This document shows positions 1 to 64,000 of a stretch of DNA of 64,000 nt, piece by piece. Position numbers and translations under genes: made by a program. The stretch lies in the sequence record DRR723986_6745; one strand, given 5' to 3'. The notes below the pieces were generated by a model, which saw nothing but the letters and a program-made list of their open reading frames with translations, had not been told where the DNA came from and made no database searches. Numbering within the stretch: the stretch's first letter is position 1; the number at the start of each line of letters is the position of its first letter.

Positions 1-1
1 G

Positions 2-199
2 CCTGCAGGCTCGGTCTTCATCTTTAATTCCCACGTATGGCATGGGGGCACCATGAATGAGACAGAAAATGTAAGAAGGAGCATTCACAGTTATTTCTGC
101 AGTAGAGAGCAACCTCAGCAAATCGATCAAAAGAGGTACATCACTGAGGAGACTTTACAGAGGATTGGCCATATGGGAAGGTGGACTTTGGATGTTTGA
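2..199 (+). CDS. 3' end of a phytanoyl-CoA dioxygenase (PhyH)-family 2OG-Fe(II) oxygenase (runs off window start)
   Basis: Frame 2 translates PAGSVFIFNSHVWHGGTMNETENVRRSIHSYF...DV*, matching the PhyH C-terminal 'aGs.l.f....wHgg..N.t...Rr' pattern. Not in the ORF track. Confidence 0.75.
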   Translation, partial: PAGSVFIFNSHVWHGGTMNETENVRRSIHSYFCSREQPQQIDQKRYITEETLQRIGHMGRWTLDV

Positions 200-268
200 G
201 AATAGCTGAGATGGTCAATAAAACAAGTCATTCTTAAATCAGTTTCTCAACCTTAAACAGGAAATTAA

Positions 269-1459
269 CTATTGCCTCTCTATATACATCACAGCCGAGT
301 CTTCTACGTATTTGGCAGGATTGAAGCTGGAGTAGAATTTGTTTCTAAGGTTATTAAGGGGGCTATTCATCGCCATTATTTTAGAGGTAAATTCTAAAGG
401 GAATTTTGCTGGGTCAGAATAATTCTTCAAGAGAGTATCGTATTGATCAATATTAGCCAGCATTCTCGTAGTGAGCTGACCAAATCTAAGTCGTAACGAC
501 TGGACTTTATACATGTAAGTTTCTACCTGACCGAGCCATTTTCCTTTAGTGTCAGGTGATTTATCCAAATATGAGATCTTATCTGAAATTGATTTTCTAC
601 ACTCATTCTTGAATTGCTCTCTCTCAGAGTCAAGTGTGGCTTTTAGATATCTACTTTCAAAACGCTGTTTATCAATGCCAAAATAGTTCATTTGCTCATT
701 TAGCAACAGCGCATTTTCCTTCTGAAGTTGCTCTAGTTCCTGATTGATTAGATTCCATTCATGATCTATTATTGACTTTTGCTGCTCAAATTGACTGGAG
801 ATAGTCAATATTCTAAGCATTTCTGGAGTCTTATCGTATAGGTCTTTTTCCTTTTTACCTAGCGTTCCGATAAGACTGGTGACTCCGGAAATTGCGGTGT
901 TCACCATTGTTCCATATAAGGGCACGGTAGAAGATGCCGTGGAAATCAATGAAAGTGAATTTTGAAGTAAACCAGACATGGCATCTGATTTACCATCTTT
1001 CTCATACCATTTATCAAACTCAGTTTTCCAAGTCGTAAAGGACTTGTATTGTTGGATTTTGCCAATGCTTCCCAACTGATCAAAAAATGACTGTGAGGTA
1101 AGAAATAGCTCTAGAGGCTGTATGTCCCGTTGGATGCTCAGCAATTCTGTGAAAGCGAGCTGTCCGTTAAGATTTATCTTGGTTTTAGGAGCTTCTTCCA
1201 GGATTTTTAACCTTGTATCTAGCGCGAATTGGAGTTTTTCCATATCCTCAATTTTTTCCTTATCCGAAGCTGTTTTGTTGTCAGTGGCTGCGAGCTTTTC
1301 AGTGAGTCGATTGACAATCTCTTCGTTGTTTTTCAGCTTTTCATTGAGCTCCTTCAGTTGATTATCACGATCCGTTTTGATTTGCTCGGTTATTTCTGTC
1401 TGAGCTTGCGCAAATGCGGTTGTAATCAGAAATAGGAAGAGAAAGAGAGATGTTTTCAT
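269..1459 (-). CDS. Secreted coiled-coil hypothetical protein
   Basis: 396-aa ORF with a Sec signal peptide (MKTSLFLFLFLITTAFAQA) and long heptad-rich helices. Confidence 0.8.
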   Translation of the reverse strand: MKTSLFLFLFLITTAFAQAQTEITEQIKTDRDNQLKELNEKLKNNEEIVNRLTEKLAATDNKTASDKEKIEDMEKLQFALDTRLKILEEAPKTKINLNGQLAFTELLSIQRDIQPLELFLTSQSFFDQLGSIGKIQQYKSFTTWKTEFDKWYEKDGKSDAMSGLLQNSLSLISTASSTVPLYGTMVNTAISGVTSLIGTLGKKEKDLYDKTPEMLRILTISSQFEQQKSIIDHEWNLINQELEQLQKENALLLNEQMNYFGIDKQRFESRYLKATLDSEREQFKNECRKSISDKISYLDKSPDTKGKWLGQVETYMYKVQSLRLRFGQLTTRMLANIDQYDTLLKNYSDPAKFPLEFTSKIMAMNSPLNNLRNKFYSSFNPAKYVEDSAVMYIERQ

Positions 1460-1625
1460 GTTTTTCTCAATATTAGAATAGAAAAGGGTGCTGTAGTTTT
1501 TTGCAAATTTCTCTTAGCTAAATCTAAGCCAATTTAGACGCCTCAATGCTTATGCGTAAAACGGGAATTTACAAGCCAACTGAAGATAGGTTTCCATTGG
1601 AAATCAGGCCCCTGAAAAGTAATTC

Positions 1626-1886
1626 TTAGAAGCTCTTGTAAGCAAATAGGGCTGCAGCGAGATCTTCGTTTGCTAATCCAGCAGATTTGAAAAGGGTGAT
1701 TTCTTCTCTTGAGCTTCTACCTGGGTGAATTCCTTTTACTAATTCGACAATATCCGCTTTCACATCAACTTCCGTGATGGTTCCCTCCGCAATAGGTATA
1801 GCAAGTTCACCTGTTTCATAAAGCGCCCCAGCTCGGAAATCCACAAAGATGCTGCTCTTTCGAATGGCATCATTTCGGATAATCAT
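1626..1886 (-). pseudogene. 5'-truncated ornithine cyclodeaminase/mu-crystallin family remnant
   Basis: Only the C-terminal ~85 aa are present (IFVD..GA..E.GEL; GR.S.EEITLFKSAGLA.EDLAAA). Family members are ~310-330 aa, and the kinase gene ends 8 bp upstream. Confidence 0.8.
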
Positions 1887-1894
1887 AAAATCTA

Positions 1895-2968
1895 TTAACT
1901 AATCGGTTTATTTAGTGGTATGCTGAAGAAAAAGTTAGAGCCGTTGTTTTTAGAACTTTTTACACCAATTTGCCCCTGATGTAACCTGATAATCTGTCTG
2001 GAAATCGCCAAGCCTAATCCGGTACTTTCTTCACCTTCAGTTGGTCTGGAGCTTGTTTTTTGGAAATAGTTAAAAAGGTTTTGCTGCTCTGGCTCTGAAA
2101 TCCCAATTCCATTATCTATAACTTCCGTGAGTACTTCGTGTGTTTTGGTTACAGAGACCTTTACTAAAACTGCCGTATTTCTATTAGAGTACTTAACTGC
2201 GTTAGATAAAAAATTGCCAATTACTTCACTCAAATAATGTTCGTCAAAATCTGAAATTAGCTGATCTTTCTCCACCTCAAGTGAGATATCAATGTCCTTG
2301 TTTTTTGCCAAAATTTGATTGATATGAACCTGATTCGTGATAAACGAAATATAGTCCTGCGTCTTGTAAGTTAGTGAGAGTTGACCAGCTTCAATTTTTG
2401 AGACATCCAGTAAGTTTCTAACCACTGTGATGCTATTGCTACTCGTTGTTTTGATAATATTCAGGATCTCTGTTACTTCAGGATTGAACTCTTCCTTATA
2501 ATCATCAATTAAAATTTCAGAAAAGGCATGAATGATGCCTAGCGGACCTTTTATGTCGTGCGCAGCTATTCCAATAAACTTATTTTTTTCATTATTGATG
2601 GCTTTCAAATGGCCATTTAACGACTTAAGTTTCTGTTCATTTGCCTTCAGGTAATATAACAGTAAGCCTACCGAAATAAAGAATGCAAGTCGTACTACGG
2701 CGTTCCAAACTGGAAAGAAAAGTAAGGTGTATTCTCTGGTAAGGTATTCGGAAACAAACCATTCAATTGATGCCAAGGTAGAGCAAAAGATAATTGCTGA
2801 CACATTTGCCTTAGGAGAAATGGATAATGCAGCTATTGGAAGAAGGTAAAAAAATGAAAAGCCAAATTCATCTCCTGTTATAAAATCTATATAACCAATG
2901 AATAGAATTTTTAGGATTGCTACTGGTAGACTGATGTATTTATTTTTGATTTTATCTATTAAACTCAT
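1895..2968 (-). CDS. Membrane-bound sensor histidine kinase (HisKA + HATPase_c), no adjacent response regulator
   Basis: H-box AAHDIKGPL, N-box NFLSNAVKYS, DNGIGI, GLGLAI; N-terminal TM helices. Confidence 0.9.
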   Translation of the reverse strand: MSLIDKIKNKYISLPVAILKILFIGYIDFITGDEFGFSFFYLLPIAALSISPKANVSAIIFCSTLASIEWFVSEYLTREYTLLFFPVWNAVVRLAFFISVGLLLYYLKANEQKLKSLNGHLKAINNEKNKFIGIAAHDIKGPLGIIHAFSEILIDDYKEEFNPEVTEILNIIKTTSSNSITVVRNLLDVSKIEAGQLSLTYKTQDYISFITNQVHINQILAKNKDIDISLEVEKDQLISDFDEHYLSEVIGNFLSNAVKYSNRNTAVLVKVSVTKTHEVLTEVIDNGIGISEPEQQNLFNYFQKTSSRPTEGEESTGLGLAISRQIIRLHQGQIGVKSSKNNGSNFFFSIPLNKPIS

Positions 2969-3548
2969 TTTATTTTTTTTCAAAAGTCTACCCTAAAAAG
3001 TAGATTTAAGCTTACCGTAATAACTAAGGGCGTTTTCTGTACCATGTTATGGGAGATCAATTAGTTGAGTCAGTTCAACTTCCTAATTCTCTCTGATTTA
3101 GCGCGGACGAATATCTTCAGATAACTTCCAATTGCAATACCTTTTATTATGTTTTTTACTGGAAAATTCCTTTGTTCTCATCAAGGAGCCTCAGGATTAA
3201 AAAATCGGATTAAACTTAATAATTGGCAAAAATCTAAGTAAGTAAATATGTATAGCCGCATTTGTGCCAGTATGGGGTCTAAAGCAAAAAGGATATCTAA
3301 AACTTAAGAATTGAGGCCGCTTTGGTCATGAGGCATCGGTCTTCCTGCCAGAAAAGCAAAGAATCGAAAGTGACTGGCATCTTTGAGAATAATCATATAA
3401 GTAAATCATTGCACTTTCATGAGGCCATCGAACAGCCTTCTCTTTCTAAGAACAAGCTGAACACACCCAGACAGACAGATAAATTTCAAATCAAGTTTGC
3501 AGTTTTGGAGTCAGTTTTTGAAATAGTATTGTAGCTTAAAGAAAAAAG

Positions 3549-4343
3549 TTGAAAAACACCTACCCTTTCGACCCATTCATCAAACATCACCTGATTATCG
3601 CTCTAGGTCTGGCAATCTGGATATTTATTTTCTTGTTTTTCACAGAGCCCCTTGACGTAGGACAGCTTCCTGATGTCGATAAACTGAAGTTTCTGCCGAT
3701 TTATGGGTTGTTCGGGGCGGTAGGGTATTTACTTTGTCTTCCTATTCAATCATGGCTAGCCAGAAAAGAAGGGAGGTGGCATCTTCGCTCAGAGCTAATT
3801 TTTATGGTCACGTTGATTTTGATCGGGTTTGTTACTACATGGTTGGTTTATTTTTATATCGTGATGGATGCAAATCCTTACGCCTACACCATTGACTATT
3901 TTGCGAAAGCTATCTATCTGCCGGCAGCATTGACAGTATTTCCAATTCTGGCAATCGGTCGCTGGTCATTTGGGAAATACAAAGAGAAACAACTGGAAAA
4001 GGATAAAATAGAGATTCGTGGAGTGGGCAATTTTGAAGGACTGCGACTGCAAAGGGAGGATTTGATTTACATACAATCTTCCGATAATTACATAGAGGTT
4101 TTTTTCAAAGAGGGAGAAAATTTAAAAACACAATTGATCCGGAATAAACTTTCTACCATAGAGGAACAACTCCCAGAACTGATCCGAACGCATCGCTCTT
4201 TTTTGATCAATCCAGCTCATTTTAATCAATGGAAAACTGGCAATAGGAAATTGTTTATCCGGCTAAGTGAAGGGATAGAAGTGCCTGTCTCCAAGACTTA
4301 CTTGGAGTCCTTGAAAGCTGCGGTAAATTTCACCACAGAATAG
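3549..4343 (+). CDS. Membrane-anchored LytTR-family DNA-binding regulator
   Basis: Four TM segments followed by a LytTR domain (LIYIQSSDNYIEV...LIRTHRSFLIN...VPVSKTY). Confidence 0.9.
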   Translation: MKNTYPFDPFIKHHLIIALGLAIWIFIFLFFTEPLDVGQLPDVDKLKFLPIYGLFGAVGYLLCLPIQSWLARKEGRWHLRSELIFMVTLILIGFVTTWLVYFYIVMDANPYAYTIDYFAKAIYLPAALTVFPILAIGRWSFGKYKEKQLEKDKIEIRGVGNFEGLRLQREDLIYIQSSDNYIEVFFKEGENLKTQLIRNKLSTIEEQLPELIRTHRSFLINPAHFNQWKTGNRKLFIRLSEGIEVPVSKTYLESLKAAVNFTTE

Positions 4344-4358
4344 CGCACTTTCGCCACA
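4328..4358 (+). promoter_or_regulatory. Putative LytTR binding site (direct repeat, 21-bp period)
   Basis: TTTCACCACA (4328-4337) and TTTCGCCACA (4349-4358), upstream of a TATGTTTG -7 box (4397-4404) for the S41 peptidase gene. Confidence 0.65.
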
Positions 4359-4432
4359 ATCCCTGTTTATTGTCTTCAGAGGTAGATTTGAGTTTGTATG
4401 TTTGAATCAGTCAAACACATAATTCAATCTCT

Positions 4433-5677
4433 ATGAAAAAGGTATTCATCTTAATGTTGCTGCTTAATTTCAACTTAAAGTTGGCAGCACAACCCAATTG
4501 CGATTGCGCATCCGAACTGGATTTTGTATATGAGCAAGTCCAGACAACCGCTTCATTCAAGGACCAGATCAGAGGTGAGAAGAAGGCGAAATTCGAGGAG
4601 AATTACTTAAGCTTAAGAGCTCAGATGAATGAGGAGCTGAGTAAATTGGATTGCTTTTGGGCACTGAATCAACTGATGTACATGGTGCAGGATAAGCATG
4701 TTGCGCTCACTGAGAATCCCTTGGGGCTATCTGAGAAAAGTCTTCAGGATTCTAGTTTCTTAGCAGGATATAGAGACAGTCATGCGTTTAAAAATTTCCC
4801 TAAGACCGACAGAAATGTGGCCAATTTGGCAAAAAGTCTGGAAGGGAAAAGACTGGATGAGGTAGAAGGAATTTATAAAATTGGCAGCAAGCTAAAGATG
4901 GGAGTGTATCGCGTTACTCCAGACAGTTTGGTGGGGGTGATTCTATCATCGCAAGTTGAAATCTGGGAGCCGGGTCAAATCTTCGCTTACCTCAAGCACT
5001 CCAACATCGAGTCACATTACGACATCATCCACTATGGAACGAGCCAGAAAAACCTCAAATTCTCAAAAGCTCAATTCTTTGACCATGGGATGCTATTCCC
5101 TTCTGTGTTGAAGGAAGACCTTGAAAGCAACTATGCATGGATAGATAAGCCGGAGGAGGAAGCATATCAACTTTCCCACTTGACGGATGATGTTCAGTAC
5201 GTTTGGCTTAATAGTTTTAACCGAGTAACCAAGCCAGCAGAACGGGATGCGCTTATCGCAGAGATTCCGAGAGGCCTTACCGCAAAGAATCTGATCATTG
5301 ATCTCAGAAACAATGGGGGTGGAGCGGACAAAATTTCGCTTCCAATACTTAAGGAACTGAAAAAGAAGAAGGTTAACATCTATGTGCTCACCAATTTTTT
5401 TACTGGATCCAATGCTGAAATGACTACCGTACGTCTGAAGGATGATTTTGATGCCATTCAACTCGGTCAGAGGACTTATGGCGCCATTAGCTACGGGTCA
5501 AATTATGGTAAAAGCTATAATTCGCCTTCTGGTCTTTTTAATTTTTATCCTACCGATATGCGTCAGCGAGAATTTATCGCCTATGAAGAGGTGGGAGTGC
5601 AGCCGGACGTTAAGCTGAATCAGGAATCGGATTGGGTGAGGCAGACGGTAGCATACATCCAGTCGATAAATGACTAA
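4433..5677 (+). CDS. S41-family peptidase, secreted
   Basis: Signal peptide; LIIDLRNNGGG, TGSNAE and GQRTYG motifs; GVQPDV C-terminus. Confidence 0.9.
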   Translation: MKKVFILMLLLNFNLKLAAQPNCDCASELDFVYEQVQTTASFKDQIRGEKKAKFEENYLSLRAQMNEELSKLDCFWALNQLMYMVQDKHVALTENPLGLSEKSLQDSSFLAGYRDSHAFKNFPKTDRNVANLAKSLEGKRLDEVEGIYKIGSKLKMGVYRVTPDSLVGVILSSQVEIWEPGQIFAYLKHSNIESHYDIIHYGTSQKNLKFSKAQFFDHGMLFPSVLKEDLESNYAWIDKPEEEAYQLSHLTDDVQYVWLNSFNRVTKPAERDALIAEIPRGLTAKNLIIDLRNNGGGADKISLPILKELKKKKVNIYVLTNFFTGSNAEMTTVRLKDDFDAIQLGQRTYGAISYGSNYGKSYNSPSGLFNFYPTDMRQREFIAYEEVGVQPDVKLNQESDWVRQTVAYIQSIND

Positions 5678-5738
5678 GCGCCAATTGATTATCATAAGTG
5701 AAAAAGGGTTGAAGTGTTTGACGACGAGTTAATCCTAG

Positions 5739-5767
5739 AAAAGGCTGTCCTTCGGGACGGTCTTTTT
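5739..5767 (+). terminator. Intrinsic terminator after the S41 gene
   Basis: AAAGGCTGTCC-TTCG-GGACGGTCTTTTT hairpin plus T-run. Confidence 0.8.
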
Positions 5768-6004
5768 GCTCTTTCGTTGATTCCAGTTAAAAAACAGAAC
5801 ATGCGAAAACGTAAGGACTTTACACCTACAAGTTGAACGTGGACCAGGACTAGTTGTAGATTATAACTACAGCTTTATTTCTTTCCGAATTTGTAAATCG
5901 TTTGATTCGAATTATTTTCTTTAGATGGGTGTAGTTGCAAAATCATCCATTGTTATCACTATCTGACTACACCCAGAAGGGGCGATGAAGGCTGTAAAGT
6001 GGTT

Positions 6005-6147
6005 CTTACTTCAATATTCGACCTTCATCATTCATCATTCGATATTTCATACTTCTCACTTCGTACCTCGTATTTCAAATTACCCTGACCCTCGAAATTC
6101 GTCAATCGTATTTCAAAAATCCCACCTACAACCTCCAAACTTCCCCC
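6005..6147. repeat. Degenerate 7-nt-periodic array downstream of the TIR gene
   Basis: Units such as ATTCATC ATTCGAT ATTTCAT ACTTCTC ACTTCGT ACCTCGT ATTTCAA. Confidence 0.7.
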
Positions 6148-6176
6148 TCACCCAATATACTCTCTCAATTCTCCTT

Positions 6177-7058
6177 CTATCCCCACAGGAAAGCCTTTTT
6201 CTCTTCTACGCCCACGTAGACCAAACAGCTGGAAGGAGTGCTTTCAAAGATGCCTTTGAACTTTGCGAGCCATAATTCTAAGTGGGCTTTCAGTTCTTTG
6301 AGCCTAGGGATATCAGAAAGGAGCGCTCGGTTTTGCTTGAGTAGATCCAAAGCAGATTGATTGTATTCCGCTAAAACATTGGAGGTGTAAGCCCGAATCG
6401 TACGATGAAGAATGAGTTCATCTGCTGTCATCTGATCAAAATACTCATGAAAAAATTCCTCGTATTGAAGGCGCTTGGTATTTGGTATTCGGTTTTTGAG
6501 CTTTTGGGCAAGTTTATTTCGGAGTTTCACCTGAGCTTGGAAAGTAGTCCAGGCAGTATCCAGAATTTCCAATAAACTTTCAGCGACTTCTTTAGATAAA
6601 AGACCTGTATACTTCTGAGAGGGTGCTTCTGATCCTGGAAACTCAGCCTTACTCCAATCAAATGGGGTTTCTTTGGCCACAGCATCCAAGATCAATCGCT
6701 TGGAAGTTTCCTGATCCTTGCCCACCACATCCACATAGACGATAGATCGCAGCATTTTTGGTACTTCGCCAGGTTTCACCTTGATAGGAATAATGGCCCG
6801 GTTTACGCCAGTTGGGTCGGATTGAAATGCCGCGCCCCACTCGGGCATAGTGAAAATAGATGCAAAATAGGCAGCAGAATATACGGCTATCGTTTTATTG
6901 GCTTCTGTAGCTTTGAGCATTTCAAACACGAAATTGGAACCCGGCCGAAAGTCCTTTGCCTGCAAAACAGTGGTGTAGCCAGCCTCTTCGAGGATTTTGC
7001 TGATCCAAATAGCCCACTGAACATCATTTGCAGTATAGCTTATGAAAAAATCTTTCAT
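6177..7058 (-). CDS. TIR-domain (TIR_2) protein with an uncharacterised helical C-terminal domain
   Basis: N-terminus DFFISY...WI...LEEAGY...DFRPGSNF...S..Y..S.FTMPEW retains the Glu at the TIR catalytic position. The true end may be 6148 (see findings). Confidence 0.9.
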   Translation of the reverse strand: MKDFFISYTANDVQWAIWISKILEEAGYTTVLQAKDFRPGSNFVFEMLKATEANKTIAVYSAAYFASIFTMPEWGAAFQSDPTGVNRAIIPIKVKPGEVPKMLRSIVYVDVVGKDQETSKRLILDAVAKETPFDWSKAEFPGSEAPSQKYTGLLSKEVAESLLEILDTAWTTFQAQVKLRNKLAQKLKNRIPNTKRLQYEEFFHEYFDQMTADELILHRTIRAYTSNVLAEYNQSALDLLKQNRALLSDIPRLKELKAHLELWLAKFKGIFESTPSSCLVYVGVEEKKAFLWG

Positions 7059-7262
7059 GGTCTGTTAGTTAAAAGTCTGACATTCTGTTAATTGCCTTTG
7101 CGAGCATTTGAATAAATATAGGAATTTAAGGTTTGAGTTTTTTAGGGTTGTGCGATTCAAAGTTTAGCGTAGTAAAAATGGAGTTGCTATATAAAGGCAA
7201 GACTAAGTAGCAATTACCGTCAAATAAAAACCTACTTTTGCGGCCGCAAAGAAAAAACACGA

Positions 7263-7712
7263 ATGAAACGCATCAACGAATACAAGAAGCTCTTTGGAGT
7301 AGAAAAAGAAATCAATTTGGCAACTCTTAAGAAGACTTACCGCAACTTGGTGAAGGAGTGGCATCCTGACAAATTCCAAGATGGCGATGCGATGAAAGTG
7401 GAGGCGGAGCTTCAAAGTAGAAGGATTATAGATGGGTATCATTTTTTAGTGAGTATTGCTCCAGAGACCCATACAGCTAACTTAGATGCATACACAGAGA
7501 CGATCAATGTTGCGGGAATTGCTGATTATCATCACAAGGGTATGGTATTGGAAATCACGTTTGTGGATGGGAATACCTACGAATACTTTGGTGTGACGCC
7601 ACAGGTTTTTCAAAAAATGATCAATAGCGACAAAATCAACCGCTTTGCCAAGCGTGCTATCTACCCAAATTATACCTACAGAAAGTCTAAGAAGAGCTCG
7701 GAGCAGGAGTAG
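7263..7712 (+). CDS. J-domain + KTSC-domain protein
   Basis: LKKTYRNLVKEWHPDKF (HPD motif), then KTSC-like LEITF.DG.TYEYFGV...FQKM. A TACTTTTG -7 box lies at 7233-7240. Confidence 0.85.
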   Translation: MKRINEYKKLFGVEKEINLATLKKTYRNLVKEWHPDKFQDGDAMKVEAELQSRRIIDGYHFLVSIAPETHTANLDAYTETINVAGIADYHHKGMVLEITFVDGNTYEYFGVTPQVFQKMINSDKINRFAKRAIYPNYTYRKSKKSSEQE

Positions 7713-7906
7713 GAATTGTGAGTTGTTGGTAGTAAGGGTGCAAAATGGGGAGAAGGAGGTTGGAAAGTAGTAGATAGAAGATTTGAAGTTGGATGTTATT
7801 GATTCAGTCCTAAAGTGCCTTTAGATGGGTATAGATTTAGAAGGCGCATCGATCTCCTTTGTATTGTATAATTGGCAGAAAGTTTAGAAAGTGGGTCCAG
7901 CTTTTT

Positions 7907-8638
7907 TTACTTCAAATAATCAATCAAGAAGCCAATCACTACTACTGTTATTGAAAAAGTTAAGAAGCCAAGGAGGTAGGCGAAAAATGCTTTTAAATAG
8001 TTGAAGATCTTCTTTTTATCGAAGAATTGTCCTATGGCCCAAGCAATGTATACTATTCCTATTAACATGCCTTTGTCGATTATTCTTAGACCGCTTAGAC
8101 CATCAATTATTCCAAAAAAGGCAAAGAAGAGCATTCCCATTCCCATTGTAAAACAGAGCAGAATGAGGATTTCAAAATAGTTGTAACCGTATTTTCTAAA
8201 GAAAATCTTGATCCATAGCGCGATAAATAAGGCCATGACAATATTGGCGTAACCGTAGTTATTTGACACCCACTCAAAGATCTGTGAATTGGTAGAATCG
8301 TCCGCCTGTGAATAGTTCACATACCCATCTTCAAAATTTAATAACTGTTGGAACAGGGTGTAGATCAAGGAACAGACTATTATAAAGACAATAGGTTTTA
8401 CGATTCGGTTTCTATCCTCCAGGATAAATTCCTGAACTGTTTTACCCGGTCGTAAGAGCAGTTCTTTAATTGTATATAAAATACCTTTATCAAAATTGAG
8501 AACACTTCCGATCTCATTGAACACGTATTTTCTATCAATCCTTTTTAGCTCTACAGGTGCGCCACAGTAAAAACAATAACTACCACTTAGCTTGGTTTCG
8601 CACTTTTTGCAATACCCTAGACTATTTTGATCCTGCAT
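7907..8638 (-). CDS. DUF3667-type membrane protein with N-terminal Zn ribbon
   Basis: CKKC...YCFYCG followed by FDKGILYTIKELLLRPG...R..IVKP and multiple TM helices. Confidence 0.8.
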   Translation of the reverse strand: MQDQNSLGYCKKCETKLSGSYCFYCGAPVELKRIDRKYVFNEIGSVLNFDKGILYTIKELLLRPGKTVQEFILEDRNRIVKPIVFIIVCSLIYTLFQQLLNFEDGYVNYSQADDSTNSQIFEWVSNNYGYANIVMALFIALWIKIFFRKYGYNYFEILILLCFTMGMGMLFFAFFGIIDGLSGLRIIDKGMLIGIVYIAWAIGQFFDKKKIFNYLKAFFAYLLGFLTFSITVVVIGFLIDYLK

Positions 8639-9191
8639 GCAGTTTTGTCTTAAACTATATAAATGATTGATACTTCCAGTTCCCTAAAATATATAAATAG
8701 TGGTTCAAATAAAATCTCTTTGGGGGGTATAAGGTTGGGAAGTAGCGAGTTGTTGGATGTTAAGCGGGGAGAAGGTTCCATGTCCTTAAGCTGAATTTCC
8801 TGCTTTAATTTCTCAGTCTTTAGCTTTTGAAATTGAGCTTGAGTATTCTTAAGTTCCTTGCCCTTTTTCTGAATCACCTTTGTGGAGGCGGATTTGATCA
8901 ATTTTTCCTTCTTGTTGTACCTTTCAATAATTCAGCTAGGTGGTCAATATCAACAGCAGCAAATAGACAAAGAAGCTGCTTTCAATCGGAAGCAGCTTAT
9001 TTGAATTTTAATTGCCAGGTAAACGAATCGGTATAGTGGGTACCGGGAAAGTTCATGGGATAGTTCAAGATATTTGAAAAAATGGAATCCTTTTAACAGA
9101 AAGGTCGTTTTAACATTGCGATGATTTGCTTGCTTGCTAAGCGGTAGCAGATAGGAAAATCATTATTTTTGCAGCACCTAATCACCACTAC

Positions 9192-9650
9192 ATGTTCTTG
9201 GAAATAATTATCGCCATGCTTTGGAGCATTTCTCCATTTGGAGAGGCGAAACTAGGTATTCCTTACGCGTTACTAAATGATATAAATATCTATTTAGCTT
9301 TTGCACTTTGCTTTGTTGCAAATGTGTTGGTATTCCCTGTTATGTCATTTTTTTTGGACGTAGTTAATCGTTATTTCTTGCGATGGTATCATTACAAGAA
9401 GGCGGCAATTTTTGTAGGGCGTAGAGCAAAAGCGGGTGCTGGTAAAAATGTCCAAAAATATGGGTTTTGGGGTCTTATGTTTTTTGTTTTGCTTCCAATT
9501 CCGGGCACTGGAGTCTATGCCGGTACTATCGCAGGTTATCTTTTCGGGATGGATAAGAAAAAGGCTTTTTTGGCAAATACCATAGGTATTTTTATCTCCT
9601 GTGTTATTGTGTGGGTGACTACTGTTATAGCTATCGGAGGGTTTAAATAA
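9192..9650 (+). CDS. COG2426 small multidrug export-family membrane protein
   Basis: SPFGEAK.GIP and GL.FFV.LP.PGTGVYAG motifs. Confidence 0.85.
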   Translation: MFLEIIIAMLWSISPFGEAKLGIPYALLNDINIYLAFALCFVANVLVFPVMSFFLDVVNRYFLRWYHYKKAAIFVGRRAKAGAGKNVQKYGFWGLMFFVLLPIPGTGVYAGTIAGYLFGMDKKKAFLANTIGIFISCVIVWVTTVIAIGGFK

Positions 9651-9753
9651 TTTCAATTGGTAAGCATAGGAAACCGTATTTGTTGCCAACAATTTTAGTG
9701 GATTACATTTGGTGCAGGGTGTTTGAACTACCCTCAGTGCGGTAAATTTATAC

Positions 9754-9852
9754 TACAGATCCTGCCCTTGGCACTCTGAGCTCGTTGACTCATTTTCTTT
9801 CACCCAGAATTGCATTCTCGGCTTCTACTTGGTTCGCCTTTGGCAAGATGAG
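9754..9852 (+). repeat. Tri-hairpin REP-like unit, copy 1
   Basis: TACAGATCCTGCCCTTGGCACTC...CCCAGAATTGCATTCTCGGCT...GCCTTTGGCAAGATGAG aligns to the reverse complement of 14291-14390. Confidence 0.8.
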
Positions 9853-9863
9853 AAATCCCAATT

Positions 9864-9898
9864 AAAAAAGGCTGAACCCTTTAGAATTCAGCCCTTTT
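9864..9898. terminator. Bidirectional intrinsic terminator
   Basis: AAAAAAGGCTGAA-ccctttagaa-TTCAGCCCTTTT between convergent genes. Confidence 0.75.
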
Positions 9899-9920
9899 GC
9901 TATTAAGATAACTTCAAAAT

Positions 9921-10754
9921 CTATTCTTTAGTCGTTTCAATTACTCCCCGAAAATACCCTATGGATTCGGCAATCCCCATAAATGGATTGTTCTGATTTC
10001 TCTCATGCTCCAGACTGCATACGCCTGTGTAACCAACTTTTCTGATCATTCTTACCATTGCAGGAAAGTCGATGACCCCACGTCCTACTTCGAGTGAATA
10101 TCCCTCTTTGGTAGGGGCTGTTACATCTTTAATGTGCATATCGAATACGCGGGTGTGGTATTTTTCCATATCGGCTACTGGGTCCTTTCCATTTCTTGTG
10201 TCGTGGCCAATGTCCAGACACATGCCAATTCTAGGATCTAGATCTTTGGTGTGGTTCCAAACATCGTCGGCATCCTGATAAATTTTAATATCCGGCCCGT
10301 GCAAATGAATGGCGAATTTGAAATCATACTCCTTCACCTTTTTATCAACGTAAGGAAGCAGCTCCACATTGGGAACGCCCACGATCAGTTTTACCCCAAC
10401 TCTTTTGGCATAATCAAAGGCCCTGTCAACTTCGGCCTCAGATTTCATGTAGATCGGACCAACAGCATATCCTGTGATATCATTGGCTTTCAGTTTTTCA
10501 TGAAAAGCAGCAATTTCATCATCTGTGCTTGTCATTGGCAAATGAAAATCCTTGATGCAGAGATAATGAACATCCAAGGCTTTCAATGTTTCGAGTGTCT
10601 TGTCCAGATCAAACTTCACAAAGGTGTAGCCTGCAATTCCAACTTTGAATGTTTCGCCTGTTTCAGGCGGTAGCTGTGGTCCAGGCCTACTGTCCTGTGC
10701 TTTGCAAACCATCAGGGAGAAGGCGAGTAAAAGAGTTAATAGAGTTGATTTCAT
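9921..10754 (-). CDS. Sugar phosphate isomerase/epimerase (xylose isomerase-like TIM barrel), exported
   Basis: AIHLHGP, CLDIGH, HIKD, GRGVIDF and SLEHE metal motifs; signal peptide from MKSTLL. Confidence 0.85.
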   Translation of the reverse strand: MKSTLLTLLLAFSLMVCKAQDSRPGPQLPPETGETFKVGIAGYTFVKFDLDKTLETLKALDVHYLCIKDFHLPMTSTDDEIAAFHEKLKANDITGYAVGPIYMKSEAEVDRAFDYAKRVGVKLIVGVPNVELLPYVDKKVKEYDFKFAIHLHGPDIKIYQDADDVWNHTKDLDPRIGMCLDIGHDTRNGKDPVADMEKYHTRVFDMHIKDVTAPTKEGYSLEVGRGVIDFPAMVRMIRKVGYTGVCSLEHERNQNNPFMGIAESIGYFRGVIETTKE

Positions 10755-10926
10755 GTAAATTATTTTAGGAATTATTATTAGCCAATTTAGCAAATGCATA
10801 GCAAAGAGCGGTCTTGAGTTTTGCCAATACTACGGAATCGTTTGTTTTGGTTAGGGCGAGTGGGAATGGGTGGAAGGTGAAAAAGGTTGGGAATAACTAC
10901 AATCTACACCCAGTCCTTTTGGATGA

Positions 10927-11080
10927 ATAGATATGGCCCGTCCCACTGGGACTTTGCCAGATGATAGTGCTATCAATTTTTCCAGAGATTGAAACCGTCC
11001 CGATGGGACTGATAAATGATATTTTGTGGAATTAATGCCTTTTGGCATGACAGATCTTTTAGCCGGCCATTTCAATAGCT
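10927..11080. repeat. Cluster of short REP-like palindromes
   Basis: CCGTCCCACTGGGACT, CCGTCCCGATGGGACT, ATGCCTTTTGGCAT and AGCCGGCCATTTCAATAGCTG in an intergenic region. Confidence 0.6.
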
Positions 11081-11175
11081 GTTAAAAAAAAATCAAATAG
11101 TTGGCAAAATGTCATAGGTATGGCCGATATCAATTCTGCACCATTCAAAAATATCAGTGAGAGAGAAGGAACCAG

Positions 11176-11250
11176 AAGATTACCTGTATTCCAGTGTTAG
11201 GAATCCCGCCACGGCCAGGTACTCTGGATTGAAAGGTTTGATTGAGGTGG
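11176..11250 (+). repeat. ~75-bp dispersed repeat, copy 1
   Basis: AAGATTACCTGTATTCCAGTGTTAGGAATCCC...CAGGTACTCTGGATTGAAAGGTTTGATTGAGGTGG is a direct repeat of 14432-14509. Confidence 0.85.
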
Positions 11251-11356
11251 ACTATGGTTCTATTCAAAACAAAAAAATATACTTAGTTTAAAACTACAAC
11301 GGTTTGAGTTAATACCCAAACCGTTATAATATTTTATGGTTGACTGTTCGACCTTT

Positions 11357-12226
11357 TTAGGAAGCATACACTTTGGTCAAAAATTCCTTCGCTGTGGTAG
11401 GTTTCCTTCCCAGGATTTTTTCTAAATCCGAATTTTCAACTGTGAATTCTCCTTGTTTGATAGCTGCCGAAAATCCTGCAAACATCCCTATATATTCTGA
11501 GGGAACATTTGCTTTAGTTAAGGTTTCCACATAGACCTCTTGGCTCGGACTGTGGTATGGGATCTCTTTTCCAACGACTTCACTAATGATTTCAGCCATT
11601 TCCGGAATAGATACATTTTCGCTGTTGCTAAAATCGTAGGTTTTGTTTTCGTGCCCTTCGGTCATTAAAATATTAGCGGTAGCTTCTGCCATATCCACTC
11701 TTAGTGCAAAGGCAGCTTTGGTGTCTCCTGCTGGTAAAAATATACCTGATTCCACTACTTTATCACCAAAAAACATAGGTAGCATATCCATATACAAACT
11801 GTTTCTCAAAATTGTATAGTCTAATCCGCTACTTTTTAAACAATTTTCGGTTGCAATATGAGTGGCAGAAACAAAAGTGATAGGAGATGTTTCAGTTTCG
11901 TTTTTACGCTCAAAACTCGTGTAGATGATGTGGTTGACACCAGCCTCTTTCGCAGCATTCACGGCGTTTTGATGTTGCTTGTCACGGTTTACCATGTCAG
12001 AACCTGAAATCAGAAGTAATTTGTCAATACCTTCAAAAGCCTCAACTAATTGTGTGTAATTGTCATAATCACCGACTCTGACAGCAATTCCTTTTTCTTT
12101 TAAATCGGAAGCCTTTTCTTCATTCCTTACTAATGCAACGATGTTTGAGGAAGAGAAACCTTTTTGAAGTAAGAAATCGATGGTTGATTTACCGTAATTT
12201 CCTGTTGCGCCTGTTATTAAAACCAT
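11357..12226 (-). CDS. NmrA/atypical SDR NAD(P)H-dependent oxidoreductase (YtfG/QorB-like)
   Basis: VLITGATGNYG Rossmann motif, H..TE..L..SGLDYTILRN, LGRKPTT. Confidence 0.9.
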   Translation of the reverse strand: MVLITGATGNYGKSTIDFLLQKGFSSSNIVALVRNEEKASDLKEKGIAVRVGDYDNYTQLVEAFEGIDKLLLISGSDMVNRDKQHQNAVNAAKEAGVNHIIYTSFERKNETETSPITFVSATHIATENCLKSSGLDYTILRNSLYMDMLPMFFGDKVVESGIFLPAGDTKAAFALRVDMAEATANILMTEGHENKTYDFSNSENVSIPEMAEIISEVVGKEIPYHSPSQEVYVETLTKANVPSEYIGMFAGFSAAIKQGEFTVENSDLEKILGRKPTTAKEFLTKVYAS

Positions 12227-12252
12227 AATGAATTTGTTTTGATTAAACTGTC

Positions 12253-12657
12253 TTATTTGGAAGTGATAGCGGCTTTCTTCGTTCTGCCCCAAGCTACAAA
12301 AACAGCAAGTGCAAGGAAGAATATGTTCATGCCGATAAGTGATGCTTCGCCTCTGGATATATGAAAAATGCTGGCAGCTATCATTAATACAATGACTCCG
12401 TAGGCTGCTAAAACGGTTAGTTTTGGCTGTATTCTTAAAGCCGCCGGTAAAACGATACCTATGCCGCCAAGTAAATCAATGATACCCGTGAATTTTAATA
12501 ACCCAGGATTATCAAGTGCCCAAGGCAACATTTCGGCGGTTTGTTCAATTGGTTGAAATAATTTGGTGAAACCTGCCCAAATTAAGGTTAGAGAAATTAA
12601 CCCTTGAGCTACCCATAAAGCAATGGTTAGCCCTTTTGATTTTGCTGTTGTTGTCAT
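12253..12657 (-). CDS. DoxX-family membrane protein
   Basis: ALWVAQGL...AG.TKL...G..DLLGG.G..LP...A..FH..RGE. Confidence 0.85.
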   Translation of the reverse strand: MTTTAKSKGLTIALWVAQGLISLTLIWAGFTKLFQPIEQTAEMLPWALDNPGLLKFTGIIDLLGGIGIVLPAALRIQPKLTVLAAYGVIVLMIAASIFHISRGEASLIGMNIFFLALAVFVAWGRTKKAAITSK

Positions 12658-12714
12658 TTTTATCTTTTAATTGTTTTTACACAACAAAGGTGGGTACAAT
12701 AAAAAAGATAAAAA

Positions 12715-12728
12715 TTAAGGTATCTTAA
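12715..12728. promoter_or_regulatory. Putative Crp/Fnr operator for doxX-nmrA
   Basis: Perfect TTAAG-N4-CTTAA palindrome (Fnr-box geometry) between the Crp/Fnr gene stop and doxX, upstream of a CACCTTTG -7-like box on the minus strand. Confidence 0.55.
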
Positions 12729-12732
12729 GAAA

Positions 12733-13251
12733 TCACTTTTGGGCTAATTTTCGCCTCACATCGCTTAAATATTCGGGCGTCATTCCTAGATAGGAAGCGA
12801 TTAGTTTAAGTGGAAGTCTTTGAATCAGTGTGGGGTAGGTTTCTATGAAATCCATATACCGCTCTTCGGCGGTGGCACTTAATAAGTTAATTAAGCGCTT
12901 ATTGGTTGTAATTAAATTATTGACTAGTTTTTTATTTTGTTCAAGCAAATCACCATGATCCAACTGACTTATATCGTTGTAAGTTGAGGAAGTAAGAAAT
13001 GCCACCTCACTGTCTTCAATCGCATCTATGAATATATTGGAAGGCTTTTGGTTCATGAAACTGTCCATATCGGTCATTATCCAGTCCTCAGAGGCAAAGT
13101 GTAGAATGTGTTCTTTTCCTGATTTATCGATTACATAGCTTTTTAAACAACCTTTAATTACCTTATAAACGGATCTGCAAGAATCTCCTTTGGACAGGAG
13201 AATTGTTCCTTTAGGTATTTTTTTAGTCTGTAAATTGTCAAATAGCTTCAT
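12733..13251 (-). CDS. Crp/Fnr-family transcriptional regulator
   Basis: cNMP-binding domain (GCLKSYVID..GKEHI..FA.E) and C-terminal HTH (IASYLGMTPEYLS). Confidence 0.9.
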   Translation of the reverse strand: MKLFDNLQTKKIPKGTILLSKGDSCRSVYKVIKGCLKSYVIDKSGKEHILHFASEDWIMTDMDSFMNQKPSNIFIDAIEDSEVAFLTSSTYNDISQLDHGDLLEQNKKLVNNLITTNKRLINLLSATAEERYMDFIETYPTLIQRLPLKLIASYLGMTPEYLSDVRRKLAQK

Positions 13252-13661
13252 TTATAATGATATGATTTAAAATGTTGGCTTATGCTTGAAAGCCAATTTT
13301 CTTATCACCAAATCCGATTGGCTTATTGCGATTATCCCCATATAGACCAATGGCTTTTTGGTTGTTTCGAAAGCCAAATTAAGAATTTCGACAATGATTA
13401 TCTTCGGGTTTTGGGTAGTTCCAGAATTATTTTTGTTTTTAATCCCAGGAATTCCGGGGCCCAATTACTAGGATTTTATTTATCGTCCAATTTCTGGATT
13501 GAAGATTTGTGTTGCAATGACACATGAAAAAGCTGAAAGACCAGAGTCGTGATCCTGATAAGGTTTCTTTTCCAGGTAGGAATATTTATTGATGTTAATA
13601 CTGCATAATGATTTGGGCGTAGGTACAAACTTTACTCAGACCAGTGCTAAAAGGTGGGTTT

Positions 13662-14018
13662 CTAATCATTTTGCAATGTTAGAAAGTTAAGTAAAATGTG
13701 TTTTTTTGAGTTGACTGTTAAAGTGTCAGAACCGGAGTTTTTTTGAAGTTCATCCCCTATAATAAAGTTCCCTTGGAGTTCATCTCCCATAGATGGAGCC
13801 GAAATTATTTGGTTCGTCAAAACGATTAAATAGTCTCCGTGATTATATAAACTGAAAAGGACTCTTCCTTTGATTTCCGTATCGCGTTGGAGTTGAGTTC
13901 CGGTTATAAAAAGGACCATGATAAGAATGAAGATCCCTACAAAAGTAATCATGATGACTCTACTTCCGCGCCTTTTAATCTTCTCCTTCCTTTCTTCAGT
14001 TTCTTGATTTAGATACAT
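13662..14018 (-). CDS. Hypothetical single-TM protein
   Basis: 118-aa ORF with ATG start and one hydrophobic segment; no recognisable motif. Confidence 0.5.
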   Translation of the reverse strand: MYLNQETEERKEKIKRRGSRVIMITFVGIFILIMVLFITGTQLQRDTEIKGRVLFSLYNHGDYLIVLTNQIISAPSMGDELQGNFIIGDELQKNSGSDTLTVNSKKHILLNFLTLQND

Positions 14019-14171
14019 TCTACTCGAAAAGATTAGATAGTGATATTAATTAAGGAGAGCTTGCAATTTCTCCCAAATATAAAGATCAATTGCAAATTGA
14101 TTAGAATAATAAAGCGTAGTTACAAACTACGCTTAGATAACGATCTGACTACACCCAAGAAGGGCATTTAA

Positions 14172-14390
14172 TACAGATCGTGCCTTTGGCACTCAGCAGC
14201 CCAACTTCAATTAAACCTACCCTGAATTTTGCTTCGCTTCATTCAGGGCTGTTACCGAATGTGCCCTTGGCACAAAAAACTTTACTTTTTACTCATCTTG
14301 CCAAAGGCAAGACCTGTAAAAGCCCAGAATTCAATTCTGGGATATATAGGTAAGAATGTAAAGCTATGAGTGCCAAAGGCACGATCCGTA
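14172..14390. repeat. Inverted pair of tri-hairpin REP-like units (copies 2 and 3; REPIN-like)
   Basis: 14172-14273 (+) begins TACAGATCGTGCCTTTGGCACTC; 14291-14390 is the reverse copy ending GAGTGCCAAAGGCACGATCCGTA. Confidence 0.85.
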
Positions 14391-14431
14391 ATTGACTTTC
14401 GCTGATCGGGCGGGAATTGCAGAAAAGCCGA

Positions 14432-14509
14432 AAGATTATCTGAATTCCAGTGCTAGGAATCCCACCATGGTGGGCAGGTACTCAGGAATGAAAGGTCTGA
14501 TTGATGTGG
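14432..14509 (+). repeat. ~75-bp dispersed repeat, copy 2
   Basis: AAGATTATCTGAATTCCAGTGCTAGGAATCCC...CAGGTACTCAGGAATGAAAGGTCTGATTGATGTGG. Confidence 0.85.
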
Positions 14510-14533
14510 CTTATTTTTAATAGCTTATATGAT

Positions 14534-14571
14534 AAAAAAAATATCCCTCAGATTGCTCTAAGGGATATTTT
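14534..14571 (-). terminator. purL intrinsic terminator
   Basis: AAAAAAAATATCCCT...AGGGATATTTT hairpin; the A-run gives the U-tail on the minus strand. Confidence 0.75.
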
Positions 14572-14585
14572 GTTGTTTGAGGTTC

Positions 14586-14667
14586 TGAATTTTTCAATCT
14601 TCAAATCTTTCAATTTTCCAATCAGAATAATATCGAATGCTGAACGTCGAATGATGAATATCGAAGT
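14586..14667. repeat. 8-nt and 7-nt periodic arrays abutting the purL stop codon
   Basis: TTTTCAAT CTTCAAAT CTTTCAAT TTTCCAAT, then ATCGAAT GCTGAAC GTCGAAT GATGAAT ATCGAAG. Confidence 0.75.
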
Positions 14668-17600
14668 TTAAGAAGTGTGATTTTCAACCCAAAGGCGTGC
14701 ATTCACAAAAGCCTCCATCCATGGTGTAAAGTCATCCTTTCTATCAGCAGGATAGTGAGCCCAGTTCCAAGGCTTCAGACTTCGCTCTATATGTGGCATA
14801 ATCGCCAAGTGACGACCGTCGGCGGAAGCGATACCTGCAGTAGCATGATCGGAACCGTTTGGATTGCCTGGATAAGCTTCGTAGCTGTATTTCATTGCGA
14901 AGTTGTAGTCGCTTGCGGATTGAGGAAGTGCAAACTTGCCTTCTCCGTGTGCTACCCATACGCCTAGTCTCTGTCCGCTAAGTGAGCCTAGCATCACAGA
15001 TTCGTTTTGTGGGATGGTTACGTTCACGAAAGTAGATTCAAACTTATGGGATGCATTGTGTAGCATCTTTGGTTTGTCGGCATGATCAGGAGTGACCAAG
15101 CCAAGTTCTACCATCAGTTGGCAACCGTTACATACGCCCAAACTCAAGGTGTCAGGTCTAGCGTAGAAGTTGTCCAGCGCTTGCTTAGCCTTAGGATTGT
15201 AAAGGAAGGCACCTGCCCAGCCTTTGGCCGAACCCAGTACATCGGAGTTGGAGAATCCACCCACAAAGACGATCATCTGTACATCTTCCAGGTTTTCGCG
15301 GCCTGCAATCAGATCGGTCATGTGAATGTCTTTCACCTCGAATCCTGCCAACCAAAGTGAGTAAGCCATCTCACGATCGCCGTTCACACCTTTTTCACGT
15401 ATAATCGCTGCTTTCGCCTTGCCTTTGGTAGTGCGGAAAGGATCTAGTCCAGCAGTTGCGAAACTGCCTTTCCAGCCTTCTGCAAACTCAAATGCAAGCG
15501 GCTGATTTTTATAATTGTCAAAGCGGTCTTTCGCTAGTTGCTCTCCGCTTTGCTTTCTGTCTAATAAGTAAGAAGATCTGAACCATACATCACGAAGCTC
15601 AGCGATGTCCAGTGTCAGGTCTTTTCCTGCAAACTCAATGTTTCCAGAATCAGTCACTTTTGCAAGTTCCACATAATCAATGTCAGCTTCCACCAACAAG
15701 GTTTCCACAGCATGGTCATCGGCCACCTGAATCAGGATTCCCGGATTCTCGGCAAATAGCGCTTTCACCATGTCAGCCTCATGTAGGCGATTCAGTTTTA
15801 CTTTCAACCCAATATTTTGCACCGGGAAGCACATTTCCAACAGGGCTGTTACCAATCCACCTGAAGAGATGTCGTGTCCTGCCAGGATCCAAGTTTGATC
15901 GATCAGGTCCTGAACTGCGGTAAATGCCTTCGCGAAATATCTAGGGTTCTTGACGTCTGGAGTTTCTGTTCCGACCTTGTTCAAGGCCTGATAGAAGCTT
16001 GAGCCAGCCAGTTTGAAGTCGTCCTTAGAGAAGTCTATGTAGAGGATTCTACTTCCTTTGATAGGTTTCAAGGCAGTTTTCACGGTTTTCTGTACATCAG
16101 AGCATTCACCCACGGAGGAGATAATCACTGTTCCCGGGGAGTAAACCGTTTTTCCGTCAGGATATTTCTGAGTCATGGAAAGGGAATCCTTTCCTGTAGG
16201 AATGTTCACGCCCAGATCAATCGCAAACTTGGATACGGCCTCAACTGCTCTATATAGTCTATCGTTTTCGCCTTTGTTTTTGGCTGGCCACATCCAGTTG
16301 GCAGAAAGGGAAATCCCCTGCAAGCCATCCTGAATATGCGCAAAAATCAAGTTGGTCATCGCCTCAGCAATCGCTAATCGGCTACCTGCTTCCGGATCTG
16401 CCAAAGCTGCCACTGGCGCATGACCGATGGAAGTTGCGATTCCTTTGTTTCCCGTGAAATCAAGCGCCATCACAGCCACGTCATTCAGCGGAAGTTGAAT
16501 CTCACCGACGGTCTGCTGCGTAGCCACACGACCTGTCACGGATCTATCTACTTTATTTGTCAACCAATCCTTACATGCTACCGCTTCCAGCTGGAGTACT
16601 TCGCGTACATAGGCTTGGATCAGGTCAGCTTCATAGCTTGCTTCCGCAAAAGTTGAGTTGGTCGTATCGTCTTCCAAAATGGTTTTAGGAGATGAACCGA
16701 ACATGTAGCTCAGGTTCCAGTCCACCGGCTTCTCTCCGGTTTTGCCATTTTCGAATTTGAAATGCATATCTCCGGTCGTCTCGCCCACCACATAGAATGG
16801 CGCGCGCTCACGGTCAGAGATCTGATGTAAGGTATCTACGTCCTTTTTGCCAATCACCAATCCCATACGTTCCTGGGATTCGTTTCCGATGATTTCCTTA
16901 GCAGAAAGGGTAGGATCTCCCACCGGAAGTTGGTCGATGTGGATTGTTCCTCCGGCATCTTCCACCAATTCAGAAAGGCAGTTCAAATGTCCACCAGCTC
17001 CGTGATCGTGGATTGAAATGATTGGGTTGTCTTCGCTCTCAGCCATGGCGCGTATCACATTGGAAACACGCTTTTGCATTTCAGGATTGGAACGCTGAAT
17101 TGCATTTAGCTCGATTGCGTTGGAAAGTTCTCCGGTGTTCAGGGAAGAAACAGCCGAACCGCCCATTCCGATTCTATAATTGTCGCCGCCCATGATCACA
17201 ATCTGATCACCAGCTTTTGGAGCGTCTTTTTTGGTGTATTTGGCATTGGTGAATCCCACGCCACCAGCCAGCATGATTACTTTATCAAAACCGTGGTGCT
17301 TGCCGTCCTCTTCATGCTCGAAAGTCAAAAGGGATCCGGAGATCAGGGGTTGACCAAATTTGTTTCCGAAATCAGAAGCTCCGTTGGAAGCTTTGATCAG
17401 GATATCCATAGGCGTTTGGTACAGCCAAGGACGTTCTTCCAACTTGCTTTCCCAAGATCTTCCTTTCTCGGAACGAGGATAAGAAGTCATATAAACTGCC
17501 GTTCCTGCCAAAGGAATTGAGGCAGTTCCGCCAGCCATACGGTCTCTGATTTCTCCACCGGCACCAGTGGCCGCTCCGTTGAATGGCTCCACGGTAGTTG

Positions 17601-18351
17601 GGAAGTTGTGTGTTTCAGCTTTCAGGGAAATCACCGTATCGATATCACGGGTTTCGAAGAAGTCCGCTTGATGCGCTGTTTTCGGTGCGAATTGCTGTGC
17701 TTTTGGTCCGGCTACAAAGGCCACATTGTCCTTGTAGGCAGAAGCGATACGGTTAGGATGCGCTTTGGAAGTTTCTTTGATCAATTGAAAAAGCGTCTGT
17801 GGCTTTTCTACTCCGTCTATGATAAACGTACCGTTAAAAATCTTGTGACGGCAGTGCTCTGAGTTCACTTGGGAAAATCCGAAAACCTCAGAATCCGTCA
17901 GTGGACGCTCCAATTGCTTGGAAACATTGTCCAGGTAATCCACTTCTACCTGGCTGAGTGCCAAGCCATGCTCTTTATTATATGCAGCGATATCGTGGAT
18001 TTCTACGATCGCTTCCGGCTGCAGGTGAATATCAAAGATTTCCTGATCTATTCCCTCGTATGCTTTTTGTAGCATAGGGTCGATCTGGTCACCTTCATTC
18101 ATCGGGAAAAACTCCTCGATACGAATTACGCCTGGAACGCCCATGTTTGCAGTGATTTCCACGGCGTTAGTTGACCATGGAGTAATCATTTCCTTGCGAG
18201 GTCCTGAGTATTTTCCGGAAAGTGATGGTGTGCTGATGGCTGTAGCTCCGCCGAAAAGCCAAGTCAGCTTTTCTAGGTCTTCTGGAGCGAAAGGTTGTGG
18301 AGATTGTACAGCGTAAACGGTTTTTAGAGGGGATTCAAAGAAGAAAATCAT
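14668..18351 (-). CDS. purL: Phosphoribosylformylglycinamidine synthase (large PurL)
   Basis: NSEHCRHKIFN, KAETHNFPT, ESQERM and glutaminase LGVCNGCQ / MPH.ER motifs; 1227 aa. Confidence 0.98.
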   Translation of the reverse strand: MIFFFESPLKTVYAVQSPQPFAPEDLEKLTWLFGGATAISTPSLSGKYSGPRKEMITPWSTNAVEITANMGVPGVIRIEEFFPMNEGDQIDPMLQKAYEGIDQEIFDIHLQPEAIVEIHDIAAYNKEHGLALSQVEVDYLDNVSKQLERPLTDSEVFGFSQVNSEHCRHKIFNGTFIIDGVEKPQTLFQLIKETSKAHPNRIASAYKDNVAFVAGPKAQQFAPKTAHQADFFETRDIDTVISLKAETHNFPTTVEPFNGAATGAGGEIRDRMAGGTASIPLAGTAVYMTSYPRSEKGRSWESKLEERPWLYQTPMDILIKASNGASDFGNKFGQPLISGSLLTFEHEEDGKHHGFDKVIMLAGGVGFTNAKYTKKDAPKAGDQIVIMGGDNYRIGMGGSAVSSLNTGELSNAIELNAIQRSNPEMQKRVSNVIRAMAESEDNPIISIHDHGAGGHLNCLSELVEDAGGTIHIDQLPVGDPTLSAKEIIGNESQERMGLVIGKKDVDTLHQISDRERAPFYVVGETTGDMHFKFENGKTGEKPVDWNLSYMFGSSPKTILEDDTTNSTFAEASYEADLIQAYVREVLQLEAVACKDWLTNKVDRSVTGRVATQQTVGEIQLPLNDVAVMALDFTGNKGIATSIGHAPVAALADPEAGSRLAIAEAMTNLIFAHIQDGLQGISLSANWMWPAKNKGENDRLYRAVEAVSKFAIDLGVNIPTGKDSLSMTQKYPDGKTVYSPGTVIISSVGECSDVQKTVKTALKPIKGSRILYIDFSKDDFKLAGSSFYQALNKVGTETPDVKNPRYFAKAFTAVQDLIDQTWILAGHDISSGGLVTALLEMCFPVQNIGLKVKLNRLHEADMVKALFAENPGILIQVADDHAVETLLVEADIDYVELAKVTDSGNIEFAGKDLTLDIAELRDVWFRSSYLLDRKQSGEQLAKDRFDNYKNQPLAFEFAEGWKGSFATAGLDPFRTTKGKAKAAIIREKGVNGDREMAYSLWLAGFEVKDIHMTDLIAGRENLEDVQMIVFVGGFSNSDVLGSAKGWAGAFLYNPKAKQALDNFYARPDTLSLGVCNGCQLMVELGLVTPDHADKPKMLHNASHKFESTFVNVTIPQNESVMLGSLSGQRLGVWVAHGEGKFALPQSASDYNFAMKYSYEAYPGNPNGSDHATAGIASADGRHLAIMPHIERSLKPWNWAHYPADRKDDFTPWMEAFVNARLWVENHTS

Positions 18352-18393
18352 GTCCTTTGGCTGGTAAGATGCAAAGGTACGGAATTGAGAGGT

Positions 18394-18760
18394 AGATTGA
18401 AAAATTTGAAAATTGAAAGATTGAAAAATGTACTGATCAGTTTTCAGAGGTCAGTCTCAGTTTTCAGTTCGAGAGGAGAGAGGATTTGTTAGTGCGAAAG
18501 CAATCTGTTTTGATTTACGAAATATGAATTACGATTTACGGGATTTCCGAGGAGTTGAGCTAATCTTGAATAGTTAGTCTCGTGCCTATTACCATGCAGT
18601 CTTCAGGCTGCGAAGTTTTGAAATTGAAATACGAAGTCAGAAGACTTCATAACAGAAGATCCAAGCCCGTCTGAGATCGGACAGATCTGAAGACTTGAAC
18701 CAACCTGTTTCTCAAATCTTATGTCTAAGGTCTTGCTACTTGATACTGGTGTCTTGCTAC
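18394..18760. repeat. Patchwork of degenerate 7/8-nt tandem arrays between purL and tetR
   Basis: GATTGAAAAATTTGAAAATTGAAAGATTGAAAA; TCAGTTTTCAGAGGTCAGTCTCAGTTTTCAG; GATTTACGAAATATGAATTACGATTTACG; TCTTGCTACTTGATACT. Confidence 0.65.
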
Positions 18761-18870
18761 CAATTCCTCTCCACTGAAAATTCCAAAATCCAGAGGATAT
18801 GTCCGCTTTCGCGCGCTTTTCTGAATTGTACTTTTATTATTGCCAAATATTGTTCGTTTTTGATACGGCA

Positions 18871-18896
18871 GAAACTTTCAAGTAGATGAAAGTTTC
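18871..18896. promoter_or_regulatory. Putative TetR operator overlapping the efflux-operon promoter
   Basis: Perfect inverted repeat GAAACTTTCA-N6-TGAAAGTTTC directly before a TAGTTTTG -7 box (18899-18906). Confidence 0.75.
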
Positions 18897-18934
18897 CGTA
18901 GTTTTGCGCCCGGATTACAAGTTGATTCAAGTAA

Positions 18935-19534
18935 ATGAGAGAGAAGATTTTAGAAATAGCAAGTGAGCAATTTAGCCAGTATGGTGTAAGAGCCATTACC
19001 ATGGAGGATATTGCGCGCTTGGCTGGAATATCCAAGAAAACAATCTACCAAGAATTCAAAGATAAAAAGGAGCTAGTGATGGAGACTTTTTCTTTGGCGC
19101 TAAAGGAAGATCAAGAATCATTAAACAAGATTTTGGAACAAGAAGATGGGGTGATTGAACATTTAATGTTTACCTCCAGAATGGTTCGTGAGCGCCTTGC
19201 TACCTTGAACCCTATGGTGTTGCTCGAAATTCAAAAGTATTTTCCTGAGGTGTGGGAAATGTTTAATGAGTTCAAACAGAATGTTATTGTGACAGATATC
19301 GTCAATGTGATAGAGAAAGGCAAGACTCTTGGCTATTTTCGCCCTGAAATAAACGCTAAAGTCTTGGCAAATATGCGCGTTGATCAAATTACGGCTGCTA
19401 TGAACCCTACCAATTACAATAGAAATGATTATAGCTTATTATCTCTGCATGTGGAGATGCTAGATCATTTTTTACATGGTATCTTTACCGAAAAAGGCAG
19501 GCAATCATATTTGCAACATCAGAATTCAGTTTAA
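18935..19534 (+). CDS. TetR/AcrR-family regulator
   Basis: N-terminal HTH ITMEDIARLAGISKKTIYQEFKDK. Confidence 0.95.
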   Translation: MREKILEIASEQFSQYGVRAITMEDIARLAGISKKTIYQEFKDKKELVMETFSLALKEDQESLNKILEQEDGVIEHLMFTSRMVRERLATLNPMVLLEIQKYFPEVWEMFNEFKQNVIVTDIVNVIEKGKTLGYFRPEINAKVLANMRVDQITAAMNPTNYNRNDYSLLSLHVEMLDHFLHGIFTEKGRQSYLQHQNSV

Positions 19535-19600
19535 TACCCTTTCGAAAATCAGCTCATTCACCTAATAAAATAGAGTACAGATCCCTTTTAGAACTATATC

Positions 19601-20983
19601 ATGTTTAAATCAAAGCTTTATTTACTAACGATTCTAGCCTTTAGCATTTTCAAGTTGGATGCAAATGCTCAAGAGGTTCAGCCTTTGGAGACACTGCAGC
19701 TCAACCTCAAGGAGACGCTGCAATATGCTTTAGAGAATAATGTAGATGCCAAGAATGCCAAGCTGGAAGTGATGGTGTCTCAGACTACAATTAAGGAGGA
19801 GACGGCGGCTGGATTACCCCAGATAAACGGAACTGTAGGGATAAATTATAACCCATTGGTGCAGGTGGTATTCCTGCCAAATGAGCCACCTTTCGGTGAT
19901 CCTACCAATCCTTCTGATGTAATACCTGCACGATTTGGAGTAAACTATTCAGCAAATGCAGGAGTTAATTTGACTCAAATGATATTTGATGGGTCTTTTT
20001 TCGTTGGCTTAAGAGCTGCAAAAACCTACAAAGCATTGACTGAATTTGACAAGGTAAAGGTGGAGAACGATGTCATTGAAAATGTGAAAAAAGCATACTT
20101 CGGGGTTTTGGTCAATGCAGAACGAATTAAGCTTTCGCAGGCGAATCTAACTAGAATTGATTCACTTCTGGAAGAAACAAAAGCACTGAATCAGGCTGGA
20201 TTCACAGAAAAAGTTGACGTTTCCAGGATTCAGGTTCAACGAAACAATACCTTTTCCCAATTAAAGCGAAGCATCACTGCCTATGATATTTCTAAGCAAC
20301 TTTTGAAAATCCAGCTTGGGCTTCCGAAAAATTACGACATCGTTATCACTGAAACCTTAGCTGAGCTTAATCCTGAAGAAGACATAGCCGCTCTTCAAAC
20401 TATGGAAGGAATGCACAGAGTGGAAATGGATCAGTTGGAAACCAATCTAGAATTGGCCCAGCTGGATCTTAAGTATAATACATCTCAATACATGCCGACG
20501 CTGGATCTCAGTGCTAATTTCAATAGATCAGGTGCAGGGGATTCATTCAATACACTTTTCAAATCGATAAATTGGTTCAGTTCTTCGATGATAGGGGTGT
20601 CGATGAACATTCCGATTTTTGACGGATTATCTAAAAGCGCGAGAATTCAGCGTAATAGAATTCAACTGCAGCAGCTAGAAAACCAAAGATTCTATTTGGG
20701 ACAGAATATTCAATTAGAGATTTATCAAGCAAAGCAAAATCTAGCGAATGATTTGGAAGTATTGGCTGTACAAAAAGAAAGTATGGCACTAGCTCAAGAA
20801 GTCTACGACATTTCCAAAATCAAATATAATGAAGGTGTAGGCTCCAACTTAGAAGTAGTAGAAGCTGATGCGGCATTAATAGAATCAGAAATCAATTACC
20901 TCGGTGCTCTTTACGATGGCCTAATTTCCAAAGTTGACTTGGAAAAGGCGCTGGGGATTTTAAAAGAAGGAATCATTGACTAA
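19601..20983 (+). CDS. TolC-family outer membrane efflux protein
   Basis: Signal peptide, two OEP repeats (LPQING..., MPTLDLSA..., NIPIFDG, KYNEGVGSNLEV). Confidence 0.92.
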   Translation: MFKSKLYLLTILAFSIFKLDANAQEVQPLETLQLNLKETLQYALENNVDAKNAKLEVMVSQTTIKEETAAGLPQINGTVGINYNPLVQVVFLPNEPPFGDPTNPSDVIPARFGVNYSANAGVNLTQMIFDGSFFVGLRAAKTYKALTEFDKVKVENDVIENVKKAYFGVLVNAERIKLSQANLTRIDSLLEETKALNQAGFTEKVDVSRIQVQRNNTFSQLKRSITAYDISKQLLKIQLGLPKNYDIVITETLAELNPEEDIAALQTMEGMHRVEMDQLETNLELAQLDLKYNTSQYMPTLDLSANFNRSGAGDSFNTLFKSINWFSSSMIGVSMNIPIFDGLSKSARIQRNRIQLQQLENQRFYLGQNIQLEIYQAKQNLANDLEVLAVQKESMALAQEVYDISKIKYNEGVGSNLEVVEADAALIESEINYLGALYDGLISKVDLEKALGILKEGIID

Positions 20984-21039
20984 ACCGACCTTCTCTTTCT
21001 AGCAAGAGAATCATTCAATCACGACAATATCACTATATC

Positions 21040-22173
21040 ATGAACGCAACATATAAATTTTTACCCTTGATCGCACTTGCTTTGGTTGGCATTTCCTGTG
21101 CTTCTGAAGACGGAGTAGAGGCTAAAAAAGCTGAATTGGAAAAGCTTAAGACGGAGTCAAACGAGATAACCAATCAAATTAAGGAGTTGGAAGCGGAGTT
21201 GATTCAGCTTGATCCTGAGTTTGCGAAAGCAAATCATAAATCGATTCTGATCACTACAGCTCAGGCTAAGAAGGGAAGGTTTGAGCATTACGTAGAAGTT
21301 ACCGGGTCGGTGCTTTCCAAAAAGAACGTAAGCATCAGTGCAGAGACCTCCGGTAGAATTCTGGAAGTACCGGCGATGGAAGGGATGAGAGTGGCGAAAG
21401 GCGAAGTCTTGGCAAGAATCGACTCAGAATCCATTCAGAGATCAATCGATGAGTTGGAGAACACCTTAGACCTTGCTACCACGCTGTTTGAAAAGCAAGA
21501 TCGACTTTGGAAGCAGCAGATCGGAACTGAAGTTCAGTATTTGGAAGCTAAAAACAGAAAAGAAGGACTCGAGAGAAACTTGGCTTCTTTGAAAACTGAA
21601 TTGTCTAAGTCGGTAATTCGTGCGCCTTTCTCTGGTACTATAGAAACTGTACAAGTGAGGTTGGGAGAATTGGTTCAGCCTGGTGCTCCGATGTTTCAAT
21701 TTGTGGGTGAAAGTGATTTATTTATTGAGGCAGATATTTCAGAGTCCTATGTGGGAGTTTTGGCTAAAGGAGACTCAGTGGATGTGAACTTTCCATCGAT
21801 CAATAAAGATATTCAGACCAAGGTGTCTGCTGTAGGTGCGATCATCAACCCAAATAACAGAACATTCAAAGTGGAGGTTTATCTCCCGAATATGCCGATG
21901 GTGAAGCCAAATATGATTTCTGTTTTGAAAATCCAGGATTATGAAAATAATAACGCAGTGACTGTACCAAGTTATTTGATTCTGAGTGACAACAAGGGCG
22001 ATTACATCTTTGTGGTAGAAGAAGGGATTGCGAAGAAAAAATATGTAGAGAGAGGAAAGACTTTTGATAAGGATACTGAAATCCTAGCAGGTTTAGAAGG
22101 CAATGAAGTGCTTGTAGATAAAGGCTTCAGAGAAGTAGGAGATAATTTCAATGTGAATATAGCTCAGTTGTAA
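21040..22173 (+). CDS. RND efflux periplasmic adaptor (MFP), lipoprotein
   Basis: Lipobox GISC, lipoyl halves (EG.RV.KG..LARID; IRAPFSG). Confidence 0.92.
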   Translation: MNATYKFLPLIALALVGISCASEDGVEAKKAELEKLKTESNEITNQIKELEAELIQLDPEFAKANHKSILITTAQAKKGRFEHYVEVTGSVLSKKNVSISAETSGRILEVPAMEGMRVAKGEVLARIDSESIQRSIDELENTLDLATTLFEKQDRLWKQQIGTEVQYLEAKNRKEGLERNLASLKTELSKSVIRAPFSGTIETVQVRLGELVQPGAPMFQFVGESDLFIEADISESYVGVLAKGDSVDVNFPSINKDIQTKVSAVGAIINPNNRTFKVEVYLPNMPMVKPNMISVLKIQDYENNNAVTVPSYLILSDNKGDYIFVVEEGIAKKKYVERGKTFDKDTEILAGLEGNEVLVDKGFREVGDNFNVNIAQL

Positions 22174-22177
22174 AAAG

Positions 22178-25100
22178 ATGTCGGAAAATCAAAAACCAAT
22201 AAAAACACGAGAGTTTGGGTTATCCAGTTTATCTGTAGATAACTCCACCTCAGTGGTGATCCTTACACTGATAATTTCTTTTCTTGGCTTAAGTGCTTAT
22301 CGCAATATGCCAAAGGAGAGTTTTCCGGAGATTGTAATACCCACAGTCTATGTGGGCACACCTTATCCTGGGAATTCCCCAGTGGATATGGAAAATCTAA
22401 TCACCAGACCGATTGAAAAGGAGCTCAAATCTATCAACGACGTAAAGGATATCACTTCCACATCAGTTCAGGACTTTTCCTCTATAGTAGTAGAGTTCAA
22501 TCCAGGTGTGGAAATTTCTAAGGCGATACAGGATGTAAAGGATGCTGTAGATAAATCAAAGAGCGAATTACCTACAGACTTGGATCAAGATCCAAATGTA
22601 TTGGAGATCAATACCTCCGATTTCCCGATCATGAATGTGAATATTTCGGGTAATTACTCAGAAGCAGAATTGAAGAAATTTGGGGAATATCTAGAGGATG
22701 AGATTGAGAAACTTGCAGAAATATCCAAGGCCGACTTAGCTGGGACTGTAGAGCGTGAGATTCAAATCAACGCCGATCCCTATAAAATGGAATCAGTTGG
22801 GGTGAGTTTTGGTGATATTTCCTCTGCGATTCAGTCAGAAAATGTAACGATCTCAGGAGGAAATATTCGTGCTGGAGATTTTCAACGCACCCTACGTGTA
22901 GATGGTGAATTTACAGATCCTATGGATTTGTTGGATATTATCGTCAAAACTGATAATCAGAAGATCGTTTATCTACGGGATATAGCAGAGGTAAAAGATA
23001 CTTATAAAGAGAGAACGACTTATGCCAGAAGCAAGAATCTACCGGTAGTCACGATCAACGTGGTGAAACGTAGTGGAGAGAACTTGTTGAATGCTGCAGA
23101 TAAAATCAAGGAGATAATAGATGAAACTAAAGCAAATAGGTTTCCTCCGGATCTCGAAATTACTATTACAAACGATCAGTCTAAAGCGACCAGACTTCAA
23201 GTTTCTGATTTGGAAAACTCCATCATTTTTGGGGTGATTCTAGTGGTGTTGGTATTGATGTTTTTCCTAGGTTTCAGGAACGCACTTTTTGTAGGTATCG
23301 CGATCCCACTTTCCATGTTTATTTCATTCTTGGTGCTGAATGCATTTGGGATTACACTTAACCTCATGGTGCTTTTCTCTTTGATTCTTGCACTGGGTAT
23401 GCTGGTGGATAATGGTATTGTGGTGGTAGAGAATATCTATCGATTGATGTCCGAAGGAAAGAGCGCTGTGCAAGCAGCAAAAGAAGGTGTGGGAGAAGTA
23501 GCCTGGCCGATTATTACCTCTACTGCTACTACGCTGGCTGCATTCCTTCCACTGGCTTTTTGGCAGGATACGGTAGGGGAGTTTATGAAGTTCCTTCCTA
23601 TTACCTTGATTATCGTATTATCATCTTCCCTTTTTGTAGCGCTGGTTATAAATCCAGTGTTGACCGCGCTATATATGAAAGTTGAGGATGTGACAAAAGA
23701 TAAGCCGAAGCAAAAATCCATCATTGTAGCAGGGGTTTTATTGGTTTTCTCTGCACTGTTTTATCTGATAGGTTGGACAGCTTTCGGTTCTTTGATGCTC
23801 ATTGGTTCCTTGCTGACTGTCTTCAATGTCTTTCTGCTTAGAAAGGCAATCCGATGGTTTCAGACAGTGTTTTTGGTTAAGTTGGAAAACATGTATGAGT
23901 CTATATTGACTTATGCGCTCAATGGTAAAAAGCCTTACGGGTTCTTAGGCGGAACCGTCTTATTACTAGTATTATCCCTGATGTTGCTTGTAGTTAGAGC
24001 TCCTGAGGTACTCTTTTTTCCAGATAACCAGCCGCAGCTGATCAATGTCTTTGTGGAATTTCCAATCGGAACGGATATAGAAGCCACAAATGACTTTGTG
24101 GACGAAATGGAAGACGAACTAATGGTCGCGCTAGCAGATTATGAGGATATTTTGGAGTCTGTTATTTCCCAGGTTGGCGAAGGTACAGGCGATCCAATTG
24201 AGGGGCCGAGCAATCAGCCAACTCCGCACAAAGCCAAGATCACCATAGGATTTGTTGATTACATCGACAGACAAGGCGTAAATACGAATGGTGCTATGGA
24301 AGTGATTCGTGACTTGGCTGTGAAATATCCGGGTGTTTTGGTGACTGTAGATAAGCAGAGAAATGGACCTCCAGTAGGAAAAGCTATCAATTTGGAGTTT
24401 GCTGGAGAAGACTATGATCAGTTGATTGCTTTTGTCAACAAAACAAGAGAATACCTAAACGATCAAAATATTCCAGGTGTTGAAGAATTGAAGTCTGATT
24501 TGTCACTTGGCAACCCAGAAGTTATTTTGGATATAGATCGTGAAAAAGCTAGGAGATTTGGGCTTTCCACATCCCAAATAGCAACTGACCTTAGGACTGC
24601 GCTTTTTGGTTTGGAAGTTTCCAAATACAAAGAAGGAGAGGATGATTATCCTATTCAGCTGAGGTTAAAAGAAGGTTTTAGATACGATATCAATACCCTG
24701 GTCAATAAGAAGATTGGCTTTAGAGATAAGTTTGGTGAGAAACGAGAAGTGCCTATATCAGCTGTAGCTGAAGTGAAATATGGTTCTACCTATGGATCGG
24801 TAAAAAGAAAAGATCTAGAGAAAGCCATAACGATTTATTCCAATGTGCTCGATGGCTACAATGCCACTGTGGTGAATTCACAGATTCAAGCAGCTCTTCA
24901 AAACCACGAAGTGCCTGATGGAATTTCAGTAAAGTACACTGGTGAGCAGGAAGAGCAGCAGAAATCAATGGAGTTCTTAATGGGCGCCTTGGGAATTGCT
25001 GTTTCATTGATTTTCTTAATCATAGTGGCGCAGTTTAATTCCGTTACCACTCCATTTATTATCATGGCTTCGGTTGTTTTGAGTACCATTGGGGTGTTTT

Positions 25101-25582
25101 TGGGCCTAGTGATTTTCAATATGGATTTCGTTGTGATCATGACAGGTATCGGGATTATTTCCTTGGCCGGTGTGGTAGTAAACAATGCGATCGTGTTGAT
25201 TGACTACACCAACTTGGTGCGTGAGCGAAAAAGAGACGAGCTTGGTATGGGGCCAAAAGAGCATTTGCCTTTCCCACTGATGATAGCAAGTATTGTGGAA
25301 TCTGGTAAAACCAGACTACGTCCAGTGTTGTTGACAGCGATCACAACGGTATTAGGATTGATTCCTTTAGCGATTGGTATGAACATTAATTTCGGGACTT
25401 TGCTTAGCTCATTTGACCCACAGTTTTATGTGGGAGGGGATAACGCAGCTTTCTGGGGGCCGATGGCTTGGACGGTAATATTTGGGTTAACCTTTGCGAC
25501 CTTCCTTACGTTAGTCATCGTACCAGTCATGTATTTGTTGGCAGATAAACTCAACATGAGAATCAGCAAACTTAAATCTTGA
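22178..25582 (+). CDS. RND efflux permease (AcrB/AcrD/AcrF family)
   Basis: GMLVDNGIVVVENI, GVVVNNAIVLID, RLRPVLLTA motifs; 1134 aa. Confidence 0.95.
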   Translation: MSENQKPIKTREFGLSSLSVDNSTSVVILTLIISFLGLSAYRNMPKESFPEIVIPTVYVGTPYPGNSPVDMENLITRPIEKELKSINDVKDITSTSVQDFSSIVVEFNPGVEISKAIQDVKDAVDKSKSELPTDLDQDPNVLEINTSDFPIMNVNISGNYSEAELKKFGEYLEDEIEKLAEISKADLAGTVEREIQINADPYKMESVGVSFGDISSAIQSENVTISGGNIRAGDFQRTLRVDGEFTDPMDLLDIIVKTDNQKIVYLRDIAEVKDTYKERTTYARSKNLPVVTINVVKRSGENLLNAADKIKEIIDETKANRFPPDLEITITNDQSKATRLQVSDLENSIIFGVILVVLVLMFFLGFRNALFVGIAIPLSMFISFLVLNAFGITLNLMVLFSLILALGMLVDNGIVVVENIYRLMSEGKSAVQAAKEGVGEVAWPIITSTATTLAAFLPLAFWQDTVGEFMKFLPITLIIVLSSSLFVALVINPVLTALYMKVEDVTKDKPKQKSIIVAGVLLVFSALFYLIGWTAFGSLMLIGSLLTVFNVFLLRKAIRWFQTVFLVKLENMYESILTYALNGKKPYGFLGGTVLLLVLSLMLLVVRAPEVLFFPDNQPQLINVFVEFPIGTDIEATNDFVDEMEDELMVALADYEDILESVISQVGEGTGDPIEGPSNQPTPHKAKITIGFVDYIDRQGVNTNGAMEVIRDLAVKYPGVLVTVDKQRNGPPVGKAINLEFAGEDYDQLIAFVNKTREYLNDQNIPGVEELKSDLSLGNPEVILDIDREKARRFGLSTSQIATDLRTALFGLEVSKYKEGEDDYPIQLRLKEGFRYDINTLVNKKIGFRDKFGEKREVPISAVAEVKYGSTYGSVKRKDLEKAITIYSNVLDGYNATVVNSQIQAALQNHEVPDGISVKYTGEQEEQQKSMEFLMGALGIAVSLIFLIIVAQFNSVTTPFIIMASVVLSTIGVFLGLVIFNMDFVVIMTGIGIISLAGVVVNNAIVLIDYTNLVRERKRDELGMGPKEHLPFPLMIASIVESGKTRLRPVLLTAITTVLGLIPLAIGMNINFGTLLSSFDPQFYVGGDNAAFWGPMAWTVIFGLTFATFLTLVIVPVMYLLADKLNMRISKLKS

Positions 25583-25611
25583 TTGGATTAAGGTTGGTGG
25601 TTTTTTTTGTT

Positions 25612-25644
25612 AAAACCTCCGGGGCTATGTCTCGGAGGTTTTTT
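25612..25644 (+). terminator. Intrinsic terminator of the RND operon
   Basis: AAAACCTCCGGGGC-TAT-GTCTCGGAGGTTTTTT. Confidence 0.8.
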
Positions 25645-25709
25645 ATGTTTTGAGGGATATATTTTTTCCCTTTCAAGCATGGAATTTGTAAGTTCGCCAT
25701 CCCAAATAG

Positions 25710-26222
25710 TTGAATGAAGAGATGGAAGAACTAAAGTGGTATGTGATGTACACAACTTCACGATCTGAAAAGAAAGTAGCAGATAGATTGAAGGAAAGAG
25801 GCTTTGAAGTCTATTTGCCGATGATTGAGGAGCTGCGGCAATGGTCGGACCGTAAGAAGAAAGTGCAAAGAGCCATGTTCAATGGGTATGTTTTCGTTAA
25901 AACGAAACGAAACCAACTTTGGGAATGTCTACAGGTTCCTGGAGCAGTTAAATTTGTTCATTTTTCCGGGAATCATGCCACTGTACGAGAAGAAGATCTG
26001 GATATTATTAAGCGGGTTATAGAAACTGGTGTAGGCGTTGAATCTGACGGGTCTAGTATTGATCCAGGAGAAAAAGTACTAGTCATCGGCGGGCCTCTTC
26101 AGAATATGACTGGAGAAGTTATTGAGAAAGGGAATAAGGATTACTTCCTGATTAGAATTCCTGGTATTTACCAAAATCTGCTAATTTCCCTTCCTCGGAA
26201 ATTTTTGGAGGTGACTTCCTAA
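25710..26222 (+). CDS. UpxY-family (NusG paralogue) transcription antiterminator
   Basis: WYVMYT..RSEKKV...YLP....RQWSDRKKKV...FNGYVFV NGN domain plus KOW (GEKV.VIGGPL..MTGEV). The start may be ATG 25722. Confidence 0.92.
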   Translation: MNEEMEELKWYVMYTTSRSEKKVADRLKERGFEVYLPMIEELRQWSDRKKKVQRAMFNGYVFVKTKRNQLWECLQVPGAVKFVHFSGNHATVREEDLDIIKRVIETGVGVESDGSSIDPGEKVLVIGGPLQNMTGEVIEKGNKDYFLIRIPGIYQNLLISLPRKFLEVTS

Positions 26223-26228
26223 ACAAAC

Positions 26229-26265
26229 GAAAGCCCGTTCTTCAGAGATGAACGGGCTTTCTTTT
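26229..26265. terminator. Bidirectional terminator
   Basis: GAAAGCCCGTTC-ttcagagat-GAACGGGCTTTCTTTT between convergent genes. Confidence 0.85.
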
Positions 26266-26286
26266 CAATGTGTCTTGTATGGTTTT

Positions 26287-26991
26287 TTAATCCTTAAACT
26301 GGGAGAAGAAATATCTTCTATAAACGATTTGTCCCTGTGCCAGATGGTCTCCAAATCTATTGAAACCTACATTTCCATCTAGGTTGTCGGTGAAAGTTGC
26401 TAGCAAGGTCCCTTCCAAAGCAATGTCTGAATACGGCCCAAGCGTATAGCTCACTCCGCCTCTGACTGGTACATAACCTGTGGTGATTTTTTCATTGGTC
26501 GGTATTTCATCTTCACTAAAAGATTTAGTTTGATCTGTGTTTGCATGCATTACTCCAAGGCCAAGGCCAATGTAGAAATTAAACATGCTTCTGTTCATAT
26601 GATTTCCAAAAGGGACAACATACATACTTGGCATAATGTCAAAATAATAAACAGATCCTACTGCGGTAAATGCTGAATTGTTCGCGGCCCATATATCGGT
26701 TACAGCTTTGTTAGGGTCACCTCCACTAGAGATCCATTGTAAGCCACCGGTTGCCCTTACCTCAAATCGGTCATTTAGCCTTTTGGTCAATGAAGCAGAA
26801 ATTGAAGGCTTTATTTCAAAATTTATAGCTCGGTATTGTCCACCATTATCCATATAAGCGAAAGAAGGACCAACCCCAATGCTCAGAATATTGTCTCTCG
26901 AATTTTTCTCTTTATAAAAGCTCTGGGCCGGTAAATTTATACTGGCAAAAAGAAATATAACTAGTGCGGAAAGCTTGAAAAGAGTTGACAT
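26287..26991 (-). CDS. Outer-membrane beta-barrel protein (DUF6089-like)
   Basis: Signal peptide, alternating amphipathic strands, FYIGLGLG and TFTDNLDG motifs. Confidence 0.65.
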   Translation of the reverse strand: MSTLFKLSALVIFLFASINLPAQSFYKEKNSRDNILSIGVGPSFAYMDNGGQYRAINFEIKPSISASLTKRLNDRFEVRATGGLQWISSGGDPNKAVTDIWAANNSAFTAVGSVYYFDIMPSMYVVPFGNHMNRSMFNFYIGLGLGVMHANTDQTKSFSEDEIPTNEKITTGYVPVRGGVSYTLGPYSDIALEGTLLATFTDNLDGNVGFNRFGDHLAQGQIVYRRYFFSQFKD

Positions 26992-27128
26992 AATAGAGAT
27001 TCCTAAATAAGTGAAATGACCTTAGCGTAGGACTTGATTGCAAATTTGGCAACAAATATGCCAATACCCTGCATGGAATTATATTTAAAACAGATAAAAG
27101 CGGAAAAAAGTATATTTTAAATAAAAAT

Positions 27129-27317
27129 TTAAGCGCCTTCAAAGGCTTTTTTGATGTCCTCCTCTGTGGTTTTTAGCTTAGTTCTGCAGGATTTCACGAG
27201 CTCAGCCGCTTCTTTTACTAGTGCAGAAAGTTCGTCAACACTTTTCTTTCCTTCTTCTAGCTCCGCCAATATTGTCTCCAATCGGCTCATAGCTTCATTG
27301 TACTTTAGTTCACTCAT
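27129..27317 (-). CDS. xseB: Exodeoxyribonuclease VII small subunit
   Basis: YNEAMSRLETIL.ELE.G...VDEL...VKEA.EL...C..KL; overlaps the xseA stop. Confidence 0.93.
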   Translation of the reverse strand: MSELKYNEAMSRLETILAELEEGKKSVDELSALVKEAAELVKSCRTKLKTTEEDIKKAFEGA

Positions 27318-28624
27318 TTTTCCTCAATTTGTGTAATTGTGCTGCTGATTTTATACTTGGACGTATGGGTTTGCAAATTATCCCCAAGCTGGATTTTTGC
27401 AGTATTAATGGGCTTTCCATAGATTTCTGAGCGCGTGTATCCTCTGGCTAATATGGAGGCTGGATCCAATTGGCGAAGCAAAGATTCCTTGGAGTCTAGG
27501 TTTTGCTTTTCCTTTTTCAAAAAAGTATCCAATCCCCGAATCATGTTTTTCTCAAATGAAGCCAAGTTGTTTTCCTGAAGCTGAAGTATGTTTCTTCCAG
27601 AAATTCGGATGCGAGTAATCGAAGAATTTAACTTCTCTGCTTCAAGTTTCAGTCGGCTTTCCGCCAAAGCCTTTATCTGATGAGAGGTTTGATGGATTCT
27701 GTTTTGCTCTTCGGCAAGTTTTTGTCGCGTTGCCCGATCCAGACGAAGCATTGCCAATCCAAGATTCTCTTCAAATTCCCGAAAGCCTGAAAGTAAAAAC
27801 TCGGCCACTGCTGTTGGAGTCTTGAGTTTAGTGTGTGCCACCAAATCTGCAATGCTTTCATCCCGCTCATGCCCGATTCCAGTTAAGACCGGTAGCGGGA
27901 AATTTGCAATTTTGGCAGCAAGCCTATAATCATCAAAGCAATCCAAATCCAATTGTGCACCACCACCCCGTATTATTACGACGGCTTCTATTCCCAGCTC
28001 TTCTTTTAACCCATCTATTTCATCCAAGCTTCTGGTCAAAGAGACCACCGCTTCATTTCCTTGCATTGCTGAAGGAAATAGCTTGTGATACACTTGGTAA
28101 CCGTAGGCATTATTTTCCAATTGATTAACAAAGTCACCGTAACCAGCCGCGGTCGGACTACTGATAATCGCGATTCTCTGGATAACAGCAGGTAGAATAT
28201 GCCTCCCATTTAGACGAAGCAAACCTTCCTGGGAAAGTCTATCGATGGTTTCTTGGCGGATTCTAGCTCTTTCACCCAAGGAAAAGGAGGGGTCGATATC
28301 CTTTACATTGATGCTCAGTCCATAGACAGGATGGAAGTTCACTGCTACTTGAGCTAGTACTTTCATGCCGTTTTTGATGCTGGATCCTGTAATAGATTCA
28401 AATCTTGCTGCTACGGCTCTATAGGCAAAAGACCAAAGGTTTGCTTTGATCTTCGCTTGTACGGTATTTCCCTGCTTTTCTACTAATTCAAAATAGGCAT
28501 GCCCTTGCGGAGCCTGGCGAAAATCTGCGATTTCACCGATCACCCAAATCACCGGATCCAATTCCGTCTCCAAGGCCAATTGTATCAGCCTGTTGAGTTC
28601 AGATATCGATCTGGCATTTTGCAT
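27314..28624 (-). CDS. xseA: Exodeoxyribonuclease VII large subunit
   Basis: WV.GEI, GHAYF.L, IIRGGG, VLTGIGHE.D...D.VA....KTPTAVAE, LARGY. Confidence 0.96.
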   Translation of the reverse strand: MQNARSISELNRLIQLALETELDPVIWVIGEIADFRQAPQGHAYFELVEKQGNTVQAKIKANLWSFAYRAVAARFESITGSSIKNGMKVLAQVAVNFHPVYGLSINVKDIDPSFSLGERARIRQETIDRLSQEGLLRLNGRHILPAVIQRIAIISSPTAAGYGDFVNQLENNAYGYQVYHKLFPSAMQGNEAVVSLTRSLDEIDGLKEELGIEAVVIIRGGGAQLDLDCFDDYRLAAKIANFPLPVLTGIGHERDESIADLVAHTKLKTPTAVAEFLLSGFREFEENLGLAMLRLDRATRQKLAEEQNRIHQTSHQIKALAESRLKLEAEKLNSSITRIRISGRNILQLQENNLASFEKNMIRGLDTFLKKEKQNLDSKESLLRQLDPASILARGYTRSEIYGKPINTAKIQLGDNLQTHTSKYKISSTITQIEEK

Positions 28625-28626
28625 TC

Positions 28627-29490
28627 TTACTTGAGTTTTTGAAATTCTGCTTTGATCTTTTGGTTTAGACCTAAGCTTGCACGTAACATGGGTAGTCTTA
28701 CCTGATCGTCGCAAATTCCCATGTGACTAAGTAGATTTTTAATCCCTACAGGATTGCTTTCTTCATACATAAGGCTATTCAGCGGCAAGAGCGAAAATGC
28801 GGCCTGAAGACTTTCTTCTTCTGAACCATGGCACAAGGCTTTGAATGTCGCAGGAAGCGCATTTGCCATCACGGAGATAATTCCCGATCCGCCAATACTA
28901 TAGAGAGCTTTGGTCATTAGGTCATCACCGGAAACAAGCAAGAAGTCTTTTGGCATTTTAGCAGCGATTTGCATACACTGCTCCAAGTTTCCACTAGCTT
29001 CTTTCATTCCGATAATATTAGAATGCTCAGCGAGACTAAGGGTGGTTTCGGCCGTGATGTTAGACATCGTTCTGCCTGGGATATTATACAAAATCACTGG
29101 CACTGGACAAGCATCGGCTATTGCTTTGTAATGTGCAACAATCCCTGCTTGAGTAGGTTTGTTATAATATGGGCTTACAGATAGAATTGCCGTAATACCA
29201 GTGAAATCTGTGTTTGCGATATCACTCAATACCGACATGGTATTATTGCCACCCATGCCATAGACTACAGGCACACGTCCGGCATTGTATTCTAAACAGG
29301 CATTTAGCACTTGTTTTTTCTCTGTAGAGGTAAGCGTAACTGTCTCCCCAGTCGTACCCAAAACCACCAGATAATCCACTCCGCCGTCGATCACATGATC
29401 GATTAGACGTTTTAGTCCTTCGAAATCAATAGAGTAATCGTCATGAAATGGGGTGACAAGGGCTACGCCGGTTCCTTTAAGTTGGTGCAT
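28627..29490 (-). CDS. dapA: 4-hydroxy-tetrahydrodipicolinate synthase
   Basis: ALVTPF, GTTGE, PYYNKP, ILYNIPGRT, GMKEASG, SGDD. Confidence 0.96.
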   Translation of the reverse strand: MHQLKGTGVALVTPFHDDYSIDFEGLKRLIDHVIDGGVDYLVVLGTTGETVTLTSTEKKQVLNACLEYNAGRVPVVYGMGGNNTMSVLSDIANTDFTGITAILSVSPYYNKPTQAGIVAHYKAIADACPVPVILYNIPGRTMSNITAETTLSLAEHSNIIGMKEASGNLEQCMQIAAKMPKDFLLVSGDDLMTKALYSIGGSGIISVMANALPATFKALCHGSEEESLQAAFSLLPLNSLMYEESNPVGIKNLLSHMGICDDQVRLPMLRASLGLNQKIKAEFQKLK

Positions 29491-29565
29491 GGGTATAAGG
29501 TTTGGGAGGCTAAAGATAATGGGATGAGAGGAATTGACATTCTGTTTTTTGAAAAAAACGCCTAC

Positions 29566-29641
29566 GTAGGGGCGAATCAATATTCGCCCAGATTCAATCT
29601 CAACCATTGTTCCGATAGGGCGAATGATTATTCGCCCCTAC
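29566..29641. repeat. Inverted GTAG-REP doublet upstream of the RAYT gene
   Basis: GTAGGGGCGAATCAATATTCGCCC (29566-29589) and inverted GGGCGAATGATTATTCGCCCCTAC (29618-29641). Confidence 0.9.
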
Positions 29642-29717
29642 CTATCATGTTGAAATTGATTTTTGGTATATTTAATATGATTTTTTAGAATGATTAATGA
29701 CCAAATTTTTATTTATC

Positions 29718-30299
29718 ATGACATACGATCCTAATTTTCATCATCGTCGATCAGTTAGATTAAAGGGATATGATTATTCTAAGGCTGGTCTATATTTTAT
29801 TACAATCTGCTGCTATAGGCGAGAATGTTTTTTTGGAGAAATTTTGAAAAGAGGAAAGAGACAAATCATGTCCCTTAGTAAATCTGGTTGGGTGGTTCAA
29901 GAGGGTTGGTTTGAGATACCGTTACATTATCCTGAAGTTGTTCTTCATGAATTTGTTGTTATGCCAAATCATATTCATGGAATCATTGAAATTGTTGATT
30001 CTGTAGGGGCGAATAAACATTCGCCCAATTACCATGAAGGGGCTAGGGCGAATATTGATTCGCCCCTTCAACTACCCAACACAGAATTCAAGTCACCTTC
30101 AAAAACCATAGGATCCATTGTTAGAGGATATAAGATCGGTGTAACCAAATGGCATCGGGCAAATACAGATATCTATAATGTGTGGCAAAGGAGCTATCAT
30201 GACCATGTAATTCGGAATGAAAGATCACATGCCAATATCTCCAATTACATCTTGAACAATCCTTCTAATTGGGATGATGATATGTTTTACAAATCTTGA
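29718..30299 (+). mobile_element. REP-associated tyrosine (Y1/HUH) transposase, RAYT/TnpA-REP
   Basis: RRSVRLKGYDYS..G.YFITIC, HUH motif VMPNHIHGII, WQRSYHDHVIR, YI.NNP..W; flanked by REPs. Confidence 0.92.
30003..30069. repeat. Inverted REP doublet inside the RAYT coding sequence
   Basis: GTAGGGGCGAATAAACATTCGCCC (30003-30026) and GGGCGAATATTGATTCGCCCCTTC (30046-30069), translated in frame as VGANKHSP...RANIDSPL. Confidence 0.9.
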
Positions 30300-30318
30300 T
30301 GGTAGGGATATTATAAAA

Positions 30319-32900
<2,582 letters not shown>

Positions 32901-33006
32901 CTAAGAATGGCGCGAAGGTATTATTGTAACAAACATCTCTGTGTCCTCACAGATCATGTTGTACTTCTGACCAGTAGTTACAAGGTCAATGAGATTGCGA
33001 GAGGTT

Positions 33007-33489
33007 TTAATTAACAAAGGTTTGGTTTGGACGTTTTCCTTTGTTCAAATACAGCCCAGTAACAATTGCTATAATTCCAGTTTTTGCAAGTCCGCTTTCA
33101 AGGTTAGTAGCATCTTGCCCAGTTAATGATGCGTAGTGGCCAATAAAGTAGATCCTTAATATTTCAGTCAAGATGAAATAGCCGAGCAGCCCTAAAAATA
33201 TGGGAGGGAATTTCTTTTTACGTTTAAAGAAATTAGCGAGACTCCATACAAGAATCCCAAGACCTATTACCATAGAAAGAATCAAGTAGACATAGATGTT
33301 AATTCTTGTATACAGTAGCTCGTCTTTAGTTTGAAAATACAAATTCCAATCATCAGCTAGCAATTCCTTTATGGTTGTATTCACGCTGATTGAAATTTGA
33401 AGTCCACTGCCTATTAATATTACCATGATGACCCAAAGCCATCCGCCTAGTGGTTTGCCACTATTCACTCCAGGGGCTATATTGGTCAT
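33007..33489 (-). CDS. DUF2569-like membrane protein
   Basis: PLGGWLW start motif, four TM segments, YL..GKR..QTFVN end. Confidence 0.7.
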   Translation of the reverse strand: MTNIAPGVNSGKPLGGWLWVIMVILIGSGLQISISVNTTIKELLADDWNLYFQTKDELLYTRINIYVYLILSMVIGLGILVWSLANFFKRKKKFPPIFLGLLGYFILTEILRIYFIGHYASLTGQDATNLESGLAKTGIIAIVTGLYLNKGKRPNQTFVN

Positions 33490-33670
33490 TTTTTTATTTT
33501 TAGAGGCTTTACTCAAATTGAAGAGTAAGGATTTAATAGAGAATTAAATAGGTGAATAACTGCGAATATATAAGTATTGGTTTATTTATTTACCAACACT
33601 TTTTCCTCTGTCTGTTACTGATGAAAAAAATTAAATCCTTTAGGCCAGTATATTCCTCGACTTTGCTAGT

Positions 33671-33970
33671 TTACAAAAATGTCAATCCAATTTTCTTATT
33701 CAATCCTTGCTCAAAAATTCTGATTAATGTAGAAAGCTGGATGTTTCCTTTTCCATTTTCAAGCTTAGAGATGTAGCTCTTTTTTGTCCCAGCTTTTTCA
33801 GCCAATTGCTCCTGAGTAAGGTTGGCTTCTTTGCGTGCTGACTTGAGCATTTCACTCACGATGAACATTTGAGCACCTTCCTCGTACTGGTTGCGACTTT
33901 CTGTGCCGATCTTTCCATGTTCGAGCTCTATTAAGTCATCAAATGTTTTTATATTTTTATAGTCATTCAT
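33671..33970 (-). CDS. XRE-family HTH antitoxin (HigA-like)
   Basis: LKSARKEANLTQEQLAEKAGTKKSYISKLENG, downstream of the toxin. Confidence 0.9.
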   Translation of the reverse strand: MNDYKNIKTFDDLIELEHGKIGTESRNQYEEGAQMFIVSEMLKSARKEANLTQEQLAEKAGTKKSYISKLENGKGNIQLSTLIRIFEQGLNKKIGLTFL

Positions 33971-33974
33971 AGTT

Positions 33975-34310
33975 TTAGTTTTTACCATCAAAATATTCTT
34001 TCATAATCCGCTCTGTTTTTTCAATCTCTTTATGAGGGGTCTTTTGCGATTTCTTTTGAAATCCATTGAATAAGATTACCAATTGCCCCTCGTCAAAGCA
34101 GCAAAATATGCGGTAGATATTAGATTGAACCTCAATTCGGATTTCATAAAGTCCGTTAGTTCCAGTTAAATGTTTCAGGAATTTCTTGGGAACACGGTCA
34201 ACTTGCTTAATCAATTCGAAAACGTATTGAATTTTACTTTTTACTTTTAAGTCTTGCTCTCGGTAAAATTCAATGAAGTGGTTTTCGTAAAAGATTATCT
34301 TTCTATTCAT
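33975..34310 (-). CDS. RelE/ParE-superfamily toxin (HigB/Gp49-like)
   Basis: KHL.GT.GLYEIRI....NIYRIF..F.....ILFNGFQKKSQKTP..EI. Confidence 0.9.
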   Translation of the reverse strand: MNRKIIFYENHFIEFYREQDLKVKSKIQYVFELIKQVDRVPKKFLKHLTGTNGLYEIRIEVQSNIYRIFCCFDEGQLVILFNGFQKKSQKTPHKEIEKTERIMKEYFDGKN

Positions 34311-34318
34311 TAATTAAA

Positions 34319-34336
34319 GTTATCTCAAAGGATAAC
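34319..34336. promoter_or_regulatory. Putative TA autoregulation operator
   Basis: GTTATC-N6-GATAAC palindrome 8 bp upstream of the toxin ATG. Confidence 0.55.
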
Positions 34337-34489
34337 AAATTCAATTTTATTTCCAAAAAGATTCCGCCTTCGCGGGAGAATTTCTAATACCATTACATTA
34401 CGTCGCCGCGTCGCTGCGAGAACTATTTCAATTGCAAATCCTCCCATTATTTAGAATCTTTGTTTTTTTATAGTTATCCCCATTTCCTC

Positions 34490-35122
34490 ATGCCCAATAA
34501 AGCCAATATTGAAAGCAAAATTCTGGATGCAGCGTACAAGCTTTTTCTGGAAAAAGGCTATCGCCATACCACTATGGACGATATCGCCCAGTTGCTAGGC
34601 ATGAGCAAAAAGACACTTTATAAGTATTATCCAGGAAAATTTGAATTGCTGGCAGCTTCCTTTGAGGTGACCAAAACCAAGCTCACAGCCAAAGTGGAGG
34701 CAATTGTAGATAATCGATACATTTCTTTTCCCCTGAAGCTTAAATCTACATTGACGGTGATGGCTTCCCTGCTAGGCCCAATTAATCCTGAGTTATTCGA
34801 AGACCTACGGGAACATGCGCCTGAAATTTGGGAGGGCTTGGAGCAGTACATAAAGGAATCTGCTTATATACGATTCAAGCAATTGCTGGATCAAGGGATT
34901 AGTGAGGGTTTGGTTAATCCTGCTGTTAATGTCAATTTGGTCGTTATGCTCTACGCTACCGCGATACAATCTCTTATGGACCCAAAATTCATCGCACAGT
35001 TTCCTGAGCCAATTCAACAAGGAATGAAGATTCCTCCTGCAGACATCTACGATCAGGCAATCTCTATTATTTATAAAGGCATTCTAACGGATGAGGCCCG
35101 CAATGAATTTGCAAATGCCTAA
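34490..35122 (+). CDS. TetR/AcrR-family regulator
   Basis: TTMDDIAQLLGMSKKTLYKYY HTH. Confidence 0.93.
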   Translation: MPNKANIESKILDAAYKLFLEKGYRHTTMDDIAQLLGMSKKTLYKYYPGKFELLAASFEVTKTKLTAKVEAIVDNRYISFPLKLKSTLTVMASLLGPINPELFEDLREHAPEIWEGLEQYIKESAYIRFKQLLDQGISEGLVNPAVNVNLVVMLYATAIQSLMDPKFIAQFPEPIQQGMKIPPADIYDQAISIIYKGILTDEARNEFANA

Positions 35123-35219
35123 GGCAGCCTAAGCCTGATTTCCCTATCTTTGCACCCTTATTCTGCAATGAATTTTATATTTCAAAGCGGGGTTTACTAT
35201 TTCGAATCTTAGAACGATT

Positions 35220-37280
35220 ATGAGCAATACCAATTTCAAAAGATATACCATTACTTCTGCGCTTCCTTATGCGAATGGCCCACTTCACATTGGTCACTTA
35301 GCTGGATGTTACATCCCTTCAGATATTTATGTGCGCTATTTGCGAAGCTTAGGCAAGGATGTGGCATACATCTGTGGTTCGGATGAGCATGGAGTTGCGA
35401 TTACTATCAAAGCTAAAAAAGAAGGAAAAACCCCTCAGGAAGTGGTGGATCACTACCATCAGATCATGAAGGGGAGTTTTCAGGAATTTGGGATCAGTTT
35501 TGATCACTACTCCCGCACCTCTGCGCCAATTCATCATGAAACTGCACAGGGATTTTTTAAGGACTTGTACGAAAAAGGCGAATTTCTCGAGCAAAGTACG
35601 GAGCAATATTATGACGAGGAAGCTAATCAGTTTTTGGCAGATCGATACATAGAAGGTACCTGCCCAAAATGTGGCAATCCGAATGCGTATGGTGATCAGT
35701 GTGAGAAATGCGGCAGCTCATTGAGCCCGACAGATCTTATCAACCCAAAGTCAAAACTAAGCGGAAGAACTCCAGTATTGAAAGAAACCAAGCATTGGTT
35801 TTTGGACTTGGCAAAGTATCAGAGTTTTCTGAAAAAATGGGTGCTAGAGGATCACGCTGACGATTGGAAAAATAACGTACTGGGACAATGTAGATCATGG
35901 TTGGAAGCTGGTGATGGTTTGCAGGCTAGATCTATGACCCGTGATTTGGATTGGGGAATCAAAGTGCCTTTGCAAGACGCAGAGGGCAAAGTTCTTTACG
36001 TTTGGTTTGACGCACCTATTGGATATATCTCTTCTACTAAAGAGTGGGCTGCGGAAAAAGGAATCGATTGGGAACCGTATTGGAAAGATAAAGACACCAA
36101 ACTTGTGCACTTTATCGGAAAAGATAACATCGTGTTCCATTGTATTATTTTCCCTGCTATTCTCAAGACTCACGGAGAGTACATTCTTCCAGATAATGTT
36201 CCTGCAAATGAGTTTTTGAACCTGGAGGGAGATAAAATTTCTACTTCTAGAAACTGGGCAGTTTGGCTGCATGAGTATTTGGAGGAATTCCCTGGCAAGC
36301 AGGATGTGCTTCGCTATGTGCTGACTGCTAATGCTCCTGAAACTAAGGATAATGACTTTACCTGGAAGGATTTCCAAACTAGAAATAACTCAGAGCTGGT
36401 TGCTATTTACGGGAATTTCGTGAATCGTGCCGTGGTTTTGACACATAAATACTATCAGGGAATCATTCCTCAGCGTGGAGAATTGACTGGCTATGATCAG
36501 GAGGTTTTGGATGCATTGGCAGAATTCCCTGAGAAAATTGCCGCATCCATCGAGCGATACCGTTTCCGAGAGGCTTTGGGAATTGTGATGGATTTGGCCC
36601 GCTTGGGCAATAAATACCTGGCGGACACAGAACCTTGGAAAGTTATCAAAACCGACGAAGCCCGTACTGGAACTATCTTAAACATTGCATTGAACATCGC
36701 TGCGAATTTGGCTATTGTATCAGAGCCTTTCTTGCCTTTCACTGCTGGGAAACTGGTGGATCTTTTTGGGATGGAAAAAATAGACTGGTCCGAGGCTGGT
36801 CAAGGTGAGCTTCTCAAAGCAGGAACTTCACTGGGAGAGATGGGATTGCTATTCGAAAAAATCGAAGATGTAACCGTAGAAAAACAAGTACAAAAACTAT
36901 TAGATGCCAAGAAGATGAATGAAGCTGAAAATGCACCAGTGACTCCAATGAAGGAGATAATCACCTACGATGATTTTGCGAAGCTGGATATGAGAGTAGT
37001 GACTATTTTGGAAGCGGAGAAAATGCCAAAATCCAAGAAGTTACTTAAACTCAAAGTTGATATTGGACTAGGTGAAAGAACAGTTCTTAGCGGTGTAGCT
37101 GAGCATTTCGAGCCAGAGTTTTTGGTAGGGAAACAAGTCACAATGCTGATCAATTTGGCCCCAAGAAAAATGATGGGAATCGACTCTGAAGGAATGATTT
37201 TGATGGCAGAAGACAAAGACGGCAAACTGAAGCTGATGGTTCCGCATGAAGGAACTGCGAGCGGATCGACGATTTCATAA
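35220..37280 (+). CDS. metG: Methionine--tRNA ligase
   Basis: [13 protein letters not shown], Zn knuckle CPKC...CEKC, KISTS, C-terminal tRNA-binding OB domain; TATCTTTG -7 box at 35145-35152. Confidence 0.98.
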
Positions 37281-37372
37281 ATTATCAAAGTTCAAACTCA
37301 AGTTTCAATGGACAAGTGTTGAGGACTTCAACCTTGAGAATTAATTATTGACCATTGAAAATTGATCATTAA
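37278..37372 (+). repeat. Heptamer-periodic hairpin, left copy
   Basis: TAA-A-TTATCAA AGTTCAA ACTCAA GTTTCAA TGGACAA-loop-TTGAGAA TTAATTA TTGACCA TTGAAAA TTGATCA TT. Confidence 0.85.
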
Positions 37373-37378
37373 ATTTTG

Positions 37379-37411
37379 GCCCAATTGGATTAAATTCGAT
37401 TGGGCTTTTTT
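37379..37411 (+). terminator. Probable metG terminator
   Basis: GCCCAATTGGA-TTAAA-TTCGATTGGGC-TTTTTT. Confidence 0.75.
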
Positions 37412-37422
37412 AATGGTTTTTT

Positions 37423-37785
37423 ATGGATAAGAAATATGATTTAGAAGAACGGCTAGTTCGTTTTGCTGGAGAAACCATCAAATTTTGTAATTCTTTAGGC
37501 GATACTTTTGCCGAAAATCATTTGCGAAATCAATTAATTAGATCTGCTACTGGTGGGTGCCTTAATTATGGTGAAGCACAAGGTGCCGAGAGCAAAAAGG
37601 ATTTTGTGCACAAAAATGGGATAGTTTTAAAGGAGTTAAAAGAATCTAGATCAACCTTGAAAATATTAACCTATTCTGAATTTGGAGATGCAATTCTTCG
37701 ATCGGTTCTTTTGAAGGAATCAGAAGAACTTTGCGCGATTTTTGGTAAGATCATCTTTAATACGAAGAAGAATATGATGCAATAA
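37423..37785 (+). CDS. Four-helix-bundle protein (TIGR02436 / 23S rRNA IVS-protein / Avd-like family)
   Basis: DLEERL..FA...I.F...L......NQLIRSAT....NYGEAQGAES.KDF.HK..IVLKELKES..L.IL; 120 aa. Confidence 0.92.
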   Translation: MDKKYDLEERLVRFAGETIKFCNSLGDTFAENHLRNQLIRSATGGCLNYGEAQGAESKKDFVHKNGIVLKELKESRSTLKILTYSEFGDAILRSVLLKESEELCAIFGKIIFNTKKNMMQ

Positions 37786-37869
37786 ATTATCAATTATCAA
37801 ATTCAAGTTTCAATGATCAAGTTGACTAAACTTTGAAAATTGATAATTGAAAATTGTCCATTGCTCATT
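37783..37869 (+). repeat. Heptamer-periodic hairpin, right copy
   Basis: TAA-A-TTATCAA TTATCAA ATTCAA GTTTCAA TGATCAA-loop-TTGAAAA TTGATAA TTGAAAA TTGTCCA TTGCTCA TT. Confidence 0.85.
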
Positions 37870-38775
37870 TCAGTGTAACGGTCTCTTCTTAATCATCCCT
37901 CCCTTGGTATCCTTAATAGGGTATTGGATTACAAAGGCTTTGGAGTCAATTTTTTCTATCTCTAATAACATTTTGGTGACTTCCAGTCGAGTAATCACAC
38001 AGAATAATACTTTTCTATCCGGTAGTTGATTGGCTTTGTCGCCATAGCCTCCGTCCGACTTGAGCACCGTTACTCCTCTTCCTAGATCGTGAGAAATCAT
38101 TTGTTTGATGTCTTCATTGTGTGGAGACATGATCATCACACCTAAATATTCTTCTACACCATTGATGATGAAATCTACCGTTTTGGAAGCTGAGAAGTAA
38201 GTCAGCATGGAGTACATCGCCGTTTCTATTCCTACGAATATTGCCGCAACTATAAAAAGGCAAACATTGAAAATTGTAATAAAATCCCCTACCGTTAGGC
38301 TTGATTTTCTGCTGACTGATATCGCCAATACTTCTGTGCCATCGATAACTGCACCGCCACGAATAGCGAAACCAATTCCAGACCCAAGGAAGAATCCTCC
38401 AAATACGGCAATGAGCAGTTTATCTGCAGTGATTGCTGGAACTTCTATGAAGTGTACCAAAAAAGCTAAGCCAAAGATGGCAATTGAGCTTTTGAGGGCA
38501 AACTGTAAGGAAACCTGTTTGGCACCTAACAGGATGAATGGCAAATTGACTAAGATAATAAGTACAGAAAGGTTGACTGGGGTGAGCATTTCCAGAAGTA
38601 GGGACATGCCCATTGCACCACCGTCGAAAAAACCGTTGGGGAGCAAAAAGCCTTTCAAGCCAATACTAGCCATCACAACTCCGATAGCTATGAAAAGTCC
38701 GTCTTTGATTTGTCTCCAAATCGTAATTCTCTTTACCAGTTGATTGTCCTGAATTTTTAAAAGTCTTTTCACCAT
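37870..38775 (-). CDS. YitT-family membrane protein (DUF161 + DUF2179)
   Basis: FLLPN.FFDGG..G, NLPF, GG..DGTE.LA, RGVT, ID.KAF. Confidence 0.9.
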   Translation of the reverse strand: MVKRLLKIQDNQLVKRITIWRQIKDGLFIAIGVVMASIGLKGFLLPNGFFDGGAMGMSLLLEMLTPVNLSVLIILVNLPFILLGAKQVSLQFALKSSIAIFGLAFLVHFIEVPAITADKLLIAVFGGFFLGSGIGFAIRGGAVIDGTEVLAISVSRKSSLTVGDFITIFNVCLFIVAAIFVGIETAMYSMLTYFSASKTVDFIINGVEEYLGVMIMSPHNEDIKQMISHDLGRGVTVLKSDGGYGDKANQLPDRKVLFCVITRLEVTKMLLEIEKIDSKAFVIQYPIKDTKGGMIKKRPLH

Positions 38776-39037
38776 GGTTCGAAAATAGAATTTTTTAATC
38801 AACAGTTCTGCCAACAATGCAATCTAAGGCAAGAATAAATTCATAACTTATGATGGAGGATAAGATAAACTACTGGATTGTCATCATTGAAGTATTTGTA
38901 AGAAATGAAGCCTGTTTTTAACAAAATGTGGTGTTATTAGTTATTTTAATAAAAATTTGAGCCTATTTTCTTAAAATTTTTGACAATTACGCTTTTTCAT
39001 CTATCTTTTTGAACCTAGTTTGATTTTAAATAAACTT

Positions 39038-40462
39038 ATGAAGACAGACGGATATAACGCAGGAGAACATTACGATGAAATGATTTCCGCAGAAGGGGAG
39101 ATCAGAGAGCATTATGCGGAGTTTTACAATCACCTGAAGAAGACTAGTTCTAGGAAAATGAATCATCTGCAGCATTCTGCCAATCAGACGCAGCGCTCGA
39201 TGGGGATGACTTTCAATGTCTATCATGACAATCAGGGGATGGAAAAAATCCTTCATCTGGATATTATACCCAGGATAATACCCAATTCGGAATGGCAGAA
39301 ATTGGAAGCTGGACTGAAGCAAAGAACTCATGCGCTGAATCTTTTCCTTCAGGATATTTATAATGAGCGGAAAATCCTGAAGGACGGAATAGTGCCTTCA
39401 GAGCTTATCCTGAAAAGTAAGGATTACCTCGAGCCCTGCATTGGACTCACTCCTCCCAAAGGCATTTGGTGTCATATCACTGGAACTGATCTGGTGAAGG
39501 CCAAAGATGGAGAGTATTACATTTTGGAAGATAATCTCCGATGTCCATCAGGCGTCTCTTATATGCTGGAGAGTCGTGAAATCATCAAGCGAGTTTACCC
39601 GGATATTTTCAATCAAAAAGGGGTTATGCCAGTTTCTAATTACCCTACAAAACTCCTTCGTATGCTTCAGAATCTCTCCGATAAGCCAAAGCCGGTTGTT
39701 GGAGTACTTACTCCAGGGATTTATAATTCTGCATACTATGAGCATTCCTACCTCGCTTTGCAAATGGGCGTAGAGCTGGTAAATGGTGTGGACCTTATCG
39801 TAGAAAATAAGCGTGTGTATATGCAGACCACCAAAGGATTGCAGCAGATCGATGTGCTTTACCGACGGATAGATGATACATTTTTGGATCCGGAAACCTT
39901 CAATCCTGAATCTATGCTAGGAGTTCCTGGTCTTTTTGAAGCATACAAGGCAGGAAATATCGCATTGGCAAATGCTCCCGGGACTGGTGTAGCAGATGAT
40001 AAAGCAGTTTATGCTTATGTTCCCAAAATCATAAAATATTACCTGGACGAAGAACCAATCCTGAATAATGTGCCGACCTACTTGTGCCGAGAAGAGAAGG
40101 ACAGGCAATACGTATTGGATAATATTGAAGAATTGGTAGTGAAAGAAACGAACGCTGCGGGCGGATACGGAATGCTGATCGGCCCTAAGGCGGATGCTGA
40201 AGAACATGCGAAATTCCGTGAACTCATCAAAAACAATCCAACCAATTACATCGCTCAGCCCACCTTGTCACTTTCCACCGTACCCACTTTGACTGATGAA
40301 GGAATTAGTGGCAGGCATGTGGATTTGCGGCCTTACATTTTATATGGAGAGGAAATAGAAGTAATTCCTGGAGCTCTCACCCGAGTAGCTTTGAAGAAAG
40401 GTTCGCTGGTGGTAAACAGTTCGCAAGGTGGAGGAAGTAAGGATACTTGGGTTTTATATTAA
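39038..40462 (+). CDS. Circularly permuted type 2 ATP-grasp protein
   Basis: DIIPRII, LEDNLRCPSGVSY, LTPG.YNSAYYEH, YRRIDD, NAPGTGVADDK, LVVNSSQGGGSKDTWV. Confidence 0.95.
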   Translation: MKTDGYNAGEHYDEMISAEGEIREHYAEFYNHLKKTSSRKMNHLQHSANQTQRSMGMTFNVYHDNQGMEKILHLDIIPRIIPNSEWQKLEAGLKQRTHALNLFLQDIYNERKILKDGIVPSELILKSKDYLEPCIGLTPPKGIWCHITGTDLVKAKDGEYYILEDNLRCPSGVSYMLESREIIKRVYPDIFNQKGVMPVSNYPTKLLRMLQNLSDKPKPVVGVLTPGIYNSAYYEHSYLALQMGVELVNGVDLIVENKRVYMQTTKGLQQIDVLYRRIDDTFLDPETFNPESMLGVPGLFEAYKAGNIALANAPGTGVADDKAVYAYVPKIIKYYLDEEPILNNVPTYLCREEKDRQYVLDNIEELVVKETNAAGGYGMLIGPKADAEEHAKFRELIKNNPTNYIAQPTLSLSTVPTLTDEGISGRHVDLRPYILYGEEIEVIPGALTRVALKKGSLVVNSSQGGGSKDTWVLY

Positions 40463-40477
40463 AATAACAGAACGAAT

Positions 40478-41464
40478 ATGCTAAGTAGAGTAGCGAATAG
40501 TATTTATTGGCTGGGTAGATACCTGGAGCGTGCGGAGAATTATGCGCGATTTATCGATGTGAATTTCAATCTGATGCAGGATCTTCCTGTAGATCTCAAG
40601 GAGCAGTGGCATCCACTGATCGCTGCAACTGGAGATTTGGCTCTTTATGAGAAAAAGTGTACTGGCTACGAAAGAAATCAAGTTTTATTCTTCTTAGGAT
40701 TTGATGCCGAGAATCCAAACTCCATGCTCTCAACCATTAAAAATGCCCGGGAGAATGCACGGATAATCCGTGAAAACCTGAACAAGGAGACCTGGGAGAA
40801 AGCCAATGAACTTTATTATATGATGCAGGAAGGCTTGGAAAAAAAGGTGTGGAAGAAAGAGGATCCAAGGCCATTTTTTGAAAAGGTTAAAAACCAAATC
40901 TTATTGATTTACGGGATTGCTGATAGTAGTGTGGCGAGGATTGAAGGCTGGTATTTCAGGCAACTAGGGCAATATCTTGAGCGGGCTGACAAGACTTCTA
41001 GGATTTTGGACGTGAAGTATCACATTCTTTTGCCTGCAGATCAGCAGGTAGGGACGCCTCTCGATTTCTTGCATTGGATGGCATTGCTGAAATCTGTCAC
41101 CGCATTCAATACTTATCGGAGATTGTATGGAAATATTGAATCTGCCAATGTTGTAGAGTTTTTGGTCCTGAATAAATATTTCCCTAGATCTATTTACTAC
41201 TGTATTAAAGAAGCAGAGAAATGCCTGCACAATATTTCCGGAAATTTAGGCGGAGGATATATGAATTCCTCCGAGAAGGCAATTGGCGAATTGCGTTCGA
41301 AGCTAGAATTTGCAGAAGTGGGAGAGATTATTGGTTTTGGACTACATGAATATCTCGATAGTCTTCAATTGAAAATCAATGCGATTTCCAATAATGTGGA
41401 TTCTAATTTCTTCACCATCAGAGATAATCAAAATCACCAAAACCAAACCCAATCACAGAGTTGA
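40478..41464 (+). CDS. Alpha-E domain protein
   Basis: MLSRVA.SIYWLGRYLERAEN.AR, ARENAR, LG.YLERADKTSRILDVK, FPRS. Confidence 0.95.
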   Translation: MLSRVANSIYWLGRYLERAENYARFIDVNFNLMQDLPVDLKEQWHPLIAATGDLALYEKKCTGYERNQVLFFLGFDAENPNSMLSTIKNARENARIIRENLNKETWEKANELYYMMQEGLEKKVWKKEDPRPFFEKVKNQILLIYGIADSSVARIEGWYFRQLGQYLERADKTSRILDVKYHILLPADQQVGTPLDFLHWMALLKSVTAFNTYRRLYGNIESANVVEFLVLNKYFPRSIYYCIKEAEKCLHNISGNLGGGYMNSSEKAIGELRSKLEFAEVGEIIGFGLHEYLDSLQLKINAISNNVDSNFFTIRDNQNHQNQTQSQS

Positions 41465-41497
41465 TAGGTTCTTGGTAAAAGCATAGCCAAATAGTAT

Positions 41498-41531
41498 AAA
41501 AAATGCCCCAGCAATTTGCTAGGGCATTTTT
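41498..41531. terminator. Bidirectional terminator
   Basis: AAAAATGCCCCAGCAA-T-TTGCTAGGGCATTTTT between convergent genes. Confidence 0.85.
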
Positions 41532-41572
41532 GATTAGTAGACCTATCGGTTATTCTATTAACCTACATCGTA

Positions 41573-42709
41573 TTATTCAACTGAACTGTCTTTAAGCACT
41601 TTTTCTCTCAAATTTTCAAAACTGAAATCTGCGTTTTTGACTACTTGAATTGCCTTTGGAATCAACGCGGTTCCAACTAGCAGTCCTCCTATGGAGATGA
41701 CGTGTAGTGGGGATGTGAAATAGCTCCCTGATGTAAAAACACCTAGAATCAATAAGGTGCTGTACGGCATAGAAACTGCTAAAACGTTGATACCAAGATC
41801 AAGGTCAAAGGTAGGATTGCCTTTTTGAGATTCATTTTCATACTCAAGCTTTCTGATTGCGGACATGTGTGCAAAAGGCCAAAAACTAACGGCGCTTTGA
41901 GGAAATACTACAGCCAGTAAGACTGCGGCCTCAGAAGGCATTGGTACAAGCCAGATGAATAATCCGCTAAGTAAGAAGGTGAACCCTGCCCTAAAGGTCA
42001 GGATAGATGAAATCATTCGTAGCTGGTCCCATTTGAAGATCACTGCTATCCCGATGAATAAGAGGACAAGCGGGGTCATCATGTCTTTCATCATAACAAT
42101 GGATGAGCTAAGGAATGCTGGCATACTTTCCATATTAAATCCAAAGCTAAGTAATCCAATGGCGACTAAAATCACCAGGTTTATTGGCTCGCTTACCATA
42201 GCTAGAAGTAATTCTTTTACCTTTTGCCCATTAGATTTAGCCTTGAGTTGTTGGTTTTTGTAATACCAAGACATTGCTAACAAATATGCTAGAACTAAGA
42301 CGAATAACTTGTTGCCAATGTCAGCAAGTGCTGCCCAAGCCAGTACATCGTCTCCTAGATATTCTACAATAAATGGGAAACAAGTTAACCCTGGTGCAAG
42401 AGAAGGGAGAAGCAACATCAGTGTTCGCATAGCCGGACTATCTGCCTTGATACCAAAGAATGGTAGCGAGAACTTGGTAATGATGATCATCACAATATTA
42501 AAAACCAATGCCAATACCGGAAGAATTAGAAGATCCGGGTTGATTTCGATTTTCAACAAAGCCACAAAAATCATTGCCGGTAAGGCGATGTTTAGAATTA
42601 TGGTTTTTAACCCTTTTTTCTGATCCTCATTTTGTAGTTTTTTCTGGAGAAAAATCCCAATAACTATTAATAGAATCAGCGATAGAGTCTTCTGAAGTGC
42701 AATACTCAT
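41573..42709 (-). CDS. AEC (auxin efflux carrier)-family permease
   Basis: About 10 TM helices; NIALPAMIF and PLVLLFIG motifs. Confidence 0.75.
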   Translation of the reverse strand: MSIALQKTLSLILLIVIGIFLQKKLQNEDQKKGLKTIILNIALPAMIFVALLKIEINPDLLILPVLALVFNIVMIIITKFSLPFFGIKADSPAMRTLMLLLPSLAPGLTCFPFIVEYLGDDVLAWAALADIGNKLFVLVLAYLLAMSWYYKNQQLKAKSNGQKVKELLLAMVSEPINLVILVAIGLLSFGFNMESMPAFLSSSIVMMKDMMTPLVLLFIGIAVIFKWDQLRMISSILTFRAGFTFLLSGLFIWLVPMPSEAAVLLAVVFPQSAVSFWPFAHMSAIRKLEYENESQKGNPTFDLDLGINVLAVSMPYSTLLILGVFTSGSYFTSPLHVISIGGLLVGTALIPKAIQVVKNADFSFENLREKVLKDSSVE

Positions 42710-42724
42710 ACGAATTTTTGCTTA

Positions 42725-43897
42725 CTAGGCTGTCACTTTTTTGAAAGCGTCTACGAAAATTTCCATTTCCTCTTTTGTGCCCATGCTTACTCGGCACCAT
42801 GGTTTGTTGTCGATATTGAATACTCGAATACCTACTCCGCTATCGTACATACCTTTCATGAATGGTTGTCCCTCCATACGTAGTGGGAAGATCATAAAGC
42901 TGGTTTCTGAAGGTATAATATCATACCCAAGAGACGCGATTTCACCTTTAGTGTACTCTCTGCATTCGGTGTTCATTTCTCTACAACTCGTAATAAATCC
43001 AGGATCCTTTAAGCTTGCAATAGCCCCATTTAAAGAAGTGACGCAAAGTCCCATTGTACTTCTTACTTTCGACGTGATGCTTTCAATACGCTCTGGAAGT
43101 GCTACCATGTAACCGATTCTTAAGCCGGCCATTCCATGGACTTTAGAGAAGGTTCTGGCGATGATTACATCTTTGCCTTCAGCTACGAGTCCTACCATGG
43201 AAGATTCTTCAGGCTTTTGAAGGAATTCCAGGTACGCCTCATCCACGAAAACAGGTGTTTTTTCAGAAACAGTCGAACAGAAAGCTTTGAGTTTCTTGGC
43301 GTCTGTGATGGAGCCTGTCGGGTTGTTTGGGTTGCAGATGTAGACAAGGTTAGTCTCTGAGTCAACGGATTTAGCCATAGCATCTAGGTCATGCTGAAAG
43401 TCACCTGTTAATAGAGAAGGCTTCCAGGTTGCTCCTAGTTTCTGCGCGGTATTCATCAAGGACATATAAGATGGATCTGCAGAAACTACGTTACCGCCAT
43501 TCATGAACTGTACGAATGCAACTTTTTCCAGAATATCTGATGAACCTGGAGATAGCATGATGTGATCAGGTGTCACGCCTTCTTTCTCGGCAATCATATC
43601 GATGAGTACTTTTGCTTCTCCATGTCCATACCTATTGCCTAAGGAAATAGAGTCAGAGATGGCTTTAATTACTTTAGGTGAAGGCCCATAAGGATTTTCA
43701 TTTGCATTTAATTTGGCAACTATCCGTGCTTCATTGTAATTAAACAAAGGGATGTGCTCATTTAGAATAGAGTCTGGCTGATATGCGGCCAATGCTTTAT
43801 TTTTTGGTAGTGCAAAAGCTGGAGCGACAGCCATTGTTCCCATTGCCATTAGGCTGGATTTGATCCAAGTTCGTCTGTTAATAGAGTTGTTCATCAT
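42725..43897 (-). CDS. Class I/II PLP aminotransferase (HisC-like) with Tat signal peptide
   Basis: NRRTWIK twin-arginine leader; L.ANENPYGPS, CNPNNPTG, VDEAY, RTFSK.HG.AGLRIGY. Confidence 0.9.
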   Translation of the reverse strand: MMNNSINRRTWIKSSLMAMGTMAVAPAFALPKNKALAAYQPDSILNEHIPLFNYNEARIVAKLNANENPYGPSPKVIKAISDSISLGNRYGHGEAKVLIDMIAEKEGVTPDHIMLSPGSSDILEKVAFVQFMNGGNVVSADPSYMSLMNTAQKLGATWKPSLLTGDFQHDLDAMAKSVDSETNLVYICNPNNPTGSITDAKKLKAFCSTVSEKTPVFVDEAYLEFLQKPEESSMVGLVAEGKDVIIARTFSKVHGMAGLRIGYMVALPERIESITSKVRSTMGLCVTSLNGAIASLKDPGFITSCREMNTECREYTKGEIASLGYDIIPSETSFMIFPLRMEGQPFMKGMYDSGVGIRVFNIDNKPWCRVSMGTKEEMEIFVDAFKKVTA

Positions 43898-43942
43898 GAT
43901 TTAATAAGGTTGTTGAATGATTTTTTGATGTTATTAAAAGTG

Positions 43943-44386
43943 TTAGTTGACTCTTATGGTGTGGTATTTTCTAAATGGAACATTTTTGTAAGTTCCTGCG
44001 AATTCTAATCTGACAGAATTTCCGCTGGAAGCCTCGGAGAGCCCCAAATCAGCCCAAGAGACTACCAAATCAGCTGCGCCATCAGTGCCGGTTACTAGTC
44101 TGGCCACTTCATTCGTATTGTTGATGAATACCGCGATATCTAGATTTGGAACAGGTATAGAATCTATACCTTTCGTATGATCCAGAATATTGGTCTTATC
44201 CAGTTCCAAAAATTTGGATCCTACGGTGACTGGTGAGGTTGCCCCGAAGGAAGTTCCTTCGAGTAGGATTAAAACCGGAGAGGCTACATTTGGTGTTACC
44301 AAATCTTCTGCTTCCACACAGGATTGAGAGAAAGCAAGGGTGATGAAAGCTGCCGCTAGTAAGTATATGTTGAATGACTTTTTCAT
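43943..44386 (-). CDS. Lipoprotein (SusD-adjacent, unknown function)
   Basis: MKKS...FSQSC lipobox followed by acidic VEAED, as in surface-exported Bacteroidota lipoproteins. Confidence 0.75.
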   Translation of the reverse strand: MKKSFNIYLLAAAFITLAFSQSCVEAEDLVTPNVASPVLILLEGTSFGATSPVTVGSKFLELDKTNILDHTKGIDSIPVPNLDIAVFINNTNEVARLVTGTDGAADLVVSWADLGLSEASSGNSVRLEFAGTYKNVPFRKYHTIRVN

Positions 44387-44421
44387 AAGAAATTGAATTG
44401 AATGATTAGAGGTTGATTTGG

Positions 44422-45882
44422 TTATTCTACCCACCAAAGTGGAGTTCTCATGTTGTCAGATCCGCCAAGTTTGCTGACACCTTCGTCCAGATTAGTCTTA
44501 TTAAGGGAGTATTCTGAAGTAGGGTATTCGATTCGGGTAGGCAGTACACCTTCGTTGGAAAAGACCGAGCTAGGATGGGGAGCAGACATCACTGGATAGC
44601 CTGTACGGCGATATTCATTCCATGCTTCAACTCCCTGCCCGAAAAGAGCAATCCATTTTTGAGTCATGATACTCTCTTTGGTTACTCCGCCTATTCGGCT
44701 CATGTAATCACTTGGCATGGTTAGACCTTGCTGATGGAATGATGCTTTAATCGCGCTTTCAAGAAATGCTGAGGCATCACCTTCTATATCCCCATCTAAT
44801 GCAGCCTCTGCTTTGATGAATTCCACCTCAGCATAGGTCATTAGTACACTAGGAGCCGTAGGGTCCAAATATTTAAGTCCAATTCGCGAAGCGTTGAAGG
44901 TGCCAGCTGCTGCATCTGTAAGTCCATTTGGCAATCCAGCATAGGTACCATCGTCCAATGGTTGCGCATAAACTGTGATTCTTTCGTCATCAAGTTCAAG
45001 TAGCTTGTTGATGAGTGTAGTACTGATATTCCAGTCTGAGCGAGTTGAGAATACATCAAACATTTTGTTTCTGCTTCCAATTACATCGAAATGAGTTAGT
45101 TCGGCCGCTTGGGCGTTGTTTTCGATAATTGGGTATTTTACAGGATCAGATAGAATCTGAGTCATAATAGCACTAGATTCTGCAGGTTTTTTAGCTGCCT
45201 GGCGGTTTGCTATTCTCAAAGCGAGGGAATTCGTAAAGCGTTTCCATTTCATGATATCCCCATTAAAGAGGATGTCTCCAACAACAGCTGGCCCCGATGT
45301 GGAAAGGAGATCGTTCGCCTCCATTAAATCAGCTAAAATTCCAGCATAAACTTCCTCCATTGAATCATACGCAGGAGAGTTAATGGCTTCTTCTGCTGTT
45401 CCTTTAAGGGATTCAGAATAGGGTATTGGGCCAAATACATCCGTCAGGTATGCAAATGAGAAGGATTGCATTGTCATTGCTATTCCTAAGTAGTTGGCAT
45501 TTTCATATTCTGCTCCGGCGGCCGTTAAGGATTTAACCCGTTCGAAATTGATCAGCGATTCATTATATATACTATTCCAGGTGCCTGAAGAAATGGTAAG
45601 TGGTATTTCATAGCTGTCTCCTTCTGCATTGATATAGATGTTTCTGGATAGATGTTGGATCCAGCACATAGCGGCATCTATATTCAGTCTCTGGTATCGG
45701 GTGCTGTGTCCCCAGTATCTGTCTACTACTACTTGTATGGCATTTGGCAGAAGTAGAGAAGGGGAAATAGAGACAGGATTGTTAGGGTCGGTGTTGATTT
45801 CTTCAAAATCCTTGGTGCAGGACGTAAGCGTACCAAAAGAGAGAAGAAGTATGGCGATGGTTGATTTATATAGTCTTTTCAT
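44422..45882 (-). CDS. SusD/RagB-family lipoprotein
   Basis: LTSC lipobox, DFEEINTDPN, TD.FG.IPYSE, KW.RF.NSL.LR, I.TQKWIALF.QG.EAW.EYRRTGYP. Confidence 0.95.
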   Translation of the reverse strand: MKRLYKSTIAILLLSFGTLTSCTKDFEEINTDPNNPVSISPSLLLPNAIQVVVDRYWGHSTRYQRLNIDAAMCWIQHLSRNIYINAEGDSYEIPLTISSGTWNSIYNESLINFERVKSLTAAGAEYENANYLGIAMTMQSFSFAYLTDVFGPIPYSESLKGTAEEAINSPAYDSMEEVYAGILADLMEANDLLSTSGPAVVGDILFNGDIMKWKRFTNSLALRIANRQAAKKPAESSAIMTQILSDPVKYPIIENNAQAAELTHFDVIGSRNKMFDVFSTRSDWNISTTLINKLLELDDERITVYAQPLDDGTYAGLPNGLTDAAAGTFNASRIGLKYLDPTAPSVLMTYAEVEFIKAEAALDGDIEGDASAFLESAIKASFHQQGLTMPSDYMSRIGGVTKESIMTQKWIALFGQGVEAWNEYRRTGYPVMSAPHPSSVFSNEGVLPTRIEYPTSEYSLNKTNLDEGVSKLGGSDNMRTPLWWVE

Positions 45883-46002
45883 GTGTTTATTATTTGATGT
45901 TTTTGGCCACATGGAATCTCACATGGTAAATAATAATGTCTGTTGATGACTTCTGAGTCATGTTTGATTTCATGATAAGTTCTTTATAGGTAGAGAATTA
46001 GA

Positions 46003-49000
46003 TCAGAATGTCACGTGAAGATTGAATCCCAGATTTCGGGTAGAGGGCATTTCTCCATAAGAAAATCCTTGACCGTTCCCTCCTTTGTCATCAACTTCTG
46101 GATCCATGTGGGGATGGTTTTTATATAGCATCGCCAGATTTCTTCCTACAAATGATAGCTTCATTGTTTGTATGAACTTATTGCCCAGGAAGTTTTTTGG
46201 GAATACATATCCCACAGACAGTTCACGGAGTTTTACATAAGTCCCGTCAAAAATTCCCGATTCGTGGTACGTTCTCGGATTTTGGGAATTCCAGAATGTT
46301 CCCGCGCTAGCAATGACATCATTTGGTACATAAACTGGTTCTTCTGAAGTGCCTATATTCTTGACACCTTGGCCTATTACACCTTCTTCTCTACCAATAG
46401 CAGTTTCAGCATATTGTCCTGTTTTTCTGGCAAGACCAGTTCCTACATCGAAAATATCTCCGCCCATTTTCATATCAATCAACATGTTGAGCTCAAGTCC
46501 TTTGTAAGCGAATGAGTTGCTCCATCCACCGATCCAGTCGGGCTGTATATTGCCTAAAATGTGAGTTCCGCTTTCCAAAACTGGCAGGCCATTGTTATAG
46601 ATGATTTCTCCTTCTGGACTGCGCTCATATCTTCTTCCATAAAGCGAACCATATGGCTGACCCACTCTTGCTTCGGACGTCAATGAGTTTTGAGTTGCTA
46701 AAATGTAGTTTTCCAAACCTTCAGCTAGTTCAACCACCTTATTCCTGTTTCTCGCAAAATTGAATGCGGAATACCAGCTAAATCCGGATGCAGTATTGAT
46801 TGGAGTAGCATTAATTGTCAATTCTATCCCTTGGTTTGTGATCTCACCTGCATTAAGAATTTGGCTGGAATACCCTGAAGCCGTAGAGATAGATACTGCT
46901 AAGATTTGATTGACAGTTGATTGATGGTAATAAGTGAAATCAATGCCGGCTCTTCCTTCAAAAAACCTCAAGTCTAAGCCTACCTCTTTTCCAGTGGTGA
47001 TTTCAGGTTTTAATGTTCTATTAGCTATTTCATTAGATTCAGCATAGGTAGGGGTGGTGCCTGCCCACAGTCCTTCTGACGAATAAACTTGATTTAGGAG
47101 GTATGGATCGGCGTCATTACCAACTTGTGCTATACTCCCTCTTATTTTTGCAAAGGATAGAACGTCTGACTGAACATTGAAAATATCTGTCAAAACAGCA
47201 CTCAACGCCACCGATGGATAGAAGAATGAGTTGTTGTTAGTCGGTAAAGTACTAGACCAATCGTTTCGGCCAGTTACATCAAGGAATAGGTAATTGTTGA
47301 ATCCAAATTGGGCGGACCCGAAGACACTATTCACTACTTGTTTTCTGATGGTGCTAGATGGCGTGACCGGGCTAGCGTAATTGCCTAAGTTGTAAAGCCC
47401 ATCTATCGTGAGCTGTCCTACATTCACCGAAGTGCTTTTGTAGTTATTTACTCTATTGTTTGCTCCAGCTTGGATTTTCAAGGAAAGTCTTGGAAACAAG
47501 TCTTTGTCAAATGTCAAGATAACATCACTATTGGTTTCCTGACTGTTTAGAACTGATTCAGTGTAGGAGCCAAATCTTTTGACATTGTTTTTGAAACTTT
47601 CAGCGCTGTTGATATTTATGCGCGTATCAGACCAGTAATCAGTTCCTGACCTTGCCATGATGCTGAAATGCTCATTGATGTCATAATTTAGTGCGATACT
47701 ACCTACTAGGCGATCTTTTTCATTAGAGCTAGGTAGATACTTCTGGTTGAAAAAGGGATTTGAAAAGTATTCATGTTGCCAGTTAGCATAAGGGTAATCG
47801 TCTCCTGGTCGGAAGGTTTGTCTTTGGATATCATAGTAATCTTCCCAGTTTTTCAGCTTGGTGTAATCCGTATGTCTGTGGGCCCAGATAAAGTCCTGGC
47901 TACCTGTAAAACCTCTATTGTCTGATCCTGATTTTATATATTCTGCATTTACACTCATTTGAAGTTTAGGGACGAACTTATAAGAAGTGTTCAGTTTGAA
48001 GTTGTTTCGGTAGTAATCATTGTCAGCCATGATACTTGTCTGATCTAATCTTCCAATTGCTACCCGAAAGCTTCCTTGGTCATTACCTCCGGAAAGTGCG
48101 ATTGTATTTGTTACGCTTTGCCCAGTCTCCCAAAAATCTTCCCAGTTGTTAGGCTGTGGAAGCAATGGAACGCGTTCGGGAGCTGAATACCAAAGAGGAA
48201 CTAAACTGCCATCCATTGGAGCTCCCCAGCTTTCATCTACACCCGCGGTACCTCTTATCCCATCCGCATCAAAACCGTTTCTTCCGTCTACATACCAAGT
48301 TCTATAACCGGAACCTCCGCCATACGTGTTCTGGAAATTTGGTTTAACTAAGGGATTGTCCATAGTCATATTGCTATTGAACTCTATACCTATCCCTTTC
48401 GAACCAGCTCCGTTTTTAGTAGTGACCATGATGACACCGTTTGCAGCACGTGAGCCATACAATGCGGCAGCTGTAGCGCCTTTTAGGATAGTCATTTCCT
48501 TGATGTTGTCAGGGCTGATTTCAGAAAGTCCATTTCCGTATTGCCTGCTGGAGGTCTGCTCCAGCGGTACTCCATCTACTACAACTAGTGGTTGATTATT
48601 ACCCGCCACAGAGGATGAGCCTCTAATAACTACATGTGCACCACTTCCAGGCATAGAGTTGCCTGTCACTTGTACTCCGGCGACTCTACCAGAGAGGCTG
48701 TTTGCTACATTAGAAGGACGTGATTCAGTGAGAGCACTACCATCTACGCTTTGAGTGGAATAGCCTAAGGCTTTTTTATCTCTTTCCAGTCCAAAAGCCG
48801 TTACTACTACTTCATTTAGTGCTAAATCAGATGATGCTAATTCGATGGTGAACATTGACGTTGACCCCACCGTTATTTCCTGAGTGGTAAACCCAATAAA
48901 TGATACCATAAGGATAGGATCTTCTGTTTCGTCATTCAATGTGAGTGAGAATTTCCCATCTATATCAGTGACAGTTCCGTTCATCGTTCCTTTGATCAAA

Positions 49001-49473
49001 ATACTGGCTCCAGGAATGGGAACTTGATCATCGTCTAATACAACACCTTTAATGGTTCTTTCAATATTCTGAACAGTAGCAGTGGGTATTTGATAGCTAA
49101 AGTTGTTTGCAGGTGCTATGGGTGCTTGAGTTTGTGAGGATTCTAACATGTAAAAGTCTCCAGCACCTTTTCTGAAATTTATCTGACTTCCTTTCAGGAT
49201 ACGTTGTAAATTTTCTTCCGCAGTAAGCTTCGAATTTATAGCTGCAGGAATTTTTGTGTAAGGATCAACAATTGAAGTAGGGTAGGCTATTGAAATAGCA
49301 TAAAGATCTTCAAGTTCTTTGAGCGTTGATTCTAGGTTTTTATTTTCCGACTTCACGTTAGAAGTTGGACCTTTGGCGAATTGTGTGAGATTTTGGCCTT
49401 GTGCAGAGATTGGGAGTGCCAGCACTCCTGTTACTCCGGCAACCAATAGATAACGGGTAAATTTGATGAGCAT
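46003..49473 (-). CDS. SusC/RagA TonB-dependent transducer (with N-terminal signalling extension)
   Basis: STN-like N-terminus, EVVVTAFG, plug LKGA.AAALYGSRAANGVI.VTTK, C-terminal F. Confidence 0.95.
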   Translation of the reverse strand: MLIKFTRYLLVAGVTGVLALPISAQGQNLTQFAKGPTSNVKSENKNLESTLKELEDLYAISIAYPTSIVDPYTKIPAAINSKLTAEENLQRILKGSQINFRKGAGDFYMLESSQTQAPIAPANNFSYQIPTATVQNIERTIKGVVLDDDQVPIPGASILIKGTMNGTVTDIDGKFSLTLNDETEDPILMVSFIGFTTQEITVGSTSMFTIELASSDLALNEVVVTAFGLERDKKALGYSTQSVDGSALTESRPSNVANSLSGRVAGVQVTGNSMPGSGAHVVIRGSSSVAGNNQPLVVVDGVPLEQTSSRQYGNGLSEISPDNIKEMTILKGATAAALYGSRAANGVIMVTTKNGAGSKGIGIEFNSNMTMDNPLVKPNFQNTYGGGSGYRTWYVDGRNGFDADGIRGTAGVDESWGAPMDGSLVPLWYSAPERVPLLPQPNNWEDFWETGQSVTNTIALSGGNDQGSFRVAIGRLDQTSIMADNDYYRNNFKLNTSYKFVPKLQMSVNAEYIKSGSDNRGFTGSQDFIWAHRHTDYTKLKNWEDYYDIQRQTFRPGDDYPYANWQHEYFSNPFFNQKYLPSSNEKDRLVGSIALNYDINEHFSIMARSGTDYWSDTRININSAESFKNNVKRFGSYTESVLNSQETNSDVILTFDKDLFPRLSLKIQAGANNRVNNYKSTSVNVGQLTIDGLYNLGNYASPVTPSSTIRKQVVNSVFGSAQFGFNNYLFLDVTGRNDWSSTLPTNNNSFFYPSVALSAVLTDIFNVQSDVLSFAKIRGSIAQVGNDADPYLLNQVYSSEGLWAGTTPTYAESNEIANRTLKPEITTGKEVGLDLRFFEGRAGIDFTYYHQSTVNQILAVSISTASGYSSQILNAGEITNQGIELTINATPINTASGFSWYSAFNFARNRNKVVELAEGLENYILATQNSLTSEARVGQPYGSLYGRRYERSPEGEIIYNNGLPVLESGTHILGNIQPDWIGGWSNSFAYKGLELNMLIDMKMGGDIFDVGTGLARKTGQYAETAIGREEGVIGQGVKNIGTSEEPVYVPNDVIASAGTFWNSQNPRTYHESGIFDGTYVKLRELSVGYVFPKNFLGNKFIQTMKLSFVGRNLAMLYKNHPHMDPEVDDKGGNGQGFSYGEMPSTRNLGFNLHVTF

Positions 49474-49677
49474 AGATGAATAGGTTAGTGGTTAGAATGA
49501 TTACTCGCGTCTATTTTGGGCTAATTGCTGATCATTCAATCCCTTGGGTATGGTTACTACCTAGGATTCACTAGTGCACTTTTTGAGCTTTGGGTTTTAG
49601 GCCTAAAGCTTTTGCTCGAACTTAATTTTCTATGGTATTCGGTTTGCTTGCGATCCGGCCGAAAGGCAAGCGGTATT

Positions 49678-50592
49678 CTATTGTATTCTGATTAAATTTT
49701 TGTCAAGGTTGATTTTTGTATTGAAAAGCACTTCGATATTATTGATCACTTCATTGGGATTATCGGTTAGCGGTAAGCTTCCTGAAATAAGTTGGTTGCT
49801 CGGTGGTATTTTTTGATCAATTAATTCCAAATCATATAATTCAGTCACCACTCCCAGGATGTCTTCTAGGCTTTCGTTTTGCATGCGAAGCTTACGATCC
49901 TGCCAGGCAAGAAGTCTTAGAGGGTCAGGGACTGTTTTACTTTCTATATGATTCTTCTCTAGGTTCAGTTTTATTGTTTCTCCTGGTATTACCATTCGAT
50001 TTGTCTCACCTTCTTCTCCCTGATATCCCAGTTTCACACTTCCTTCAATTAGTGTCAGTTTGTGAATAGGGTGTTGGTTTTTAAAATTAAATTCAGTTCC
50101 AAAGACTTCAACCTCTATTACTTTACCTTCATTGATCAGAAATCTTTTTATGTCGTCATTTTTTGCAATGTCAAAATATGCCTCACCGATTAAATCCACT
50201 TTTCTTTCAAAACCATTTATCCAACTATAGCTATAGGAAAGTGATGAGTTGGAATTTAGTAAAGCGGTAGATCCATCAGGTAAGGTGATTTTCAACGTTT
50301 CGTTTGATCCTGTTTTATATAGTATCACTTCTTGTTTTACCGCGTGCCATAGTCCAAAGCTTAGTGCAATTAGAAGTAAAAACGAAGCAGCAATTTTTGA
50401 AAAGTGAAGTATTTTCCTTTGTTGTATGGCTTTCTCCTCTCGTCTTCTGATTCCTGACTTTATTCCTACTAGTATTCTCTTTCTCAGAGCCTGTTGTTCT
50501 GCCTCATCTAGTTGGTCTAAATAGTTCGATTCATGAGTTGTGTTAGACTCTGAATTTTCATCTTGAAATATTTTGGAATTGTTTTCCATCAT
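49678..50592 (-). CDS. FecR-family anti-sigma factor
   Basis: TM helix then LPDGS...LN.NSSL, L.GEAYFDI, VFGTEFN, L.EGSV. Confidence 0.92.
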   Translation of the reverse strand: MMENNSKIFQDENSESNTTHESNYLDQLDEAEQQALRKRILVGIKSGIRRREEKAIQQRKILHFSKIAASFLLLIALSFGLWHAVKQEVILYKTGSNETLKITLPDGSTALLNSNSSLSYSYSWINGFERKVDLIGEAYFDIAKNDDIKRFLINEGKVIEVEVFGTEFNFKNQHPIHKLTLIEGSVKLGYQGEEGETNRMVIPGETIKLNLEKNHIESKTVPDPLRLLAWQDRKLRMQNESLEDILGVVTELYDLELIDQKIPPSNQLISGSLPLTDNPNEVINNIEVLFNTKINLDKNLIRIQ

Positions 50593-50805
50593 GAATTTCG
50601 TGTTATACTATATATGTCAATTCACACATAATTATCCTCTATTCAAAAGTGAAAAAAAACTAAGTTTTTTAAAAAATACATTTTTTGGTGATGCTTAGGT
50701 AAAAATAGTACCCTGATATAATATTTTTTGCAAAAGTACCTTTTGCGGTTTTTGGCTAGAAAAATCTAAAAATGATAGCGTTTGGGCTGTCTTCAAAGGA
50801 ATAGG

Positions 50806-51423
50806 CTAGGGGATAAATACTGGCATCAGTAATTCAAAAAGTGGATCTAAACCAACATAAAATAAAACAGCCGTGGTGTGTTCTCTAAGGCTAATGCGAA
50901 GATCTTTCAAGGCTCTCATGAGATGCTTCTCCACTGTGCTCACGGATATTTCCAGGTTTTGGGCGATCTCATTATAGCTTAGCCCTTTGTTGAATCGAAG
51001 TTTATAAACTTTTTGACGTTGGGGAGGAAATCCGCCTACCACCTTTTTGATATTGGATTTCAGGTCGTTGTAAAGAATTTTTTCTTCTGCTGATGAGGTT
51101 TTTTGTTCTCCTTTGGATTTTTCCTTTTCGGTAAACTTATCCCGGATGCTTTGCGACTTGTATTGGTTTATGATACGGTAATTTACCGAGGTGAATAAAT
51201 ATGAGGTGAGTGAGGTGTGGATTTCCAGTTTTCTCCTTTTTGACCAAAAATCAATAAATACTTCCTGAACAATGCCTTCAACTATTTCTTTCTTACCGAG
51301 TTTCTTGAAGCCAAAGTTGAATAGCTTTTTCCAGAAAAGATCATAAACTTCAATGAAAGCTGATTCATCATCATTTTTAATCCTTTCAACTAATTCGCGT
51401 TCGATTATTTCTTTATTTGACAT
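50806..51423 (-). CDS. ECF sigma-70 factor
   Basis: AF..VY..FW..L, IVQEVF...W, region 4 GLSY.EIA..LEISVSTVEKHL.RAL. Confidence 0.93.
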   Translation of the reverse strand: MSNKEIIERELVERIKNDDESAFIEVYDLFWKKLFNFGFKKLGKKEIVEGIVQEVFIDFWSKRRKLEIHTSLTSYLFTSVNYRIINQYKSQSIRDKFTEKEKSKGEQKTSSAEEKILYNDLKSNIKKVVGGFPPQRQKVYKLRFNKGLSYNEIAQNLEISVSTVEKHLMRALKDLRISLREHTTAVLFYVGLDPLFELLMPVFIP

Positions 51424-51756
51424 GGATGATTCAGTTGATAACTGCTTTGATAGAATTGATAGTTTTTAAATATGTGGTTAAAAAAAATCAATAAAATCTG
51501 ATATATGCTGTCAAATTATCAATTAGTGGTTTTATAATGAACATAAATGACAATTTTTTTTGATAAAAAATTAAAAATAGGGTTTAAACTTACTTGTCGC
51601 TTATGTAACTAAATTCGCTCCTTAATAAAGCCTTGTAAATCAGGAATGTAAATGTCTATGGAAGTTTGAGTGTAAAAAAAGCGTTGCCTTGAGACTTAGG
51701 TTATCTCAATTGCTTGCCTTTAGGAGATAAATCCTGAAAAATATTCTTGTGTTTTC

Positions 51757-51773
51757 TTTAGATTAAATCTAAA
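51757..51773. promoter_or_regulatory. 8-1-8 palindrome upstream of the PepSY gene (candidate metal/Fur-type operator)
   Basis: TTTAGATT-A-AATCTAAA just before a TATTTTTG -7 box (51791-51798). Confidence 0.5.
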
Positions 51774-51838
51774 TAATAAAATTCTTTTTTTATTTTTGCC
51801 ACAGAATCAAGACTTACTTCCTTAGAACGCACCATTTT

Positions 51839-53107
51839 ATGCAAGCAAAAAAATCTTCTGCCTGGAAAAGTATCCGTAATATTTTTGATCAAGTTCACCT
51901 GTACGCCGGATTGATCTCCGGATTGGTAGTGATTGCAGTGTGTCTTAGCGGTACTATTTATGTGTACAATACTGAAATCCGGGAGTTCATGGATTCAGAG
52001 CTGTACTTTGTGGAGCAAGCTGGTGACCGTTTGTCTGCAGATGAATTGAAAAGCGCGGTTGAAGCCAACTCTGCGTCCAACGTCGTGGGATTGATGTGGA
52101 ATGAAGATGCAGATCGCAGTGTACAGTTTACTTTGAAAAAAGAGGGGGAAGAGGGTAGAGGAAGTACTTTCTATGTAAATCCATATACAGCAGAGATTTT
52201 GGGTAACAGTTCGGATAAAACTGCTACTTCGGAATTTATGGGCTATATGTTCAGTCTTCACAGATGGTTGTTGCTGGATAGGATAGAGGAACCCATTTTG
52301 GAAAGTATGGGTAATCGTGACCTGGGCAGGTTTATTAATGGTGTGGCAACCTTGCTCTTTCTCCTTGGTGTAATTACTGGAATTGTGATCTGGGTGCCTA
52401 ATAAAGTGAAAAGCTGGAAGCAAGGATTAAAAATCAAATGGTCGGCTAACTGGAAGCGTGTAAATCATGACCTACATAATACACTGGCATTTTATTCACT
52501 GATCTTTCTTTTTATTATGGGAGCTACCGGTCCTTTCTGGTCCTATGAATGGTATAGAGAAGGATGGCAAAAGACTTGGGATATCTATCAGGAGCCCCCT
52601 GCCAAAGGTCAGGCCGCTGGTGCCGGAAGAGGAGCAGAAGGGCGTGGCGGAAATGAGCCTCGAAAAGAAGCGGAGGTTGAAAGTGCTGTTGCTCAGGTTT
52701 TGTCCTTGGAGGATATTTTTGCAAAAACTAACACAGAGCTTCCTTATCCCGGAAATATCCGAGTTTCGTTACCTTCAAAACCTTCTGATCCTATCTCTGT
52801 AAGTAAGTATAGAACAGGTTTTTTTGCCAGAGCAGGTGCAGATCAATTGAAACTATCAGCTGCAGATTTATCGGTGACAGAGGCCAATTTATTTTCAGAT
52901 TTGCCATGGCGTCAGCAGGTGGGACGATCTGTGAAATCCCTGCATGTAGGAGATATCTTTGGTCAGTTTTCGAAATTTCTATGGTTTGTAGCTTGTTTGA
53001 TTGCAACCTCGCTTCCGATTACAGGAACCTTGATCTGGTGGAATAAGCGAAAGAAAAAACCATCCAAGAAAAAGCCGGCTCAACCAAGAGTTGCTGAAAT
53101 GGCATAA
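51839..53107 (+). CDS. PepSY-associated TM helix protein (FoxB/PiuB-like heme membrane reductase family)
   Basis: HLYAGL.SG....CLSG, YVNPYT, LHRWLL, DLHNTL.FY, SLHVG, ITG.LIWW. Confidence 0.9.
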   Translation: MQAKKSSAWKSIRNIFDQVHLYAGLISGLVVIAVCLSGTIYVYNTEIREFMDSELYFVEQAGDRLSADELKSAVEANSASNVVGLMWNEDADRSVQFTLKKEGEEGRGSTFYVNPYTAEILGNSSDKTATSEFMGYMFSLHRWLLLDRIEEPILESMGNRDLGRFINGVATLLFLLGVITGIVIWVPNKVKSWKQGLKIKWSANWKRVNHDLHNTLAFYSLIFLFIMGATGPFWSYEWYREGWQKTWDIYQEPPAKGQAAGAGRGAEGRGGNEPRKEAEVESAVAQVLSLEDIFAKTNTELPYPGNIRVSLPSKPSDPISVSKYRTGFFARAGADQLKLSAADLSVTEANLFSDLPWRQQVGRSVKSLHVGDIFGQFSKFLWFVACLIATSLPITGTLIWWNKRKKKPSKKKPAQPRVAEMA

Positions 53108-53114
53108 GCTGATG

Positions 53115-53144
53115 AAGACCTTCTGAGAATGGAAGGTCTTTTTT
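53115..53144 (+). terminator. Intrinsic terminator
   Basis: AAGACCTTCT-gagaat-GGAAGGTCTTTTTT. Confidence 0.8.
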
Positions 53145-53339
53145 ATTTTTTACCACGGTGTGCACGGAGGTTTCGCTGAGGGTGCTACTTAATATTTTCC
53201 TGCATCTTCATAAGCTGGATGTAATGTCGGGATTGATATTTTGAAAATCCCATTTCCCTCTTAAAAAAAGGGGGAATCGCCAATAATGATCCTCAGTCGT
53301 CGCTCTATAAATACCAATTATAGAGCTATTGGAAAAACT

Positions 53340-53355
53340 TTAAGACAATCTTAAG
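53340..53355 (+). promoter_or_regulatory. Putative response-regulator box upstream of the TCS
   Basis: TTAAG-ACAATC-TTAAG, repeated upstream of cusA at 55522. Confidence 0.65.
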
Positions 53356-53479
53356 CAATAGAATTACTTGACATAGATTGATTTGGTAACTTTTGCGAAG
53401 CAAAATCAATCACAAATCAGAAATCAGAAGTGACCTGTGGGTAAGCTTTGTGCTCTTGGTGGTTAAAATACATTCGATC

Positions 53480-54148
53480 ATGCGAATCTTAGTTGTAGAA
53501 GATGAACCAGGAATCTCCAGTTTCTTAAAACAAGGCTTGGAAGAAGAATCCTATGCGGTGGATATAGCTGAAAACGGAGAAAAAGGACTTCAGCTTGCGC
53601 TAAGCGGTGATTATGACCTGTTGCTTTTGGATTGGATGCTACCCTTAAAAAGTGGTGTTGAAGTTTGTCGCGAATTTCGAAAGCAATTTCCAAGTACCCC
53701 TGTTATTTTTCTTACGGCAAAAGACACCGTAGATGAAACCATTACTGGTTTGCAATCCGGAGCGAACGATTACATCAAGAAACCCTTTCATTTCGACGAA
53801 TTATTGGAGCGAATACGGGTACAATTGAGAACAAAGGTGGTTTCTGAAGAAAAATATGTCCTTGGACCAATTACTCTTTTTACGGACAGGCATCAAGTTT
53901 TTAAGAATGAAGAAGAGATTCAGCTGACACAAAAAGAATTTGCTTTGCTGGAATACCTGATGAAAAACAAGAATCAGGTTTGCCGACGCACCCAGATTAT
54001 CGAGGATGTTTGGGATATTCACTTCGATTATAATACAGGTGTGATTGACGTTTTTATGAATTCCCTCCGGAAAAAGCTCCACTTTACCACCAATGAAGAT
54101 TACATACAGACTATCCGTGGGGTAGGGTATATTGCGAAGGATTTATGA
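53480..54148 (+). CDS. OmpR-family response regulator (CusR/CzcR-like)
   Basis: MRILVVEDE, LLDWMLP, FLTAKD, GANDYI.KPF, winged helix LTQKEF.LL...TIRGVGY. Confidence 0.95.
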   Translation: MRILVVEDEPGISSFLKQGLEEESYAVDIAENGEKGLQLALSGDYDLLLLDWMLPLKSGVEVCREFRKQFPSTPVIFLTAKDTVDETITGLQSGANDYIKKPFHFDELLERIRVQLRTKVVSEEKYVLGPITLFTDRHQVFKNEEEIQLTQKEFALLEYLMKNKNQVCRRTQIIEDVWDIHFDYNTGVIDVFMNSLRKKLHFTTNEDYIQTIRGVGYIAKDL

Positions 54149-55512
54149 TTATTTCATACAAGGAACGCATAGCGAGTAGGTTAACTTTAGTCACAGCCAT
54201 GATCGTATTGGTTGTGTTTGCGATTATCTATTTGGTGGTGGATTTTACTGTGGTCCAAAGTATAGATCGTGAGCTCAAGCTGGAGACCGATAAGCACGTA
54301 GGGCAGATTTTCCTGGTGGATGGCGAGATTCGTTTTGTGCACAAGGATGAGTGGCAGGAGCAGGAGCATAGCCAGATTCAGCTCAATCCGATTTTCATTG
54401 AGATTGTAGATATGCAGGGAAATTCCATGGATAAATCGCCGAATCTTGGTGAGAATCACCTGAGTTTCTCTGGAGATAAAAGAGAGAAAAATGAAGCCTG
54501 GACTTTAAAAACCGGTGGCAGGGAAGTTCGACAGATGCAAATCCCCCTTAATCATGCGGGGAAAAGAGAGGGGTTTATGTTGGTGGCAAAGTCTTTTGAG
54601 GATGCCAGGCAGTTGCTTACCAACCTTAGAAATATCCTACTCATACTATATCCCGGTATACTCATTTCCCTGTTTTTGTCGATGAGGTTTCTAGCAGGGA
54701 AAAGTATCCAGCCTATTCAAAAAATCATTCAGAAGACCAATCTTATTTCGCAGAGCAATTTAAATGAGAGAATTCCTGTAGCCGAACCCAATGATGAGAT
54801 TGCCCAGCTTACCAGATCGATTAATGAATTACTAGCCAGATTAGAACAAGCATTGACCCGCGAGAAGCAGTTCACTTCTGATGCTTCGCACGAGCTGAGA
54901 ACTCCCTTGGCAGTGATGCGGGGGACATTAGAAGTGCTTATTCGCAAGCCGAGAACTTCCGAGGAGTATGTGGAAAAAGTCAAATTGGCTTTAGAAAGCA
55001 TAGATCGCATGTCAGAGATGATCGATCAGTTGCTTTCTCTGGCTAGAGTTGGAAAAGGGAAAATGGTGCGGGATGAGGTTGAGTTAACTTCGTTTACACA
55101 AGCTTTTGCACAGCAATCAGCAGAGGAGTCTGGTCGAGAAATCCTATTTGAAACAAATCTTTCTAAACCGATTTTCCGGCTTGTCAATGAAAAGTCACTT
55201 CAGATGATTTTGAACAATCTCCTACAAAATGCCATCAAATACTCTTCCTCCTCTTCTAAAATTATTATGCAAGTAGGAAGTCATGAAGGGGCTCCATTTA
55301 TTTTGGTAAAAGATGAAGGGAAAGGTATTACAAGTGATTCTTTAGCAAAGATTTTTGATCCATTTTATAGGGAACTTGATGAAACTGGCGCCGCGGTTCC
55401 AGGCACAGGCCTAGGTCTTGCAATAGTAAAAAAACTCGCTCTCGAATCCGAAATACAAGTGGAGGTAGAAAGTGAAAAAGGTAGAGGAAGCATCTTCAGA
55501 TTGATTTTTTAG
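54145..55512 (+). CDS. HAMP-containing sensor histidine kinase (CusS/CzcS-like)
   Basis: Two TM helices, HAMP, ASHELRTPL, NLLQNAIKYS, GTGLGLAIV. Confidence 0.95.
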   Translation: MIISYKERIASRLTLVTAMIVLVVFAIIYLVVDFTVVQSIDRELKLETDKHVGQIFLVDGEIRFVHKDEWQEQEHSQIQLNPIFIEIVDMQGNSMDKSPNLGENHLSFSGDKREKNEAWTLKTGGREVRQMQIPLNHAGKREGFMLVAKSFEDARQLLTNLRNILLILYPGILISLFLSMRFLAGKSIQPIQKIIQKTNLISQSNLNERIPVAEPNDEIAQLTRSINELLARLEQALTREKQFTSDASHELRTPLAVMRGTLEVLIRKPRTSEEYVEKVKLALESIDRMSEMIDQLLSLARVGKGKMVRDEVELTSFTQAFAQQSAEESGREILFETNLSKPIFRLVNEKSLQMILNNLLQNAIKYSSSSSKIIMQVGSHEGAPFILVKDEGKGITSDSLAKIFDPFYRELDETGAAVPGTGLGLAIVKKLALESEIQVEVESEKGRGSIFRLIF

Positions 55513-55521
55513 TAATCAAGT

Positions 55522-55548
55522 TTAAGGCAATCTTAAGAGAGATTTTAG
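55522..55548 (+). promoter_or_regulatory. Putative response-regulator box upstream of cusA/czcA
   Basis: TTAAG-GCAATC-TTAAG-AGAGAT-TTTAG, 11-bp period. Confidence 0.65.
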
Positions 55549-55599
55549 GGCATTGAGAAGGTAATAGTACATTTTTGTGATTCAATTATTACCTCCCGT

Positions 55600-58500
55600 A
55601 TGTTAGATAGAATCATTCAATGGAGCATAGGGCATAAGCTCATCATATTCATTTTTATAGCCGCCTGGATAGGTTTTGGGGTTTTTGCGCTGAGTAATCT
55701 TCCCATAGGAGCAGTCCCAGATGTGACTACAAATCAAGTACAGGTGATTACCACCTCTCGAAATCTTGCGACAGAGGATGTAGAAAAATACCTGACCTAC
55801 CCAGTGGAGTTGGAAATGGCCAATCTCCCTGGTATCATAGAAATCCGTTCCGTTTCTAAGTTTGGATTGTCAGTAGTTACCATTGTATTCGAAGATAAAA
55901 TGGGGACCTACCTCCCGAGACAGTTGATCGCTGAGCGGATCAAAATGGCTGAAAAGAGTATTCCGGCTGGCTTTGGGACTCCGACAATGGGGCCTATTTC
56001 TACTGGTCTCGGTGAGATTTATCAATATGTGATTGATGTAGAACCTGGCTACGAAAATGAGTATAGCACGACAGATCTTAGAACTATTCAGGATTGGGTA
56101 GTCAGAAGGCAGCTTTCTGGAATCGAAGGTGTTGTAGAAGTAAATACCTGGGGTGGATTCCTCAAGCAATACGAAGTTGCGATCAACCCTGAGCGATTGA
56201 AAGGCATGCAAATCGACATCGCTGATGTGTTTCATGCCATGGAAAAAAATAACTCTATCGCAGGTGGTGGCTATATTGAAAAGACCAATGAAAGCTTTTT
56301 CATTCGTGGTGAAGGTCTCGTTTCCAGTTTAGAAGATATTGGGAATATAGTAGTCGAAGTAAGAAACGGCGCGCCAGTTTATATAAAGGATATTGCTGAA
56401 GTGGGGTTTGGCCATGCAAATAGATTTGGTGCTATCACAGCAAACGGAGAAGGAGAAAAAGTGCTTGGTCAGGTGATGATGCTGAAAGGTGCTGATTCCA
56501 AAGGGACCATAGACCGTGTGAAAGAACGCTTGGAAGAAATGAAGAACTCTCTTCCTGAAGGTGTGGTGATAAACGGGTTTCTAGATCGTTCTGAACTAAT
56601 AGGAAGAACCACTTTTACAATTGCGGAAAACCTGATTCTAGGTTGCTTGATTGTAGTCTTTGTGGTGGTATTGTTGCTTGGTAATCTCAGGTCGGGATTG
56701 GTAGTTGCCTCCGTGATTCCATTGGCGTTACTTTTTGCCCTGTCCATGATGTATCTCTTCGGTGTAGATGCCAACCTGATGAGTTTGGGGGCGATTGACT
56801 TCGGGATTATCATCGATGGAGCGGTGATTATTGTGGAATACATTGCCTATCAATTTACCCGTGCCGATCACCAACTTGCTGGAGTTTCTGCCCTCAAAAA
56901 GCAGCAAGCAAAGGATGAAATATCCTTCAATGGAGCTTCGAAAATGATGCATTCTGCCATTTTTGGACAGATCATTATCATCATCGTATTTATCCCGATT
57001 TTATCACTTACCGGGGTGGAGGGAAAAATGTTCCGACCTATGGCGGAAGTGTTTTCCTTTGCTTTGGTTGGCGCTATGATTTTGGGATTGACTTATGTTC
57101 CAGTCGTTTCAGCCCTATTCCTAAAGACCACTCCTCCGGGTCCAAAGAATATCTCTACACGAATTATTAATGCAATAAACAAGGTGTATGAACCAGCGAT
57201 TACCTGGGCCTTGGATCATACCAAAGTAGTACTGATTTCTGCTTTTGGGCTTTTGGTGGGAGCAATCATGATTTTTGCCACCATGGGGTCCGAATTTGTG
57301 CCTACACTGGATGAGGGGGATTTTGTGATTCAGCCATTTTTGAAAACTGGAACTACGCTCACCAATACAGTGGAAACGATCACGGAGATTGAAAACATTC
57401 TCAAACAATTTTCTGAGGTAAAGCAGGTAGTGACTAGGATTGGTGCGGCGGAAATCCCGACTGATCCCATGTCCATGGAAGAAAGTGATGTAATCGTGAC
57501 ATTGAAGCCCCGTTCGGAATGGACCACTGTGGAAACCAAAGATGAGTTGGCAGAGAAATTCAAAGAAGCGCTGGAAGTGATTCCAGGAATGGAATATGAA
57601 TTTACCCAGCCCATAGAGATGCGATTCAATGAATTGATCACAGGTGTGCGAGCTGATTTGGCGATCAAAGTTTTTGGGGAAGACTTGGATGTGTTGCTTT
57701 CTACAGCTCAGGAAATCGAAGCTGCAATACAGGGTGTAGAAGGTGCAGCGGATATTATTCTGGAAAAAGTGGATGGTTTGCCACAAATGAAAATCGAATA
57801 CAACCGTGGTAAAATTGCCAAGTTTGGATTGAATATTTCAGACCTGAATGAAGTCGTTACTATGGGATTTGCGGGGATGACGGCTGGGACGGTTTTCGAA
57901 GGTGAAAAGCAATTTGACCTGGTGGTGAGATTTGCGGAGCCTTTCCGCAAGGACATCAAAAATCTGGAACAAGCTTCCATTCAGCTTCCCAATGGGGGTT
58001 CTGTACCTCTTTCAGAATTAGCGACTATCAGCTATACCAAAGGACCTGCGAAAATCTCCCGGGATAATACCCAACGCCGAGTAGTAATCGGCGTGAATGT
58101 GCGAAATCGTGACTTACAATCTGTAGTAGATGATATTCAGGCTATTGTAAATAATCAGATTGAGTTGCCGGAAGCCTATCTGGTGGATTATGGGGGGCAG
58201 TTTGAAAACCTTCAGAAAGCCAGAAACAGACTCATGGTTGCTGTTCCAGTGGCGCTACTCCTGATTTTCATTCTCTTATATTTTGCTTTTTCGTCTTCAA
58301 GGGACGCGCTGATGATTTACTCGGCCATTCCACTTTCTGCCATAGGAGGAGTGCTTTTGCTGTGGGCGAGGGATATGCCATTCAGTATTTCTGCAGGCGT
58401 AGGATTTATCGCACTTTTCGGAATAGCCGTACTGAATGGAATCGTACTTATCGAACATTTCAAATCCATGGAATCACATTATACCAATATCAAAGACTTG

Positions 58501-59925
58501 GTGATTAGAGGAGCCAAAGAGCGGTTGAGACCGGTTTTGCTTACTGCCTCAGCGGCTGCACTTGGCTTTTTGCCAATGGCAATCTCCAATTCCGCAGGTG
58601 CAGAAGTTCAGCGTCCACTAGCAACGGTGGTAGTTGGAGGTCTGATTTCAGCCACCTTCCTAACCCTAATTGTACTTCCTGTATTGTACGTTTTATTCAA
58701 AACTAAAACAGGAGGTCCCTCATCTACTTCCAAAAAAGTCTTGGCTTCCTTGGTACTGATTTCAGTGTTTTCTTTTACTGCTACTGCGCAGGAAACTCCG
58801 ATGACATTGGAACGGGCAATTGAGAGAGGGATGGAGCAAAATCTCAACCTTCAGGCTGCCAACAAATCCCTGGAGATGGCGAATGCCAAGATCGGCCAAG
58901 GCTGGAATCTGGATAAGACTAATGTGTATTATTCCGAAGATAAAAATGACATCGCTGAAAACGGGGTTTACAACAGAAAGTGGGGGATAAGTCAAACGCT
59001 TGCTTTTCCTACGCTTTATGGCGCTCAGAAAAACGCCTTGGAAGCAGGGGCCGAGATGCAGCTCAGTCAGTTTGAGCTGCAAAAGAGAAAGCTGGAAGGT
59101 CAAATAAGCAAAGGCTTCATTGAAGTGAGGTATTGGCAGGATTTGATCCAAAACTACGACTACTTAGATTCACTTTATGCGGAGTTTTCCCGAGCTGCCT
59201 CGCGAAAATTTGAAACCGGAGAAAGCAATTACCTGGAGAAGCTGACTGCTGAAGGAAAGCGTCAGGAGATCAGTCTGAAGAAATCTGAGGCCAACGAGAA
59301 TTACCTGATGGCCATGGATGAGTTGAAGCTTCTACTGAATTGGGAGGGCGAGTTGGTGCTCGCTGAGGAAGCGATTGACTTTGAAACTTCTTTGATGCAG
59401 GACTGGTCCTCACACCCAGGCGTGGCCTATTATGAAAGTGCTGTGACTCAATCCGGGTATCAGATTCAGACCGAAAAGCGAAAGCTTCTCCCTGACATTA
59501 ACTTGGATGTGTTTCGCGGGACAAACCCAGGAGCGAATGCTAAAGTCTACCCTGGCTTTCAGGCGGGATTGTCAATTCCGCTCTTTTATGGAGCTCAAAA
59601 AGCAAATGTGCAAAGCAGTGAATTCCAGCAGCAAAAGATCCAATTGGAAGCGGAGCAATACAGAAACCAGCTGGAAAACCGTGCTCAGCAATTGCACAGA
59701 AAGCTGGATCAGAACATCCGAGTGATTACCTATTACGAGGAAGAAGGCAAAACGCTTTCGCTTCAGATCCTAGAACAGGCCCGGAGATCCTATCAAGAGG
59801 GAGAAATTGATTTTCTCCAGTATGTGCAGTTAATGGAGAACTCTAGGACGATCACCTTGCAATACCTGCAGAGCAAATTTGCTTATCAACAAACTATTTT
59901 GGAAATCAACTACCTTCTGAACTGA
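55600..59925 (+). CDS. CusA/CzcA heavy-metal RND transporter fused to a C-terminal TolC-like domain
   Basis: AVPDVT..QV, SLGAIDFGIIIDGA, GAEVQRPLATVV.GGL, then ~400 extra aa with OEP motifs (LLPDINL, GLSIPLF, YQEGEIDFLQY). Confidence 0.93.
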   Translation: MLDRIIQWSIGHKLIIFIFIAAWIGFGVFALSNLPIGAVPDVTTNQVQVITTSRNLATEDVEKYLTYPVELEMANLPGIIEIRSVSKFGLSVVTIVFEDKMGTYLPRQLIAERIKMAEKSIPAGFGTPTMGPISTGLGEIYQYVIDVEPGYENEYSTTDLRTIQDWVVRRQLSGIEGVVEVNTWGGFLKQYEVAINPERLKGMQIDIADVFHAMEKNNSIAGGGYIEKTNESFFIRGEGLVSSLEDIGNIVVEVRNGAPVYIKDIAEVGFGHANRFGAITANGEGEKVLGQVMMLKGADSKGTIDRVKERLEEMKNSLPEGVVINGFLDRSELIGRTTFTIAENLILGCLIVVFVVVLLLGNLRSGLVVASVIPLALLFALSMMYLFGVDANLMSLGAIDFGIIIDGAVIIVEYIAYQFTRADHQLAGVSALKKQQAKDEISFNGASKMMHSAIFGQIIIIIVFIPILSLTGVEGKMFRPMAEVFSFALVGAMILGLTYVPVVSALFLKTTPPGPKNISTRIINAINKVYEPAITWALDHTKVVLISAFGLLVGAIMIFATMGSEFVPTLDEGDFVIQPFLKTGTTLTNTVETITEIENILKQFSEVKQVVTRIGAAEIPTDPMSMEESDVIVTLKPRSEWTTVETKDELAEKFKEALEVIPGMEYEFTQPIEMRFNELITGVRADLAIKVFGEDLDVLLSTAQEIEAAIQGVEGAADIILEKVDGLPQMKIEYNRGKIAKFGLNISDLNEVVTMGFAGMTAGTVFEGEKQFDLVVRFAEPFRKDIKNLEQASIQLPNGGSVPLSELATISYTKGPAKISRDNTQRRVVIGVNVRNRDLQSVVDDIQAIVNNQIELPEAYLVDYGGQFENLQKARNRLMVAVPVALLLIFILLYFAFSSSRDALMIYSAIPLSAIGGVLLLWARDMPFSISAGVGFIALFGIAVLNGIVLIEHFKSMESHYTNIKDLVIRGAKERLRPVLLTASAAALGFLPMAISNSAGAEVQRPLATVVVGGLISATFLTLIVLPVLYVLFKTKTGGPSSTSKKVLASLVLISVFSFTATAQETPMTLERAIERGMEQNLNLQAANKSLEMANAKIGQGWNLDKTNVYYSEDKNDIAENGVYNRKWGISQTLAFPTLYGAQKNALEAGAEMQLSQFELQKRKLEGQISKGFIEVRYWQDLIQNYDYLDSLYAEFSRAASRKFETGESNYLEKLTAEGKRQEISLKKSEANENYLMAMDELKLLLNWEGELVLAEEAIDFETSLMQDWSSHPGVAYYESAVTQSGYQIQTEKRKLLPDINLDVFRGTNPGANAKVYPGFQAGLSIPLFYGAQKANVQSSEFQQQKIQLEAEQYRNQLENRAQQLHRKLDQNIRVITYYEEEGKTLSLQILEQARRSYQEGEIDFLQYVQLMENSRTITLQYLQSKFAYQQTILEINYLLN

Positions 59926-61085
59926 TGAAGAATCACACCTTAAAATCAATCTTTTCTGCTTCCCTTTTGGCGAGTAGCTTGTTTTTCTTTCAATGCACAG
60001 GATCTGGTACATCCGAATCCGAAGGAGTGGAAGTGGAGGCGGGAACAACTTCAGGACCTTTCATTACTGTCTCGCAGAAGCAATTTGAGACGATGAAAAT
60101 GACTTGGGGAAGTCCTAAACTCGAGGAGTTTTCAGAGGGAATTTCCGTGCAAGGCATGGTAAAAGTTCCGGTAGAGGGTATTCAGGAGATTTCGGCTTAT
60201 TTCGGTGGCTACGTAAGTGGTTTGAATAAACTCGAAGGTGAGCCTGTAAGAAAAGGAGAAGTGCTTTTCTACTTGGAAAACACAGACTTCATCCGTTTGC
60301 AGCAGGATTATCTGGAGACAAGCAGTCAACTGAATTACCTAAAAGCAGAATACGAACGACAAAAGACCTTATTTGGGGAGAAAATCGCTTCACAGAAAAA
60401 CTTCCTTAAAGCTGAAGCTGATTTTCAGGCTACCAAAGCCAAGGCAGAAAGCTTGAAACGTCAATTGGCTTTAATTAATATCAACGCTGATCAGTTGAAG
60501 CCAGAGAATATTCGTTCTAAAGTTCCCGTTTTATCACCAATTGCAGGTTTTGTTGATGGGATTCATTTGGTGCAGGGCTCATTTTTGTCGGTGGGGGGGA
60601 AAGCAATGACTATTATCAGTAAAGAGCATTTGCATATAGAATTGGTGGTGTTCGAAAAAGATGCTGCAAATATCCATAAAGGTCAAAAAGTACTCGTTAC
60701 CATTCCAGATCTTCCAGGCAAGACCTTGGAAGCTGAAGTATTTGTCGTAGGTCAGTCGATCAATAATGAGCGTCAGATCAATGTGCATGCGCATTTGCCG
60801 GATGAAAAAGAGGAAGCTTTACTTTTTCCAGGAATGTTCTTGGAGGCGAAATTAATTCAGGATCCAAAAGAAGCTTGGGTTGTTCCGGTCACTGCTGTGG
60901 TGGTGTCGGAAGGAGAAAGCTATGTGCTGGTACAACGGGAAAAGTCTGAAGCTGGGTATAGACTGGAAAAAGTCCCGGTGGTGACAGACTTGGAAAGCGA
61001 TGGGATGATAGAGCTTTTGCCAAATGCTTCATTTGATGCCAATACAGTGATTCTTACCAAAGGAGGATTCAATTTGTTGCCTTAG
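59925..61085 (+). CDS. Heavy-metal RND periplasmic adaptor (CzcB-like)
   Basis: Lipoprotein-like leader, G.PVRKG..L, LQQDYL, SPIAGFV, L.PGMF. Confidence 0.9.
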   Translation: MKNHTLKSIFSASLLASSLFFFQCTGSGTSESEGVEVEAGTTSGPFITVSQKQFETMKMTWGSPKLEEFSEGISVQGMVKVPVEGIQEISAYFGGYVSGLNKLEGEPVRKGEVLFYLENTDFIRLQQDYLETSSQLNYLKAEYERQKTLFGEKIASQKNFLKAEADFQATKAKAESLKRQLALININADQLKPENIRSKVPVLSPIAGFVDGIHLVQGSFLSVGGKAMTIISKEHLHIELVVFEKDAANIHKGQKVLVTIPDLPGKTLEAEVFVVGQSINNERQINVHAHLPDEKEEALLFPGMFLEAKLIQDPKEAWVVPVTAVVVSEGESYVLVQREKSEAGYRLEKVPVVTDLESDGMIELLPNASFDANTVILTKGGFNLLP

Positions 61086-61192
61086 GTTTATAACCTCAGA
61101 GTTGATTTAGTTCGAATAGTTTTGCTTTTGGTGAGCAATAATCCATGGCTTAGCTGGATTACGTCGGAATAGATAAACCTTTTGTGAGCTAG

Positions 61193-61234
61193 TAAGCCCG
61201 GTAATAGCGATGCCTATTACCGGGCTTATTTTTT
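61193..61234 (+). terminator. Intrinsic terminator
   Basis: TAAGCCCGGTAATAG-cgatgc-CTATTACCGGGCTTA-TTTTTT. Confidence 0.85.
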
Positions 61235-61378
61235 ACGAACTGGATTTTATTCAAAACCATCTCAAAATAGGCAAATTCATTCTATGATAATCTTCTTGTA
61301 ATGCCCCTTCTCCTGCTTAAGATTACTTTTGGTAACTTGTCTTTTCACATATCAATTTTCAAAATCTCAAAGAAAACC

Positions 61379-62473
61379 ATGTTTAAGAAATCAATCATAT
61401 GGGCTGCTTTTGCATTACTCATTATTCAAACAGCGAAGGTGGAGGCTCAGGAATACAAAACTGAAAATCTTATTCTGATCACTTTGGATGGCATGAGGTG
61501 GCAGGAAGTGTTCACAGGGGCGGATTCCTTGCTGGTGGATGATACTGGAATGATTGAGACGCCTGGTTCCTTATTACCTGATTTTTGGGAAGTGAATCCA
61601 AATAAGCGCAGGGAGATGCTATTTCCCTTTTTATGGAATACCATTGCTAATCATGGTCAAATCTATGGTAACCGAGCTTATGGTAATATGGTAAATAACA
61701 GTAATGCTTTATGGTTTTCCTATCCGGGTTACAATGAAGTGTTAAGTGGTTTTGCGGATGATAAACGAATTACCAGCAACGATAAAATCAACAATCCAAA
61801 TGTGACTTTTCTGGAGTATTTAAACCAGAAACCTGAGTTCAAAGGAAAAGTACTGGCCTTTGGGTCATGGGATGTTTTTCCTTACATAATAAATGAAGAG
61901 CGTAGCGGAGTACCAGTAAATGCTGGTTTTGATATTGCAGAAGGTGATAACCTAAGCCCTGAAGAATTGCTGACCAATAAAATGCAATCCGAAATCCGTG
62001 GTCCATGGGGAGGCGTGAGATTGGATGTCTTCACGCAGAATTATGCTATGGCGGCTTTGAAATATCAGAAGCCAAGAGTACTATATATATCTTATGGAGA
62101 GACGGATGATTGGGCGCACGAAAATCACTACGATCAGTACCTTTGGTCAGCCAAACAAACAGATGCCTATATCAAAGAAATCTGGGATTTCGTGCAATCA
62201 GACCCACAGTACAAAGACAAGACTACCTTGATCATCACTACAGATCATGGGCGTGGTACGAGCAAAACTTCTTGGAGAGGTCACGGCTCATCTATTCCAG
62301 ATGCAGGACAAATCTGGATGGCGGCTATAGGGCCGGATACCCCAGCTACAGGAGAAATGAAGGTACAAGGGCAATGGCAATCAGCCATGATCGCACGCAC
62401 TATTTTCAAATTGCTAGGAATGGATTATCCAGATGAAAAAGCTGGGAAAGTAATAGAAGAGATGGTGAAGTAG
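61379..62473 (+). CDS. Alkaline-phosphatase-superfamily secreted enzyme
   Basis: LITLDGMRWQE, SYPGY, ETDDWAH, ITTDHGRG metal motifs; signal peptide. Confidence 0.85.
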   Translation: MFKKSIIWAAFALLIIQTAKVEAQEYKTENLILITLDGMRWQEVFTGADSLLVDDTGMIETPGSLLPDFWEVNPNKRREMLFPFLWNTIANHGQIYGNRAYGNMVNNSNALWFSYPGYNEVLSGFADDKRITSNDKINNPNVTFLEYLNQKPEFKGKVLAFGSWDVFPYIINEERSGVPVNAGFDIAEGDNLSPEELLTNKMQSEIRGPWGGVRLDVFTQNYAMAALKYQKPRVLYISYGETDDWAHENHYDQYLWSAKQTDAYIKEIWDFVQSDPQYKDKTTLIITTDHGRGTSKTSWRGHGSSIPDAGQIWMAAIGPDTPATGEMKVQGQWQSAMIARTIFKLLGMDYPDEKAGKVIEEMVK

Positions 62474-62540
62474 TTGATTTATTAATCACAAAGACCTGCA
62501 AGGTCTTTCGGAAGATGCAATGGCAAGAGTGAAAATAATT

Positions 62541-62712
62541 TGGCTAAAGCCGTTCTCTACTACAATCAAATTTCAAATGAAGGGGCTAAAACCAGATTCC
62601 TATTCAATTGGGGTTCTTTTTATAGAACGTGATGCAATAGGGTTTTTTCGATTAGCCTCCTGCTTTAGCTGGAGGTAGATGAAAAGTGTTAGAATTTTAG
62701 GGTTTTGGCCGA
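62541..62712. repeat. Degenerate GGCTAAAGCC-type REP-like cluster
   Basis: TTGGCTAAAGCC, GGGGCTAAAACC, GCCTCCTGCTTTAGCTGGAGGT and GGGTTTTGGCC in one intergenic region. Confidence 0.55.
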
Positions 62713-62932
62713 ATAGGCATATATGGGAGAAATGCTGGTTCGCCAAAACGGATGTAGGTAGTTTTTGAACCACATAGAAAGCATAGAAAATATAGTTTAT
62801 TTCATGATTAGCACTTCAGATGTGATTCATTTCTAACTTTTGAAATTATTTGTCAGATACAAAAGATGGCGAGAAAATGTATGCCAGATAGGCATTGATA
62901 TTTTGCTCATTGCAATCCTCCGCAGTAACTAC

Positions 62933-63277
62933 TCAATCAGCAAGTCTAGCACTTACGATTTTTATTCCTGGATAAGAAATTCCAAGAGTGTTGCAAATGC
63001 GAAAATCCTTGTTTGATAATTCGATGAATTGAATAATTAATGTATTGCCTACAGTATTCAAGGAATTGTCAAGGCTGTAGGCGTTATAGCTTAGTGTATT
63101 GAAATCAGTTAAGCGCTTTACCTCTGCTTCTTTGTCCAGAAATCTGATGACAGGTAATCCGCAGGAAATATCAGCAGTAGTTTCAACAATTACTCTAAAT
63201 TCAATGAGAGGCATTTCCTCTTTTTCACAAGAAGAAACCGAGAATAATAAGAGTAAAAAAAGGAAGTTGATTTTCAT
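62933..63277 (-). CDS. Small lipoprotein, unknown function
   Basis: MKINFLFLLLLFSVSSC-EKEE lipobox; two further Cys. Confidence 0.7.
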   Translation of the reverse strand: MKINFLFLLLLFSVSSCEKEEMPLIEFRVIVETTADISCGLPVIRFLDKEAEVKRLTDFNTLSYNAYSLDNSLNTVGNTLIIQFIELSNKDFRICNTLGISYPGIKIVSARLAD

Positions 63278-63378
63278 ATATTCTAGTACGAATCTTAACA
63301 AGGTAACGCTACTCTCTGATCCTACAGTTTCAAAATTTTTGGTCGATTAAGATAGGTATTATTACTGTTTTTCATTCC

Positions 63379-63999
63379 TCAATCCGGAATCACCAACTCC
63401 AATACCACCCTGTCTTTCTCAGGATACTTTGCCTTTTTACTTGTCATTTCTACTGACAGGGTTTCCATCATTTCTTTGAGTTTGGTGGGATTACTTTCAG
63501 CAAGATTTTCCATTTCAAATGGATCCGCTTTTAGGTTAAAAAGCTCATAAGTAGCTTCTCCATCTACAGGATAATGATAGATTACTTTCCAATCTGATTT
63601 TACCAAACTGGTAAAGTAATTGGAGCGGTGATTTCCATGTGGGAAATGATTCAAAAACACCTCGTCTCTACTCGTGTTTTGCTCAGCATTTAGTTGAGTT
63701 TGAAGCGGGAAACCATCCAATATATGTCCTTCGGGATTTGGAATGTCTGCCAATGTTAAAAGGGTAGGAAACAGATCTATGATAGTTCCAACTTGTTCCT
63801 GAATTGCATTTTGGGCGATAGGTAGTTTTTGCTGCCTTGGAGAATTGTTATCTGGACTGACCCAAGCAGCGATGAAAGGAACCCGCATTCCACCTTCCCA
63901 GTGATTTCCTTTTTTGCCTTTTAGCGGAGTGGAACTGCTGTAGTCATTTTCTATTGGCAGGGGTGCATCCGAACCGTTATCTCCCAAAAATAGTATCAG
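63379..63999 (-). CDS. Sulfatase family protein, 3' part (runs off window end)
   Basis: FLGDNG, PLKG.KG..WEGGMRVPFI, DLFPT, ELFNL..DPFE..NLA. Confidence 0.9.
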   Translation of the reverse strand: MILFLGDNGSDAPLPIENDYSSSTPLKGKKGNHWEGGMRVPFIAAWVSPDNNSPRQQKLPIAQNAIQEQVGTIIDLFPTLLTLADIPNPEGHILDGFPLQTQLNAEQNTSRDEVFLNHFPHGNHRSNYFTSLVKSDWKVIYHYPVDGEATYELFNLKADPFEMENLAESNPTKLKEMMETLSVEMTSKKAKYPEKDRVVLELVIPD

Positions 64000-64000
64000 T

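Follow-up and report, generated by a model that had tools for sequence, protein, structure and literature searches.

This study suggests that four-helix-bundle (4HB) protein genes flanked by arrays of 7-nt units form a widespread and apparently undescribed insertion cassette. The copy analysed here lies in a stretch of Algoriphagus winogradskyi DNA of 64,000 nt, hereafter referred to as the window. We lean, at slightly better than even, towards regarding it as a resident, old and fixed copy of a selfish cassette resembling the intervening sequences (IVS) of 23S rRNA, in which a gene of the S23p/IVS/Avd family sits within inverted 7-nt arrays that would act as cis sites. We infer that these heptad arrays are probably sites of the cassette's own, putatively pentameric protein.

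The metG-yitT locus and its two hairpins

The 4HB gene (37423..37785, plus strand, 120 aa) occupies the spacer between metG (35220..37280, plus strand; methionine-tRNA ligase, NF001100 5.9e-261, PF09334 4.9e-159) and a convergent gene for a yitT-family membrane protein (37870..38817, minus strand; PF02588 2.5e-53, PF10035 1.1e-14), with one imperfect hairpin on each side of it. Its product matched the profiles TIGR02436 (1.3e-16, 60.7 bits, cut-off 24) and PF05635 (1.6e-9, 38.4 bits, cut-off 33.8), as well as 2RLD in a phmmer search (1.3e-6). The AF2 model (pLDDT 95.5; helices 7-22, 29-53, 58-85 and 90-119) resembled the PDB entries 2RLD (TM 0.80-0.88), 2GSC (TM 0.78-0.85) and Avd, 4DWL (TM 0.74-0.80), and the DGR RNP entries 8UB7 and 8UB8 were also found among the structural matches. 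Both the profiles and the S23p/Avd-like fold bear out the assignment made in an earlier note on this DNA, which took the gene for a TIGR02436 member related to IVS proteins and Avd. Both 2GSC (Lin 2006, cited from PMC4990558) and Avd are known to form homopentameric toroids. The phage collection yielded one weak match to the protein, with 29.7% identity at E 1e-4 and in a record that carries no annotation.

The left heptad hairpin (37278..37375, plus strand; arms of 29 nt, 76% complementary) has the metG TAA (37278-37280) as its first triplet, and the right one (37783..37869, plus strand; arms of 24 nt, 83% complementary) starts at the TAA of the 4HB gene (37783-37785), with ATTATCAA directly after both stop codons. 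The left 5' arm is made up of five NNNNCAA units (37281-37315), and the right 5' arm of five CAA units (37786-37820), followed by a loop and then by TTG units. The CAA anchors keep a spacing of 7,6,7,7 on both flanks (37286-37315 and 37791-37820), so that the TAA-anchored start and the five CAA units described for each flank in the earlier note are confirmed by the sequence. Its description of the flanks as direct repeats of about 90 bp is convincing for some 41 nt of the 5' arms (85% identity; blastn-short E about 3e-4) and no further, since the 3' arms share no more than their general type. Five consecutive TTG heptamers, likewise claimed for each copy, exist in the right one (37833-37863, spacing 7,7,7,7), but in the left one the units at 37320, 37334, 37348, 37355 and 37362 leave two gaps of 14 nt. 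The right copy does end near the yitT stop (37870-37872), as had been stated, though 6 nt short of it. The window arms contain head-to-tail intergenic 7-nt units in which only CAA/TTG is fixed and the remainder is imperfect. Across six species the TTG and CAA anchors are invariant and the intervening bases variable. The 64-kb window has three CAA arrays of at least four units, the third of which, at 19033, shows 8-nt spacing, and mononucleotide shuffles yield 0.04 such arrays each. Searching the window by blastn-short with both repeats of the metG/4HB locus gave only chance matches of 10-14 nt and no additional copy, and no target duplication is evident around the cassette.

With respect to folding, the right hairpin reached an MFE of -18.9 kcal/mol (z -3.2; none of 200 shuffles as good) and the left one -19.2 kcal/mol (z -1.8; 10 of 200 shuffles as good), which does not set the left hairpin clearly apart from its shuffles. 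Long-range complementarity was also observed between 37280-37303 and 37825-37848 (24 nt, 79%) and between 37348-37365 and 37803-37820 (18 nt, 89%), with which the local hairpins compete. Covariation in the hairpins is weak: RNAalifold on the right hairpin from six species gave -5.4 kcal/mol with an unfavourable covariation term of +1.53 and a compensatory change in one of 15 pairs. Among 30 Algoriphagus hairpins no specificity for the cognate arm was detected, the mean being -0.49 kcal/mol per nt for arms of the same hairpin and -0.57 for arms from different loci.

An intrinsic terminator (37378..37412, plus strand), absent from the earlier note, separates the left hairpin from the 4HB gene; it consists of a hairpin (37378-37406) with a 13-bp stem and a 3-nt loop and of a T-tract, and the 148-nt fold has a z of -4.6. 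An equivalent GC-rich hairpin with T-tract was recognized by eye in the related loci L002-L005, L013, L014 and L018. Matches to a sigma-70-type consensus, which is not the Bacteroidota promoter type, were found by a promoter scan only inside the arrays. A domain scan of 50 ORFs disclosed no integrase, transposase, recombinase, RAYT-like gene or reverse transcriptase in the window; no second 4HB gene was found in it by a Pfam scan of 47 further ORFs or by the local family profile. Rfam, applied to the entire window at gathering thresholds, returned no family and no rRNA, and PADLOC gave no match.

Heptad arrays are also present in the window away from any 4HB gene. The clearest lies at the stop of purL, a gene assigned by domain matches (14575..14670, minus strand): the TAA at 14668-14670 is followed by five TTCR units, GAA-type units and then a terminator (14530-14575), and the array folds with a z of +0.24 alone and of -3.5 together with the terminator, no 4HB gene being nearby. 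A 118-aa ORF downstream of it (13662-14018) matches no Pfam family, and heptads are absent from its flanks. A direct array of nine NNNTTCR heptads (6003..6062, plus strand) in the spacer of an S41 peptidase gene and a TIR-domain gene forms no hairpin (fold z -0.1), and TTGAAAA and TCAGNNN heptad arrays (18400..18467, plus strand; fold z -1.6) stand upstream of purL. The expectation that orphan arrays would be found at other stops thus holds for one clear case, purL, while the other two arrays are intergenic and off any stop. Heptad arrays lacking any 4HB gene occur in the loci of the relatives as well, where the local family profile found only one extra 4HB gene across all 33 genome loci. Since orphan arrays are present both in the window and in these loci, and extra 4HB genes there are few, the arrays need no adjacent 4HB gene.

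Period-7 arrays beside related genes

The set of relatives comprised 46 loci, of which 33 were genome loci and 13 distinct plasmid loci. When a chain of at least four period-7 units within 120 nt of the gene was taken as the criterion, 25 of the 33 genome loci had a chain upstream, 26 had one downstream and 22 had both. As background, the 201 kb of these loci contain 68 chains, which amounts to about 0.05 expected per flank, and chains appeared in 20 of 1320 shuffled flanks. Arrays on both sides were found in 12 of the 13 plasmid loci. In a strict-period test over all 46 loci, period 7 was detected upstream in 27, downstream in 37 and on both sides in 25, as against none for periods 4, 6, 8, 9 and 10, five upstream for period 5 and one for period 11. 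The array-flanked loci extend over Bacteroidota, plasmids of Cyanobacteriota and one CPR genome. These loci are interdependent, as 22 of the 33 genome loci belong to the Algoriphagus lineage and fall into about four synteny groups. By the chain criterion, arrays are missing upstream in 8/33 and downstream in 7/33, and on both sides in L013, L021, L028 and L030, the last two of which show irregular 7/8-nt arrays by eye. Period-7 inverted arrays, for which the earlier note recommended inspecting the relatives' flanks, are thus present far beyond chance, so that the objection that relatives have no such flanks fails.

The arrays vary in length, from 3 to 32 units in Algoriphagus and up to 37 in L046, and several cyanobacterial copies have exactly four perfect units per array, making perfect 4 x 7 inverted arrays. 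Five anchors is the modal count (29 of 92 flanks). The idea that five units stand for the five subunits of a pentamer was accordingly rejected as a rule, because the lengths differ so widely among the relatives. In 22 of the 46 loci the 3' array begins no more than 10 nt past the stop of the gene.

The units themselves are diverse, and include CAATGAT, AAATGTA, GGAATAA, GAACCGA-type, CACCAAG, AATTCAA, AATTCGC, AGTCGGA and AAAAAGT. The unit sequence depends on the lineage, yet it is matched between the two sides of one gene; the complementarity of lineage-matched upstream and downstream flanks reaches z values of -4.2 to -6.4 in L008, L020, L023, L024, L025, L027 and L029. In one group of relatives, which we call type I (L020, L023-L027, L034, L036 and L039), the ORF lies in the loop between complementary arms of about 28-35 nt, which clearly make a terminal stem enclosing it. 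The R region of L001 is 80-82% identical to those of L002 and L014, the figure for third codon positions being about 60%.

Insertion, inheritance and competing explanations

Insertion behaviour was observed in Nostoc plasmids. In L034, about 540 nt comprising array, gene and array are absent from a homologous, uninterrupted 399-nt CDS in L042 and L043, and comparison with these two empty sites reveals an 11-nt direct duplication at the borders of the insertion. The suggestion that the repeat-gene-repeat unit behaves as an insertion is borne out there. Three plasmids share a 550-nt block of arrays plus gene at 100% identity, the sequence on either side of it being for the most part 82-97% identical. 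All three N. flagelliforme copies sit in paralogous plasmid backbones, and we therefore rejected them as independent insertions. An element of the Nostoc type was also recovered in an unrelated context in Aulosira, with 76% nucleotide identity over a match of 490 nt running from the 5' array into the 3' array. No target duplication was seen in Aulosira, and L034 is the only case observed. Some plasmid copies are adjoined by genes for a DDE transposase, TnsA or XisH/XisI.

The Algoriphagus copy between metG and yitT is old and vertically inherited. The order metG-4HB-yitT is common to 10 Algoriphagus loci, the left and right hairpins display no concerted evolution, and nothing points to a recent move of this copy. 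The spread between 3' untranslated regions that had been envisaged finds no support in the copy of the window. Broken 4HB copies account for 6 of the 33 genome loci.

One alternative is that the locus holds nothing more than a small gene of ordinary kind, conserved and accompanied by A+T-rich, terminator-like hairpins, with the likeness of left and right due to low-complexity sequence. This would fit the stable inheritance of the locus, the modest hairpin energies and the fact that non-homologous CAA arms align at 60-67% anyway. We consider it highly improbable, as it is already contradicted by the insertion seen in the empty-site comparison, by the period-7 arrays on both sides at 25 of 46 loci across phyla, against the 0.05 or so expected per flank, and by the perfect 4 x 7 inverted arrays of cyanobacteria. 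An RNA-only element of the IVS kind is less remote, though in our judgement unlikely. Its arms would only form stems or hairpins for RNase III or 3' exonucleases, excising or stabilising the 4HB message, the protein would not recognise them, and period 7 would be a by-product of replication slippage. The homology to IVS ORFs and the long-range complementarity in the window agree with this, as do the type I relatives, whose arms recall the 28-bp Coxiella stem cut by RNase III (PMC4990558). However, slippage alone leaves unexplained why period 7 recurs in every lineage whatever the unit, when periods 4, 6, 8, 9 and 10 are found in none of the 46 loci. Between species, moreover, only 3-4 anchor bases are kept and the other stem positions show no covariation, unlike a stem selected for pairing, and the solo direct array at 6003-6062 cannot form a hairpin at all.

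Somewhat less likely still is that the hairpins are themselves the mobile or recombining entity, similar to REPINs, attC sites or MITEs and dependent on an enzyme from an unlinked gene. The 4HB gene would then be a passenger that time and again comes to lie between or inside hairpins, or else the whole target hairpin would have been duplicated. A hairpin-gene-hairpin order is what a circular cassette of gene plus hairpin would leave on recombining with a resident hairpin, and the tandem hairpins that enclose no gene (four successive ones upstream of the L019 copy and two downstream in L022), together with the orphan arrays, point the same way. The 11-bp duplication seen in Nostoc looks like the product of a staggered cut by a transposase, and the DDE transposase, TnsA and XisH/XisI genes beside some plasmid copies also speak for it. 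Yet no integrase, transposase or RAYT-like gene lies in the window, L and R lack concerted evolution, and a pure passenger would not explain why one protein family is the sole cargo in Bacteroidota, Cyanobacteriota and CPR, with units that depend on the paralogue.

Under the cassette reading that we prefer, the element would have arrived between metG and yitT in the distant past, whether by inserting as DNA into or next to a heptad hairpin or through duplication of such a hairpin. Transcripts of metG would run through the left hairpin and end at the terminator; the 4HB gene may be expressed from signals in the TTG arm of the left hairpin or by read-through, and the right hairpin would close both the 4HB and the yitT messages. 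As RNA, or as single-stranded DNA, CAA in the arrays would pair with UUG, and the encoded, putatively pentameric protein probably reads them with a 7-nt ruler, which would parallel the Avd pentamer gripping a stem-loop of its own element's RNA. RNase III may cut the complementary arms, as it does in the 23S intervening sequences. Points that count against this reading are the weak covariation, the lack of specificity between cognate arms, the left hairpin's modest z, the arrays that stand apart from any 4HB gene, the flanks that lack arrays, the interdependence of the loci, the missing recombinase and reverse transcriptase in the window, the absence of recent movement at metG-yitT, the single case of target duplication, the broken copies and the terminator ahead of the gene.

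Likeness to known elements

A close known counterpart is the 23S rRNA IVS with an S23p ORF (Leptospira, Coxiella, Brucella and Xanthomonas-type S23p), which shares the PF05635/TIGR02436 family and, with the type I relatives, a small ORF enclosed by complementary termini of about 28-35 nt. The IVS is described as a selfish element of unknown mobility whose ORF is often decaying, and in Coxiella its ends pair into a 28-bp stem, which RNase III cuts and whose loop contains the S23p ORF (PMC4990558); the broken relatives of the cassette recall this decay. In contrast to the IVS, which occupies helix 25 or 45 of the rRNA, the window cassette lies outside rRNA, and its arms appear to form two local hairpins in direct repeat rather than one stem enclosing the ORF; these arms are tandem 7-nt units, which may be a further difference. 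Avd, from diversity-generating retroelements, has the same fold as the 4HB protein and is reported to form a positively charged barrel of five subunits, which grasps a stem-loop in an RNA whose gene adjoins its own (10.1101/2023.10.23.563531), but the window contains neither a reverse transcriptase nor a template/variable repeat pair.

Integron cassettes likewise combine a promoterless small gene with a following imperfect hairpin, so that genes are bracketed by hairpins and excision would leave one; the window, however, has no integrase and no attI, and, judged by the missing integrase, its hairpins probably lack the attC core-site layout. The REP/REPIN and RAYT pair also presents a single-copy gene amid hairpin-forming repeats that are dispersed as intergenic orphans, and RAYTs were first tied to REPs by this logic of a gene flanked by repeats. 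Unlike a RAYT, the 4HB protein is not known to contain a catalytic domain, and unlike REPs the cassette repeats are tandem heptads with no fixed palindrome. Within the 64-kb window, dispersal of a single sequence family was not observed.

Tandem 7-nt repeats have been known since about 1990, and besides TAACTGA of Beggiatoaceae, Cyanobacteria and Bacteroidetes and the GGGAATC pairs of Xanthomonas, the STRR of cyanobacteria are further heptanucleotide repeats. Like the cassette arrays, TAACTGA and GGGAATC are intergenic tandem 7-mers. Many of them lie close to a start or stop codon, some form convergent pairs that could fold into stem-loops, and their distribution over phyla including Cyanobacteria and Bacteroidetes is sporadic, with no mechanism known (PMC4679880, PMC4692102); according to PMC4679880, none is evident. 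Neither paper mentions four-helix-bundle, S23 or IVS proteins (0 occurrences), and no paper linking the 4HB family to heptamer repeats was found in a search of the open literature, bioRxiv supplements excepted. The cassette arrays differ from these repeats in being imperfect, with 3-4 conserved bases per unit, and in being tied to one gene family.

A bolder and rather doubtful extension is that 4HB proteins of the S23p/Avd family act in trans as the missing partner of heptanucleotide repeats of the STRR type, in a RAYT-REP-like system where each paralogue would have its own 7-nt unit and a pentameric ruler, the gene would ride between inverted arrays, and the 23S IVS would be the same element in rRNA. 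If so, reverse transcription might even assist the growth of arrays or the insertion of cassettes, which is conceivable because Avd is an obligatory cofactor of a reverse transcriptase. Two long-standing puzzles would become open to joint testing, namely the role of the S23p/IVS-ORF family outside diversity-generating retroelements and the reason for the abundance of tandem 7-nt repeats between the genes of cyanobacteria, Bacteroidota and some proteobacteria. One gene family with arrays almost always on either side, with units matched by lineage and with a documented insertion offers a concrete candidate pair for experiments on binding, processing and mobility, and would account for the 'four helix bundle protein' genes found between housekeeping genes, in cas operons and in other genes. 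On the CPR contig, which carries two paralogues, a different unit accompanies each of them.

The metG-yitT locus and its four-helix-bundle protein

In this study, the gene lying between metG (35220-37280, plus strand; NF001100, 5.9e-261) and the next, convergent yitT-family gene (37870-38817, minus strand) was found to be an ORF of 120 aa at 37423-37785 on the plus strand, encoding a four-helix-bundle (4HB) protein that scored 60.7 bits with TIGR02436 (cut-off 24) and 38.4 bits with PF05635 (cut-off 33.8). Given a 50-sequence alignment, AlphaFold modelled the protein with confidence as a four-helix bundle (pLDDT 95.5). The model's best solved structural matches were BT_0352, of the 'S23 ribosomal protein family' (2RLD, TM 0.80-0.88), and Xcc0516 (2GSC), while Avd of the diversity-generating retroelements (DGR; 4DWL, TM 0.74-0.80) and Avd inside DGR ribonucleoprotein structures ranked lower. 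A sequence search against solved structures returned 2RLD as the sole match (1.3e-6), PADLOC gave no match, and no Rfam family was found in the window. The window corresponds to Algoriphagus winogradskyi DSM 15360, whose locus (L001) encodes a 4HB protein 100% identical, and a MetG 99.6% identical, to those of the window.

In both metG and the 4HB ORF the stop codon is TAA and ATTATCAA comes next, and five CAA units spaced 7,6,7,7 stand on either flank of the 4HB gene; 0.04 CAA arrays of that type are expected per shuffled window. The 5' arms of the left hairpin, after metG, and the right hairpin, before yitT, are 85% identical across 41 nt. The earlier note had described five TTG heptamers in each flank, which proved correct on the right (7,7,7,7) and not on the left, where three units are adjacent and two more stand at 14-nt steps. 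The right flank folds at -18.9 kcal/mol (z -3.2), equalled by 0/200 shuffles, and the left at -19.2 kcal/mol (z -1.8), with 10/200 shuffles as good. The left hairpin and the 4HB gene are separated by a clean intrinsic terminator (37378-37406 plus T-tract), with only about 10 nt from it to the start codon. About 0.9 kb upstream of metG, at 33671-34310, a Gp49/DUF891 (HigB-like) gene and an HTH_3 gene share a 17-nt overlap and together resemble a toxin-antitoxin module.

Heptad arrays beside relatives of the gene

One genome scan with the 4HB protein as query provided 33 loci, and 7-nt periodic arrays adjoin almost every 4HB copy in their printed flanks, including those of Flavobacteriaceae, Bacteroidales, Chitinophagaceae, Rhodohalobacter, Saprospiraceae, a Cytophagales MAG, a bin labelled Pirellulales and a CPR genome. 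The heptad unit varies by lineage (e.g. CAATGAT, AAATGTA, GGAATAA, CACCAAG), and despite this the upstream array is complemented by the downstream one. In these phylogenetically clustered loci, and with arrays detected by a simple anchor rule, chains of at least four units within 120 nt of the gene occurred upstream in 25/33, downstream in 26/33 and on both sides in 22/33, against about 0.05 expected per flank from the background of 68 chains in 201 kb of these loci themselves; 20 of 1320 shuffled flanks carried such chains. The earlier note had proposed to look for period-7 flanks beside paralogues in the genome, and such flanks do occur beside these relatives. When 46 loci, plasmid loci included, were examined by a strict-period test, period 7 was found upstream in 27, downstream in 37 and on both sides in 25, while periods 4, 6, 8, 9 and 10 gave none, period 5 gave five (upstream) and period 11 gave one. 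Stop-codon anchoring, noticed earlier in the window, is a family trait, because in 22 of the 46 no more than 10 nt separate the 4HB stop codon from the start of the downstream array.

Upstream-downstream duplex energies were matched by lineage, with cognate or same-family flank pairs pairing best. The duplex z-scores ranged from -4.2 to -6.4 in L008, L020, L023, L024, L025, L027 and L029, and were weak (-0.6 to -1.4) in L001, L030 and L033, whose two flanks are each a full hairpin. One CPR contig holds two 4HB paralogues 2 kb apart with unlike heptad units.

Heptamer tandem repeats have been reported in Beggiatoaceae, Cyanobacteria and Bacteroidetes (PMC4679880), and as convergent pairs in Xanthomonas and Nostoc (PMC4692102); the searched passages of both papers make no mention of four-helix-bundle, S23 or IVS (intervening sequence) proteins. 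Where papers name PF05635, they describe it as Avd-like or as lying near CRISPR and defence genes, and full-text searches, which covered non-subscription journals, found nothing connecting 4HB proteins of this type with heptamer repeats. Mazel reportedly described STRR repeats in 1990, and Elhai is said to have located small dispersed repeats within heptamer arrays in 2008.

Insertion in plasmids and age of the Algoriphagus copies

A tblastn search against plasmids returned 15 records (Nostoc, other Nostocales, Pseudanabaena and Bernardetia), from which 13 distinct loci were examined; arrays stood on both sides in 12, and the exception (L045) carries an inverted repeat of 45 nt in which just two heptads occur. 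The cyanobacteria display the cleanest form of the array-gene-array layout, with several perfect cases, for example in N. flagelliforme ((AATTCAA)x4 upstream, (TTTTGAA)x4 downstream), N. punctiforme ((AATTCGC)x4 with (GCGAATT)x4), and Dolichospermum and Nostoc C052 ((AATTCGT)x4 with (ACGAATT)x4). In L046 (1050-1310, close to the end of the locus), the longest chain downstream of the 4HB gene has at least 37 GCGACTT/ACGACTT-type heptads against only 4 complementary units upstream, so that one arm is able to expand alone.

The element is absent from the homologous plasmid regions of Nostoc sp. ATCC 53789 and a Lobaria cyanobiont, in which a CDS of 399 nt runs uninterrupted. When aligned to both, the N. 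flagelliforme copy appears as an insertion of about 540 nt within this CDS, flanked by an 11-nt direct duplication, TGGAGTTGGGT, where the empty site reads TGGACTTGGGT. The same element, at 76% nucleotide identity, lies between two unrelated genes in Aulosira laxa; the match covers 490 nt, from the first heptad unit to within the 3' array, and no target duplication is visible there. The evidence for insertion comprises this one filled/empty comparison and one transposed copy, and is not a survey. Three plasmids of one N. flagelliforme strain (L034:1371-1920, L040 and L041) share the 550-nt block of arrays and gene at 100% identity, and the DNA flanking it is mostly 82-97% identical; these sequences suggest recent conversion or re-insertion at paralogous sites.

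Within Algoriphagus, metG upstream and/or yitT downstream was found in 10 loci (L001-L005, L013, L014, L018, L021 and L022), and the remaining copies (protein 75-81% identical) form two further synteny groups and one singleton, with L007 and L016, both outside the metG-yitT group, in one MAG. From the synteny groups and this co-occurrence it follows that the Algoriphagus paralogues are old and each was inherited vertically. The mobile unit suggested in the earlier note is supported by the empty sites and duplication found for the N. flagelliforme plasmid; the metG-yitT copy gives no hint of having moved recently. All Algoriphagus copies have a CAA array and then a TTG array on each side of the gene, with 3 to 32 units per array, unlike L020, L023 and the cyanobacteria, where a single pair of arms encloses it. 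There was no sign of concerted evolution, as left and right flanks within a species are no more alike than orthologous copies between species. The right region of L001 is 80-82% identical to those of L002 and L014, to be compared with about 60% at third codon positions of neighbouring genes and 60-67% between unrelated CAA arms.

Six of the 33 genome copies are no longer intact, owing to stops, frameshifts or, in Algoriphagus locisalis (L014:4070-4220), a MITE-like insertion of about 150 nt that splits the orthologous gene; it has imperfect terminal inverted repeats of about 26 nt, a duplication of about 9 nt (ATTTTGTAA) and a short CCGANGA heptad run. Gene-free heptad hairpins stand in tandem beside two other broken copies, four upstream in L019 (3600-4000) and two downstream in L022 (2470-2650). 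At a second Algoriphagus locus (L010, L011, L015 and L016), the upstream gene's TGA stop falls within the first heptad unit (AATGATCAATGA...), and with units containing TGA, TAA or TAG every reading frame meets a stop within 21 nt.

In three of the 13 plasmid loci (L046, L048 and L050; Nostoc), the cassette is followed at once by XisH and/or XisI genes, and two of these three loci also carry TnsA or a DDE transposase upstream. Heptamer repeats resemble XisH/XisI in their sporadic distribution (PMC4679880). On Anabaena, Nostoc and Pseudanabaena plasmids (L035, L049 and L038), cassettes with heptad arrays separate cas2 from cas1 at two loci and csx2 from cas1 at one, an arrangement that could account for the 'CRISPR-associated' score of PF05635 in surveys.

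Possible mechanism, competing explanations and orphan arrays

The RNA encoded beside the avd gene grips the Avd pentamer with a stem-loop (10.1101/2023.10.23.563531), and in Coxiella the S23p ORF lies in the loop of a 28-bp terminal IVS stem cut by RNase III (PMC4990558); this IVS has long been suspected to be mobile, with the ORF serving mobility (PMC4990558, citing Ralph and McClelland 1993). We consider it slightly better than an even chance that the window locus is a fixed copy of an IVS-like cassette, in which the inverted heptad arrays act in cis and the S23p/Avd-like protein in trans. Established within this reading are the association, the 7-nt period, the matching of the arms, a single insertion event and how old the window copy is. 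A pentamer of the 4HB protein would read the heptads, the arms may be processed in the manner of IVS stems, and transcription of the gene would run through the terminator region or start inside it.

Evidence that the hairpin is an RNA structure under selection was weak. Pairing between the two arms of a hairpin is no stronger than between arms taken across loci, and RNAalifold on six orthologous right hairpins gave -5.4 kcal/mol with an unfavourable covariation term and compensatory pairs at 1/15. In these six, a TTG or CAA anchor recurs invariantly every 7 nt and the intervening bases drift. Ongoing slippage could renew the units, and the first-ranked rival, RNA stems only with slippage producing the 7-nt period, is unlikely though worth keeping in mind; invariant anchors and a period of 7 regardless of sequence agree better with a repeated recognition site than with a stem maintained for pairing alone. 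That the hairpins are the mobile entity and the 4HB gene a passenger, to be viewed beside the arrays found without the gene in the window and in the loci, is somewhat less probable. Coincidence, set against the counts from the genome loci, ranks last and is very improbable.

As for the arrays without a 4HB gene, the 3' end of purL (14530-14670, minus strand) consists of the stop, five TTCR units, GAA-type units and a strong intrinsic terminator, and shuffled sequences fold as well as the array itself (z +0.24). It shares the stop-array-terminator design of the metG 3' end but differs in unit family. An orphan TTCR array of nine units, with no hairpin, is located at 6003-6062, 115 nt beyond the stop codon of a gene encoding a TIR-domain protein (6177-7058, minus strand; PF13676, 1.6e-24), and further orphan heptad arrays lie at 18400-18467. 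Likewise, several heptad unit families per genome were located away from the 4HB gene in the loci.
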